Positions 1 to 64,000 are shown, counted from the stretch's first letter. The stretch: DNA of 64,000 nucleotides from Halobacteriovoraceae bacterium (GCA_963719505.1 CAVRCF010000001.1:192001-256000); one strand, 5' to 3'. The notes: generated by a model not told the origin, from the sequence alone. Numbers and translations: made by a program.

Positions 1-570
1 TTCGCAGATCTTTTTTTGTGTCGACAAACGGCCCGTATAAAGGAGAACACGAGAGTCTTTAGGGAGGTTATAAATCTCTCTGATATCCTTTGGATCAGTC
101 TTGTAGTAAAACTCTTTCGCATCGACTGGGAATGGGACTTTATAAACACTGTGCCCATTTAGACACTTTTTAACTAATCCTACTTGTGCATCAGAGGCAC
201 AGAAGAACTTCACTCTTCTATCCTTCAGATACTTTGCGCTTGCCAACCAATTTCGAAATAAGAGAGTGAAGTCTCCATAAACATGGATGTAGATATCTGT
301 CTTTAAATTAGAAGACTGAGTAAATAATTGCTTGAGGACATTAAGAGGGTGAGGTTTATGATCCAGAAAGATAAGTTTATCTGGTTTATGCACAATAATA
401 GAATCAACTAATCCACTGAGAGTGAAATTTTCATCTTCAAAATTGTAATTAAGCCTAACGATTTCATCGTCTTTAAAAGCTTCATCATAAGCAGACAATA
501 AATTCTTTACTATTTTAGTACAACTAAACCAGTTCGATTCGCTAAATGAATAGATTAAAGCTATTTTCAT
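1..570 (-). CDS. Glycosyltransferase, GT4/GT-B fold (5' part; runs off the window)
   Basis: Not in the ORF track. Manual translation from ATG at 570 gives MKIALIYSFSES...VPFPVDAKEF...IREIYNLPKDSRVLLYTGRLSTQKK, open to base 1. The 'P.vD...F' and 'llytGRl..qK' segments are typical of GT4. Confidence 0.75.
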   Translation of the reverse strand, partial: MKIALIYSFSESNWFSCTKIVKNLLSAYDEAFKDDEIVRLNYNFEDENFTLSGLVDSIIVHKPDKLIFLDHKPHPLNVLKQLFTQSSNLKTDIYIHVYGDFTLLFRNWLASAKYLKDRRVKFFCASDAQVGLVKKCLNGHSVYKVPFPVDAKEFYYKTDPKDIREIYNLPKDSRVLLYTGRLSTQKKICE

Positions 571-655
571 ATGAACTCTTTCTTATTTACTATATGATTA
601 ATCACAATATTTTAGTACGAAGATGAATGGAATCACAAATTATTAAGGACTTTTA

Positions 656-3217
656 ATGCAAATTGACAAAGTAGTTACCAAAAACGGACTAGAAACGCTT
701 TTCGTAAATTCTCCCGGAGCAACATCGGCCAGTGTTCAGTTCTGGTTTCGTGCAGGTAGCGCGTTAGAGAAGAAAGAAGACGAAGGAATAGCACACTTTT
801 TGGAACATATGTTTTTCAAAGGTACCAAAAAAAGACCTGGGGCCAAGATCGCTCATGAAGTTGAATCATTTGGCGGAGAGATTAATGCTTTCACCTCTTT
901 TGACTATACTTGTTATTATATTAACACGCCCGTTAACTCTTTAAATAAAACAGTCGATATTCTTATGGACATGGTTGCTAACCCTGAATTTTTAGAAAAA
1001 GAATTGATCCCCGAAAGAGAGGTCGTCTTTGAAGAGTTTAGAAGAGCTCTTGATAACCCAAATCAATTCAACTTTAAAAACCTTCAAGAGTCATCTTTCA
1101 CTAAAGGTTACGCTCATCAAATTCTAGGTTCAGAAAAAACGATTAAAAACTTTTCCAGAGAGCAATTAATAAATTTTAGAAATAAATTTTATAATATTGA
1201 AAACTCACTACTTATCGTCGCTGGTGAAATTGAATCAATGGATAAACTTGTGAATCAAATCGAGAAGTTTTCTATCCCTAGTGGAGAGAAAAGTCGTTTC
1301 CCCAAATTTGAGGTCCAAAAGAAACCGGCTTTGAATATTCACTCTAAACAAGTCAATCAATGTACAGCAACTTTTACTTTTCAAGCTCCCGAGTATTTAA
1401 ACCCTACATCTGCCGCAGAGGACTTGGCTTTAAACTGTCTGGCTTTTGGTGAGATTTCTCCTCTTTATAAAGAACTTGTAACGAAAAAGAATCTTTTGAG
1501 TGGTCTTAGTGGATCAACAATGTTTTTTAGTAATGGTGGAGTCCACTTTTTTAAGTTTGCCTGTCCAACTGAAAACCTAAACCAATCATTTATTGAACTT
1601 GAAAAAGCCTTAAAGAATGTTCTTAAGAACGGATTTACCGATATTGATGCTGATAGAATCAAGAAACAGTATATCGCCTCCAAAATCTACGAGCGTGAAT
1701 CAATAGAAGCCTATTCATTCTCTCTCGGTCACGGTTTTGCTCAAAATGGAAACATCCACTCTGAAGAAGACTTTATAAATCTCATAAAAAACACAACCGT
1801 TGAAGAAATAAGTTTAGCCTTGGTTGAGCTTTTTAAAAGAAATCTTCACGTCACGATTCAAAAGCCAGAGGAATTAAGCACCAAAGGATTACCAAAGATC
1901 GTAGAAACATTTAGAAAAAGTATTAAAACCTATGCTGAAAATCTTAAAGGCTTAAAAGATAACACCTTAATCGAGACGAGTAAGTATGACGAAAACTTAA
2001 AAGAAGTCACAATAAAAAAGGGAATTAAACTTCTTTACCGTCAAAACACGATGACACCAACATTTGTTCTTCACGCTTACCTCAAAGGAGGCTTAGCATT
2101 CGAGACCCAACAGACAAATAGCTTTTATTATTTTCTCTCAAGACTAATGACTTACGGCTATGGAAAAGTTGCATTCGAAGATTTAAAAAGAGACCTTGAA
2201 ACCAAGTCAGCCTACCTTAATGGCTTTTCAGGAAAAAACGCTTACGGTCTTACTCTTCACGGACTTACCGATAACTTCGAAAGTTTAGGTGATCATTTTT
2301 TTGGTACACTTCTAAACCCTAAGATACCTAATGACTATCTGTCCGTAGAGAAAGAACTTATTAAACGAACTCTCCATAATCACAAGCAAGATCCAGTTAA
2401 ACAATGCTTTAAAACCTTTAATGATTTCGTGTTTAATAAGCATCCATATTCTATGAGTATTATAGGCGAGGAGAGCACACTCAAGTCTGTCAAAAAGAAA
2501 AGTCTTATTGACCTTCACAAATCAAGACTTGAAAAATCAGAAATAGTTTTCACATACTGCGGTGACCTCTCTCTTTCAAAAGTCAAAAAATTGATTCAAG
2601 AAAAAACAAAGGATCTTAAACCTAGAAAGAAAGAGAAGGGCCTAAAGAATAAAATCAATCCTCTCAATGGAGAATCAACCCATATTGAATTTGACCGCGA
2701 ACAGACACATGTCTTTATTGGGAAGCCTGCTTTTTCAATTCATGACAAAGATGATCTTTACTTAAAAATGATCACCGCCTACCTCTCAGGACAATCATCG
2801 GAGCTATTTGTAGAGGTAAGAGATAAACAAGGTTTATGCTACTCTGTTCAACCAATCCACCATACTGCTCTAGAAGCTGGGTACTGGGGAATATATATCG
2901 GCGCTGGTAAAGACAAGGTTGAAGCGGCTCTCAAGGCCATTAAGAAAATCTTAGGGAAGCTTCAAAAGAAGGGACTTTCTAAGTCTGAGTTTGATAGAAT
3001 AAAGAAAATGCTGGACGGACAAAATCAACTAGCAATCCAAACAAACGAAGACTATGCAAATTTCTATAGTATCCCTGTTCTTCACGACCTGGGTGTTGAT
3101 TACCAACACGAAACCTATGAGCAGATTAGAAGTGCAAAGCATGAAGACTTTAATAAATTTCTAGCTCAGTTCTTTGATACAAAATGGAATACGATTACAG
3201 TTGGACCAACAGTTTAA
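656..3217 (+). CDS. M16 (pitrilysin/insulinase) family zinc protease, two fused M16 halves
   Basis: Inverted zinc motif HFLEH (HxxEH), INAFTS segment and 'VVFEE' glutamate; second half has the RDKQGLCY motif and no HxxEH; SD aagga upstream. Confidence 0.92.
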   Translation: MQIDKVVTKNGLETLFVNSPGATSASVQFWFRAGSALEKKEDEGIAHFLEHMFFKGTKKRPGAKIAHEVESFGGEINAFTSFDYTCYYINTPVNSLNKTVDILMDMVANPEFLEKELIPEREVVFEEFRRALDNPNQFNFKNLQESSFTKGYAHQILGSEKTIKNFSREQLINFRNKFYNIENSLLIVAGEIESMDKLVNQIEKFSIPSGEKSRFPKFEVQKKPALNIHSKQVNQCTATFTFQAPEYLNPTSAAEDLALNCLAFGEISPLYKELVTKKNLLSGLSGSTMFFSNGGVHFFKFACPTENLNQSFIELEKALKNVLKNGFTDIDADRIKKQYIASKIYERESIEAYSFSLGHGFAQNGNIHSEEDFINLIKNTTVEEISLALVELFKRNLHVTIQKPEELSTKGLPKIVETFRKSIKTYAENLKGLKDNTLIETSKYDENLKEVTIKKGIKLLYRQNTMTPTFVLHAYLKGGLAFETQQTNSFYYFLSRLMTYGYGKVAFEDLKRDLETKSAYLNGFSGKNAYGLTLHGLTDNFESLGDHFFGTLLNPKIPNDYLSVEKELIKRTLHNHKQDPVKQCFKTFNDFVFNKHPYSMSIIGEESTLKSVKKKSLIDLHKSRLEKSEIVFTYCGDLSLSKVKKLIQEKTKDLKPRKKEKGLKNKINPLNGESTHIEFDREQTHVFIGKPAFSIHDKDDLYLKMITAYLSGQSSELFVEVRDKQGLCYSVQPIHHTALEAGYWGIYIGAGKDKVEAALKAIKKILGKLQKKGLSKSEFDRIKKMLDGQNQLAIQTNEDYANFYSIPVLHDLGVDYQHETYEQIRSAKHEDFNKFLAQFFDTKWNTITVGPTV

Positions 3218-3222
3218 GTTAG

Positions 3223-3768
3223 TTATGAGGCGATAGTTGAATCTGTCGCCGAGTTCTTTAGAATAAACTCAGCTTGATCTTGGAAAAAAGATTCGCGTCC
3301 AATTGACTTAATCATAAGTGCAAGGTGATCAAAGCTTGAAGCCATCATTCTATAAAAATGAGGGACCCCCATAAAGTTTTGATCCAACTCATGCATTTTT
3401 GAATAAGCCGTTTTTCCTATCTCTGTGTAATAGTTTTTAGTTATTAATTTCTTGTTAATGGAAGCCTCAAACATGCTCGTCAACACAAGTGTGGAGTCTG
3501 CTATATCCTTATAGACTTTCTCCTTAACGGCCTTGGTTTCACTCTCTGCTTTAAGCAGTGCTAAACCATATATTTTCTCCGTGACCTTATCTCCAGAAAA
3601 ATCAAAGTACATTGATGACTGTGCATATTTATTTAAAACATTACTAGAATAGAAAAGAGTCTCTTCCGGAAGCGGGCAGACTGCTGACTTGTTGAGCTCA
3701 TAGAGCTTATCGAAAAAATATGTAGATAGGTTTGAAACTTGAATAATTTCTAATTTAGATTTCTTCAT
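3223..3768 (-). CDS. Conserved hypothetical protein
   Basis: 181-aa ORF. The 'YKDIADSTL..SMF..SINKKL....YY.EIG..AY' pattern resembles an uncharacterised family I recall from delta/gammaproteobacteria. Confidence 0.6.
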   Translation of the reverse strand: MKKSKLEIIQVSNLSTYFFDKLYELNKSAVCPLPEETLFYSSNVLNKYAQSSMYFDFSGDKVTEKIYGLALLKAESETKAVKEKVYKDIADSTLVLTSMFEASINKKLITKNYYTEIGKTAYSKMHELDQNFMGVPHFYRMMASSFDHLALMIKSIGRESFFQDQAEFILKNSATDSTIAS

Positions 3769-3856
3769 CCTTAATAGTATAGCATATTGCTAAATTGCTA
3801 TTAAAGACCGACATTTTTGCCCAAAATAAGTTTTTATTCAAAGTGATTTTAAGTAT

Positions 3857-4354
3857 TTACTCTTCGATCTCAATCATAAGGTGCCCAGAATCAATGGCTT
3901 GCCCTTCAGTAACATTAACAGTTTTTACAACACCGTCACAGCCAGCTTTGATTTCATTTTCCATCTTCATCGCTTCAAGAATCAAAAGAGTATCACCCTG
4001 ATTTACGACTGCACCTTCTGTGGTCAAGACTTTAACAATCTTCCCTGGCATGTCAGTAATCAGTTCACCTGCGTTTGCATTTGAGAGGCCTGATGGTTTA
4101 TATCCTCTATAAACTTTCATCGTCTCATTAATATTAACCAAGCCATCAAGGCTTGAGATTGTTGGAGCTTTCTCCCACGTTACTTGGTCTTCTGAAAGAT
4201 AGTTTTTACCTGCGAGGTTTTTAACAAAGTACTGATTATTTGTTTTATTCTCACCCGTAATATTAAACGCAATGACACCGTTTCTATTTTTTTGTTTAGA
4301 CGTAATATCAAAAGAAACTTCTTTTCCCTCAGAATTTATAATGTAGTACTTCAT
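3857..4354 (-). CDS. Biotin carboxyl carrier subunit with N-terminal BT-like domain
   Basis: EAMKMENE biotinylation motif and MPGKIVKV; adjacent to BC and CT genes. Confidence 0.92.
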   Translation of the reverse strand: MKYYIINSEGKEVSFDITSKQKNRNGVIAFNITGENKTNNQYFVKNLAGKNYLSEDQVTWEKAPTISSLDGLVNINETMKVYRGYKPSGLSNANAGELITDMPGKIVKVLTTEGAVVNQGDTLLILEAMKMENEIKAGCDGVVKTVNVTEGQAIDSGHLMIEIEE

Positions 4355-4387
4355 CTCTCTCTCTTTGAATAATCTTCTCTCAAAAGA

Positions 4388-5818
4388 TTAATTCCTATTT
4401 AAAATGTTTGCTTCAATGGCCACTGCTTTCTTATAAAGATTCTCAACTTTTATAAGATCAGCGACACCATCTTGTGGTCTAACTTGACTAATATAATTTG
4501 TCGTATAGTTTCCAGCAATAAAATTTTCTTCTTCTAAAATGATTTTATGAAGAGGAACATTTGTTTTAATACCTTCGATATACAATCCACTTAAAGCGCT
4601 ACGCATCTTACGTAACACTACATGTCTATTATGTCCACGGCCAATCAACTTTCCAATCATAGGGTCAAAGTCTGGTTTGACTTCTAAGCCATCGAAAATA
4701 CAGTGGTCAAATCTAATGCCCTGTCCAAAAGTTGTCTCAAACCCATTAACTTTTCCAGGTGCCGGAAGCATTGTATGTGCATCTTCTGCACAAATTCGAC
4801 ATTCAATTGAATGCCCCATAATTCTAATCTCTTCTTGAGACTTTATATCCATATCTTCACCTAGTGCGGCTTTGATCATATTTGCAACCAAGTCCACCCC
4901 AGTGATCTCTTCCGTAATAGGATGTTCAACTTGAATTCGAGTATTCATTTCAAGAAAGTAGAAAGATCTATCCTCCCCCATGATAAACTCAACTGTTCCA
5001 GCGGAGTTATAGTTTACTGCTCTAGCAAGCTTTACTGCTGTCTCACAAACTTCTAATCTCAGCTTTTCATCTTCGCCAATAAATGGAGATGGAGCTTCTT
5101 CAATAATTTTTTGATGCCTTCTTTGAACAGAACACTCTCTTTCAAAGCAGTGAAAAATATTACCTTTATTATCAGCGATGATTTGAACTTCTATATGGTG
5201 GGGATTTAAAATAAATTTTTCAACTAACACACCTGGATTTCCAAAAGAAGAAAGTGCTTCTCGCCTTACAGCTTCAAAGTTCTTATCTAAATCTGCTTCT
5301 GTTTCACAAACCCTCATCCCTTTTCCACCGCCACCAGCGACTGCTTTCAAAAGAACGGGATACCCAATATCTTTTGCTATTGCTGCTGCTTCCTTAGCCG
5401 ATTCAATCTCACCAGTCGACCCTGGAACAACTGGAACTCCTGCATCCTTTGCCATTCCCTTAGAGATGGCTTTATCTCCCATCTTATGGATAGCATCTGC
5501 ATGAGGTCCAATAAAAGCGACCTTTAGATCTTCTAATCTTTTACAAAAGTCTGTGTTTTCCGAAAGAAATCCATACCCAGGATGAACTGCATCTATTTTG
5601 TGCGCTTTAATATGCGAGATGATTTGATCCATATTGAGGTAAGTTTCAGTATTATCTTTACCTTCTAGGTGTATCCACTGATCACAATACTCTAAATGGG
5701 CAGGCTCTTTTTCATTATCAGTCCAAAAACCAACAGCCACATGCCCAAGCTCCCTGGCTGCTTTGGCAACTCTAATAGCGATCTCGCCTCTATTACAAAT
5801 TAATATTTTCTTTTTCAT
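4388..5818 (-). CDS. Biotin carboxylase subunit of an acyl-CoA carboxylase (AccC/PccA-like)
   Basis: NRGEIA, HPGYGFLSEN, GGGGKGMR, ERECSVQRRHQK and EMNTRIQVEH motifs. Confidence 0.95.
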   Translation of the reverse strand: MKKKILICNRGEIAIRVAKAARELGHVAVGFWTDNEKEPAHLEYCDQWIHLEGKDNTETYLNMDQIISHIKAHKIDAVHPGYGFLSENTDFCKRLEDLKVAFIGPHADAIHKMGDKAISKGMAKDAGVPVVPGSTGEIESAKEAAAIAKDIGYPVLLKAVAGGGGKGMRVCETEADLDKNFEAVRREALSSFGNPGVLVEKFILNPHHIEVQIIADNKGNIFHCFERECSVQRRHQKIIEEAPSPFIGEDEKLRLEVCETAVKLARAVNYNSAGTVEFIMGEDRSFYFLEMNTRIQVEHPITEEITGVDLVANMIKAALGEDMDIKSQEEIRIMGHSIECRICAEDAHTMLPAPGKVNGFETTFGQGIRFDHCIFDGLEVKPDFDPMIGKLIGRGHNRHVVLRKMRSALSGLYIEGIKTNVPLHKIILEEENFIAGNYTTNYISQVRPQDGVADLIKVENLYKKAVAIEANILNRN

Positions 5819-5833
5819 CTTTGTTCCTAGTTT

Positions 5834-7396
5834 TTAAAGAGGTATGTTTCCGTGTTTTCTAACTGGTCTTACTTCTTTTTTATCTTGAAGAAACTCTAGA
5901 TACTTAAAAATCTTAGACCTTGTTTCTTCTGGAAAAATAACTTCATCTATATAACCTAAAGAGGCTGCTTTATAAGGGTTGGCAAATTGTTCTTCGTAAT
6001 CAGCAACAAGTTGCGCTTTCTTCTTATCAAACGCCTCACCTTCAAGTCCCTTGAGCTCATTTCTAAAAATGATATTAACCGCTCCATCCGCACCCATAAC
6101 AGCGATCTCAGAAGTAGGATAAGCCAAGTTTATATCTGCTCCGATATGCTTTGATGCCATAACATCGTACGCTCCACCATAAGCCTTTCTCGTGATCAAA
6201 GTTATTTGTGGGACGGTTGCTTCACTATACGCATAAAGAAGCTTTGCTCCGTGACGAATGATTCCACCATACTCTTGTGTTGTCCCAGGCAAAAACCCAG
6301 GGACATCCACTAAAGTTAAAAGTGGAATTTCAAAAGCATCACAAAAACGAATAAATCTCGCCGCCTTTGTCGATGAATCGATATCAAGACAGCCAGCTAA
6401 AACAGCCGGTTGATTACCAATAATCCCAACCTTAAAACCACCAACCGATGCAAAGCCGCAAATAATGTTCTTAGCAAAATCTCTTTGGTACTCTAAAAAG
6501 TGTTTATCATCGACGACTTCCATGATGATTTCTTTCATGTCATAAGGTTTTTTTGAATTCACTGGCACGAAGTCTTTTAATTTATTATTTTCACGAATGA
6601 CCGAGTCTGTGGTGAATTTATTAACCGGCTTTGTGAAATTACAATTTGGTAAGAATGATAAAAGCTCTCTTGTTCTTTCCAAACAATCATCCTCATCCGT
6701 ACAGATGAAGTGTGCCACTCCTGATTTTTCATTATGCGTATGGGCTCCACCGAGCTGATCTTTAGTTACTTCTTCATGAGTTACAGTCTTCACAACCTCT
6801 GGCCCAGTGACGAACATGTAAGAGGTTTTATCCACCATAAAAATAAAGTCAGTCATTGCCGGAGAATAGACGGCTCCACCTGCACAAGGCCCCATAATAA
6901 GGGAAATCTGTGGTATCACACCTGATGCTTGGACGTTTCGATGGAAAATATCTGCATAGCCTGCAAGGGACTCAACACCCTCTTGAATTCTGGCCCCACC
7001 TGAATCGTTTATACCAATAACAGGGATTCTATTTTCAATTGCAAAATCCATGATCTTACATATTTTCTTTGCATACGCCATCCCAAGCGCTCCCCCCCAA
7101 CAGGTAAAGTCCTGAGAGAAGATGGCAACTCTTTGGCCATTAATTTTCCCAACACCTGTGATAACACCATCACCAAGAAACTTTTGTTTTTCAAGTCCAA
7201 ATGAATGACTGTTGTGAGTGACAAACTTGTCAAACTCTAGAAATGAATTTGGATCTACTAATTTTTCAACCCTTTCTCTAGCTGTATATTTTCCTTGGTC
7301 GTGCTGACGCGCAATTCTCTGCTCGCCTCCACCAAGAAGTGCTTTTTGATTTTGTGACTCTAAGAGATCTCTTTTATCCTGATTGGAAAGCGACAT
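5834..7396 (-). CDS. pccB: Acyl-CoA (propionyl-CoA-type) carboxylase carboxyltransferase beta subunit
   Basis: [38 protein letters not shown] and C-terminal KHGNIPL. Confidence 0.9.
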
Positions 7397-7438
7397 ATCT
7401 ACTCCTTAATATTTAAGTCGTATTTATACCTTTTTGGT

Positions 7439-7469
7439 AAAAAAAAGGAAAGCCATTGGCCTTCCTTTT
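7439..7469 (-). terminator. Intrinsic terminator after the sigma54 activator gene
   Basis: Minus strand aaaaggaaggccaatggctttcc followed by a T-run. Confidence 0.7.
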
Positions 7470-7501
7470 ATTCTTTGATATTTTAAATGTTTATTTTCAC
7501 T

Positions 7502-9079
7502 TTATTCGTTTGCTGCTTTGTTTCTTTTATCCAATCCGTATTTATCCACTTTCATGATTAAACCAGCTCTTGAAATTCCAAGCTCTTTAGAAAGTCTTGA
7601 TTTATTGTAGTTGCAACGCTTCAATCCCTCTTTAATCATATAAGCTTCTAACTCATCTAACGCAGCCTTCAGTCCGCCTTTAGTATTAATTCCTTTAAGA
7701 TTTCCAACTTTCGCTGGCCCATCCACAGCATCTGTAATGACACTACTCAATAGATCAGGGGTAATGTTTTTATCAGAGCCCGCAAGGACAACAAGTCTTT
7801 CAACTTCATTTTGTAATTGCCTTACGTTACCAGGCCACTTGAAATCAATCATCTTCTCAATTGTTTTCTTAGACCATGTTTTTAGCGGATGTCCCATCTC
7901 TGCACACTTCTTATCCAAGAAATGATCCATTAGAACTGGAATATCCTCAGGTCTTTCTCGAAGAGAAGGAAGACCAACATTAATAACGTTTATTCTATAG
8001 TAAAGGTCTTCTCTAAACTCACCTTTTTGAATCATCTCTTTGAGTGGCTTATTCGTTGCCGCAACAACTCTAACATTTACCTTTTTAGCCTGGGTTGCAC
8101 CAACCGGAAGGAAAGTTCCCTCCTGCAAGACTCTTAGAAGTTTTACCTGCATAGCAAGCGTCATATCTCCAATCTCATCTAAAAATAATGTTCCACCGTT
8201 TGCTGCTTCAAAGAAGCCCTTTTTATCTTTAATTGCACCTGTAAATGACCCCTTCACATGCCCAAATAGTTCTGAGTCTAGAAGGTTGTCGTTAAATGCT
8301 GAACAGTTCACTGCGAGGAAAACTGCATCTTTTCTTGGTGAGCTAAAGTGAATTGCTTTTGCTACCATCTCCTTACCTGTACCGTTTTCACCTTGAATAA
8401 GTATTGTTGCCTCAGAACTCGATACCTTTGTTAGAAGGTGATAAACATCCTGCATAGGCTTCGATTTACCGATTATATTGTGATATCTATACTTGTTGCC
8501 AAGTTGAGCGTTTAGGTCTTGAATCCTCGATTCTCTCTTACCAACTTCTTCAGTCACAACAGAGATCTCTTGAGCCACTAAACCAATTAATTCTTTAAGA
8601 TATTCATATTCGTGAACTGCAAGCTTTTTAAGGTTATCGCATGCGCTTGTCGCATCGACCTCAGTTGCACCACAAGACACAAGTTTATCGACAATTTCTT
8701 TTCCTTCTCCAGTAGTCAAAAGATCAGTTACATAAGGATAAGCAAAGACGGCTCCTTGAAATTCACCATCAATTACTATCTTTGACGCCAACATTCGCAC
8801 ATGAGGAAAGAATGAATCAAAGTAAAAACAGTGTCCTTCAGCCTCTTGTACTTTAGCTAAACCCTTTTGAATATCTTCAGCGAGAAAGTCTTTTCCGTGG
8901 GGCATGTGGAGTTGAACTTTAAAAAAGTGGTTAACAAAGTCGTAGTCTTTATCGTGAATATTAGAGTGAATATTTCCATGCTTGTCAGTATAGAAGATAT
9001 CAACCCCGAACCACTTTCCGATAACCTCTTCTAGCTTCTTGTTTGCGTGTAAATCTTTTATTGCTGTCCAATCAATCAT
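7502..9079 (-). CDS. Sigma54-dependent enhancer-binding protein (PocR-like sensor + AAA+ + Fis HTH)
   Basis: Walker A GENGTGKE, ELFGHVKGSFTGA loop, Walker B LFLDEIG, FREDLYYR, WPGNVRQL, C-terminal HTH; no receiver domain. Confidence 0.93.
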   Translation of the reverse strand: MIDWTAIKDLHANKKLEEVIGKWFGVDIFYTDKHGNIHSNIHDKDYDFVNHFFKVQLHMPHGKDFLAEDIQKGLAKVQEAEGHCFYFDSFFPHVRMLASKIVIDGEFQGAVFAYPYVTDLLTTGEGKEIVDKLVSCGATEVDATSACDNLKKLAVHEYEYLKELIGLVAQEISVVTEEVGKRESRIQDLNAQLGNKYRYHNIIGKSKPMQDVYHLLTKVSSSEATILIQGENGTGKEMVAKAIHFSSPRKDAVFLAVNCSAFNDNLLDSELFGHVKGSFTGAIKDKKGFFEAANGGTLFLDEIGDMTLAMQVKLLRVLQEGTFLPVGATQAKKVNVRVVAATNKPLKEMIQKGEFREDLYYRINVINVGLPSLRERPEDIPVLMDHFLDKKCAEMGHPLKTWSKKTIEKMIDFKWPGNVRQLQNEVERLVVLAGSDKNITPDLLSSVITDAVDGPAKVGNLKGINTKGGLKAALDELEAYMIKEGLKRCNYNKSRLSKELGISRAGLIMKVDKYGLDKRNKAANE

Positions 9080-9205
9080 ATTAGTCTCCTGACCTTATTA
9101 CTGTCTAGATACTAATCGGATTCAATGCCATGAAACTTGACATTAAGGCCATAAAAAGACCATATTTTTTACATCTTGGAGATTTTACTGTTTAATTTCA
9201 GTTAC

Positions 9206-9757
9206 TTAGATATTGTTTAAAAGATCGACAAAATGTTTTTGTGTCCACTCCTGACGTCCCACATACTTCTTAATGATGCTTAAATCTTTGTCAAATAGAA
9301 AGGTCTCAGGAAGTCTAAAGGTACCAAATGACTTTTGGTGAACTGAACCATCATCGATGACAATTGTGTAGTTCGAATAATCTCCAAACTTTTTAATAAA
9401 TTTTTTAATCTTTTTTTTATCATCATTAACGGCCACAAAGACAAACTCAACATCTTGGTTGTCTTTCATAATTTTTGTTAATTCCAACAGTTCCGGAAAT
9501 TCTTTTTCACAAGGTGCACACCATGTGGCCCAAAAGTGAACCATAAGCTTTTTACCGCTCTTGGCAAGCTTTGATAGATCCAAGCTATCCTCTGACTCAT
9601 GCACTTTAAATGACACCTCAGGGAGCTTTGTAATGACTGTATTAGTTTTAAAGGTATTAAAGCTTGAAAATTTTTTATCTAACATCACACCTTGATAGGT
9701 TACATAACCAAATGCGACGATAATAATGGAAAACACGAATACTAGTTTTTGATTCAT
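9206..9757 (-). CDS. TlpA/ResA-family membrane-anchored thiol-disulfide oxidoreductase
   Basis: FWATWCAPC motif, N-terminal transmembrane segment, LPET cis-Pro loop. Confidence 0.9.
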   Translation of the reverse strand: MNQKLVFVFSIIIVAFGYVTYQGVMLDKKFSSFNTFKTNTVITKLPEVSFKVHESEDSLDLSKLAKSGKKLMVHFWATWCAPCEKEFPELLELTKIMKDNQDVEFVFVAVNDDKKKIKKFIKKFGDYSNYTIVIDDGSVHQKSFGTFRLPETFLFDKDLSIIKKYVGRQEWTQKHFVDLLNNI

Positions 9758-9760
9758 AAT

Positions 9761-9792
9761 AAAAAAGCCCTCATATTAGATATGAGGGCTTT
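9761..9792 (-). terminator. Intrinsic terminator of the ribosomal-protein/alpha operon
   Basis: aagccctcata-ttaga-tatgagggctt hairpin with a T-run on the minus strand, just after rplQ. Confidence 0.85.
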
Positions 9793-9827
9793 ATAAACTG
9801 TTTTTGATTCTTTGTTAACTTAAAAGA

Positions 9828-10187
9828 TTAATCAACAAATGAGATATAACCCATCTTTGAAGCATCGCCTAACCTTTGGTCAGCAAGCTTAACAATTCTA
9901 GTATATCCACCATTTCTCTCTTTAAACTTAGGACCAACATTTCCGAAAAGTTTTGCAACAGCATCTTTGTTATTTAGTTTTTTGAAAGCAAGTCTTCTGT
10001 TATGAACAGAATCTACCTTTGCGATAGTAACAAGCTTCTCTAAATAAATTCTTTGTCGCTTTAGCTTTAGTTGAGTTGTCTTAATTTTACCGTGATCGAT
10101 AACTTCAATAGCCAAGTTTCTCATTAAAGATTTTCTATGTGCCGGGTTTACGCCTAATTTAAACTTATGTTTTGAGTGTCTCATCAT
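9828..10187 (-). CDS. rplQ: 50S ribosomal protein L17
   Basis: MRH...HRKSLMRNL...RNGGYTRI. Probably contains a compensating indel pair near 10052-10075. Confidence 0.97.
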   Translation of the reverse strand: MMRHSKHKFKLGVNPAHRKSLMRNLAIEVIDHGKIKTTQLKLKRQRIYLEKLVTIAKVDSVHNRRLAFKKLNNKDAVAKLFGNVGPKFKERNGGYTRIVKLADQRLGDASKMGYISFVD

Positions 10188-10203
10188 TTACTCCTGATTA
10201 TTT

Positions 10204-11233
10204 CTATTCGTTGTTTTGAACTTGTTTCATTATACTGTCAACTTTCATACCTAAACCTAAGCCCCATTTGAGTAAGAATTTCTTTAATTTCATTTAAAGA
10301 CTTTCTACCAAAGTTCTTAGTTCTTAGCATTTCACCTTCAGTTTTAGAAACTAGCTCGTAAATATACTTAATATTAGCATTCTGTAAACAGTTAGCTGAA
10401 CGAACTGAAAGTTCAAGCTCGCATACTGGCTTAAGTAATGCATCATTTGTTGGTGAACTTGAAGTCGTTGTCGCACCGCCGTAGCTAACTTCAACCGGCG
10501 CATCTTCATCTTCAAAGTTTAAGAAAACGTTTAACTGATCTCTTAAAATCTTTGCAGAAAAAGCTACAGCATCTACTGGATCAACACCAGCATTTGTCCA
10601 AACTTCTAAAGTAAGCTTATCGTAATCTGTTCTCTTCCCTACCCTTGCGTTTGTTACAGTGTAGTTTACTCTGTGAACTGGAGAGAAAAGTGTATCGATA
10701 TAAATCCAACCAATCGGAAGATCAAATGCTTCTTTATTATCTAAAGCAGAAACATATCCTTTACCTCTAGCAATTTTAATTTCAATTCTAATGTTACCAC
10801 CAGAAGAGATGTTACAAATTATATGCTCAGGGTTAAGAACTTCAATATTAGCGCTATCAGCGATATCATGAGCTGTTACAGGCCCTTCTACTGTTTTTTC
10901 AAGAACAAGATTAACTTCTTCTTTATCGATTATTTTAAACTTAACTTCTTTCAGGTTTAAAAGGATTTCAGAAACTTCCTCTTTAACGTTATTGATTGTA
11001 CCAAACTCATGATCTACACCATCGATCTTAACAGCAACAATTCCTGCACCCTGAAGTGAAGATAAAAGAACTCTTCTCAAAGAGTTTCCTAAAGTTAGTC
11101 CATAACCTCTTTCAAGAGGCTTAGCGATAAATTTACCATAACTTGGCTTTAGAGCGTCGTTATCAACTTCTAAAGCTGTTGGGCGGATCATATCAACCCA
11201 GTTCTTTGATGAATACGTATTGTTAATAGACAT
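10204..11233 (-). CDS. rpoA: RNA polymerase alpha subunit (one extra G near the 3' end)
   Basis: [37 protein letters not shown]. Removing one G from the GGGG run at ~10262 restores ...[21 protein letters not shown] ending at 10204. Confidence 0.97.
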
Positions 11234-11256
11234 GGAATTATCTCCTTAAATTAAAA

Positions 11257-11649
11257 TTAAACTCTTCTTCTCTTAGGTGCTCTACAACCATTATGTGGCA
11301 TCGGAGACTTATCAGCTACAGATGTGATTTTTAGACCAACACCAAGTAGTGCTCTGATTGCGTTCTCACGTCCTGCACCAGGTCCTTTAACTTTAACGTC
11401 TACAGATGATACGCCATGCTCAATCGCTTTCTTAGCAGCTTCCTGAGAAGCAACCTGTGCAGCAAATGGAGTCGACTTTTTAGATCCTCTGAATCCTAAT
11501 CCACCAGCAGATGCCCATGAGATTGCATTTCCTTGAGGGTCTGCAAATGTAACAATCGTGTTATTAAACGACGCTTGAATGTGACATACAGCGTGCGATA
11601 TATTCTTTTTTACTTTTTTCTTACCAGTTGTTTTAGTTGTCTTAGCCAT
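11257..11649 (-). CDS. rpsK: 30S ribosomal protein S11
   Basis: [31 protein letters not shown]. Confidence 0.98.
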
Positions 11650-11662
11650 AACTATTTCCTAA

Positions 11663-12044
11663 TTATTTCATTGATTTGATTGATTTCTTACCTGCAATTG
11701 CAACTGCTTTACCCTTACGAGTTCTAGCGTTGGTATGCGTTCTTTGTCCACGACAAGGTAAGCTTTTTCTATGTCTCATGCCTCTGTAACACCCAAGATC
11801 TTTCAATCTTTTGATGTTAAGACCGATTTCACGACGAAGGTCACCTTCAACAGTGTACTCATCTAAAATCTTTCTAATTTCATTTGACTTCTTCCTCAGA
11901 TAATTCATTTGAGTTCTTTAGAAGATCAATTCCTGCTTTATTTAAAACTTCTTCGCCAATCATTGGACCAACACCATAAAGTGATCTAATCGCAATTTTC
12001 ATAGCTTTGTTTCTTGGTAAATCTACACCTAATATTCTAGCCAT
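11663..12044 (-). CDS. rpsM: 30S ribosomal protein S13 (frameshifted in this sequence)
   Basis: Start [13 protein letters not shown] at 12044; C-terminal EGDLRRE...GCYRGMRH...[14 protein letters not shown]. Confidence 0.95.
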
Positions 12045-12057
12045 TGTTTTCTCCTAA

Positions 12058-12174
12058 CTAACCTTGTTTCTGCTTGTGTCTAGGGTTCCCTTTACAGATA
12101 ACTCTTAAAACACCTTTTCTTTTGATAATCTTACAGTCTTTACAAATCTTTTTGACTGACGCACGTACTTTCAT
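12058..12174 (-). CDS. rpmJ: 50S ribosomal protein L36, zinc-ribbon (C+) type
   Basis: Manual translation: [38 protein letters not shown] (38 aa, below the ORF-track cutoff). Confidence 0.97.
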
Positions 12175-12179
12175 AGTTC

Positions 12180-12407
12180 CTACCCTTTACTTCTGTAAAT
12201 GATTCTCCCTTTTGATAAATCGTACTTGCTAATTTCAACAAGAACTTTATCTCCAGGTAAAATCTTAATAAAATTCATTCTCATCTTCCCACTAATATGG
12301 GCCAAAATTATATGTCCATTCGGTAACTTAACTTTAAATTTTGTGTTTGGGAGTAGTTCTAATACTTCTCCTTCGACTTCTAAAATGTCGTTCTTAGCAT
12401 CTGCCAT
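12180..12407 (-). CDS. infA: Translation initiation factor IF-1
   Basis: [12 protein letters not shown]...[20 protein letters not shown]...KGRIIYR; likely start MADAK at 12407. Confidence 0.97.
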
Positions 12408-12479
12408 AAAAAAATTCACCTACAATTGAGCAACTTGTATATAAAACTTAGTGCGAGAATGCAATAAGTAAATAAATAC

Positions 12480-13115
12480 TAATTACTATAATTTTTCTTT
12501 ATATTTGGTTGTATACATGATCGGGGTCTTTTTGAGCGTCAATTGTCGCTAATTTACCCTTTTGACGGAAAAATTCTAAGATTGGATCGATGGTATTTTT
12601 GTAAACTTCCATTCTTTCCCTGACAATTTCTTCTTTGTCGTCAGTTCTCTGAATGAGAGGCTCTCCAGTTACATCACAAACACCTTCAACTTTCGGAGGG
12701 TTAGAGATGAGGTTGTAGATGTGTTTACCATCTTTAGTTATTCTTCTATTAGTAATTCTTTCTATCAAAATATCCAAATCTAAATCAAAGTAGACAGCAA
12801 GGTAGTCATGGCCCGTCTAAAATGCCATCTAAAGTTTTTGCCTGCTCTTCATTACGAGGATATCCATCAAATATATATGTACTATTATTTAAATCTAAAT
12901 TTGCTTTGAGTAATTCTACGACTAAATCATCAGAAACAAGTTGTCCTGCGTCCAGAACACTCTTAACCTTTTTTCCAAGTTCACTTTCCTTAGCAATTTC
13001 TGATCTGTAGTAAGTCTCCAGTTGAAACATGATATAGCCCATCTGTCTTTAGCCTAGCGGACTGAGTTCCTTTACCAGAACCCGGAGCACCTAAAAGAAT
13101 AAGATGCTTTTTCAT
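12480..13115 (-). CDS. adk: Adenylate kinase (frameshifted; 3' end approximate)
   Basis: Start [16 protein letters not shown] at 13115; DGYPRN; lid ...NPPKVEGVCDVTGEPLIQRTDD. Confidence 0.93.
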
Positions 13116-14443
13116 TAGAACCTTCTTCCTGCTCCCTGTATTTACCACGAGACTTGTAGGCTGTGTCGTAACGTTGAGATATCATAAAACTCTCAGCCTG
13201 TGCCATCGTGTCAATTGCTACACCAACAAGAATTAGTAATGATGTTCCACCAAAGTAAAAAGGAACTTTTGCTACGTTAAATAAGATCGCTGGCATAATA
13301 CATATCAATGACATGTAGATACCACCAACAAGTGTTAACCTATCAACAATCATTGTCAAGAAACTCAGCTGTTTTAGCCCCTGGTCTAATACCTGGAACG
13401 AAACCACCATTTTTCTTTAAAGATTCAGATATATCTTCTGTTTTAAATTGAATTTGAGCATAAAAATAACAAAAGAAGATAATTAACCCAACAAAAACAA
13501 CATTATAGAGTGTTTTACCAGGATAAAGTGACTGTTGAATCGTATCCATATAGATTTTAAAAGGACTTCCCTCAGAAACAAACTGCGAGATTGTTGTTGG
13601 AAAACCAAGAAGAGCAGAAGCAAAAATCGGAGGCATAACACCAGCGATATTAACTTTAACTGGAAGGTGAGATGTTTGCCCTCCAAAGACTCTATTATTA
13701 ACTACTCTTTTGGCGTATTGAACTGGTACTTTTCTAAAAGCTTTCTCGTGAAAATAATGATCCAGAAAGAGCAAGCATAATAGCGGCAACAAGACCTAAG
13801 TTTAGACCTGACAATCTCACCATTTTTGAAAAGATTTACCGTATCTCTACATACCGTCAGGTATACCAGCTGCAATACCGGCAAAGATAATTAGTGAAAT
13901 ACCGTTTCCAATACCTCTTTCAGTTATCTGCTCACCTAGCCACATAACAAACATTGTTCCGGCAGTAAGAGTAATAACGGTTAGCAGCTCTAAAAGACAT
14001 TCCTGGCTCTAGAACAATTGGTAAGACCACTTGGACTTTTAAGTGCTTCAAGACCAACAGCATAAACCGTACCCTTGAATCATACAAAGAAGAACTGTTG
14101 CGTATCTTGTCCATTGTTGAATTTTTTTATGACCATCTTGCTCTTTTTGAATTTCGGCAAGAGCTGGAAATGAAACTGCAAGAAGGCTGAAGATAATTGA
14201 ACATGTAATATACGGCATAATTCCAAGTGCAAGAACACGAGAATCTCTCAAGAGCTCCACCTGTAAAATTATTGAATACTCCAAAAACAGATCCTTGCAT
14301 ACTTCAAAAAATGAAGACTAAGCGCTGAAGCATCAACACCTGGAGTAGGGACCTGAGTCGCTATTCTAAAAACACCTAGTATAAAGTAACGTAAAAAATA
14401 TTCTTTTACGTAATTCTTCTATCTTTCCTTGCGCTGTAGACAT
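13115..14443 (-). CDS. secY: Preprotein translocase SecY (multiple frameshifts)
   Basis: Fragments [48 protein letters not shown]; start [11 protein letters not shown] at 14443. Confidence 0.95.
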
Positions 14444-14444
14444 T

Positions 14445-14946
14445 TTACTTAGCCTCTTTTTTCTCGATTTTGCTCTTTTCCAGCAATAACTACTTTTTCA
14501 ATCTTTCCACCAGCTTTTTCAATCAGCTTCTTGAGCAGACTTAGAAAATTTATCAATAGTTTTGAAATGTTAAAGCTTTAGTAAAGTCACCCTTACTAAG
14601 AATTTTAATTGGTAGTCTTTTATTTTTACCGCTTAAAAGCCCTTTTGCAATTAGATTCTCTCTATTTACTTCTTCACCATCAAACTTTGCAGTTCGATTT
14701 GGCCAAGTAGTAACAATTGCATATTCTGTTTTGAATGGTGCATTAGAGAAACCTCTTTTAGGAAGTCTTCTATAGATAGGCATTTGCCCACCTTCGAAAC
14801 CAAGCATTACTCCACCACCAGATCTTGCTTTTTGACCTTTGTGACCTTTACCCGCTTGAGTACCCTGACCAGAACCTTGTCCTCTACCAATTCTTTTTGT
14901 GTTTTTTGTGCGCCTTTTGGGCTTTTTAAATTATTTAAGTAAGCAT
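14445..14946 (-). CDS. rplO: 50S ribosomal protein L15 (frameshifted)
   Basis: [44 protein letters not shown]. Confidence 0.95.
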
Positions 14947-14971
14947 ATAACCTCTATGATTAAACCTAAGC

Positions 14972-15157
14972 TTATTTTTCTTCGATAACATCAATTAAGT
15001 GAATAACCTTTTTGATCATCCCTCTAACAGATGGTGTGTTTTCTAATGTTCTAGTTGAATTCAGTTTTTCTTAAGACCTAATCCTCTAACATTAGCTTTA
15101 TTGCTTTTCTGTGCAAGAGATAATACTTTTTTTAAGTCTAATAGTTATTGTACTCAT
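14972..15157 (-). CDS. rpmD: 50S ribosomal protein L30 (frameshifted)
   Basis: [11 protein letters not shown]...[23 protein letters not shown]; lies between rpsE and rplO. Confidence 0.9.
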
Positions 15158-15197
15158 TTTATTCTCCACGGCTAATCTAGCCTTTAGAAGTTTCTAA

Positions 15198-15806
15198 TTA
15201 TTTGCTAGAGATTCTTAGACTCTTTGCTTCTACTCCACGAGCAGCTAGCAACAGTCTCAACCGATCTTAAATGCTTTAAGAGCAGCAAAAGTTGCTTTTA
15301 CAACGTTATGTGGGTTTGAACCTCTAAGAGATTTTGTTAATACATCTTTAACACCAGCTAGTTCTAAGAATTGAACGACATGCACCAGCTGCCTTAACCC
15401 CAGTACCTTCAGAAGCTGGTTTAAAAAGAATCTTTCCAGCATCAAATTCCCCAATAATTGTGTGAGGAATAGTTCCTTTTTCAATTGGAACATTAATCAT
15501 TCTTTTAGCAGCAACTTGAGAAGCTTTTCTAATAGCATCAGGAACTTCTTTTGCTTTACCAAGTCCGTAACCAACTTACCTTTCATATCACCAACGATTA
15601 CTAAGAGCAGAGAAAGAGAACCTACGTCCACCTTTAACAACTTTTGCAACTCTGATTAACAGCAACAACTCTTTCTTCAAACTCAGGAGCACCGTTTGTT
15701 CTCAGGTTTCTTTGGAGCTCTAGGAGTCTCTCTCTTTGTGGTTTTTTACCTTTTGGAGCAGCTTGTTTTAGCTTCAACTTCGTGTTTTTCGGTTCTCAGT
15801 AGTCAT
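15198..15806 (-). CDS. rpsE: 30S ribosomal protein S5 with N-terminal extension (frameshifted)
   Basis: [55 protein letters not shown]. Confidence 0.95.
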
Positions 15807-15823
15807 TATATTTATCCCCTAAA

Positions 15824-16201
15824 TTAGATTTGAATTCCACCTTCTCTTATTGAATTCGCTAAAGCTGCAACAACACCTGTATACTTCTTTCCATTTCTAT
15901 CAAAGACAGCTTTTTCAATATTCTTTCCTGCAAGACCTTTAGCAACTGCTAGTACCAACAATTTTAGCACCTTCAGTACTTGAGTTAGTGCCAACAGCAT
16001 TTTTTCCAAAAGTTTGAACAGAAAAAAAGTTTTGTTAGTTGAAGCATCATCAATAACTTGAACAAAAAGATTATTGTTCGTCTTTGTTGCACAAATTCTT
16101 GGTCTCTCAGTAGTACCAATAATTTTCTTTCTTGTTGATAACTTTCTTCTTTGCTCTTTAGCTTTTGATGCATTTTTTATTTTCTTTAATGATTTTCTCA
16201 T
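15824..16201 (-). CDS. rplR: 50S ribosomal protein L18
   Basis: GTTERPR...VQVIDD...VFDRNGKKYTGVVAALA; an internal segment looks locally out of frame. Confidence 0.95.
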   Translation of the reverse strand: MRKSLKKIKNASKAKEQRRKLSTRKKIIGTTERPRICATKTNNNLFVQVIDDASTNKTFFLFKLLEKMLLALTQVLKVLKLLVLAVAKGLAGKNIEKAVFDRNGKKYTGVVAALANSIREGGIQI

Positions 16202-16213
16202 ATTTTCTACCTA

Positions 16214-16760
16214 TTATTTTTTAGCACCTGTTTTACCAGCTTTTCTAATAATTGTTTCATCAGCAGTATTTAATACCTTTACCTTTGTAAGGCTCAGGTG
16301 GTCTGAATGATCTAATTTTAGCTGCAGCAAAACCAACTAGTTCTTTGCTTATTCCAGAAACTTCAATATCATTTTTCGCTACAGTTGCTTCAATACCTTC
16401 AGGAAGTTTGTATTCTATTGGGTGTGAATAACCAAGGTTTAGAGTCATTGTGTCACCTTGAACAGCAGCTTTATAACCAACACCTGTAAACGTCTAGAGT
16501 CTTTAGTGAAACCATCAGTTACACCAATAACCATATTATTTACTAAGTGTTCTAGTTAATCCCCAAAGAGCTCTGTTTTTCTTAGTTTCATCAACAGGCT
16601 TAACAGTAATTGTACTTATCTTCTTGCTCAACAGTAACGCCCTCATGATGAGTAAATCTCTAAGTTGACCTTTGGGCCCTTTACAGCAATTTTTCTATCG
16701 TCAATCTTTAACAGTAACTTTTTCTGGAACTGTTATTGGTTGTTTACCAATTCTTGACAT
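16214..16760 (-). CDS. rplF: 50S ribosomal protein L6 (frameshifted)
   Basis: MSRIGKQPI at 16760; [19 protein letters not shown]. Confidence 0.95.
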
Positions 16761-16769
16761 GGTTAACTC

Positions 16770-17154
16770 CTACCAAACGTTACAAAGAACTTCACCACCA
16801 AGCTTCATCGCTTTCGCTTTTCTAGAGGATACAATTCCTGCTGAAGTTGAAACAATTGAAACACCTAGTCCACTTAGAACTCTTGGCATCTCTCTGTAAC
16901 CTTTATAAATTCTTAAACCAGGCTTAGATACTCTTTCAATTCCAACAATAGCATCTTCTTTAACACCAACTCTTAATGTTAAGACTGTTCATCTTTAGCT
17001 ACAATTTTAAAGTTTTTGATAAATCCTTCTTCTTTAAGAACTTTAGCAAATATTGGCTTTAATTTTACTTGCTGGCATATCTACTTTCGTATGATCTTGC
17101 TCTCGCACCATTTCTTATTCTTGTTAGCATGTCTGCTAGTGGATCAGTCATCAT
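16770..17154 (-). CDS. rpsH: 30S ribosomal protein S8 (frameshifted)
   Basis: [46 protein letters not shown]. Confidence 0.95.
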
Positions 17155-17166
17155 AATTTTATTCTC

Positions 17167-17475
17167 CTACCAACTAGCCTTAGTCACACCAGGGATAATC
17201 CTTGTGTGCTAGTTCTCTAAAATGTGATTCTGCATAATTTGAAAGTCTCTATAATATCCTCTAGGTCTTCCAGTAACTTCACAACGATTTCTCACTCTGA
17301 TTCGACTAGTATCTCTAGGCATTTTCTGAAGCTTCTTCTAAAGCATTATCTCTATCTTCATCGATAGCGTTAGGATCTGACAATGCATGTTTCTAAGTTC
17401 AGCTCTTTTAGGCTCACCCTTCTCAGCCATTTTTCTTCTTCTATTATTTTTTGCAATTGAACTTATTTTCGCCAT
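17167..17475 (-). CDS. rpsN: 30S ribosomal protein S14, long (~100 aa) zinc-independent type (frameshifted)
   Basis: [15 protein letters not shown]...[29 protein letters not shown]...PGVTKASW*. Confidence 0.93.
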
Positions 17476-17485
17476 AATAATTTCC

Positions 17486-18037
17486 TTATTTCTCTCTGAA
17501 AGGCATTCCAAACATTTTTAATAAGATCTCTTCCTTCTTCGTTAGTTTTCGCTGTTGTTACAAATGAGATTCCCATTCCACGAACTTTATCGATTTTATC
17601 GTAGTTAATCTCAGGAAACATGATTTGCTCTTTCATTCCTAATGAGTAATTTCCTTTACCATCAAAAGCTTTAGGGCTTAAACCTCTAAAGTCTTTAACT
17701 CTTGGAAGAGAAAAAGAAATCATAGTCTATCTAGGAATTCGTACATTCTTTGCACCTCTAAGAGTTACTGATGCTCCAAGAGCTTGACCTTCTCTAAGCT
17801 TAAATGAAGCAATTGAGTTTTTAGCTCTTGCGATAACAGGCTTTTGTCCCGAAATTGCAGTTAAGTCTGACAACAATACCTTCAACAACTTTACCGTTAG
17901 TAACTGCATCACGATGTAACACAGTTAATAACTATTTTTTCAAGCTTTGGAATCTGATGAACGTTTTTATATTTGTACTTGTCCATCATTTTCTTTTTAA
18001 TCTCTGATTTATACAGAGTTTTCATTCTAGTACTCAT
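17486..18037 (-). CDS. rplE: 50S ribosomal protein L5 (frameshifted)
   Basis: [43 protein letters not shown]. Confidence 0.95.
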
Positions 18038-18048
18038 GACTTCTCTAA

Positions 18049-18366
18049 TTATTTTAATACAGAACCGCATGTAGTGCGACTCTTAGTTTTCTTTCCATCT
18101 TTGTTCTTCAATTCTTACTCTTGTAGCTTTCCCAGTCTTTGGAGAAACAAGAGCAATATTACGTAAATGAATAGGTTTTTCCATTTCAGAAAATCCACCA
18201 GATGGATTTTCTTGAGTAGGCTTCATTGCTTTTTTAACCATGTTAACACCTTCAACAAGAACAGTGTTCTCTTTTAGAGTTATAGATTAGTACAGTTTAC
18301 CTTTTTTGCCCTTTATCTTTTCCGGCAATAACTAATTACTTCGTCGTTTAATTTTAACTTTTGCAT
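18049..18366 (-). CDS. rplX: 50S ribosomal protein L24 (frameshifted)
   Basis: [31 protein letters not shown]; lies between rplN and rplE. Confidence 0.92.
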
Positions 18367-18380
18367 GATTTTATCCTACT

Positions 18381-18754
18381 CTAAAGTACTTCTGGAGCTA
18401 AAGAACAAATCTTAGTAAAATTTTTGTTTCTTAGTTCTCTTGCAACAGGTCCAAATATACGTGTACCAACAGGATCTTGTCCTTGAGCACCCAAGTATAA
18501 CAACACTGTTTTTATCAAATCTGAATATAAGATCCATCTTCTCTTCTAATTGGATATTCAGTTCTTACGATTACTGCTTTCTTAACATCACCTTTCTTGA
18601 TTTTTCCACCAGGAAGTGCTTGTTGAACAGCAACAACAATAATGTCACCAAGAGCAGCAGACATTCTTTTAGATCCACCAAGAACCTTAATACACTTTAC
18701 TATCTTTGCTCCTGAGTTATCTGCAACTTCTAGTTTTGTTTGCATTTGTATCAT
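18381..18754 (-). CDS. rplN: 50S ribosomal protein L14 (frameshifted)
   Basis: [17 protein letters not shown]...[13 protein letters not shown]...[10 protein letters not shown]. Confidence 0.96.
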
Positions 18755-18786
18755 TTTATTACTCCTCACTTCTTTGACGATTAAAT

Positions 18787-19040
18787 CTATTTAGAAATAG
18801 TTCCCACTTCTTTAATTTAGAATGTGGTCTTGATTCGATAATTGTTACAACATCACCAATTCATGCAGCAGTATTAGATTCATCATGAGCATGATACTTC
18901 TTAGTCTTGATTTACGAACTTACTGTAAACAGGGTGCTTAAAACGTCTTTCAACTTTTACTACAATTGTTTTTTCACCTTTATGCACTTACAACAGTACC
19001 TCTTCAGTGTTCTTTTAAATCTTTTACTTGTTTCGCTCAT
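18787..19040 (-). CDS. rpsQ: 30S ribosomal protein S17 (frameshifted)
   Basis: KTIVVKVE..., [26 protein letters not shown]. Confidence 0.92.
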
Positions 19041-19046
19041 GATTAT

Positions 19047-19240
19047 TTACTCCTTCTTTAGTGTTTAAAACAGTTATAAGTCTTGCAATATCTCTTTTGA
19101 TGTCTTCTAAACATATGAGTTTTCTCAACATTAGTTGTTGATTTTTGGAGTTTCAAATCGAAAAGTTCTTTTCTTAGCTCAGAAACTTTTTGGTTAATTG
19201 CAGCGCTATCAAGCGTACTAATTTCTTTCATTTTTAGCAT
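19047..19240 (-). CDS. rpmC: 50S ribosomal protein L29 (3' frameshift; end approximate)
   Basis: MLKMKEI...ELRKELFDLKLQK; synteny. Confidence 0.9.
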
Positions 19241-19295
19241 AACTTAACCTCTATATTAATTATTGGGCGCTTATATAACACTTGGCCCAATAATT

Positions 19296-19709
19296 CTACT
19301 CTTCTTTTGATAATTATCTTCGTTTTTATAGGAAGTTTATACTTAGCAAGCATTAATGCATCTTTTGCTAGTTTCGTGATCAACACCATTAATCTCAAAT
19401 AATACTCTTCCTGGCTTAATAACAGCTACCCATTTCTCAGGAGATCCCTTACCTTTACCCATTCTAACTTCAGCTGGCTTTCTTCGTTAAGAGACTTATC
19501 AGGAAAGATTTTAATCCAAATGTTACCACCTCTTTTGGTTTTTCTTGAAATTGCAATCCTGGCTGCTTCAATTTGTCTGTCTGTAATATAGCCACATTCA
19601 ACGGCTTGGATAGCAATATCACCAAAGCAATATGATTTCCTCTATTAGCAGTACCTTTCATTCGACCTTTTTGCTGCTTTCTCCATTTTACTTTCTTAGG
19701 ACTTAACAT
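19296..19709 (-). CDS. rplP: 50S ribosomal protein L16 (frameshifted)
   Basis: [38 protein letters not shown]. Confidence 0.95.
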
Positions 19710-19785
19710 TTTTTACCTCAATGTTAATAAATTTAAGTCGTTCTCATTGTTTAGACACGTTTCTACATGTAATAATTACACAGTA

Positions 19786-20416
19786 TTACTTCTTGTAGAC
19801 TTCACCTTTATAAACCCAAACTTTTACACCAATAATTCCGTATTGAGTTTTAGCTTCAGCAGTTTCGTAGTCAATATCAGCACGAAGAGTATGTAGAGGA
19901 ACTTTTCTCTCAGAATACCCTTCAGTTCTTGCCATCTCAGCTCCACCAAGACGTACCAGAACACTTAACTTTGATCCCTTTAACACCTGATCTAAATGCA
20001 GAAGTCATCACTTTCTTCATTGCTCTTCTGAATGCAACTCTTTTTTCAAGTTGAGCAGCAATATTTTCAGCAATAAGTTTAGCTTCAGCATCTGGTCTCT
20101 TAACTTCAGCGATATTGAAGAAAAGTGTTCCTTTAGCTAATCTTCTTAAGATCATTTCTAATCTTATCAATTCCAGCACCTTTTTTACCGATTGCGACAC
20201 CAGGCTTAGCTGAAAAAACTGTAACTTTAACTTGATCAGAAGTTCTAGTAATCTCTGTTTTAGCAATCGCAGCATTGCTAAATTCTTCTCGATATACTTT
20301 CGGATCCTTAGGTCTTCTTGAAGAGTTGCACCATAATTTTCTTTTGCGTACCAATTAGAATGCCAATCTTTGATATAACCTAATCTAAAACCGTATGGAT
20401 GTACTTTTTGTCCCAT
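19786..20416 (-). CDS. rpsC: 30S ribosomal protein S3 (frameshifted)
   Basis: [46 protein letters not shown]. Confidence 0.97.
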
Positions 20417-20428
20417 TATTAATCTTCC

Positions 20429-20765
20429 TTATGCTTCTTTTAAAGCAACAGTTACGTAGCTAGTTCTTTTTCTAATTCTTAAAAGCTCTACCTTGCGCTC
20501 TTGGTTGAATTCGTTTTAAGAGTTGGACCTTCGTCAACCATAATTGTCACCGATAACTAAGTTATCTAAGATCATACTTTTCACTATCAGAAGCGATTTG
20601 AAGACCACTGTTAAGTAGTTTCGTAAGCATAATTGCGATTTCTTTCTTCTCACTAAAGCGAAGAATTCTTAGTGCTTCTTCAACTTTTTTGTTTCTGATT
20701 AGATCACAACTTGTCTTACTTTTCTGGGCAGACTTATCAACGTTATTATTTTTTACTACAATCAT
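20429..20765 (-). CDS. rplV: 50S ribosomal protein L22 (frameshifted)
   Basis: DLIRNKKVEEAL, VDEGPTLKRIQPRAQGRA; synteny. Confidence 0.92.
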
Positions 20766-20779
20766 TTTATACCTACCTA

Positions 20780-21061
20780 TTATTTCTTAGACTTTTTATC
20801 AGCACCATGGCCGTAATAAGTTCTTGTAAGTGAAAATTCTCCAAGCTTGTGACCAACCATATTGTCAGTTACAAATACTGGAATAAATTTCTTTCCATTA
20901 TGAACAGCAAAAGTTAATCCAATAAACTCAGGGAAGAATAGTTGATCTTCTAGACCAAGTCTTGATAACCTTATTTGCTTTTCCTTCTGCTTTAGCTGCA
21001 TCAACTTTTTTAAGTAGAGACTGTAATCAACGTAAGGACCTTTTTTAAGTGAACGAGCCAT
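20780..21061 (-). CDS. rpsS: 30S ribosomal protein S19
   Basis: [32 protein letters not shown]; an internal segment is locally out of frame. Confidence 0.96.
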
Positions 21062-21076
21062 TTATATTCTCCTAAA

Positions 21077-21906
21077 TTACTTTCTTCTCTTAACAATGAA
21101 CTGGTTAGTTCTCTTGTTTTTTCTAGTCTTATAACCTTTAGTTGGTTTACCCCAAGGAGTAACTGGGTGTCTACCACCTGAAGTTCTACCTTCACCACCA
21201 CCATGCGGGTGATCAACTGGGTTCATAACAACACCTCTAACTTTAGGTCTTCGTCCTCGAAGTCTGATTCTTACCAGCTTTACCGATATTAATTTGCTCA
21301 TGCTCAAGATTTCCAACCTGACCGATAGTTGCTCGACAGTTATTTTTTACTTTTCTCACTTCACCAGAAGGAAGTCTTAAAAGAGCTTCTTTCCCTTCTT
21401 TAGCCATAAGTTGAGCATAAGATCCGGCTGAACGAGCTAGCTGTCCACCACTTCTTGGATGTAAGTTCAACATTATGAACTAAAGTACCAACTGGAATAT
21501 CTTTTAAGAAGTTTTGAGTTTCCAACTTTAATATCTGCATCGTCAGAAGAGATGACTGTATCACCAACTTTAAGTCCGTGTGGAGCTAAAATATAAGTCT
21601 TTACACCATCAGCATAACAAATCAGAGCAATATTACATGTTCTGTTTGGATCATATTCAATTGACTTAACAGTTGCAGGAATATCCAGTCTTTTGTCTTT
21701 TAAAATCAATAATTCTGTACTTTTGTTTTACACCACCACCGCGACGTCTTGAAGTGATACGTCCGTGAGCATTTCTACCAGCAGTCTTTTTCTTAGTGGC
21801 TAATAATGACTTCTCAGGTGTTGCGCCTTTAGTTAAAGCCATCGCTGTTATAACAGCCATTTGTCTTAGTGATGGAGTTGTTGGTCTTAAATTTTTTAAT
21901 ACCCAT
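21077..21906 (-). CDS. rplB: 50S ribosomal protein L2 (frameshifted)
   Basis: [40 protein letters not shown]. Confidence 0.97.
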
Positions 21907-21923
21907 AATTCCTCTTTTTTATG

Positions 21924-22212
21924 TTATATACCTTTAAATAAGTTCTAGCTTTTGTCCGTCTGGATTTGCACATAAGCTTTTTTCCAAGAAGCAGACTTCT
22001 TCAAGCGCTTTACCAGCTCGTTTGAACTTTCCCAGGAGTGTAGCAGTTTTTACGTTAACAACTTTTACATCAAACATTTTTTCAACAGCGTCTTTAACTT
22101 GATACTTGCTCGCTTTTCTTTGAACTTTAAAAACATATCTGTTTGTCATTTTCAGTTTCCATTGAGCTTTTTCTGTTAATAGAGGCTTTATTAAGATTTC
22201 TTCTATATGCAT
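21924..22212 (-). CDS. rplW: 50S ribosomal protein L23 (frameshifted)
   Basis: MHIEEILIKPLLTEK...YVFKV...KDAVEKMFDVKVVNVKT. Confidence 0.93.
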
Positions 22213-22214
22213 AA

Positions 22215-22841
22215 TTACACCAGCCTTCTTAATAAGTTTTTCTAGAGCAGCTTTTTCAATGATTAAGTTTTCAAACTTAACTGCTTCATAAACACTGAAA
22301 CCTTCAACAGCCATTGTCTTTAGCATTTCTAATATTTCTTGCAGCTAAAATTGCTTTTGAGTCTGTCTTCTCAGTAACAACTAGTGCAGGTAAGAAGATT
22401 TTTCTCACTTGAGAGTCTTGCAAACATCTCTTTGGTTTTTCCGTTAGAATCTATAGATTCAACAACAGTTAATTTTCCAGCTTGAAACTTATCAGCGATT
22501 ACCGACTGAATAGCTTTAAGCATCATTTTTTTATTAACTTTTTGAGTGAAATCTCTTTTTTGTGGACCAAAAGCAGTACCACCGCCAACCATGATTGGTG
22601 AACGAGTAGAACCTTGTCTTGCACGACCAGTACCTTTTTGCTTGAAAGGCTTAGCACCACCACCCAGAAACGTTTCCACGAGTCTTAGTGTGAGCGTTAC
22701 CTTGTCTTCTGCCTGCAAGAGTTGCCTTAACGATTTGGTGAACAGCAGAAACACTTACAACATCAGCATCTAGGTTGATATCAGTAGCAAGAGATCCAGA
22801 TTTTTCAAATTTATCGAATTTAATACAGCTATATCAGTCAT
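22215..22841 (-). CDS. rplD: 50S ribosomal protein L4 (frameshifted)
   Basis: GGGAKPFKQKGTGRARQGSTRSP, GGGTAFGP, KVNKK. Confidence 0.95.
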
Positions 22842-22851
22842 TTCTTACTCC

Positions 22852-23503
22852 CTATTGCTTAATCGCTTTAGCGATTCTTACAAAACCATTTTTAGAACCA
22901 GGAATCGAACCCTTGATTAACATGTAACCTTGGTCTTCATTAAGCTCTACAATTTGTAGGTTTTGAATAGTTTTAGTAATCACACCCATATGACCTGGCA
23001 TTTTCTTTTGCTTGAAAACACGTCCAGGAGTGGCACGGTTACCGATAGAACCAGTTGTTCTGTGAAACTTGTGACCGTGAGATGCTGGACCACCAGCGAA
23101 GTTATATTTTTTCATAACTCCGGCGAAACCTTTACCTTTAGTCGTTCCAGTAACATCAACAACTGCGTTCGCAGCAAAATTCTCTAAAGAAACTTCTTTC
23201 CCTAGATTATCAGCAGAAACTTCAGCAGATCTTAAACTCAGCAAATTGAGTAAAAGTTTTATCAATGTTTGCTTTCTTTAAGTGACCTTTAACAGGACTT
23301 GTAACTAACTTTTCACGTTTTTCATAGAAAGCTACTTGATACGCATTGTATCCATCAGTTTCTGTGGTTTTTACTTGAGAAATAACATTGGGGATTAGCT
23401 TGATGACGGTAACTGGAACATGCTTTCCAGACTCATCAAAAATTCTTGTCATACCAGCTTTCAAGCCATAAACAGCTGGCAAGCTAACTTTTGCTTCAGA
23501 CAT
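22852..23503 (-). CDS. rplC: 50S ribosomal protein L3 (one frameshift near 23225)
   Basis: [40 protein letters not shown]. Confidence 0.97.
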
Positions 23504-23594
23504 TTTTCCTCCACAGCATCACCCCTTTCTGGGGATGCATTCATGGTTAATATTCAGACTAAACTAATTTCGAATAGATAGTCTGCAACTTATA

Positions 23595-23903
23595 CTAGTA
23601 TTTGATCTCTACGTCAACACCTGCTGATAAGTCTAACTTCATAAGACTATCTACAGTTTGTTGAGTTGGGTCGATAATATCAACCAATCTTTTGTGTGTT
23701 CTCATCTCGAACTGCTCACGTGCTTTTTTGTTTACGTGTGGTGACCTAAGTACAGTGTACTTATTGATCTCAGTTGGAAGAGGGATAGGGCCAGCAATTC
23801 TAGCACCTGTATTCTTCGCAGTCTGAACAATTTCTTGAACCGAAGCGTCAAGAACGTTAAAATCGTAAGCTCTAAGCTTGATTCTCAGTCTATTTGTTTT
23901 CAT
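23595..23903 (-). CDS. rpsJ: 30S ribosomal protein S10
   Basis: [35 protein letters not shown]. Confidence 0.98.
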
Positions 23904-24002
23904 TTATTCTCCAAAATTTTATAAGATGTCTTAGATATTGCATGGAATAAAGGATGTCAACCAATTCCATGCAATTTTTCATCTTTTTTGTTTAATTACA
24001 TA

Positions 24003-25193
24003 CTAGTCTAAAATATCAGTTACTGTTCCAGCACCAATTGTTCTACCACCCTCACGGATTGCAAACTTTAGACCCTTCTCCATTGCGATATTTGTGATCA
24101 ACTCTACGTCAAATCCTGTGTTATCTCCTGGCATGATCATCTCAGTCCCTTCGTTCAACGTGATTGCTCCCGTTACGTCCGTTGTTCTGAAATAAAACTG
24201 TGGTCTATATCCTTTGAAAATCGGAGTGTGACGTCCACCCTCTTCTTTTGTCAAAATATACACTTCACATCTAAATTTACTATGTGGCTTAACTGTTCCC
24301 GGCTTAATAATACACTGACCACGCTCGATATCTTCTCTCTTAACACCTCTTAAAAGAATACCTACGTTATCTCCTGCACGACCTTCGTCAAGAAGCTTTC
24401 TGAACATCTCTACACCAGTTACTACAGTCTTAACTGCGTCCTTGATTCCGATGATCTCGATCTCTTCTCCAACCTTAACGATCCCTCTTTCAACTCTTCC
24501 TGTACAAACTGTACCACGACCTGAAATTGAGAAAACGTCCTCTACTGGCATCAAGAAATCTTTATCAATCGCTCTCGGTGGAGTTGGGATATACTCATCA
24601 ACTGCGGCCATAAGTTCTAAAACTTTATCACGACCAATTGCTCTGTCTCTATCTTCAACTGCTGCTAGCGCTGAACCTGCTACGATTGGTGTATCGTCAC
24701 CTGGGTAATCGTATGAAGAAAGTAATTCTCTTATCTCCATATCTACTAACTCTAATAATTCTTCGTCATCAACTTGATCTACCTTGTTTAAAAATACTAC
24801 AAGTGAAGGTACGTTTACCTGACGAGCAAGAAGGATATGCTCTCTAGTCTGTGGCATTGGACCATCAGCCGCTGAACATACTAAAATTGCTCCATCCATC
24901 TGTGCTGCACCTGTAATCATGTTCTTTACATAATCGGCGTGACCTGGACAGTCTACGTGTGCGTAATGTCTGTTCGCTGTCTCATACTCTACGTGTGAAG
25001 TATTGATCGTGATACCACGAGCCTTTTCTTCTGGAGCTGAATCGATATCTGCATATGACATTGACTTACCACCCATTGCTTCCGCAAGAGTCATAGTGAT
25101 TGCTGCTGTTAATGTTGTTTTACCGTGATCGACGTGACCGATTGTACCAATGTTAACGTGTGGTTTTGAACGGTCAAATTTTTCCTTAGCCAT
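24003..25193 (-). CDS. tuf: Elongation factor Tu (str-operon copy, intact)
   Basis: [22 protein letters not shown]; full 396 aa. Confidence 0.99.
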
Positions 25194-25229
25194 GATGACT
25201 CTCCTTTAAGTTTATTTTTTAATTTGTAT

Positions 25230-27311
25230 TTAAATAAATATTCCGCGTTTTTCTAAGACTTTTTTGGCAATATTTTTATCCAACAATTCGTAGTTTTTAA
25301 ATGTCATCGAAAAGTTTGCACGCCCTTGAGTCTTTGATCTGAGATTTGTTGAGTACCCAAACATCTCTGCAAGCGGTACCTCAGCTAAGATCATTTCCTT
25401 TTCACCTTTAGGATTCATAGAAAGGATTCTACCTCGCTTCGAATTTACATCAGAGATGACATCTCCGGCGAATTCAGTTGGACTTACAACTTCCAAACTC
25501 ATAATTGGCTCCATCAAAGATAGACCCGCTTTTTTACAAGCTTCTTTAAATGCCATAGAGGCTGCAATCGTATAAGCAAGTTCACTTGAGGTGTCCTCAT
25601 CATACTTTATTTCTTCAATAGATGCTTTTATACTTATAAAGGGATAACCAGCTAGCGCTCCACCTGGTGCAGACTCAGTTATTCCCCTTGAGGTCGCTTT
25701 AAATAATTCTTTAGGCACATCGCGAGATTTAAATTTTTCCTCAACGCTTATAACTTGTTCCTCTTGAGACTCAACCGAAATTTTCACAAATCCGTACTGA
25801 ATCTTTCCACCAACTTCTTGCTTGTACTCGTGGCTAGCAACACCAACACCCGATATACTTTCTCGATAAGCTACTTGTGGAGATCCAACATTGACACCGA
25901 CTTTAAATTCACGAAGTAATCTATCAACAATAATATCTAGGTGAAGCTCACCCATTCCATAAATCAAAAGTTGGCCCGTCTCTTTATTATTAAAGTACTT
26001 AAAAGAAGGGTCTTCAATTTGTAATTGATCTAGAGTTTTGTGAAGTTTATCTTCATCGGCAGATGTTTTAGGCTCAATTGCAATAGAGATGACGGTCTCT
26101 GGAAATTCCATAAGATCATAAACGATAGGTTTATTTGTTACACATAATGTGTGGCCTGTTGTTGTGTACTTCATCCCTGTAAATGCAACAATATCACCTG
26201 CTCTGGCCACTTCAACTTCTTCTCTTTTATTTGAATGCATTTGTAAAATTTTACCAACGCGCTCTTTTTTATCTTCAAGGGGATTATAAATTTGAGAGCC
26301 AACTTTTACTTCTCCTGAATAAATTCTAAAAAACGTAAGCGTCCAACGAAGGGATCAGTTGCAATTTTAAAGGCAAGACCAGAGAAGTCATCAGAGACGT
26401 CTGGAGATCTTGAAATCTCTTTTTCATGATTTTTGACTATCGTAACCTTTGACTGCACCGATATCAAGTGGTGATGGAAGATAGTCGCACAACGGCATCT
26501 AAAAGAGGTTGCACACCTTTATTTTTAAAAGCAGTTCCACAAAAAACAGGTATAAAACTCTCTTTAATGATGGCGTGTCTTATCGCCTCTTTTAAAACTC
26601 GTTGCCGTTACCTCTTCACCGCCGAGGTATGCTTCAGCTAGCTCATCATCTAAAATCAGCAATAGATCCTATTAGTTCTTCACGATACATCTAAGGCTTC
26701 TTCTTTTTCCCCATCCGTTAATTCTTGAAGCTTTCATATTTCTCTCCAAGGTCTTCTGAATTCCAAATGAGTTTTTTCATTTGAACAAGATCAATAATGC
26801 CTTCAAAAGTATCTTCACTTCCCACTGGTAAGTGAATAGCTGCTGCATTTTTTCCAAGCTTATCTTTAATTTCCCCAACCACTGCGTAAAAGTCAGCACC
26901 GACTCGGTCCATTTTATTAACAAAAGCAATTCTTGGAACTTTATACCTATCGGCTTGTCCCCAAACTGTTTCTGACTGAGGCTCAACACCTCCAACCGCG
27001 CAGAATACACCGACAGCACCATCAAGGACTCTTAAAGATCTTTCTACTTCAATCGTAAAATCGACATGACCTGGGGTATCTATTATATTTATTTTATGAT
27101 CATCCCACATACAGGTTGTAGCCGCAGAAGTGATTGTAATACCACTCTCCTGCTCTTGGACCATCCAGTCCATAGTTGCCGTACCATCGTGAACTTCACC
27201 AATTTTGTAGCTCTTTCCAGTATAAAAAAGAATCCTTTCCGTTGTGGTGGTTTTACCAGCATCAATATGGGCCATGATTCCAATATTTCTAATTTTATTT
27301 AAGTTTTTCAT
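25230..27311 (-). CDS. fusA: Elongation factor G homologue (divergent; frameshifts ~26240-26740)
   Basis: [44 protein letters not shown]; located between rpsG and tuf. Confidence 0.93.
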
Positions 27312-27363
27312 CCAACTTCTACCTTGATCGCATTTGCAGTGGCCAAAACAACTGTCTTAAACC

Positions 27364-27393
27364 AAAAAAAGGAGCGCTTACACGCTCCTTTTT
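27364..27393 (-). terminator. Intrinsic terminator between rpsG and fusA
   Basis: aaaaaaa-ggagcg-cttaca-cgctcc-ttttt; on the minus strand a GC stem followed by 7 T. Confidence 0.8.
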
Positions 27394-27429
27394 CTTATAA
27401 AAATACTTACTATTTTTTTAACAAGTTTA

Positions 27430-27907
<478 letters not shown>

Positions 27908-27918
27908 CTTTTAACTCC

Positions 27919-28295
27919 TTACGCCTTTGGTCTTTTAGCACCGTACTTAGAACGACGCTGTCTTCTTTTATCAACACCAGAAGCATCGAGTGTACCTCTT
28001 ACAGTGTGGTAACGAACCCCTGGTAAGATCTTTTACTCTTCCACCTCTAATAAGAACGATACAGTGTTCTTGAAGGTTATGACCTTCACCACCGATGTAT
28101 GAAATAACTTCAAAACCAGATGTTAATTTTACCTTACAAACTTTTCTCATTGCTGAGTTTGGTTTCTTTGGCGTTGTTGTATAAACACGTGTACAAACTC
28201 CACGTCTTTGAGGGCAAGCAACAAGAGCCGGAGACTTAGTCTTCGTGAACTTATCTGTTCTTCCCTTTCGTAACTAATTGGTTAATCGTAGGCAT
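27919..28295 (-). CDS. rpsL: 30S ribosomal protein S12 (frameshifted)
   Basis: [55 protein letters not shown]. Confidence 0.97.
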
Positions 28296-28373
28296 TTTGC
28301 GTACTCCTTAAAATTTCCACTTTTCATTTAGCGAGGGTTTTTAACACATGGCCCATCCTAAAACAAGTTTTTT

Positions 28374-32528
<4,155 letters not shown>

Positions 32529-32568
32529 TAATTTATACCTCTAACTAATTTTCTAAGCGATTAGTTGT

Positions 32569-36700
<4,132 letters not shown>

Positions 36701-36767
36701 TTGGACTGACTCCTCAGATAAAATATATTTAAAAATAGTTTGTTGTTCTATTTACATGCACAAACGC

Positions 36768-36798
36768 AAAAATGGAAGTGCACAATGTGCACTTCCAT
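36768..36798 (-). terminator. Attenuator-like terminator between rplL and rpoB
   Basis: Perfect 12-bp stem atggaagtgcac-aat-gtgcacttccat followed by Ts on the minus strand; same position as the E. coli rplL-rpoB attenuator. Confidence 0.75.
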
Positions 36799-36844
36799 GA
36801 ATTTTATTTAACAAGCGATAACGCTTCGTTCCAATTCTTCCGAA

Positions 36845-37206
36845 TTATTTAAGCTCAACTTTTGCACCAGCAGCTTCAAGTTTTTTCTTGATCTCTTCTG
36901 CTTCTTCTTTAGTTGCGCCTTCTTTAAGAGTTTTAGGAGCACTTTCAACGATGTCTTTCGCTTCTTTAAGTCCAAGACCAGTGATTCCTCTTACTTCTTT
37001 AATAACATTGATTTTCTTAGCACCTGCTTCAGCAAGGACTACATCAAATTCAGTTTTTTCTTCTACAGGACCTGCAGCAGCACCACCAGCAACAGCAACA
37101 GGAGCTGCTGATACACCAAATTTCTCTTCTAATTCTTTAACAAGGTTAGCAAGGTCTAAAACAGTCATTCCTGAGATATGGTCAATTAAGTTGTTCGTTG
37201 TTACAT
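36845..37206 (-). CDS. rplL: 50S ribosomal protein L7/L12 (5' end garbled)
   Basis: [39 protein letters not shown] aggag before ATG at 37206. Confidence 0.97.
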
Positions 37207-37261
37207 TTTATTCTCCTAAAAATTTATAAAAATGGTTACGTTAAAAAGCTTCAAAGAACTT

Positions 37262-37808
37262 CTATTCAGCAGTTTCCACTGCAGCTTCAACTTTAAGATC
37301 AGCTGGTTTTTCAACACCTTGTGTTTCACACTTCATCTTTAATTGAATTCATTAATCTAGCAAATGCAGATACTGGCGCATTAAATGTAGCAAGTAATGT
37401 TCCTAGCATTTCATCTCTAGATGGTAATTTAGCTAGTTCAGTTACTTGATCAACCTCAAGTAGATTCTGTTCCTAGGTACCCCTTACCAAGAGTAACTTG
37501 TTCCAAGTCTTTGCTGGCGTCAAAAATAGCCTTTGCTACACCTGGAGCATCTTCGAATGCAAAGCAACTGCATTGGTTCCCTTAAGACCTGTCAGTAGTG
37601 CTTCTGCATGCGTTCCTGCTGCAGCCTTACCAAAGAGAGCATTTCTTGTAACAACAATAGTTCCATTTGCATCTCTAACTTTCTTTCTTAGATCTACGGC
37701 AGAGTTTGCGTCGATTCCAATCATGTTCGTTAAGAAAAAGAGCTTTTGATGCTTCAATTTTCTCTTTGAGGTCTTTGATCAGAACGTCTTTTTAGCTCTA
37801 GTCATCAT
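37262..37808 (-). CDS. rplJ: 50S ribosomal protein L10 (frameshifted)
   Basis: DLRKKVR...VVTRNAL..., ELAKLPSRDEMLGTLL; lies between rplA and rplL. Confidence 0.92.
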
Positions 37809-37835
37809 AATGTGATTCCTCCTGTGTTAATATTG

Positions 37836-37898
37836 GAGGGGGATTTCGACAGGCTTTACTACGTCTTTTTAAGGACGAACCGGCTTTCATCAACCCCT
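37836..37898 (-). promoter_or_regulatory. Probable L10(L12)4 autoregulatory leader
   Basis: Structured rplA-rplJ spacer: gggguu...aaucccc outer stem enclosing gaaagccgg...cgtc-ttaaaaa-gacg...gcctgtcgaa. Position and architecture resemble the L10 leader. Confidence 0.55.
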
Positions 37899-37907
37899 AT
37901 ACTTTGT

Positions 37908-38612
37908 TTATTTTAAAACTGTAACGATATCGTTAGTGTCTAGCTTTATACCAGGACCCATTGACGTGCTAATAACAATTGATTTGATATAGTGTACCTT
38001 TTGCACTTGCTGGCTTCGCTCTAAGATTGCACCCGCGATAGCTTTGAAGTTTTCAATAAGTTGTTCATTTTCGAAAGATTTCTTTCCAAAAGGAACATGA
38101 ACAATACCAGTTTTTTCAGTTCTATATTCAACCTTACCAGCTTTTTGCTCAGAAACTGCTTTTTCAACATCAGTTGTAACAGTACCAAGTTTTGGGTTAG
38201 GCATAAGACCACGTGGCCCTAGAATTCTTGCAATTCTACCAATTTTCCCCATCATATCCGGAGTCGCGATAACTCTATCAAACTCCATCCATCCACCTTG
38301 GATTTTTTGGATAATATCGTCACCACCAACAAGGTCAGCTCCAGCTGCTTCAGCTTTTGCAATGTTCTCACCAGAAGTGATAACAACAACGTTTACTTTT
38401 TTACCAGTTCCAGCAGGCATAACAATTGCACCTCTGATCATTTGGTCAGCGTGTCTTGGATCAACTCCAAGTCTGAATGCAACATCAAATGTTTCATCAA
38501 ATTTTGCAAATGCTGCATCTTTAGCAAGGTCGATAACCTTCATTGACATTGTAAAGTTTTTTGCTTCTACTTTTGCCCATGCTTCTTTTCTTTTATCATT
38601 ATTTTTTTTCAT
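37908..38612 (-). CDS. rplA: 50S ribosomal protein L1
   Basis: KFDETFD, LGVDPRHADQMIRG, LGPRGLMPNPKLGTVT, STSMGPG. Confidence 0.97.
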   Translation of the reverse strand: MKKNNDKRKEAWAKVEAKNFTMSMKVIDLAKDAAFAKFDETFDVAFRLGVDPRHADQMIRGAIVMPAGTGKKVNVVVITSGENIAKAEAAGADLVGGDDIIQKIQGGWMEFDRVIATPDMMGKIGRIARILGPRGLMPNPKLGTVTTDVEKAVSEQKAGKVEYRTEKTGIVHVPFGKKSFENEQLIENFKAIAGAILERSQQVQKVHYIKSIVISTSMGPGIKLDTNDIVTVLK

Positions 38613-38624
38613 TTATTCCTCCAA

Positions 38625-38654
38625 ATCGGTAGTAGCGACTCTCAGTCTCCCGAT
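38625..38654 (-). promoter_or_regulatory. L1-binding operator upstream of rplA
   Basis: Minus strand atcgg-ga-gac-tgaga-gtc-gctacta-ccgat just 5' of the ggagg SD; matches the GGGAG...GcUanUaCC L1-site architecture. Confidence 0.7.
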
Positions 38655-39095
38655 TATGCTTCAAACTCTTTATAGTCTAGTTTTAATCCTGCAGATCGAA
38701 CTGAACCTTCAATCGTTCTTTTTGCAGCATCAATATCAGCAGCTGTTAAGTCTGGCATTTTTGCCTTTGCAATATCTTCCACTTGTTTCTCAGAAACTGT
38801 TCCAGCTACTTCGATGCCCTGGCTTATTTGCAAAAGACTTCATTTTAAGAGCTTTCTTTAACATAAAAGCTAGCCGGAGGAGTTTTTGTGATAAATGTAA
38901 AAGATCTGTCAGAATAAACAGTGATGATTGTTGGAAATACTGTTCCCGCATCTTTTTGAGTTCTTGCATTGAATGCTTTACAGAATTCCATAATGTTTAC
39001 ACCTTTTTGTCCAAGAGCTGGACCAATTGGAGGTGCTGGGTTTGCTTTACCGCTTCAATTTGAAGTTTAATAAAACCTGTTACTTTTTTTGCCAT
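38654..39095 (-). CDS. rplK: 50S ribosomal protein L11 (frameshifted)
   Basis: [51 protein letters not shown]. Confidence 0.96.
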
Positions 39096-39107
39096 AGTTA
39101 TTCTCCT

Positions 39108-39134
39108 CGGTTCAAACGACTTTTACGTCTCCCG
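39108..39134 (-). promoter_or_regulatory. L1-binding operator upstream of rplK
   Basis: Minus strand cgg-ga-gac-gtaaaa-gtc-gtttgaa-ccg running directly into the gaggag SD. Confidence 0.65.
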
Positions 39135-39166
39135 TATAGTTTTAAGTCTTCCCTTGCGGGAATTTA

Positions 39167-39824
39167 TTATGCTTTTTCTACTTGAGTATCATCTAAGCTC
39201 AACTGGAGTTGGACGACCAAAAATCGATACGTTTACTTTTAGTTTTCCGTTCGCATTAACGGCTTCAACAGTTACCAACAAAAGATGCGAAAGGTCCTTC
39301 GATAACTTTAACAGAGTCACCAGCAGATGAAAATCGTGCTTGAACTCTAGATTTCTTAGTACCATCAACTTTAATCCAATCATATTAGCTGCTTCATCGT
39401 CTGATATTGGAGTAGGAGTGCCTCTTATCGTTCCACCGATAAAACCAGTGATTTTATCTGTGTCTTTAACTAGGTGCCAAGTGCCTTTTCTTCATATGCA
39501 TTCTTACGAGAACATATCCTGGAAAGATTTCTTTTTAATATTTCTTTTCTTTCCATTAACATTTGTAACTACTTGCTCTTCTGGAACAACAATATCAGCG
39601 AAGTATTCTGTCATGTTATGGTTTAAGATTCTTTCTTTAAGTGTTTTTGTAACTCTATTTTCAAATCCACTTAGAGCGTGAGCGATATACCATTTGAAGT
39701 CTTCTGTATCGCCTTTTGCAAGACCATTATCTTCAACATCTGTTTCTTCTGGAGTTGCTGCTACCGCTTTAACTTCTGAAGCTACATCAGCCGCCTCTAC
39801 TTCATTTTTATTATCTTCGTTCAT
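39167..39824 (-). CDS. nusG: Transcription factor NusG with acidic N-terminal extension (frameshifted)
   Basis: KWYIAHALSGFENRV, VVPEE, KOW tail KLKVNVSIFGRPTPVEL. Confidence 0.95.
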
Positions 39825-39865
39825 TAAAGAATCCTCGTATGTTTTAGCTATACGTTTTAATTAAT

Positions 39866-40264
39866 TTATTTAGCAATTAAGCTTAGTAACCAACTTGCAC
39901 CTAGGTCAAAAAATCCTAAGAGAAAGCCTATTACAGTAACTCCAATCATGATAACGATTGTATGTTTTACTGTTTCGTTTTTATCAGGCCAAACAACCTT
40001 TATAGCTTCTTGATAAACCTCTGTTAGAAAGTTAGAAGTCTTAGGAGTTTTCATAATATAAACAAAGACACCGAAGGCGATCAAAACAGACAACGCCTGT
40101 GAGATAGCTGTATAATTAGTTATCTTTGACTCAAGCTCAAACCATTCGCTTAAAGTTGAGAAGAAACTCATTAGTACGTATCCGACAACCATACATGTAA
40201 TTGCAACACTTGATTGAATCCACTTTCTGCCGTCGTTATTATTTGCCAATGACATATTTATCAC
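39866..40264 (-). CDS. secE: Preprotein translocase SecE, three-TM form
   Basis: FLTEVYQEAIKVVWP motif, three hydrophobic segments, upstream of nusG; start may be 40255. Confidence 0.93.
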   Translation of the reverse strand: MINMSLANNNDGRKWIQSSVAITCMVVGYVLMSFFSTLSEWFELESKITNYTAISQALSVLIAFGVFVYIMKTPKTSNFLTEVYQEAIKVVWPDKNETVKHTIVIMIGVTVIGFLLGFFDLGASWLLSLIAK

Positions 40265-40426
40265 CTTTTATTAATCATTTTTTTCGCATAAAAATTGAGT
40301 TCACAATATATGCGAAATAAAACAAGTTTTGTCTATAAGAAAAGTATTTTTATAATAAATAATGGGAATTGAATAGTATTTTCTTGTGATGGTTTATTGC
40401 GCACAATGCAATAAAAACGTATTAAG

Positions 40427-40502
40427 TGGCGGGCGCAGAGGGATTCGAACCCCCAACCTACTGATTTGGAATCAGCCGCTCTACCGTTGGAGCTATACGC
40501 CC
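40427..40502 (-). tRNA. tRNA-Trp(CCA)
   Basis: GGGCGTATAGCTCCAACGGTAGAGCGGCTGATT-CCA-AATCAG...GGTTCGAATCC...CGCCCGCCA cloverleaf. Confidence 0.96.
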
Positions 40503-40510
40503 ATTTTTTT

Positions 40511-40540
40511 AAAAAAAAGGACCGGCATTAACCGGTCCTT
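40511..40540 (-). terminator. Intrinsic terminator after the tRNA-linked tuf
   Basis: Minus strand aaggaccgg-ttaatg-ccggtcc followed by an 8-T run. Confidence 0.8.
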
Positions 40541-40564
40541 AATTTTATATTTAAGTATTATTTA

Positions 40565-41757
40565 TTAGTCTACAATTTCAGATACTGTACCAGCACCAAT
40601 TGTTCTACCACCCTCACGGATTGCAAAACGAAGACCTTTCTCCATTGCGATGTTAGTGATTAACTCAACGTCAAATGCAGTGTTATCACCTGGCATGATC
40701 ATTTCTGTTCCTGCAGGAAGAGTGATTGCTCCAGTAACGTCTGTTGTTCTGAAATAAAATTGTGGTCTGTATCCTTTAAAGATTGGAGTGTGTCTTCCAC
40801 CCTCTTCTTTAGTTAGGATATAAACTTCACACTTAAATTTAGCTATGTGGCTTAACTGTACCTGGCTTAATTAAACATTGACCACGCTCAATATCTTCTC
40901 TCTTAATACCTCTTAAAAGAAGACCAACGTTATCTCCTGCTTCACCTCTATCAAGAAGTTTTCTGAACATCTCAACACCAGTTACAACTGTTTTTTGAAG
41001 AGTCTTTAATACCGATGATATCAACTTCTTCTCAACCTTAACGATCCCTCTTTCAATACGACCTGTAACAACTGTACCACGTCCAGAGATAGAGAAAACG
41101 TCCTCTACTGGCATTAAGAAATCTTTCTCAACATCTCTTTTAGGAGTTGGGATATACTCATCAACTCCAGCCATTAGCTCAAGAACTTTATCTCTACCAA
41201 TTTCTGGCGTCTTTATCTTCCATTGCAGCAAGAGCTGAACCAGCTACGATTGGAGTATCGTCACCAGGGAAATCATAAGAAGAAAGTAATTCTCTGATCT
41301 CCATTTCTACTAGCTCAAGAAGTTCTTCATCATCAACTTGATCAACTTTGTTTAAAAATACAACGATCGCTGGAACGCCAACCTGACGAGCAAGAAGGAT
41401 ATGCTCTCTAGTTTGTGGCATAGGACCATCTGCAGCTGAACATACAAGAATTGCACCATCCATCTGAGCAGCACCTGTAATCATGTTCTTTACATAATCG
41501 GCGTGACCTGGACAATCTACGTGAGCGTAATGTCTGTTCAGCTGTTTCATACTCAATGTGAGAAGTATTAATTGTAATCCCTCTCGCTTTTTCTTCTGGA
41601 GCTGAATCGATCTCGTCGAATCTACTTGCTACTCACCCAGAGCTTCTGCAAGAGTTTTAGAAATTGCAGCTGTTAATGTTGTTTTACCGTGATCTACGTG
41701 ACCGATCGTTCCGATGTTTACGTGCGGTTTACTACGATCAAATTTTTCCTTAGCCAT
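40565..41757 (-). CDS. tuf: Elongation factor Tu, second copy (tufB position; frameshifted)
   Basis: [26 protein letters not shown] at 41757, [23 protein letters not shown]; follows the Thr-Tyr-Gly-Thr tRNAs. Confidence 0.97.
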
Positions 41758-41949
41758 AATATACTCCTTACAAATATTTTTTGCAATTTAGGCGTTAATA
41801 CTATTTAACTTAAATTAAACAATTTTAATGTCACCGAGTATGCTTTAAGCATTCTCAACTGACAATTATTTTTTGCTCTATTTTTTAAAATTATTCTAAA
41901 TAAAACAAACTCTATCTTAATAATCTTTTTTCATAACACAGTTTAAAAC

Positions 41950-42024
41950 TGGAGCTCTCGACGAGATTTGAACTCGTGGCCTCTTCCTTACCAAGGAAGC
42001 GCTCTACCCCTGAGCTACGAGAGC
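41950..42024 (-). tRNA. tRNA-Thr(GGT)
   Basis: GCTCTCGTAGCTCAGGGGTAGAGCGCTTCCTT-GGT-AAGGAAG...GTTCAAATC...GAGAGCTCCA. Confidence 0.96.
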
Positions 42025-42186
42025 GTAAAGCCATTTCACTTTTTTTATTTATAAACAAAAAGCTCTTGATAGTAAACACTTATTAGGTGGATAGTAACAG
42101 GGTTTATTTTCGGATATAATGCTTAAAAAATGAAGTCTTATTTTTTGCCTACCGGTCTATGACCTGAAGCGCTATTTAAAAGAAAA

Positions 42187-42262
42187 TGGAGCGGGCGAAG
42201 AGGCTCGAACTCACGACCCCAAGCTTGGAAGGCTTGTGCTCTACCAACTGAGCTACACCCGC
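42187..42262 (-). tRNA. tRNA-Gly(TCC)
   Basis: GCGGGTGTAGCTCAGTTGGTAGAGCACAAGCCT-TCC-AAGCTTG...GTTCGAG...CCCGCTCCA. Confidence 0.96.
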
Positions 42263-42300
42263 TTATTATTTGGTAATCATCATCAATTTGAAAACCTGAG

Positions 42301-42386
42301 TGGTGGCGCGGGCTGGATTCGAACCAGCGAAGGTATACACCGGCAGATTTACAGTCTGCTCCCTTTAGCCACTCGGGAACCACGCC
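42301..42386 (-). tRNA. tRNA-Tyr(GTA)
   Basis: GGCGTGGTTCCCGAGTGGCTAAAGGGAGCAGACT-GTA-AATCTGC, long variable arm, GGTTCGAATCC, ACCA end. Confidence 0.96.
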
Positions 42387-42402
42387 CTTAACTCAAATTT
42401 AG

Positions 42403-42478
42403 TGGAGCAGCTCACAGGAGTCGAACCTGCGACCGTCGGTTTACAAAACCGATGCTCTACCAACTGAGCTAGAGCAGC
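42403..42478 (-). tRNA. tRNA-Thr(TGT)
   Basis: GCTGCTCTAGCTCAGTTGGTAGAGCATCGGTTT-TGT-AAACCGA...GGTTCGACTCC...TCCA. Confidence 0.95.
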
Positions 42479-42513
42479 CCAAAAAGCCATCTTCTTCAAT
42501 TGATGAGAGTAAT

Positions 42514-42542
42514 TTTATAATTGGTAAGGATAATAAATGCAA
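42514..42542 (-). promoter_or_regulatory. Candidate sigma70 promoter of the tRNA-tuf operon
   Basis: Minus strand TTGCAT-17 nt-TATAAA preceded by A/T tracts (UP-element-like), ~35 nt upstream of tRNA-Thr(TGT). Confidence 0.55.
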
Positions 42543-42569
42543 GTTTTTTTTACAAAAAAAATAACATTT

Positions 42570-43346
42570 CTATTTTTTAGAAAAACATTTCTCCATAGAA
42601 ATAGCAGCGGCGACAGAAACATTTAACGACCGCGTTGCCCCCTGAGGAATAAGAGCAAGTTGATGCTTAATATTTCTAAGAACAGCGTGAGATATTCCCG
42701 TCTCTTCTTTACCCAAGACAAGGCAGGTTCCAAGTTTAGCCGAAGCAAGAATTTCCTCTGTAATCGGAGAATCAACATGCTCAGTCAAACCGATGCAAGT
42801 AACGCCTTTTTTCGTCAAAGTAGAAATCACTTTTGAGAGGTTACTCACTTGAACGATTTTTATAGACTCTGTTGCTCCAGAGGCAATTCTGTAAAAAGAA
42901 GGAGAGAAGCCAAATGATTTTTTCCCAGGAAGAACCACGATATCGATACCATAAAAGCTTGCGGTTCTTAGGATCGCAGCACCGTTGTGCACATCTGTAA
43001 CCTGATCGAGGCAAAGAATTTTTAAATCATCTTTCATTGAAATTTCTTCGTACAACCAATTGTTGTCATAAGTTTCAATGGGGCTTGTCACTATAAAGAC
43101 GCCCGAGGGAATCCTTGTAAAGTCCGCATCTAGGGTCTTGAAGTACTCTTTGCCTTTTTCCTGAAGGGCGTGTGGCTCTAGAAAAGTCTTGTTGAGATCT
43201 GAGAATTCTTTTTGAGTAACATCGGTGCGTTTAAGTAAATCTTTTTTCCCTTCTTCCGTTAGGTAAATTGAATGAACAACTCTATTTGGATTCTTTATTG
43301 CTGCTGCAATACTGTGAACCCCAACAATAACATCAAACTCTTCCAT
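42570..43346 (-). CDS. rlmB: SpoU/TrmH family rRNA 2'-O-methyltransferase (RlmB-like)
   Basis: LDQVTDVHNGAAILRTA, VLGKEETGI, SLNVSVAA. Confidence 0.8.
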   Translation of the reverse strand: MEEFDVIVGVHSIAAAIKNPNRVVHSIYLTEEGKKDLLKRTDVTQKEFSDLNKTFLEPHALQEKGKEYFKTLDADFTRIPSGVFIVTSPIETYDNNWLYEEISMKDDLKILCLDQVTDVHNGAAILRTASFYGIDIVVLPGKKSFGFSPSFYRIASGATESIKIVQVSNLSKVISTLTKKGVTCIGLTEHVDSPITEEILASAKLGTCLVLGKEETGISHAVLRNIKHQLALIPQGATRSLNVSVAAAISMEKCFSKK

Positions 43347-45074
43347 TTATTTTCCTAACTGCGAAAGCAGTTCCTTAATTTTTGTTTCTAAGTCACTTTG
43401 TTTGACTTTAAATACTTCGCCTGTAGAGCGAACTTTTAATTCAAACTCTCCGGTGGCTTCAAAGTCTCTCTCTCCGAGAGTTATTCTAATTGGGAGTCCC
43501 AAAAGATCAGCATCTTTGAACATTGGTCCTGGCCCCATACCTCGATCATCAAAAAGCACATCTATTCCACATGATTTCAGCTGACCATAGACTTTTTCAC
43601 TCAAAATTTTAGTTTCTTCTTTTTTACCGATGACTGCGAAATAGACATCAAACGGCGCAATAGCCGCTGGCCAGATAATTCCATTCTCATCATTTTTTTG
43701 CTCAATTGCTGCGGCCATTGTTCGAGAGATACCAATACCATAGCACCCCATCAACGGGATTTGTTTCTTCCCATTTTGATCAAGAACAGTGGCCTTCATT
43801 GATTTTGTATACTTGTCCCCAAGTTGAAAGATATGCCCAACTTCGATACCTTTTTTAAATTCAACTTTGGTTTTTCCATCGTGAGCGTAGTCACCAATTT
43901 TTGCTAGGCGAACGTCAGCGATCTTTCTTTTTGTCGTATCCCTTGAGGGCACAAAACCATCAACGTGGTAATTTTCTTTATTAGCTCCCACAATAAAAGA
44001 TTTTTCGATATCAATTTCTGAATCAAAGATAACACTAATTTTTTCATCAACTCCAAGTGGGCTCATATATCCCTTAGGAAGGTTTAACGCCTTGAGAGTC
44101 TCTTCACTAGCGATATTTACCTCATCCGCTTTGAGGGCATTTTGAAGCTTCACTTCATTTAAGTCATCATCACCCAAAAGCATAACCATATAGTGAACTT
44201 CTTTAGCTCCATATTTTGCGGTCAAAACTAAAGTCTTTAGACTTTGATGCAGGGGCAGTTCTAGGCTTTCACAGACTTCTTTACAGGTCTGGAGTCCTTT
44301 GGTTTCAAGCTCTTTAAGCTCTTTAGCCTGGGCAAAAGAGAGAGGTCCGCGGCTAGTCTGTGCTTTTTCGATATTGGCAGCATAACCAATTGAGGGTGCA
44401 ACCACGACGACGTCTTCACCGTTATCTGCAACAACCTGAAACTCATGAGTCTTTGAATCGACGCTTCCCATCGCTCCGGCATCAGCTTCTACGATGATAT
44501 GCTCAAGCCCCATACGGGTAAATATATTTGAATACGCTTGATAAAAAAGCTCGTATTCTTTATCCATAGATTCTTTATCCATGGAAAAGGTATAGGCATC
44601 TTTCATGATAAATTCACGCCCACGCATTAACCCAAAACGGGGACGGATTTCATCTCTAAACTTTGTGTTAATTTGGTAAAGAGAAACGGGGAGATTTTTA
44701 TATGACGTTACCGTTTTTTTAAAGATATTTGTAATCGTCTCTTCATTTGTAGGGCTGAGGCAGAAGTCCGCATTTTTACGATCAACAAAACGAAGCATCT
44801 CAAGTCCCATGGTCTCCCACCGTCCAGACTCTTTCCAAACTTCACTTGGAGTAACCATATTCATAAGAAGTTCTTGTGAATCGATAGCGTTTAGTTCTTC
44901 TCGAACGATAGTTTTTATTTTTTCAAGGACTCTTACGGCCATAGGAAGGTAGGAATAAATTCCACCAGCTTCTTTTTGAATAAAGCCTGCTCGCATAAGA
45001 AGCTTATGAGAGGTAACTTCAGCATCAGACGGGACTTCTTTATAAGTCTGCCAAAAGCTTTTAGATAATTTCAT
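43347..45074 (-). CDS. proS: Proline--tRNA ligase, bacterial type with editing domain
   Basis: PTNEE, KFRDEIRPRFGLMRGREFIMKDAY, IEVGHIFQLG, MGCYGIG. Confidence 0.97.
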   Translation of the reverse strand: MKLSKSFWQTYKEVPSDAEVTSHKLLMRAGFIQKEAGGIYSYLPMAVRVLEKIKTIVREELNAIDSQELLMNMVTPSEVWKESGRWETMGLEMLRFVDRKNADFCLSPTNEETITNIFKKTVTSYKNLPVSLYQINTKFRDEIRPRFGLMRGREFIMKDAYTFSMDKESMDKEYELFYQAYSNIFTRMGLEHIIVEADAGAMGSVDSKTHEFQVVADNGEDVVVVAPSIGYAANIEKAQTSRGPLSFAQAKELKELETKGLQTCKEVCESLELPLHQSLKTLVLTAKYGAKEVHYMVMLLGDDDLNEVKLQNALKADEVNIASEETLKALNLPKGYMSPLGVDEKISVIFDSEIDIEKSFIVGANKENYHVDGFVPSRDTTKRKIADVRLAKIGDYAHDGKTKVEFKKGIEVGHIFQLGDKYTKSMKATVLDQNGKKQIPLMGCYGIGISRTMAAAIEQKNDENGIIWPAAIAPFDVYFAVIGKKEETKILSEKVYGQLKSCGIDVLFDDRGMGPGPMFKDADLLGLPIRITLGERDFEATGEFELKVRSTGEVFKVKQSDLETKIKELLSQLGK

Positions 45075-45083
45075 TTGAATGCC

Positions 45084-45467
45084 TTATTTGAATAAACTGT
45101 TGGTGTCGATATCTTTTGTTTCTACAAACATTTCCATCACACAATCTTCTGCTAGATCAGCTCCAACAGTAACGATAAGCCCTGAAGACTGTTTTATATC
45201 GATAAGCTTGATGTCTGAAATTGACTCTCCATCGTTACAATATTCAGAGATATCAAATTTTAAAAGTTCAACTTTAATCATGGGAAGTGACATAACTTCT
45301 ACCAATTCTATTTTAGAGTTTATAGGCAGATTAAGTTTATAACCTTCCTTCTCCAAAGAAATAGCTCTGTCGGTTGTGTACTTTTTATTTTTTTCAAGAT
45401 CTGACCACTTTGACATAGCAAAACTAGCAGTAGAGAAAAGCATAAGTAGCATTAAAAATTGCTTCAT
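45084..45467 (-). CDS. Hypothetical secreted protein
   Basis: Signal-peptide-like MKQFLMLLMLFSTASFA; two cysteines in the mature part. Confidence 0.65.
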   Translation of the reverse strand: MKQFLMLLMLFSTASFAMSKWSDLEKNKKYTTDRAISLEKEGYKLNLPINSKIELVEVMSLPMIKVELLKFDISEYCNDGESISDIKLIDIKQSSGLIVTVGADLAEDCVMEMFVETKDIDTNSLFK

Positions 45468-45470
45468 TGG

Positions 45471-45499
45471 AAACCCCATAATTATAAAATATGGGGTTT
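45471..45499. terminator. Hairpin downstream of lpxC (possible terminator)
   Basis: aaaccccata...tatggggttt inverted repeat. Confidence 0.5.
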
Positions 45500-45527
45500 T
45501 CTACACTAAAAAGAGATAATTGAAAAG

Positions 45528-46445
45528 CTAGTTTGTAACACTTATCATGTGCGGTAGTCTGTGGGCCTCTTGTACCTCTGCAGTCAAAGAGGTCGCGGAG
45601 ACTATTTCATAACATGATTGTGTTTCTAGTATCTTACGGCATAAAAGATTGTGTAAGTGATGCCCAGACTTATAGGTTGTAATTTTCCCTGCGATCTCGT
45701 AGCCCATCAAAGAAATATCACCAATGGTGTCGAGGATTTTATGACGAACAAATTCATCAGCAAAACGCAGTCCCTCAGGGTTGATAACTTTAAAATCATC
45801 TAAAACGACAGCATTGTCTAAAGATCCACCTTGAACAAGTCCTTTTCGTTTTAGCATATCAACATCTCTCAACATACCAAAAGTACGGGCTCGGCTAATA
45901 TTGTTGATGAAATTTTCACAGCTAAACTCAAATGTTTCTCTTTGAGTTTTAATCGCCGGATGTGCAAAGACTATCGTTGAATCAATAATGAGGTTTTTAG
46001 CAGGCTCAATCTGTGCCCATTTTCCATCGTGCTCCACACGGACCGTGTCCGTTATCACCATGAATTTTTTTGTTTTATTTAAATTTTGAACACCTGTCTC
46101 TTTGAGGATGAAAACAAATGATGCTCCAGAGCCATCCATAATAGGGACTTCAGGACCATCGATCTCGCAGTAAACATTATCAATGCCCAAACCATAAAGA
46201 GCAGCAAGAAGATGTTCAACAGTATGAATGGCCTCTTTTCCAGCTCCAAGAGTTGTATTATTATCAGTAGCACCAACACTTGTCGCGTTCGCCTTTTGAT
46301 CTTTTGAATCTTTAATATCCACTCGTCTAAAAATAATACCCGTATTTGCTTCAGCTGGGTGGAGTTTCAATTTTACTTTTTTCCCTGAGTGAAGTCCTAT
46401 TCCTGTGACTTGCACCTCTTTAGCGAGGGTTCTTTGGTAAATCAT
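45528..46445 (-). CDS. lpxC: UDP-3-O-acyl-N-acetylglucosamine deacetylase
   Basis: GIGLHSG, TVEHLLAAL, EVPIMDGS, ARTFG, RHKILDTIGD, KSGH. Confidence 0.97.
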   Translation of the reverse strand: MIYQRTLAKEVQVTGIGLHSGKKVKLKLHPAEANTGIIFRRVDIKDSKDQKANATSVGATDNNTTLGAGKEAIHTVEHLLAALYGLGIDNVYCEIDGPEVPIMDGSGASFVFILKETGVQNLNKTKKFMVITDTVRVEHDGKWAQIEPAKNLIIDSTIVFAHPAIKTQRETFEFSCENFINNISRARTFGMLRDVDMLKRKGLVQGGSLDNAVVLDDFKVINPEGLRFADEFVRHKILDTIGDISLMGYEIAGKITTYKSGHHLHNLLCRKILETQSCYEIVSATSLTAEVQEAHRLPHMISVTN

Positions 46446-46650
46446 TATATTGTCCTTTAGGCACGTACCCTAAATCTTCCTTGTTTTTGCACTACGTGTC
46501 TTATAATTATAAACTAATTTTATTAAAAAACACGAATGAAAAATTAGGGCAATTTTATCAATTATTAAACGTAAATAGTCAACTATTTGTGCTATTTTGT
46601 AATAATTACAAAGGGATAGGCTACATAAGGGGCAATTCTTGTGCTTTTAA

Positions 46651-47646
46651 CTACTTGAATTTATTTACATGGGAGATCGATTTTTCCGACAAAGAACGTC
46701 CCCGAGGTGTTCGAAGCAGTAATCCTTCCTTTAAGAGGTAGGGCTCGTACACTTCTTCGATGGTTTGTTTGTCTTCTCCCAAAGTTGCACTCAAGGCATC
46801 AATGCCAACGGGGCCTCCAGAATAGAAGTCATGAATAACCGTTAAAATTTTTCTATCCATTGAGTCTAAGCCCAGCTCATCGATATCCAACAAGACTAAG
46901 GCCTTTGTTACGTCTTCAACTTCTACCACTGAATGGTCTTGTACTAGAGCAAAATCTCTCACTCTTCTCAATATTCTGTTGGCGATCCTAGGTGTCCCTC
47001 GACTTCTTTTCGCAATTTCAAGCTTTGCATTATCGTTTAATTTTATTTTTAATTTTTTAGAATTATTTGCAAGGATTTTAGACAGGTCCTCGGCTTCGTA
47101 GTAGTCAAAGTGAAGATGGGCCATAAATCTATCTCTTAAAGGATTAGAAAGAAGACCGCTTCTTGTTGTTGCACCTATTAAAGTGAAGGGAACTAAATCA
47201 ATTTGCATGGTCCTAGCACTCGCCCCTTGGCCTATAAGGATATCGAGCCTAAAGTCCTCCATAGCTGAATAGAGAATTTCTTCAACTGAGATATTCATTC
47301 GGTGAATTTCATCGATAAAGAGAATATCTTGGGGAGCGATATTAGTGAGAACTGCTGCGAGGTCACCTTTTTTTTCTATGGCCGGCCCACTGACGACATG
47401 TAACTCACTTCCAATGGCGTCAGCAATGATCATCGCAAGACTGGTTTTTCCCAGACCTGGAGGTCCCGATAAAAGAACGTGGTCCATCGCTGCGTTTCTT
47501 TTGAGAGCGGACTTAACCATAAGATCAATATTTTCGACGACACGTCTTTGGCCTATGTACTCAGTAAAGTCATTAGGCCTTAATTTAGCATCGTGAACGG
47601 CATCGTGTTTTTTATTTTGATTGGTTAAAAATCTTTCATCACTCAT
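46651..47646 (-). CDS. ruvB: Holliday junction branch migration helicase RuvB
   Basis: LRP, GPPGLGKT, FIDEIHR, GATTR, RGTPRIANR, RTPRGR. Confidence 0.98.
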   Translation of the reverse strand: MSDERFLTNQNKKHDAVHDAKLRPNDFTEYIGQRRVVENIDLMVKSALKRNAAMDHVLLSGPPGLGKTSLAMIIADAIGSELHVVSGPAIEKKGDLAAVLTNIAPQDILFIDEIHRMNISVEEILYSAMEDFRLDILIGQGASARTMQIDLVPFTLIGATTRSGLLSNPLRDRFMAHLHFDYYEAEDLSKILANNSKKLKIKLNDNAKLEIAKRSRGTPRIANRILRRVRDFALVQDHSVVEVEDVTKALVLLDIDELGLDSMDRKILTVIHDFYSGGPVGIDALSATLGEDKQTIEEVYEPYLLKEGLLLRTPRGRSLSEKSISHVNKFK

Positions 47647-47648
47647 AT

Positions 47649-48266
47649 TTATAACTCTTTGAGAACTCTTTTAATAAGCTCCTCCGAAGACTGAACTGAT
47701 TCATCAACACAAGACTGGATCGTCAGATCTATATCTTTATATCCCAAGCTCTCTAGTGCCATTCTCGCCTCAACGATTAGTTTTTTATTAGAATATAGAG
47801 CTGGTCGATCAATAGCATTAATCTGAGTAATATCTCCAGCATCCTCTGCTTCAGCCTCAGAGCTAAAGCTAAAGTGCTGACCAATCTTATCTTTTAGAGA
47901 AAGAATAATTTGCTCCGCCATTTTCTTCCCTATTCCGGGAGCTTTTGTCAGAACATTTACCTGCTCCAAGCGAATAGCTTCTATGAGAAAATCGCGTCCT
48001 ATATTAGTCACCAAAGGATAGGCTTTAGAGGAACCTACCTTATTAACGGTCTTTAAAAGCTCAAACATTTTTTTGTCTTCAATATTATTAAAGGCCCAAA
48101 GACTCTGGTCACTATCAGTAATATGGTGATGGGTATAAAGTCCTATATTAGTATTTGCCTGCAAAAAATATCCATAGTTCAAATCATAACCAATACCTTG
48201 ATTAGTAAGAATTAAAGCTTTTTTACCATCTGAGAAAAGTACTTTCCCTTGAACATATCCAATCAT
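47649..48266 (-). CDS. ruvA: Holliday junction binding protein RuvA
   Basis: MIGYVQG, PGIGKKMAEQIILSLK, ALESLGY; synteny. Confidence 0.93.
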   Translation of the reverse strand: MIGYVQGKVLFSDGKKALILTNQGIGYDLNYGYFLQANTNIGLYTHHHITDSDQSLWAFNNIEDKKMFELLKTVNKVGSSKAYPLVTNIGRDFLIEAIRLEQVNVLTKAPGIGKKMAEQIILSLKDKIGQHFSFSSEAEAEDAGDITQINAIDRPALYSNKKLIVEARMALESLGYKDIDLTIQSCVDESVQSSEELIKRVLKEL

Positions 48267-48806
48267 TTATACCTTATGTGCTAAAGAAGCTGCTAGTCCC
48301 CGAGCGCCCTTAGTCTTTTTTAAATTTGAAACTTTTGAGTTTTTATTAAGGATATGACAAAGAGCAATTGCTGCGGCATCACTTTCATCATGGGTTTTAT
48401 ACTCTCTTTTACCTAAAACCATATCCATAAATTTCTGCATGGACTCTTTATCGGCATGTCCATGCCCTGAAGCCGTTGCCTTCACTAAAGTTGGCGCGTA
48501 TTCAAATATTTTTCCCTGATACTTTTCTATGAAAGATGAGAGAATAATTCCTCGGGCTTGGGCCAGTTTAATGGCTGAAGATGGATTTTTAACAAAAATT
48601 AAAGACTCGAATGCAATCTCATCGGGATTAAACTTTTCAACGAGCTCATCTGAAAGAGTCTTGATTTGGGCCAATCTTTCCAAGAACGTTATCGAGCCAT
48701 CAAAACTCAAGACGCCAGAATCAATATAATTGACCTTTTTACCAACTGATTCTAATAGCGCCCAACCAGTATTAACTGAACCTGGATCAATTCCTAAGAT
48801 AAGCAT
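48267..48806 (-). CDS. ruvC: Crossover junction endodeoxyribonuclease RuvC
   Basis: ILGIDPG, AFE, KLAQARG, YAPTLVK, DESDAAAIALCH. Confidence 0.96.
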   Translation of the reverse strand: MLILGIDPGSVNTGWALLESVGKKVNYIDSGVLSFDGSITFLERLAQIKTLSDELVEKFNPDEIAFESLIFVKNPSSAIKLAQARGIILSSFIEKYQGKIFEYAPTLVKATASGHGHADKESMQKFMDMVLGKREYKTHDESDAAAIALCHILNKNSKVSNLKKTKGARGLAASLAHKV

Positions 48807-48820
48807 TTGTATATTCTAGC

Positions 48821-49096
48821 TCAGCGAATAAGGTCTGGAAACTTTCTAACAGTTCTATCTAAAAGATTTATGAACTTTTTCTCATCGGTATCCATTAGGT
48901 CGGCCAGAATTCTGTAGTGAGACAAGAGAAAGGATTTCTGACCAAGCTTAAAAAGTTGAACTGAGTGGGTTCTGCATAGAGCTATAGGAACAGGAGCTCC
49001 ATTATCGTCATACAACTGAGCCGTTTCAAGGGTCTCACCTTTTGGCGTTTGTTTTCCATAATGTTTGCAAATAGTACACTCGCTCTTTTTCGACAT
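48821..49096 (-). CDS. Small hypothetical protein with CxxC...CxxH putative zinc site
   Basis: Likely start MSKKSECTICKH at 49096; later LCRTH; directly upstream of ruvC. Confidence 0.6.
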   Translation of the reverse strand: MSKKSECTICKHYGKQTPKGETLETAQLYDDNGAPVPIALCRTHSVQLFKLGQKSFLLSHYRILADLMDTDEKKFINLLDRTVRKFPDLIR

Positions 49097-49223
49097 ATAA
49101 CGACCCACAGTTAAAGAGTTAACATCGTCTATTATACACTGAGTCTTAATTTTAATTAACCTAAAAGATTTCATGATTGGATTTTTCCCTATTAAATCTC
49201 AGCTATTTACGGTAATAAATGAT

Positions 49224-50093
49224 ATGTCCAAGCTTATAATCGCCAAACCAATTATTGAGGAAACTCTCGAAACTTTGAAAGAAAAGAGAGCTGAACTAGA
49301 AAACAAGGGTTTGAACCCCAAGATGAGTGTCATTCTAGTTGGTGATAACCCTGCAAGTCTCTCCTATATCAAAAATAAAAAGAAAATGTGCCAAAAGATT
49401 GGGGCTGATTTTAACCTGATAAAGCTTGATAAAAATATTAGCGAGAAAGAATTCTTAGAGCATGTGAATAAACAAAATTTGGACGACACGGTTACAGGCT
49501 GTTTTATTCAACTTCCTGTTCCACAGCACCTCAGACATCTTGATACGGCCACTCTTGTATCTTTTGAAAAAGATGTGGATGGCTTTCATTCAAAAACCTC
49601 TGTGGCGCTTTACCGCAACCAACAATGTAACCTCATTCCCTGTACTCCCAAAGGAATCGTCAAGCTTTTGAACTTTTACAATATTCCCATTAAGGGACAA
49701 GATATTACGATCATTGGTCGATCATTTATAGTTGGAAGACCTCTAAACCTCCTCCTTTCAAATCTCGATGCAACAGTGACTCTTTGCCACTCTAAAAGTA
49801 AAAATATTAAAGAACACTGCCAGCGAGCAGATATTATTATAAGTGCTGTTGGCTCTCCTAAGTATCTGGACAAAAGTTATATTTCTAGCACTAAGTCTCA
49901 AACCCTTATTGACGTTGGTATAAATAGAGATGACAGTGGACAATTATGCGGAGATATGGATTTTGATGCCCTCAACGGACAAGTTGAAGCCATCACCCCT
50001 GTCCCTGGCAGCGTTGGGCCAATGACAGTATTGTCTCTTATGGAAAACCTCATAAAAGCGACCGACGGAATACTTAAAACAAGGAACAAATGA
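49224..50093 (+). CDS. folD: Methylenetetrahydrofolate dehydrogenase/cyclohydrolase
   Basis: VGDNPAS, QLP, KDVDG, PCTP, IGRS.IVGRP, DVGIN, ITPVPG.VGPMT; start probably MSKLI at 49224. Confidence 0.96.
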   Translation: MSKLIIAKPIIEETLETLKEKRAELENKGLNPKMSVILVGDNPASLSYIKNKKKMCQKIGADFNLIKLDKNISEKEFLEHVNKQNLDDTVTGCFIQLPVPQHLRHLDTATLVSFEKDVDGFHSKTSVALYRNQQCNLIPCTPKGIVKLLNFYNIPIKGQDITIIGRSFIVGRPLNLLLSNLDATVTLCHSKSKNIKEHCQRADIIISAVGSPKYLDKSYISSTKSQTLIDVGINRDDSGQLCGDMDFDALNGQVEAITPVPGSVGPMTVLSLMENLIKATDGILKTRNK

Positions 50094-51164
50094 AAACTTC
50101 ACTATTCGAAATGCACAAAGAGCTAGGCGCAAAAATTGTGGACTTTGCCGGATGGGAGATGCCCATCCAGTACAAAAACCTAAAACAAGAGGTCATTGCC
50201 GTTAGAGAAAATTGCGGTATGTTTGACGTTAGCCACATGGGTGAATTTTTTGTCTCTGGACCAGAAGCTGTAAAATTTGTCGATGAACTAGTCACAAACG
50301 ATATAAAGAATGCTGAGCTATTAAAAGCTATCTACTCCCCGCTTTGCAGAGAGGATGGAACAATAATAGATGACCTTATTGTCTACAAACTAACCGCAGT
50401 CGAGCCTTATGATTTGTGTTAATGCCGCAAACATAGAAAAAGACTTTAATTGGATTAAGTCCAAGGCTAAAGGCTATGAAGTTGAACTCGTCAACAGATC
50501 TGAGGACTATTCACTTTTAGCCGTTCAAGGTCCAAACACCTTTAAAGCTTTAACATCCATTAACCTTGAGTTTGAACTCCAAGACATACCCTACTACTCC
50601 ATTCAAACAACTGATCTAAGTGCTACGACACCGGTTCTCTTTGCTAGAACAGGCTACACTGGTGAAGATGGTTTTGAGATATTCGGACCACACGATTATA
50701 TCAAGAAAATCTGGAGCCAATTAATTGAAGCTGGTGTTGAGCCCTGTGGACTAGGTTCTAGAGACGTTTTACGCCTTGAGGTTTGCTACCCTCTTTATGG
50801 ACATGAACTAAGTGACGAAGTCACGCCTCTTGAGAGCGGATTGAAATGGACTGTTAAACTGGATAAGCCAGCTTTCACAGGAAAAGAAACTCTTGCACTA
50901 AACAATATTAATTCACAACTGATAAAATTCTCCCTCGATAAAGGGATTCCCAGAGATGGCTATAAGATCCTGAACTCTAATAATGAGCAAGTTGGTACTG
51001 TCACATCTGGGACAATGTCAGTAAGCTTAAATAAAGGCATAGGTATCGCCAGAGTTAGCAAAGAAAAGTACAATAAAGATGAAAAATATGAAATTGAGAT
51101 TAGAAACAAATCTTTTCCAATCAACATCACAACAAAAGCATTTGTAAGCGGAGGACATAAGTAA
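50090..51164 (+). CDS. gcvT: Glycine cleavage system aminomethyltransferase T (one frameshift near 50400)
   Basis: FAGWEMPIQY, MFDVSHMG, NAAN, RTGYTGEDGFE, RDVLRLE, split over two ORFs. Confidence 0.95.
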
Positions 51165-51550
51165 TGAGTCAAATAGTTGAAAACCTTTTTTATACAGAAG
51201 ATCACGAGTGGATAAAAGTCGAAGGCAAAACTGCAAGTATTGGAATTACCGACTTTGCTCAAAATTCTTTAGGAGACATTGTTTTTGTTGAACTCCCAGA
51301 TATCGATAGCGAAGTTGAAGCAGGAAATACTTTTGGCGTAGTTGAATCGATAAAATCAGTGAGTGACTTATACACACCAATTAGTGGAAAAGTTGTGGAT
51401 AAAAATTCAAGTGTTGAGGAAACACCTGAATCTATTAACCAAAATGCATTTGAGTCATGGCTCATCAAAATTGAATTATCAGATGACACACAACTTGACA
51501 GTTTAATGACTGCAGAAAAATATAAAACATTCTGTGAAGAAAATTCCTAA
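51164..51550 (+). CDS. gcvH: Glycine cleavage system H protein
   Basis: HEW, GITDFAQ..LGDIVFVELP, lipoyl-Lys in VESIKSVSD. Confidence 0.97.
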   Translation: MSQIVENLFYTEDHEWIKVEGKTASIGITDFAQNSLGDIVFVELPDIDSEVEAGNTFGVVESIKSVSDLYTPISGKVVDKNSSVEETPESINQNAFESWLIKIELSDDTQLDSLMTAEKYKTFCEENS

Positions 51551-51567
51551 AAATTTTATAGTGCACG

Positions 51568-51590
51568 AAGCCGGCTCCTAGTCGGCTTTT
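51568..51590 (+). terminator. Intrinsic terminator after gcvH
   Basis: aagccggct-cct-agtcggctttt hairpin with a T-run. Confidence 0.65.
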
Positions 51591-51724
51591 ACAACTCAAT
51601 TTATTGATACAAAAAAAATTCATTATTACGCAAAACCCCTTTACGTAAAGATCAAATAGGTTCATATTAACCACTCGCTCAACACCGCTGGAAAATTTTT
51701 TAAAGCCCTAGGATATATAACTAA

Positions 51725-52012
51725 ATGGAATCTATTCAACTTCTAAATACAGCAATCATCAAAAGCAAAGAAAAGAAAATCGATAACTCTTATGAGGAAA
51801 GACTCAGCAAGATAAATAACTCACCTGCAATCGAAGTGATTAATAAATCTATTTCAATGTTGGCTGAATCACAAAAAATTTCAAGAGATCAAGCAGCTCT
51901 TCAAATTATAGAATCAATCAGAGAATTAGATTCTATCTGGACTGACTATGTAACAATGGAAGGTATTGATAGGTTGAAGAATCTTCTTAAAGGTAGCCCT
52001 AGTTCACACTAG
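51725..52012 (+). CDS. Hypothetical helical protein
   Basis: 95-aa ORF with SD-like agga; no motif recognised. Confidence 0.6.
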   Translation: MESIQLLNTAIIKSKEKKIDNSYEERLSKINNSPAIEVINKSISMLAESQKISRDQAALQIIESIRELDSIWTDYVTMEGIDRLKNLLKGSPSSH

Positions 52013-52014
52013 AC

Positions 52015-52908
52015 TTACGTATTAACAACAAAACTCCACTTAATTTTTGCCTTTCCACCTTGAAGCATTTTGGCTGGTGGATTTGGAAATGGTCCTGCTT
52101 GATTAAAAGTTTCAATCGCAGCCTTATCCAGTTCTCGAATACCACTGGCTGACTTTATGTCCACCTTTACAATTTCACCGTTCTCATTGAGCTCAATTTC
52201 TAAAGCTGTAATATGATTGGTATCCGAAGCTAAAGATCTTCCAGACTTAAATATTTTATCAGCTTGATCCTGAATGTTTCGTCCCCAAAACTGCTCAAGC
52301 TTTTGTCTTATCCTGTGGTAGAAACCATAGAATTCAAATTCTTGGGTGTTTAGCTTGGTAAAGTCTCCTAGAGGAATATCTTCCAGATAATCGTTACTCT
52401 GCCCAAGCCCCTTAACTCCGCGTGTACCATTAACTAAGCCCTTTCTAGCCGCAGATATTGCTTTTTTATATTCTTTTTCTGAATACTCTTTCGTATTGGT
52501 TTTAAAACCTAGGTCTGAGAAGCTAACGACCTTTTTCTTATTCTTTAAGTTCTTTTGAGCCTTTTGACGAACGTCTGATCCGTCTCTTCTCCCAATACCT
52601 GCTGTTTTAAATTTTCCAGTATTAGCAGCTCTGGTTTGCCTATCAACGCTATTATCTTTCTCACCTAGAAAGGCTGTTTCTGCTTTTTTAAGATTATTTT
52701 TTTGCTCAGTCTGAACAACTTGTTGTTTAATTTTTGATTTGTAATTTTGAAGAAGCCTAAGCTTTACAATTTCTTCCACCTCTTTAGGAGGAGAATTGAA
52801 ATAGCTAATTGATGAAGTTTTCGAAATTAAGAGGCAACAATGTATAAACATTGAGACACATAAGAAACCAATTAATTTTCTATTTTTTGCAAGTCTAATC
52901 TTATCCAT
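52015..52908 (-). CDS. TonB/TolA C-terminal domain protein
   Basis: N-terminal TM with SxxxH (SMFIH), charged linker, C-terminal ...G.I..V.I..ASG..ELDKAA......AGPFPNPP. Confidence 0.85.
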   Translation of the reverse strand: MDKIRLAKNRKLIGFLCVSMFIHCCLLISKTSSISYFNSPPKEVEEIVKLRLLQNYKSKIKQQVVQTEQKNNLKKAETAFLGEKDNSVDRQTRAANTGKFKTAGIGRRDGSDVRQKAQKNLKNKKKVVSFSDLGFKTNTKEYSEKEYKKAISAARKGLVNGTRGVKGLGQSNDYLEDIPLGDFTKLNTQEFEFYGFYHRIRQKLEQFWGRNIQDQADKIFKSGRSLASDTNHITALEIELNENGEIVKVDIKSASGIRELDKAAIETFNQAGPFPNPPAKMLQGGKAKIKWSFVVNT

Positions 52909-52969
52909 GAAATACCGCCTACTGTGTTCGTATCGGTATTTCCGTAGGAATTTTTAGACCTTTTTGGGC

Positions 52970-55717
52970 TTACTGATTATTGTAGTAGTCATCGTCTTCA
53001 AAGATTGCCCCGGGAGCATCGCCATTGGCATCCACTGGCTCTTCTTTTTCAGCTCCAGGCTCTGTTCCTTCCACAAAAGACTCCATGATAACACCAGAAC
53101 CTCTTGAATTAACAGGTCTTCCAGTTTCTTTATCAATAGCTTGATTGAGTATTCCACTCGGTATTGAGAAGTCACTTTCACCATACTTTTTTATAGCTAA
53201 TCGCATATATTCTTTCCAGATGGGGAGGGCAGATTTTGCCCCTGTCTCTCCAAATCCCAATGTCCCATTGTCATCGAACCCAGTCCAAACGCCCGTCACA
53301 ACTCTGGATGAAAATCCTAAAAACCATGCGTCTACATAATTATTTGTGGTTCCAGTCTTTCCACCTAAAAAGGGGCTGACATCTCTTGCAGATCTTCCTG
53401 TACCATTTTGAACAACACCCTTAAGGAGATTCGTCATGATGTAGGCCAACCTTTGATCGTAAACTTGGCTTTCAGTGAGATTAACGTAGAAAGGATTTTC
53501 CTTTTCTTTTTTCTCTTCAACTACAGTCGCCTTTGGTTCAACCTCTACAATTTCATCAGAGGGCTCCTCTATAGCTACCGCTGCATCCTTATTTTCTTCT
53601 TTGTCACCATCATTCTGTTCATCCAAAGTATGAACCGTTCCATAGCGATCCTTGATGCTTAGTATTGATTTTAGTTTCACAAGGCGACCACCGTTTGGAA
53701 AAATGGAATATGTTTTCACAAGATCCAAAAGGTTCATTCCAAATGAGCCTAAAGACACGCTGAGGTCTTTTGGTAAATCTATATCCACTTTAAGTCTATC
53801 GACGAAAGAAATAATATTTGAAACTCCAATATCTTGAGTCAGTCTAATGGTTGGGATATTTCGACTCGTTTCCAAAGATCTTCTATAGGTCATCTGCCCT
53901 TTGAACTTCCCGTCATAATTTCTAGGCTTCCAACTTAGACTCTCATCTGCACCACCTAGTGCACTGGGTGAGTCTAACAAGGTCGACGCTGGTGTATAAC
54001 CATGCTCTAGGCCCACGGCGTAGAGAAGGGGCTTAAAGGCAGACCCAGGCTGTCTATTAGATTGAACGGCCCTATTAAATTGAGATTTTTGAAAATCGCT
54101 TCCCCCTACCATCGATATAATCTCACCGGTAAAAGGAGAAATTGACAATAGTGCCCCTTGAGCGTCTGGCTCTTGCTCTAAAGAGGCTAAGTAAAATTTC
54201 TGCTCTTTAAGCTTTGAAATAAACTCTTTGTTAAGATCAACTTTCTTAAACTCTGAGTAAATGCTCTCCCAAACAGGCCTTGGACTTCCCAGAACTTTAA
54301 TGAGGATTTTATCTCCCTCTTTCAACATGGTCGAAGGACGAGTCACGTATGACCAATAATGTCTTTCTTCATCTATTTTTCTGTCATGGGCCCAGCGAAA
54401 GTGCTCATAAGGAATCATCGCTTTTAATCCACCAGCAAAGGTGACGTAGATCATTCTTTGTAGGTTGTTTACCTTTGAGACAATAGCTTCAAAATTAGAG
54501 CCAATTTCGATAAGCTCATTCATCTTACTTTCTGAGTTATTTCCGGCTGAGTAGTATTTTCTATACCTTGGTTTAATCGTTTCTTCATCTTCAGCATAAG
54601 CTTCCAGTGATCTCTCAAGTTCACCTTCGGCAAACTCCAGCTCCTTTCGAACTGTTCCATCTTTGAAGAAAATGAAAAATTTTGAAGCGTCTGTAATAAT
54701 TTGTTTTCTTTGTACCTTAAGCTCTTCTAATATTTTTTCTTTTGTATCAAAATGAGCCAGAGGACCTTTATAACCTTGTCTTTTATCTATAGCGATAACA
54801 CCTTCAAGAACTTCTTTTTCAGCTTTTTTCTGAAGTTGCCAATCAAGTGTTGTTTGAATTTCGTAGCCATTAGAGAGAAACTCTTCGTTTCCAAACTTTT
54901 CAATGACTCTTTGGCGTATCCAATCTGTAAAATACCCGGCTTTCATAAGGTTTGGTTTTCTAAGCTGCATTGTAATGTCTTCGTTTTTTGCAGCCTCATA
55001 TTCTTCCTGAGTTATTTTTCCCGTCTTTACGAGTCGACCAAGAACATACCTTTGTCTTCTTTTTGCATACTTGGGATTAATATACGGAGAATACTTTCCA
55101 GGGGCCACTAAAAGACCTGCGACAAGAGCACTCTCAGCGATAGTCGCCTCTTCTAGCTCTTTACCAAAGTAACCTGAAAAGGCGGCTTTTACTCCGTAGT
55201 AACCACCACCTAAATAAACTTGGTTCAAATAAAGAAAAAGAATATCTTGTTTGGAAAATTTTTCTTCGATTTTTTTTGCTAGAAGGAGATCTTTAATTTT
55301 CCTTGTAAAAGTTCTCTCTGAAGAAAGAAGAAGAGACTTTGCCACTTGTTGAGTGATAGTCGAGGCTCCTTGGACAATACGCCCAGCTTTTATATTGATG
55401 ACCATGGCACGCATAATCCCCACGTAATCGACTCCTGAGTGATTATAAAAATTATCATCTTCTGCAGCTAAAAAAGAATCGACTACTCTTTTGGGAATAT
55501 TTTCAAAAGGGATCACTTCACGTTTTTCTTTGGATATCTCTAAAAGAACTTCTCCATCCTTTGACAGGATTCTCGAAGGTACTGGAGGTCTGTAGTCACT
55601 TAGGGAGTTGATTTGAGGAAGGTCAAATGAGATATAGACTATTAACCCCAAGACAAAGATTCCCGCTAGAAACCCCAATGAGCCTATGACCGCTATAAAT
55701 TTCATGAAATTTTTCAC
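52970..55717 (-). CDS. mrcA: Penicillin-binding protein 1A (class A PBP)
   Basis: Glycosyltransferase motifs EDDNFYNH, GASTITQQ, RK, LYLN; transpeptidase SAFK, SRN, KTGT; large central insertion. Confidence 0.93.
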   Translation of the reverse strand: MKNFMKFIAVIGSLGFLAGIFVLGLIVYISFDLPQINSLSDYRPPVPSRILSKDGEVLLEISKEKREVIPFENIPKRVVDSFLAAEDDNFYNHSGVDYVGIMRAMVINIKAGRIVQGASTITQQVAKSLLLSSERTFTRKIKDLLLAKKIEEKFSKQDILFLYLNQVYLGGGYYGVKAAFSGYFGKELEEATIAESALVAGLLVAPGKYSPYINPKYAKRRQRYVLGRLVKTGKITQEEYEAAKNEDITMQLRKPNLMKAGYFTDWIRQRVIEKFGNEEFLSNGYEIQTTLDWQLQKKAEKEVLEGVIAIDKRQGYKGPLAHFDTKEKILEELKVQRKQIITDASKFFIFFKDGTVRKELEFAEGELERSLEAYAEDEETIKPRYRKYYSAGNNSESKMNELIEIGSNFEAIVSKVNNLQRMIYVTFAGGLKAMIPYEHFRWAHDRKIDEERHYWSYVTRPSTMLKEGDKILIKVLGSPRPVWESIYSEFKKVDLNKEFISKLKEQKFYLASLEQEPDAQGALLSISPFTGEIISMVGGSDFQKSQFNRAVQSNRQPGSAFKPLLYAVGLEHGYTPASTLLDSPSALGGADESLSWKPRNYDGKFKGQMTYRRSLETSRNIPTIRLTQDIGVSNIISFVDRLKVDIDLPKDLSVSLGSFGMNLLDLVKTYSIFPNGGRLVKLKSILSIKDRYGTVHTLDEQNDGDKEENKDAAVAIEEPSDEIVEVEPKATVVEEKKEKENPFYVNLTESQVYDQRLAYIMTNLLKGVVQNGTGRSARDVSPFLGGKTGTTNNYVDAWFLGFSSRVVTGVWTGFDDNGTLGFGETGAKSALPIWKEYMRLAIKKYGESDFSIPSGILNQAIDKETGRPVNSRGSGVIMESFVEGTEPGAEKEEPVDANGDAPGAIFEDDDYYNNQ

Positions 55718-55726
55718 TTGCTTCCT

Positions 55727-56650
55727 TTACTTGTTTTTCCACTTTTGAATTTTTTCAAAGGCTTTTTCCGACAGCTCTAAAGAGCGTTCCCTTACCGAAG
55801 CCAATTGGTCGACAAGGTTTGAGACTTTATCAATATTTTTATTGTTGACGTTAATTTGTTCAAAACCGGCTTTAGGATCACGACCGAAACCTCTCACTTT
55901 CCGATAGACTCCTAACAGATAGCCTGACGGTGCCGAAATTTTATCTTCGGCACCAAAAACAGAGTAGTAAAAGCTTAAATCAATACCCATTTGATTAACT
56001 TCTTTTCTATACGCCAGTGAAGGCCTAAGCAGAAAATTTTCATTGAGACGATTGAGATCGATGGCGTCAATAATATTTTGAGCAAGCGGCCCACTTTTCA
56101 AAAGGTGTACTTTTCTTCCTTTATAAGCCGGTATAATAACAATTATCTTTAATCTTTCCTGACGTTCCTCTTCAAATTCATCATTGATAAAGTCGGAAAC
56201 TGAATCCATCCAGTCTGAAGAGAAAGCCTCTTTATTTTTTAATTGGTTGAGTAATGAAAACATCTTAAAGTTAACTCTATTTGCACTTTCATACTTTGCA
56301 TAAAGAGCAGCCACGATTGAGTTGAAGCCGCTTGTTACAATTATTTTAGGTCTTACCCCAAGCCTCTCCATTTGATCGAGAAGCTCTATGTAAGCAAACG
56401 AGTTATAAAGTGCCGGGGCTAAATGTAGTGCAATGATTGGATTTTTTTCTATTTTTTTGTCACTGTCTTCAATCGGCACCGCCCCTTCGTTTAGTGGGCC
56501 ATAGACATTTTCTTTTGAATCTTTATCAGTAACTTTTGGCTTTGATGATGATTCATCTAAGTCAACGACGCTAATTTGATTATTCTTTCGACTTCTCGTT
56601 TGGCAAGATGAGATAAGTATCAATAGGAGGAAGAATGAAAAAAGTTTCAT
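55727..56650 (-). CDS. Lipoprotein with degenerate patatin-like fold
   Basis: Lipobox LISSC; the segment IALHLAPALYNSFAYIELL...LGVRPKIIVTSGFNSIVAALYA aligns by eye with the patatin N-terminus. Confidence 0.55.
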   Translation of the reverse strand: MKLFSFFLLLILISSCQTRSRKNNQISVVDLDESSSKPKVTDKDSKENVYGPLNEGAVPIEDSDKKIEKNPIIALHLAPALYNSFAYIELLDQMERLGVRPKIIVTSGFNSIVAALYAKYESANRVNFKMFSLLNQLKNKEAFSSDWMDSVSDFINDEFEEERQERLKIIVIIPAYKGRKVHLLKSGPLAQNIIDAIDLNRLNENFLLRPSLAYRKEVNQMGIDLSFYYSVFGAEDKISAPSGYLLGVYRKVRGFGRDPKAGFEQINVNNKNIDKVSNLVDQLASVRERSLELSEKAFEKIQKWKNK

Positions 56651-56871
56651 TTTTCTTCGTACTCTTCTTCCTCGAGACTTTCGGTCAAAACTTTTATCTT
56701 CTTTTCAGCGTCTACAAGAAAGTCTTTGCACTCGCTGTACATTTTTATTCCTTCTTCGAACATTTCGATGCTTTTTCCAAGAGGCAACTCACCTTTTTCT
56801 AAAGAGCCTACAACCTTCTCAAGTTTTTCTAATGTTTCTTCAAAGTTTTCAGTCTTAGTAGTTGAACCCAT
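56647..56871 (-). CDS. xseB: Exodeoxyribonuclease VII small subunit
   Basis: FEETLEKLEKVV..LE.GELPL..SI..FEEG......C...L..AEKKI. Confidence 0.95.
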   Translation of the reverse strand: MGSTTKTENFEETLEKLEKVVGSLEKGELPLGKSIEMFEEGIKMYSECKDFLVDAEKKIKVLTESLEEEEYEEK

Positions 56872-57094
56872 TAATCACCTTTTTTAAAATTTATTTTTCC
56901 AATTATCTTATCTATTGACTAATTTTGCCACACAAAAAACCTTGTAAGTCCCAGAAATTTAGTAAGCCTGACAACGAAACTCACTTAAAGGAAAATTTTT
57001 CGGTGAGGTGTCAATTTTTTGTTAAGATACGTTTATTCATTTCACGAATTCAGTTACTTGAGGAAGATGACACTTTTTTCCCGTGCTAATAATT

Positions 57095-57110
57095 TGGCGC
57101 AAGAGTTGAT
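57095..57110 (+). promoter_or_regulatory. Candidate sigma54 (-24/-12) promoter of the flg operon
   Basis: TGGCGC-N5-TTGAT versus consensus TGGCAC-N5-TTGCW; correct spacing, imperfect -12; ~55 nt upstream of flgF. Confidence 0.45.
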
Positions 57111-57163
57111 AAACTCTTTATGTAGAAGATTAGGAAGATTTTCTATAATGTCAGGAGGACAGT

Positions 57164-57994
57164 TTGAAAAATATTTGGGTTCCCCTATCGGGGCAAGTGG
57201 CGCAACAAAGAAAAGTTGAAACCATTGCCAATAATATTGCAAACGCAAATACTCCTGGTTTCAAAAAAGATCGCTTAACATTTAAAGAACACTTAACGGC
57301 TCTAGATAAGGGTCTTGAAGATATCGACATTCCAAGAGAAGACTGGTCTCCCGATGATTTCTATAAAACTCAAGGAGCCCAGAACTCTCATGTTAAAGTC
57401 GACGGAAGTTACACTGTCCACGAACAAGGAAGACTTGATCCAACAAATAATCCCCTGGACTTTGCTCTTCACGGCAAAGGCTTTTTTGAAGTTTCTACTC
57501 CTCAAGGAATTCGTTATACAAGAAAAGGTAATCTTACTGTTTCAAAAGAAGGTGAGCTCATTACCGACAGCGGTTTCAAGCTTTTGGCAAAGTTAGAAAC
57601 TAAAGCCTCTGACTCTGAGGCAATTGATAAAAGTGATATTGAAAAAAGATTTATAAAACTTCCTGAAGGCGCAAGAATATCTGTGTCGAGAGAGGGAGAG
57701 ATTTTCAACAAAGGCGCCCTGGTTGGACGAATGTCAATTGTTGAATTCAGTGATGTTAATGCCATTAGGAAAGAGGGCAACTCACTTTATATAAATAATG
57801 ACGAAGCAAACTTAAAGCGTGAAAAGGTCGCTACAAGCGTCAATCAAGGCTTTATCGAAGGCTCAAATGTAAATGCCGTTCAGGAGATGTCGGAACTTAT
57901 AAGAGCCCACAGACACTTTGAAAATATTCAAAAAGCAATTAGTACATACGACAGTATCTCTGGAAAAGCTGTTAACGATATCGCTAAATTTTAG
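57164..57994 (+). CDS. flgF: Flagellar basal-body rod protein FlgF
   Basis: TTG start after aggagga; IANNIANANTPGFK, TNNPLDFAL.GKGFF, YTRKG, QGFIEGSNVNAV. Confidence 0.92.
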   Translation: MKNIWVPLSGQVAQQRKVETIANNIANANTPGFKKDRLTFKEHLTALDKGLEDIDIPREDWSPDDFYKTQGAQNSHVKVDGSYTVHEQGRLDPTNNPLDFALHGKGFFEVSTPQGIRYTRKGNLTVSKEGELITDSGFKLLAKLETKASDSEAIDKSDIEKRFIKLPEGARISVSREGEIFNKGALVGRMSIVEFSDVNAIRKEGNSLYINNDEANLKREKVATSVNQGFIEGSNVNAVQEMSELIRAHRHFENIQKAISTYDSISGKAVNDIAKF

Positions 57995-58016
57995 TGACAT
58001 CCATAAGGACAAATAA

Positions 58017-58871
58017 ATGAAGCAAATTAAAATTCTACTTTTTTTCTCATTCGTCGTTCTCTTCTTTAGTATTGAAGCTAACGCAATGATAAGGGCCCTC
58101 AATACCGCTGCGACAGGAATGAGTGCACAGGAGTCGAATGTTAATACTATCTCTAACAATATTGCCAACGCCAATACCAACGGCTACAAAACACACCGAA
58201 CAGAATTTGAGGACCTAACTTATCAAACAGTAAGAGAAGCCGGAGCTCGTTCATCTTCAGGATCCATGTACATGGTGGGACAGCAAGTTGGGAGTGGAGC
58301 GAGAGTTTCTGCAACGAGAAGAATTCATAAAATGGGATCTCCCCTTGCAACGAATAATCCCTATGACTTAATGATTATGGGGGACGAAGGCTACTTTGGT
58401 GTCCAAGTTGGAGACGAAATTCAATTCACACGAGATGGCTCTTTCACAGTTGATGCTCAAGGTGTTCTCAAAACCAGAGATGGTCACCCACTGGTACCCT
58501 ACGTAACAATTCCACCCAATACAAAAAGTTTAAATATTGCCAGTGATGGAAAGATTCAAGCCTTTCTAACCTCACAAACAGAACCCATAGAACTTGGACA
58601 AATTCCTGTTTTTGTCTTCGTAAACCCAGCTGGTCTTATGGACCAAGGTGGAAATCTTACCAAGAAGTCGACGGCAAGTGGTGAGCCAATTCAATTAATA
58701 GCTGGGACACAGAATGCTGGAGCAATCCAACAAGGATACCTTGAATCCTCTAACGTCTCTATTATGAATGAGATGACGGGTCTAATTAAGGCACAAAGAG
58801 CTTATGAGATGAATTCAAAAGTTATGGGTGTAGCAGATCAGATGCTTCAAACGGTTAATAATATAAGATGA
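58017..58871 (+). CDS. flgG: Flagellar distal rod protein FlgG with a 23-aa signal-peptide-like extension
   Basis: Canonical MIRALNTAATGM..Q...ISNNIAN.NT.GYK...EFEDL.YQ begins at 58086; FTRDGSF; QGYLESSNV...AQRAYEMNSK. SD aaggac precedes ATG at 58017. Confidence 0.95.
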   Translation: MKQIKILLFFSFVVLFFSIEANAMIRALNTAATGMSAQESNVNTISNNIANANTNGYKTHRTEFEDLTYQTVREAGARSSSGSMYMVGQQVGSGARVSATRRIHKMGSPLATNNPYDLMIMGDEGYFGVQVGDEIQFTRDGSFTVDAQGVLKTRDGHPLVPYVTIPPNTKSLNIASDGKIQAFLTSQTEPIELGQIPVFVFVNPAGLMDQGGNLTKKSTASGEPIQLIAGTQNAGAIQQGYLESSNVSIMNEMTGLIKAQRAYEMNSKVMGVADQMLQTVNNIR

Positions 58872-59734
58872 TAAAAAAACTTTTAATCTCTACTTTACTC
58901 CTTCATTGTTTTTCAAGCTTTGCTTGTCAGATAACTTCTTATCCTCAAATTATTAAATTAAACAAAGTCCTCGATGACTCAATCATTAAAAGTTCAGATT
59001 GTGATGATGAGCAAACACAGATGTTTATTCAACTTATTTCAGGGGCTGATGGAGAACTAACATCTAGTCACCTCTCTCAAATCTTTAAATCTGAATTCAA
59101 AAAGGAAATGACTATTTCCCCAGGAAAGATTGAAGTGAAGAGTGTTAAAGATGTCCTTGTAGACTTGGTTCAACTCCCAAGCTCTTTAGTTTTTTCAACG
59201 ACGACTAGTCTCTATGATAAAGGGAGCCTTAATCTTGAAGGGACAAGTACCCTCAATGCAAGTTGTGCCAACTGCGAATCCGCCGGTGAAAAAAACATTA
59301 AAGTCTCCTTGGACAACCAAACGATTTGGTTTTCAACAAAGCTTCTTACCAAAAGAGTTGCATTCATCGCCACAGAAAGTATTTCACCTTTTCAATCAAA
59401 GCTTTCTCAAGATCAATTTTATGAAAAAAAAATATTTGACACAGGGAATACTCACCTATTTCGCGATATGGAAAACATTCGGTTTTATCGCCCTACCCGC
59501 CATCTTGAAAAGGGAAAAGTTTTAAATGTATCTGACTTTGTTCCAATGACAATTGTAAAACCGGGTCAAAAAGTAAAGGTACTCCTTAAAGGAAAAAGCA
59601 TCTCTCTCAATAGCACTGCACTGGCTAGGCAGGGTGGAAAAATTGGACAAATTATTGATGTCTATAATCAAAAAACAAATAAAAAAATATCGGGACTTGT
59701 GATCGATTTCAATACGGTAATGGTTAACTTATGA
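58868..59734 (+). CDS. flgA: Flagellar P-ring chaperone FlgA
   Basis: Signal peptide; C-terminal IVKPGQKVKV...ALARQGGKIGQIIDVYN..TNKKISG.V; between flgG and flgH. Confidence 0.85.
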   Translation: MIKKLLISTLLLHCFSSFACQITSYPQIIKLNKVLDDSIIKSSDCDDEQTQMFIQLISGADGELTSSHLSQIFKSEFKKEMTISPGKIEVKSVKDVLVDLVQLPSSLVFSTTTSLYDKGSLNLEGTSTLNASCANCESAGEKNIKVSLDNQTIWFSTKLLTKRVAFIATESISPFQSKLSQDQFYEKKIFDTGNTHLFRDMENIRFYRPTRHLEKGKVLNVSDFVPMTIVKPGQKVKVLLKGKSISLNSTALARQGGKIGQIIDVYNQKTNKKISGLVIDFNTVMVNL

Positions 59735-60480
59735 AAATACTTATTTTAGCGACACTTTTTCTTTTTACCTCATGTGCCTCTTACGTCAATAGGATGCATA
59801 GACAAATAGATCACGAGGAAAGAGTGGCAGCTGGATATCCCGCAAGACCTGCTCAAGTCCCTTATAATCGCTATCAAGCCGCCAATGCCAGAGGCATAAA
59901 TAATCCTGTTACTCTTGGTGGTGGGGCAAGGCAAAGCACGAGAAACACGCCAAACCTTCCTCCACAAAACCAAAGAGACTTTGATGGTTACGGAAAAAGA
60001 AGAGTGACTGCTAACGACCTTAAGGATAACGAACAAAGTGGAAGTCTATGGACTGGAAAGCATTCTGAGAGCTTTCTCTTTGTCACCAACAACATAAAAA
60101 GAGCTGGAGATATCGTTATTGTCGAGGTTTTGAATCCACTTAAAGAGACAATTCAAGAGGAATTAGAAAGAACGTTCCCGGTCGCCCCGCAAAAAACGAA
60201 AAAAGGTGAAAAAGCTGAAGAGAAAAAAGAAGCCCCTGCGGAAGAAGTTGCCAAGGGCGAAACTGACGAGAAAAAAGTCTATGATAAGATATCTACTCAA
60301 GTAATTGAGGAGATCAACAAAGATTACCTCCTAGTCAGAGGAAGAAAAGAGATTATGTATAAAACGAGAAGAAGATTTATAGAATTTCAAGCTCTCGTTT
60401 CTAGAAAAGATATTTCAAACGATGACGCCGTACAATCGTCAAAAGTTCTTGAACCTAAAATTTCAGTATTGAGGTACTAA
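59731..60480 (+). CDS. flgH: Flagellar L-ring lipoprotein FlgH (divergent)
   Basis: Lipobox LFTSC; GSLW, GDIVIV, LLVRGRKEI, V.RKDIS.DD.V.SSKV; synteny. Confidence 0.85.
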   Translation: MKILILATLFLFTSCASYVNRMHRQIDHEERVAAGYPARPAQVPYNRYQAANARGINNPVTLGGGARQSTRNTPNLPPQNQRDFDGYGKRRVTANDLKDNEQSGSLWTGKHSESFLFVTNNIKRAGDIVIVEVLNPLKETIQEELERTFPVAPQKTKKGEKAEEKKEAPAEEVAKGETDEKKVYDKISTQVIEEINKDYLLVRGRKEIMYKTRRRFIEFQALVSRKDISNDDAVQSSKVLEPKISVLRY

Positions 60481-60482
60481 AA

Positions 60483-61487
60483 ATGAAAAACATCCTTACC
60501 CTAGCCGTTCTTATTGTTTCTCTTAATGCTCTTGCGGCAAATAGGCTCAAAGATATCGTTTCGATAAAAGGTGTTCGAGATAACCCTCTTATTGGATACG
60601 GTCTAGTTATAGGACTTAACGGTACTGGTGATGGCGGTGGTGAAGTAACAAACTCATCCCTTCGAAAGATGTTTCAAACTCTTGGGCTTGATGCTCCAAC
60701 TGAGGTCAGTTCAAAAAATGTTGCGGCGGTAATCGTCACAGCAAAACTTCCTCCCTTTGGAAGAATAGGTCAAAAGCTTGATGTTACAGTCTCTTCGATT
60801 GGGGATTCAAGCTCCCTTGCTGGCGGAACTCTTCTTGTGACTCCCCTAAAAGGCGGAGACGGCAAGGTTTATGCCGTTGCCAATGGAGCTCTTTCCATCG
60901 GTGGACTAACTCAAGGTGCAAAGTTTGCAACAACAGGTGCGATCCCAAGTGGAGCGACTATAGAGCAGGAAATAGCTCTGTCATTTGATAAGAAAAAGTC
61001 GATTAGACTATCACTCAATAGACCTGACTTCACGACAGCGGCAAGAGTCGTTAAAACGATTAATGAAAACTTAGGTGGTCTTTTTGCTAGTGCATCAGAC
61101 TCTGCGACGATAGACCTTATTATTCCAACAAACTACGAAAGAGAAATCGTTAATCTTATAGCAATCATTGAAAACTATAGAGTGAACCAAGATCAAAAAG
61201 CTAAGATTGTCATCAACGAGAAGACCGGAACTATTGTTGCCGGAGGAGATGTCACTCTAAATCGCGTGGCCATAAGTCATGGAGACCTGACTATTGAGGT
61301 CGGAGATGCCAATGATAAAGGTAAAGATGGGAAAAAAGGTTCACTTTTCATGATAGAGCAAAAAACCACACTAAAAGAATTGGTCAATGCTTTGAATGCT
61401 ATTGGGACAAATCCGGACGATTTAATCTCTATTTTTCAAACACTTAAGACGAATGGGGCATTAATTGCCGATATCGAATTCATCTAA
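60483..61487 (+). CDS. flgI: Flagellar P-ring protein FlgI
   Basis: RLKDI..IKGVRDNPLIGYGLVIGLNGTGD, KNVAAVIVTA, PDFTTA, INEKTGTIV. Confidence 0.96.
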   Translation: MKNILTLAVLIVSLNALAANRLKDIVSIKGVRDNPLIGYGLVIGLNGTGDGGGEVTNSSLRKMFQTLGLDAPTEVSSKNVAAVIVTAKLPPFGRIGQKLDVTVSSIGDSSSLAGGTLLVTPLKGGDGKVYAVANGALSIGGLTQGAKFATTGAIPSGATIEQEIALSFDKKKSIRLSLNRPDFTTAARVVKTINENLGGLFASASDSATIDLIIPTNYEREIVNLIAIIENYRVNQDQKAKIVINEKTGTIVAGGDVTLNRVAISHGDLTIEVGDANDKGKDGKKGSLFMIEQKTTLKELVNALNAIGTNPDDLISIFQTLKTNGALIADIEFI

Positions 61488-61602
61488 TGTCAAAATAATT
61501 ACACAGAAGGCAATTTTTTTATAGCACCGCAAATACCATTAATGTTATAATTAAACCAAGAACTCGCTAGGATGGGGAGTTAGAAATAAACCAGGAAGGG
61601 TT

Positions 61603-61971
61603 ATGAACCAAATAAACAAACTTCCAAATTTACCAATTAAGCAAGAGACAGGTCAGACTGCCAAATACAAAAACGTCCCTAAACCCTACTTAGATGTAGC
61701 GAAAGGAATGGAAAAGCAGTTTATTAGTTATATGATCAGTCAGATGAATAATTCAGTTAAGTCTGAAAATGAAGACAGTAGTGCCCAGAAGTACTACAAG
61801 GGCTTAATGGATAATGAAAGAGCCGAAATTATGGCCAATACAAAAAATGGAATCGGCATGAAGGATTTAGTACTAGACCAAATCCTACCAAGCCACCTAA
61901 AGCAGCCTGCAAATGTTCAAGCTGCTGTTAAAAGATATCAGCATGAGGCTGACTCCAAAGGGGAGATCTAA
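61603..61971 (+). CDS. flgJ: Short FlgJ (rod-binding domain only)
   Basis: AKGMEKQFISYMISQM...YKGLMDNERAE.MA...GIGMKDLV; no muramidase domain. Confidence 0.8.
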   Translation: MNQINKLPNLPIKQETGQTAKYKNVPKPYLDVAKGMEKQFISYMISQMNNSVKSENEDSSAQKYYKGLMDNERAEIMANTKNGIGMKDLVLDQILPSHLKQPANVQAAVKRYQHEADSKGEI

Positions 61972-61972
61972 A

Positions 61973-62296
61973 ATGAGTACAATTGACACTAGAGCAAACT
62001 TTTTTCCACGTTCTAAAACAGCACAAGCTGAGAGGGCTCAGGCCAAGTCAGCAGCTGCGATGAAGAGAAATCCTTTTGAAAAGACTGCTGAAATTAATTC
62101 AAGTACTGCAAAGGATGCAAAGGTCTCTATCCCTGAGAAGATAAGAGATTTTTCAAGGATTAAGAAGGCGGTCGATATGGCTCCAGAAATCGATAATTCA
62201 GATAAAATTGCGAGCCTAAAAGCACAAATCCAAGCGGGAACTTACCAGCCAGATTACGATGCTCTCGCAGATAAAATTTTAACAACTGAATACTAA
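61973..62296 (+). CDS. flgM: Anti-sigma28 factor FlgM
   Basis: C-terminal DKIASLKAQIQAGTYQPDYDALADKIL; likely start MSTID at 61973 after the aggggag SD. Confidence 0.9.
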   Translation: MSTIDTRANFFPRSKTAQAERAQAKSAAAMKRNPFEKTAEINSSTAKDAKVSIPEKIRDFSRIKKAVDMAPEIDNSDKIASLKAQIQAGTYQPDYDALADKILTTEY

Positions 62297-62298
62297 GG

Positions 62299-62814
62299 AT
62301 GACCATGACGGAACAAGAACAATTAGTTTTAAATTTAAAACTCTCTGAGCTTAATTCAATTTGGAAAAGTTATTGTCAACTTCACACCGAACTGTATGAC
62401 TTAACTTGTGACGAGTACGTCCATCTCCTCGCCAGTGATATGGATGCACTAGAAAATACTCTTAGTGAAAAAAATTCTTTAATAGAGACGATTAATAAGA
62501 TTGAAGACAAAAGAACTGTTCTTATAGATGAGTTAAATGCAACTGGTAGTCATTTTAATATTGAAAAGATTACTGATGTTGTCGATGTTTGTAAAAGATT
62601 TGGTTCAAACGCCGAAGCTATTCAATTAGAGAAATACAATGCTCTTTTATTAGATATTATCATGAAGATTCAAGATCAAAATAAACTGAATCAATTATTT
62701 TTAAATAAAGCCATTCTCTCGTTGAGAGAATTAAAAGAAAGTTTTTCAGGAAGAAAGACTTATAAAACTTATGGTGCCAACGGAGCAACAAGCTCGAGGT
62801 CGGTAAATCCATAA
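62299..62814 (+). CDS. flgN: Flagellar export chaperone FlgN
   Basis: Helical protein with the IQDQNKLNQLFL pattern and TYG near the C-terminus; between flgM and flgK. Confidence 0.8.
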   Translation: MTMTEQEQLVLNLKLSELNSIWKSYCQLHTELYDLTCDEYVHLLASDMDALENTLSEKNSLIETINKIEDKRTVLIDELNATGSHFNIEKITDVVDVCKRFGSNAEAIQLEKYNALLLDIIMKIQDQNKLNQLFLNKAILSLRELKESFSGRKTYKTYGANGATSSRSVNP

Positions 62815-62842
62815 ATTGACAGCTCGATACAAGAGGTAGACG

Positions 62843-64000
62843 TTGACTGTAGATTTATTTAGCATTGGAAGCTCATCACTTAGGACCTCAAAGAGGTCTC
62901 TTGAGACGACGTCCCATAATATTTCTAACGCCAACACCGAAGGCTACACTCGCCAAAGAGTTTCTCTTGAGACTAACCAACCTATTCAAGAAGGAAGTAA
63001 TGTTCTTGGAAACGGTGTTAACGTTAAAGAAGTTAGACGTGTTCACGATAACCTTATTGAAAAAAGTCTTACCCGTGCAATGTCTAACAACTCTTTTGAC
63101 TCGGAAAGAGAATATCAGCTAGAAAGAGTTGAAGAAGTTTTTAACGAGATAAATTCTGATGGGCTCAATAAGGTTCTTAACCGATTTTTTAACTCTTTTA
63201 GAGAACTTTCAAATCAACCAGAAAATGAAGTTGTCAGGTCAGTTGTAAGAGACAATGCTAATATTGTTGCATCAGACTTTAAGAGAATTCACGATACCAT
63301 TGGAAATATCCGAGAAAATATCGATAGAAAAGTGACATCAACAGTCGATGATATCAATCTCTTTACCACTAATATCACCAAGCTTAACAAAGAGATCGTT
63401 CGCCTAGAAAACACAGGTGGACACGCTAATGACCTGCGCGATCAAAGAGACCAGATTGTTAGAAACATCGCTGAGTACTTTACAGTTCATACTTATGAAG
63501 ACAAAAAAGGACAGTACGTTGTTAATGTTCAAGGTGTCGGAACTCTCGTGACAGGCGGAGTGACAAATAAGTTAATAGCCGTAAGAGACTCTGGCCCTGA
63601 AGGTGCAAAAGGCAAAGGCAAAGTTGAAATTCAATTGGAAGGAAGACCAGGAAAGCCTGTTTCGCAAAAGTTTTTGAAAGGCTCAATTCAAGCCATGATC
63701 AATACCAGAGATAACGAGATAGAAAAACTATCCAATGACTTAGATGAATTGGCCCACGGTTTAGCGAAATCAACAAATGCTATTCACAGAAGAGGATTTG
63801 TTAATAAAAAAATACCCACTGATCAAAATGGAAATATTGTTCACAGTGAGAATTCAAGATTCACTGGGATCAACTTCTTTAAAGAACCAACGGGTGTTAA
63901 AAATGCTGCAGGAATGTTGGATTTAAGTGATGAGGTTAAAACTGATCTCAATAATATCTCAACGGGTCTAAATCCAAATGCTCCCGGAGATAACAGGGTT
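62843..64000 (+). CDS. flgK: Hook-associated protein FlgK (5' part; runs off the window)
   Basis: Not in the ORF track. TTG start after gaggt gives MTVDLFSIGSSSL...TSHNISNANTEGYTRQRV...GNGV...ANDLRDQRD. Confidence 0.93.
   Translation, partial: MTVDLFSIGSSSLRTSKRSLETTSHNISNANTEGYTRQRVSLETNQPIQEGSNVLGNGVNVKEVRRVHDNLIEKSLTRAMSNNSFDSEREYQLERVEEVFNEINSDGLNKVLNRFFNSFRELSNQPENEVVRSVVRDNANIVASDFKRIHDTIGNIRENIDRKVTSTVDDINLFTTNITKLNKEIVRLENTGGHANDLRDQRDQIVRNIAEYFTVHTYEDKKGQYVVNVQGVGTLVTGGVTNKLIAVRDSGPEGAKGKGKVEIQLEGRPGKPVSQKFLKGSIQAMINTRDNEIEKLSNDLDELAHGLAKSTNAIHRRGFVNKKIPTDQNGNIVHSENSRFTGINFFKEPTGVKNAAGMLDLSDEVKTDLNNISTGLNPNAPGDNRV

Follow-up and report, generated by a model that had tools for sequence, protein, structure and literature searches.

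The window, a stretch of 64,000 nucleotides from a Halobacteriovoraceae bacterium, contains a densely packed flagellar operon in which flgF, flgG, flgA, flgH (overlapping flgA), flgI, a FlgJ-like gene, flgM, flgN and flgK follow one another. The features described here all lie on the plus strand. The gene for the rod protein FlgF (57164–57994 in the ORF listing) scores 194.7 bits with TIGR03506 and 177.4 bits with TIGR02490, for which the cut-off is 178.5, and ends in a TAG at 57992–57994. The flgG open reading frame occupies 58017–58871 and encodes 284 amino acids, MKQIKILLFFSFVVLFFSIEANA first and then MIRALNTAATGM. An in-frame TAA (58014–58016) directly precedes its ATG at 58017, and a Shine-Dalgarno-like AAGGA (58005–58009) lies 7 nt 5' of this ATG. 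With the upstream start the gap between flgF and flgG is 22 nt, against 91 nt with the internal ATG at 58086. The stop codon of flgG is overlapped by the start of flgA (58868–59734; TIGR03170, 60.5 bits), which encodes the P-ring chaperone with a signal peptide of its own. Further downstream are a divergent, flgH-like gene for an L-ring lipoprotein (59731–60480), recognized by weak NCBIfam matches only (best E-value 4e-9, far under the cut-offs), the gene for the P-ring protein FlgI (60483–61487; NF003676, 359.3 bits), again with its own signal peptide, and the gene for a short FlgJ-like rod-binding protein (61603–61971; Pfam PF10135 Rod-binding, 28.2 bits), a candidate rod cap that has no hydrolase domain.

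The open reading frame at 58017–58871 is confirmed as FlgG with 23 extra residues at its N-terminus. It scores 295.7 bits with the FlgG equivalog TIGR02488 (NCBIfam; cut-off 252.75) in a match that begins at ORF residue 27, and the match to NF009456 begins at residue 24. It is also residue 24 that aligns with chain residue 1 of the solved Salmonella FlgG (5wrh, 7cgo and others), and this alignment is gapless through the N-terminal region, residues 41–45 included. Like canonical FlgG (Salmonella, PDB 5wrh, 7cgo, 7bin), with which its mature part aligns end to end (E-value 8e-61), the window protein passes the equivalog model, carries three Pfam domains, all above their cut-offs (Flg_bb_rod PF00460, LlgE_F_G_D1 PF22692 and Flg_bbr_C PF06429), and lies in a flgF-flgG-flgA-flgH-flgI neighbourhood, the context expected of FlgG, with flgF upstream and flgA, flgH and flgI downstream. 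The differences are at the N-terminus: the canonical protein begins with Met1 and lacks a cleavable signal, and as a type III substrate it docks to FlhB via FEDLL, whereas the window's FlgG has 23 added residues with signal-peptide anatomy and reads FEDLT, the Phe itself being lost in many relatives. Since a single FlgG-class match (E<=1e-40) is found in 224 of the 225 matched family genomes, the extended protein is the only FlgG.

A signal-peptide-like extension fused in front of the canonical FlgG N-terminus had been described in an earlier note on this DNA, and is confirmed by the reading frame, the equivalog match and the structure alignment. The same note had pointed to a Shine-Dalgarno-like sequence before the upstream ATG and to none before the internal one; the AAGGA at 58005–58009 agrees with this, and inspection of the sequence in front of the ATG at 58086 revealed nothing Shine-Dalgarno-like. 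It was equally correct that FlgF next door, as given in the ORF listing, has neither signal peptide nor extension, and its docking motif, FKEHL, is intact. The extension itself is made up of an n-region (58017–58031; MKQIK, net charge +2 from K2 and K5), an h-region (58032–58073; ILLFFSFVVLFFSI) and a c-region (58074–58085; EANA) with a predicted signal peptidase I site, A-N-A. Cleavage is predicted between 58085 and 58086, i.e. after Ala23, and would leave a mature FlgG (58086–58871) of 261 amino acids plus the stop codon, with the same residue 1 as Salmonella FlgG. A signal peptidase I gene is present in the genome (TIGR02227, 174.1 bits against a cut-off of 47). A lipoprotein or Tat signal is ruled out, as the 23 residues contain neither a lipobox Cys nor a twin arginine.

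FlgG was searched for in 41 relatives, in 237 family genomes (225 matched, or 222 when a second query was used) and in 401 phylum genomes (347 matched). The 134 loci retrieved were reduced to one per genome, giving 123 genomes after removal of L006 (match cut at a contig end), L032 (near a contig end) and nine duplicates; with 29 outgroup loci added, the set comprises 152 genomes, 117 from the family and 35 others. An extension was scored where an in-frame start lay at least 12 codons upstream and the mean Kyte-Doolittle value reached at least 2.0 over 7 residues. By this measure, 73 of the 117 family genomes have an n-h-c extension in front of FlgG. The trait is uniform within genera: among the 65 family genera, 40 have the extension, 25 do not, and none is mixed. 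Outside the family it was found in one of the 35 outgroup genomes (G033, the sole sampled genome of another family) and is lacking in the other 34. The 74 extended genes considered below are therefore 73 from the family plus that of G033, and their 41 genus-level groups are the 40 family genera plus G033; the extensions are 15–31 residues long (median 20, n=74). In a broader sample, which took in 80 FlgG loci of many phyla (79 analysed, one lying at a contig end), signal-peptide-like extensions occur in 3 loci and are absent from the other 76; these three are labelled as Bacteriovoracaceae, Bdellovibrio or Bdellovibrionales and are 57–64% identical to the window protein. Apart from one other genome, the FlgG signal occurs in a single family within the sample. 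The members of this family are predatory bacteria. No such extension was found on FlgB, FlgC, FliE, FliK, FlgD, FlgE, FlgF or the FlgJ-like protein, all checked in the same genome (locus L165 plus the window).

The features of the window's extension recur throughout the set, as scored by simple rule-of-thumb criteria of the analysis, not by a trained predictor. Residues 2–9 have a net charge of at least +1 in 68 of the 74 extensions, and in all 74 the longest run free of D, E, K, R, N, Q and H measures 7–20 residues. Position -1 is small in 69/74 (A 47, S 9, G 8, T 3, C 2) and position -3 is small or aliphatic in 68/74, with the extension ending directly before the residue aligned with residue 1 of the solved FlgG. 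The sequences are highly diverse between genera, so that conservation concerns the properties as a set, which is the usual situation in signal peptides. The extension is probably a working Sec signal that is cleaved.

Several observations indicate that translation starts upstream. In 65 of the 74 extended genes a Shine-Dalgarno match of 4 nt or more stands before the upstream start, and in 3 before the old one; in genes without an extension, such a match precedes the canonical start in 60/78. In genomes lacking the extension the frame is open for just 0–16 codons before the canonical start, with no start codon in that stretch, and the canonical start has its own Shine-Dalgarno sequence. The codon for mature position 1 is no longer a start in 17/74 extended genes (14 genera), having been replaced by ATT, TTA, CTT, CAA, GTT, GTC, GCT, GCC, AGC, ACA or TCG, and six extended genes have no ATG, GTG or TTG within the first six mature codons (mature N-termini VIRALN, LSRALN twice, QIRALH, STRALN and TLKALD). 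Selection at the protein level is also evident. The dN/dS of the extension is 0.03–0.45 in 12 of 16 within-genus pairs (0.006–0.07 for the mature part), while in the remaining four its dS is saturated and its dN is 0.08–0.37. Compared with its closest relative, at 86% identity, the window has 11 extension codons with synonymous differences only and 3 with non-synonymous ones. The 284-residue form is present in the public protein collection, the 261-residue form is not. The comparison across relatives that the earlier note had suggested thus has a positive outcome: relatives keep an in-frame hydrophobic extension with small residues at -3 and -1, free of stops and frameshifts, and its start is preceded by a ribosome-binding site.

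It could be argued that the frame is open by chance, translation starting at 58086 behind a 69-nt T-rich spacer that merely reads as hydrophobic. The stretch is indeed T-rich, T-rich DNA encodes Phe, Leu and Ser, and there is a weak promoter-like match at 58006–58033. Such a reading, and with it a mis-called start, is rejected and scarcely credible, as the frame is open in 73 family genomes, the dN/dS is below 0.5, the Shine-Dalgarno sequence has been relocated and the old start lost in 17 genes. A role of the extension DNA as an internal promoter or terminator was likewise rejected, the promoter-like match being a single weak one (5 sites against 3.5 expected) and no terminator being present within the extension. 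Recurrence in frame in 73 of 117 family genomes, together with purifying selection, makes the extension more than chance, and it is almost certainly translated and selected.

The old start codon nevertheless has some claim to attention, for ATG is retained at mature position 1 in 56/74 extended genes. This is above the expectation for a free residue and would be compatible with an internal start or with a structural role. One could imagine two isoforms, a long one using Sec and a short one that starts at the internal ATG (58086 in the window) and uses the type III apparatus, both feeding the rod, at least where the ATG and most of the docking motif discussed below are kept. Two isoforms would explain an ATG retention that otherwise has no explanation, and F41, the conserved Phe of that motif, is kept in 41/74 extended genes, the window (FEDLT) included. 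On the other hand, the internal codon is so rarely preceded by a Shine-Dalgarno match (3/74, at 4 nt or more), and is no start at all in 17 genes, six of them without a start codon nearby, that a dual product is quite improbable. Lineages in which the Phe is replaced by S or T often keep the ATG as well, as in genus g12, where AESEDLLYE accompanies an ATG, so that a retained Met is no guide to whether type III export is possible.

The motif in question bears directly on the export route. In the excerpts of PMC8983047 and PMC9307174 considered here, early flagellar subunits are described as docking to FlhB via a short hydrophobic motif, of which the conserved Phe sits in a hydrophobic pocket of FlhB; the motif of FlgD is FLTLL (residues 36–40), the motif deletion in FlgE removes residues 39–43, and FlgB needs F45, with only aromatic residues giving near-normal FlgB secretion. 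Mutations in the FlhB pocket block secretion of FlgG and FlgE, according to the same excerpts. From homology and from what these excerpts report for FlgD, FlgE and FlgB, we infer that the FlgG motif is FEDLL, at residues 41–45 of the solved protein. In the window the corresponding site is 58206–58220, where mature residues 41–45 read FEDLT in alignment with the Salmonella FEDLL: F41 is kept, the final hydrophobic residue has become Thr, and the pattern F-x-x-x-hydrophobic is no longer present.

Only FlgGs with the extension show decay of the docking motif. Among the phylum genomes, position 41 is F in 78/78 FlgGs without it, while the 74 extended FlgGs have F in 41, S in 10, M in 9, T in 8 and I in 6, that is, the Phe is replaced in 33/74, spanning 14 of the 41 extended genus-level groups. 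Position 45 is hydrophobic in 78/78 without the extension and non-hydrophobic (T, H, S, N, G, A or K) in 16/74 with it. One or both positions are degenerate in 19/41 extended genus-level groups. In the cross-bacteria sample (n=79), 78 loci have F at position 41 and one has Y, and 78 have a hydrophobic residue at position 45 and one has A. FlgF provides an internal control: its F-x-x-x-(L/I/M/V) is kept in all 112 genomes where the N-terminus lies on the fetched locus (in 13 of them read by eye, as the regular expression missed an A instead of G before FK), including every genus in which FlgG has lost its Phe. FlgB and FlgE of the window's genome also show F-x-x-x-L motifs. In a FastTree gene tree computed with the motif columns left out, 11/11 changes at position 41 and 10/10 at position 45 fall, by parsimony, on branches reconstructed as extended. 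These branches make up 48.4% of the tree length, and the chance of such an outcome from a random fall is 0.484^11 = 3e-4 for position 41 and 0.484^10 = 7e-4 for position 45.

The phylogeny sets limits to this argument. In an IQ-TREE tree of 96 rows, the family forms one group (100/100), and its backbone is open, with 32 of 93 inner branches under 80. As a result, the extended branches form few regions of the tree, and an effect of clade is not fully separable from an effect of the extension; an independent-pairs test of extension against motif decay had three supported pairs that differ in the trait and hence no power (median p = 1). Well-supported branches force at least four changes of the extension trait, gain and loss being indistinguishable without a rooted species tree. 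The window's genus and g11, both extended, nest in a 100/100 clade with the unextended g50, g51 and g40, and this clade nests in turn in larger supported clades of genera that are all unextended, which makes the window's lineage a second extended region of the tree. Decay has occurred in this region as well: g1 has T or G at position 45 and one g11 genome has T there, and none of this is seen in the sister genera.

Loss of the motif alone is no proof that the type III route has been abandoned. FlgG might still be exported by this apparatus, with the extension serving as a stronger signal that makes the FlhB docking motif dispensable. In the excerpts of PMC8983047, losing the hydrophobic N-terminal signal harms export more than losing the docking motif, and the signal must lie at least about 19–30 residues from the motif, a spacing that the extension fits. 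An enlarged hydrophobic type III signal would in this way account for the decay of the motif. Yet a type III signal needs neither a basic n-region (68/74) nor small residues at -3 and -1 (68 and 69/74) placed exactly at the native N-terminus, and it is by such features that Sec insertion, and cutting by signal peptidase I on the outer side of the inner membrane, are recognized. A further difficulty is geometric. The N-termini of FlgG line the narrow central channel of the rod, which some two dozen uncleaved hydrophobic tails of 20 residues should block, and we know of no protease that acts in the rod channel. Type III export of the extended protein is accordingly judged improbable.

Taken with the motif data, the extension suggests a switch of FlgG to general Sec export. 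Delivery by Sec had been the reading of the earlier note, and the comparative evidence supports it, with export, cleavage and periplasmic assembly inferred from sequence; a line of evidence that the note had not foreseen, the decay of the gate-recognition motif with the extension only and its maintenance in FlgF, points in the same direction. In the model that we favour on balance, translation from 58017 yields a 284-residue FlgG precursor, the first 23 residues of which would act as a classical Sec-type signal peptide. The Sec translocon would carry the precursor across the inner membrane, and signal peptidase I would cut after Ala23, giving mature FlgG with its normal residue 1. FlgG in the periplasm would then polymerise onto the proximal rod (FlgF) from outside, not via the type III central channel, and the type III route would be dispensable for this protein; with docking at FlhB no longer needed, the gate-recognition motif would be free to decay. 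We know of no precedent for an axial flagellar protein that assembles from the periplasm, and the rod cap, for which the FlgJ-like protein encoded at 61603–61971 is the candidate, might obstruct it. This difficulty would be removed if the extended FlgG had taken on a new role, building some other periplasmic structure, and another protein had taken over the rod. That proposal has no direct support and is very improbable given a single FlgG-class match per genome (224/225), a conserved place between flgF and flgA-flgH-flgI, a dN/dS of 0.006–0.07 in the mature part and a score above the FlgG equivalog cut-off. Extending the Sec model to the family is more tentative, and somewhat less likely than not: most genera may build the whole distal rod from Sec-delivered subunits that add at the tip from the periplasm. 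The FlgG gene tree would then record four or more switches of the trait, with erosion of the docking motif beginning at each gain of the signal.

The accepted rule, as far as we know it, is that every axial protein (rod, hook, junction and filament) is exported by the flagellar type III apparatus and assembled at the distal tip via the central channel, Sec being used by flagellar rings and accessory parts only. If FlgG uses Sec, it would be the first exception among axial proteins. Rod subunits could then assemble from outside, a core axial part of the flagellum would be independent of delivery through the central channel, and the role of the rod cap would come into question. The family also offers a natural experiment on export signals, in which related genera occur with and without the signal, the motif decays only with it, and FlgF serves as the internal control. 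As the group has cultivable members, the Sec route is open to direct test by standard fusions and N-terminal sequencing.

The nearest known systems each share part of this arrangement. FlgA, FlgH and FlgI, which are Sec-dependent, adjoin flgG, have signal peptides of the same style (for FlgI, MKNILTLAVLIVSLNALA) and assemble in the periplasm round the rod, but they are ring or chaperone proteins and not axial, and their use of Sec is universal and ancestral. The spirochaete filament sheath protein FlaA is Sec-exported and joins an axial flagellar structure from the periplasm; unlike FlgG, it coats a core built by type III export and is not of the axial family with conserved terminal helices. 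The early type III substrates, as presented in the excerpts of PMC8983047 and PMC9307174, have a hydrophobic N-terminal signal and a gate-recognition motif, and FlgG is one of them in every other lineage sampled. The window's FlgG still has the F41 of this class, whereas motif decay and an n-h-c peptide added in front, with its A-x-A site, are foreign to it, and the absence of a cleavable signal and the start at a conserved Met1 that mark it are not found here. A full-text literature search retrieved no paper in which a signal peptide of FlgG, or of any rod protein, is described as belonging to the way flagella assemble. Both the protein and the type of signal are well known; their combination, and the change of axial export route that it implies, appear to be undescribed. 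A comparative paper of 2026 on a related genus mentions FlgG, in the portion considered, as present only (PMC13147790). The only mention concerns Candidatus Liberibacter asiaticus, the FlgG of which is listed, uncommented in the excerpts of PMC5167687, as having a predicted signal peptide and as PhoA-positive in E. coli. That list holds many predictions, some of them for plainly cytoplasmic proteins, and the excerpts contain no conservation or motif analysis; the Liberibacter protein is, by this table entry, a FlgG reported to drive export of PhoA.

In the window and those relatives that carry it, the signal-peptide-like extension of 15-31 residues precedes the native N-terminus of FlgG, and the codon at mature position 1 corresponds to the old start. 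Among the 74 extended genes, 56 have retained Met as the first mature residue, even though a Met here is no longer needed in the role of initiator and this position can be occupied by I, L, V, Q, A, S or T in other extended lineages. In two relatives, translation of the long flgG would begin within the final codons of flgF, in a different frame, since the upstream start codon is located there; the two genes overlap by about 17-20 nt (loci L008 and L022; genomes G019 and G012). Judging from this gene arrangement, a start placed inside the end of flgF is consistent with the long form of FlgG being made by translational coupling in these genomes.

An extended FlgG also occurs in another family of the phylum, in genome G033 (L028, L135), where the in-frame, signal-peptide-like extension MKSYLVIGVFITLMAFDALA is followed by VGRAL, and the old start codon is GTG. 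The extension is absent from the 29 nearest relatives compared with this FlgG, which belong to other families. It probably represents an independent origin, in a family that is represented by this single genome among those searched.

The docking motif of FlgG (the FlhB gate-recognition motif FxxxΦ, mature residues 41-45) departs from consensus in only two of the FlgGs outside the extended lineages, both from named metagenome-assembled genomes of the wider bacterial sample (L238 and L207): it reads FETLA in a Sphingomonadaceae genome, and Y replaces F in an uncultured bacterium. Within the family, the search for FlgG gave no match in five genomes (G147-G151, of genera g64 and g65). The completeness of these five is 88-99%, and they may be lineages without flagella.

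Several other flagellar genes are found near flgG in the window. The gene in the flgH position (59731-60480) encodes a lipoprotein-like protein that starts with MKILILATLFLFTSC and matches the L-ring families weakly, the best match having an E-value of 4e-9 and the scores being 19-36 bits vs cut-offs of 247-410; the product is a divergent FlgH. Further along, a FlgJ-like gene (61603-61971) specifies a protein of 122 residues consisting of the rod-binding domain alone, with the hydrolase domain absent. The flgM ORF, as listed (61913-62296), shares 59 nt with this FlgJ-like gene, and because of this overlap the true start of flgM is probably a later Met. On contig C3 of the same genome (L165, 8120-8650), a protein of 176 residues with the signal peptide MKQIIILLAMIVLFKTHA is encoded between fliJ and fliK, and its start is similar to that of the FlgG extension.
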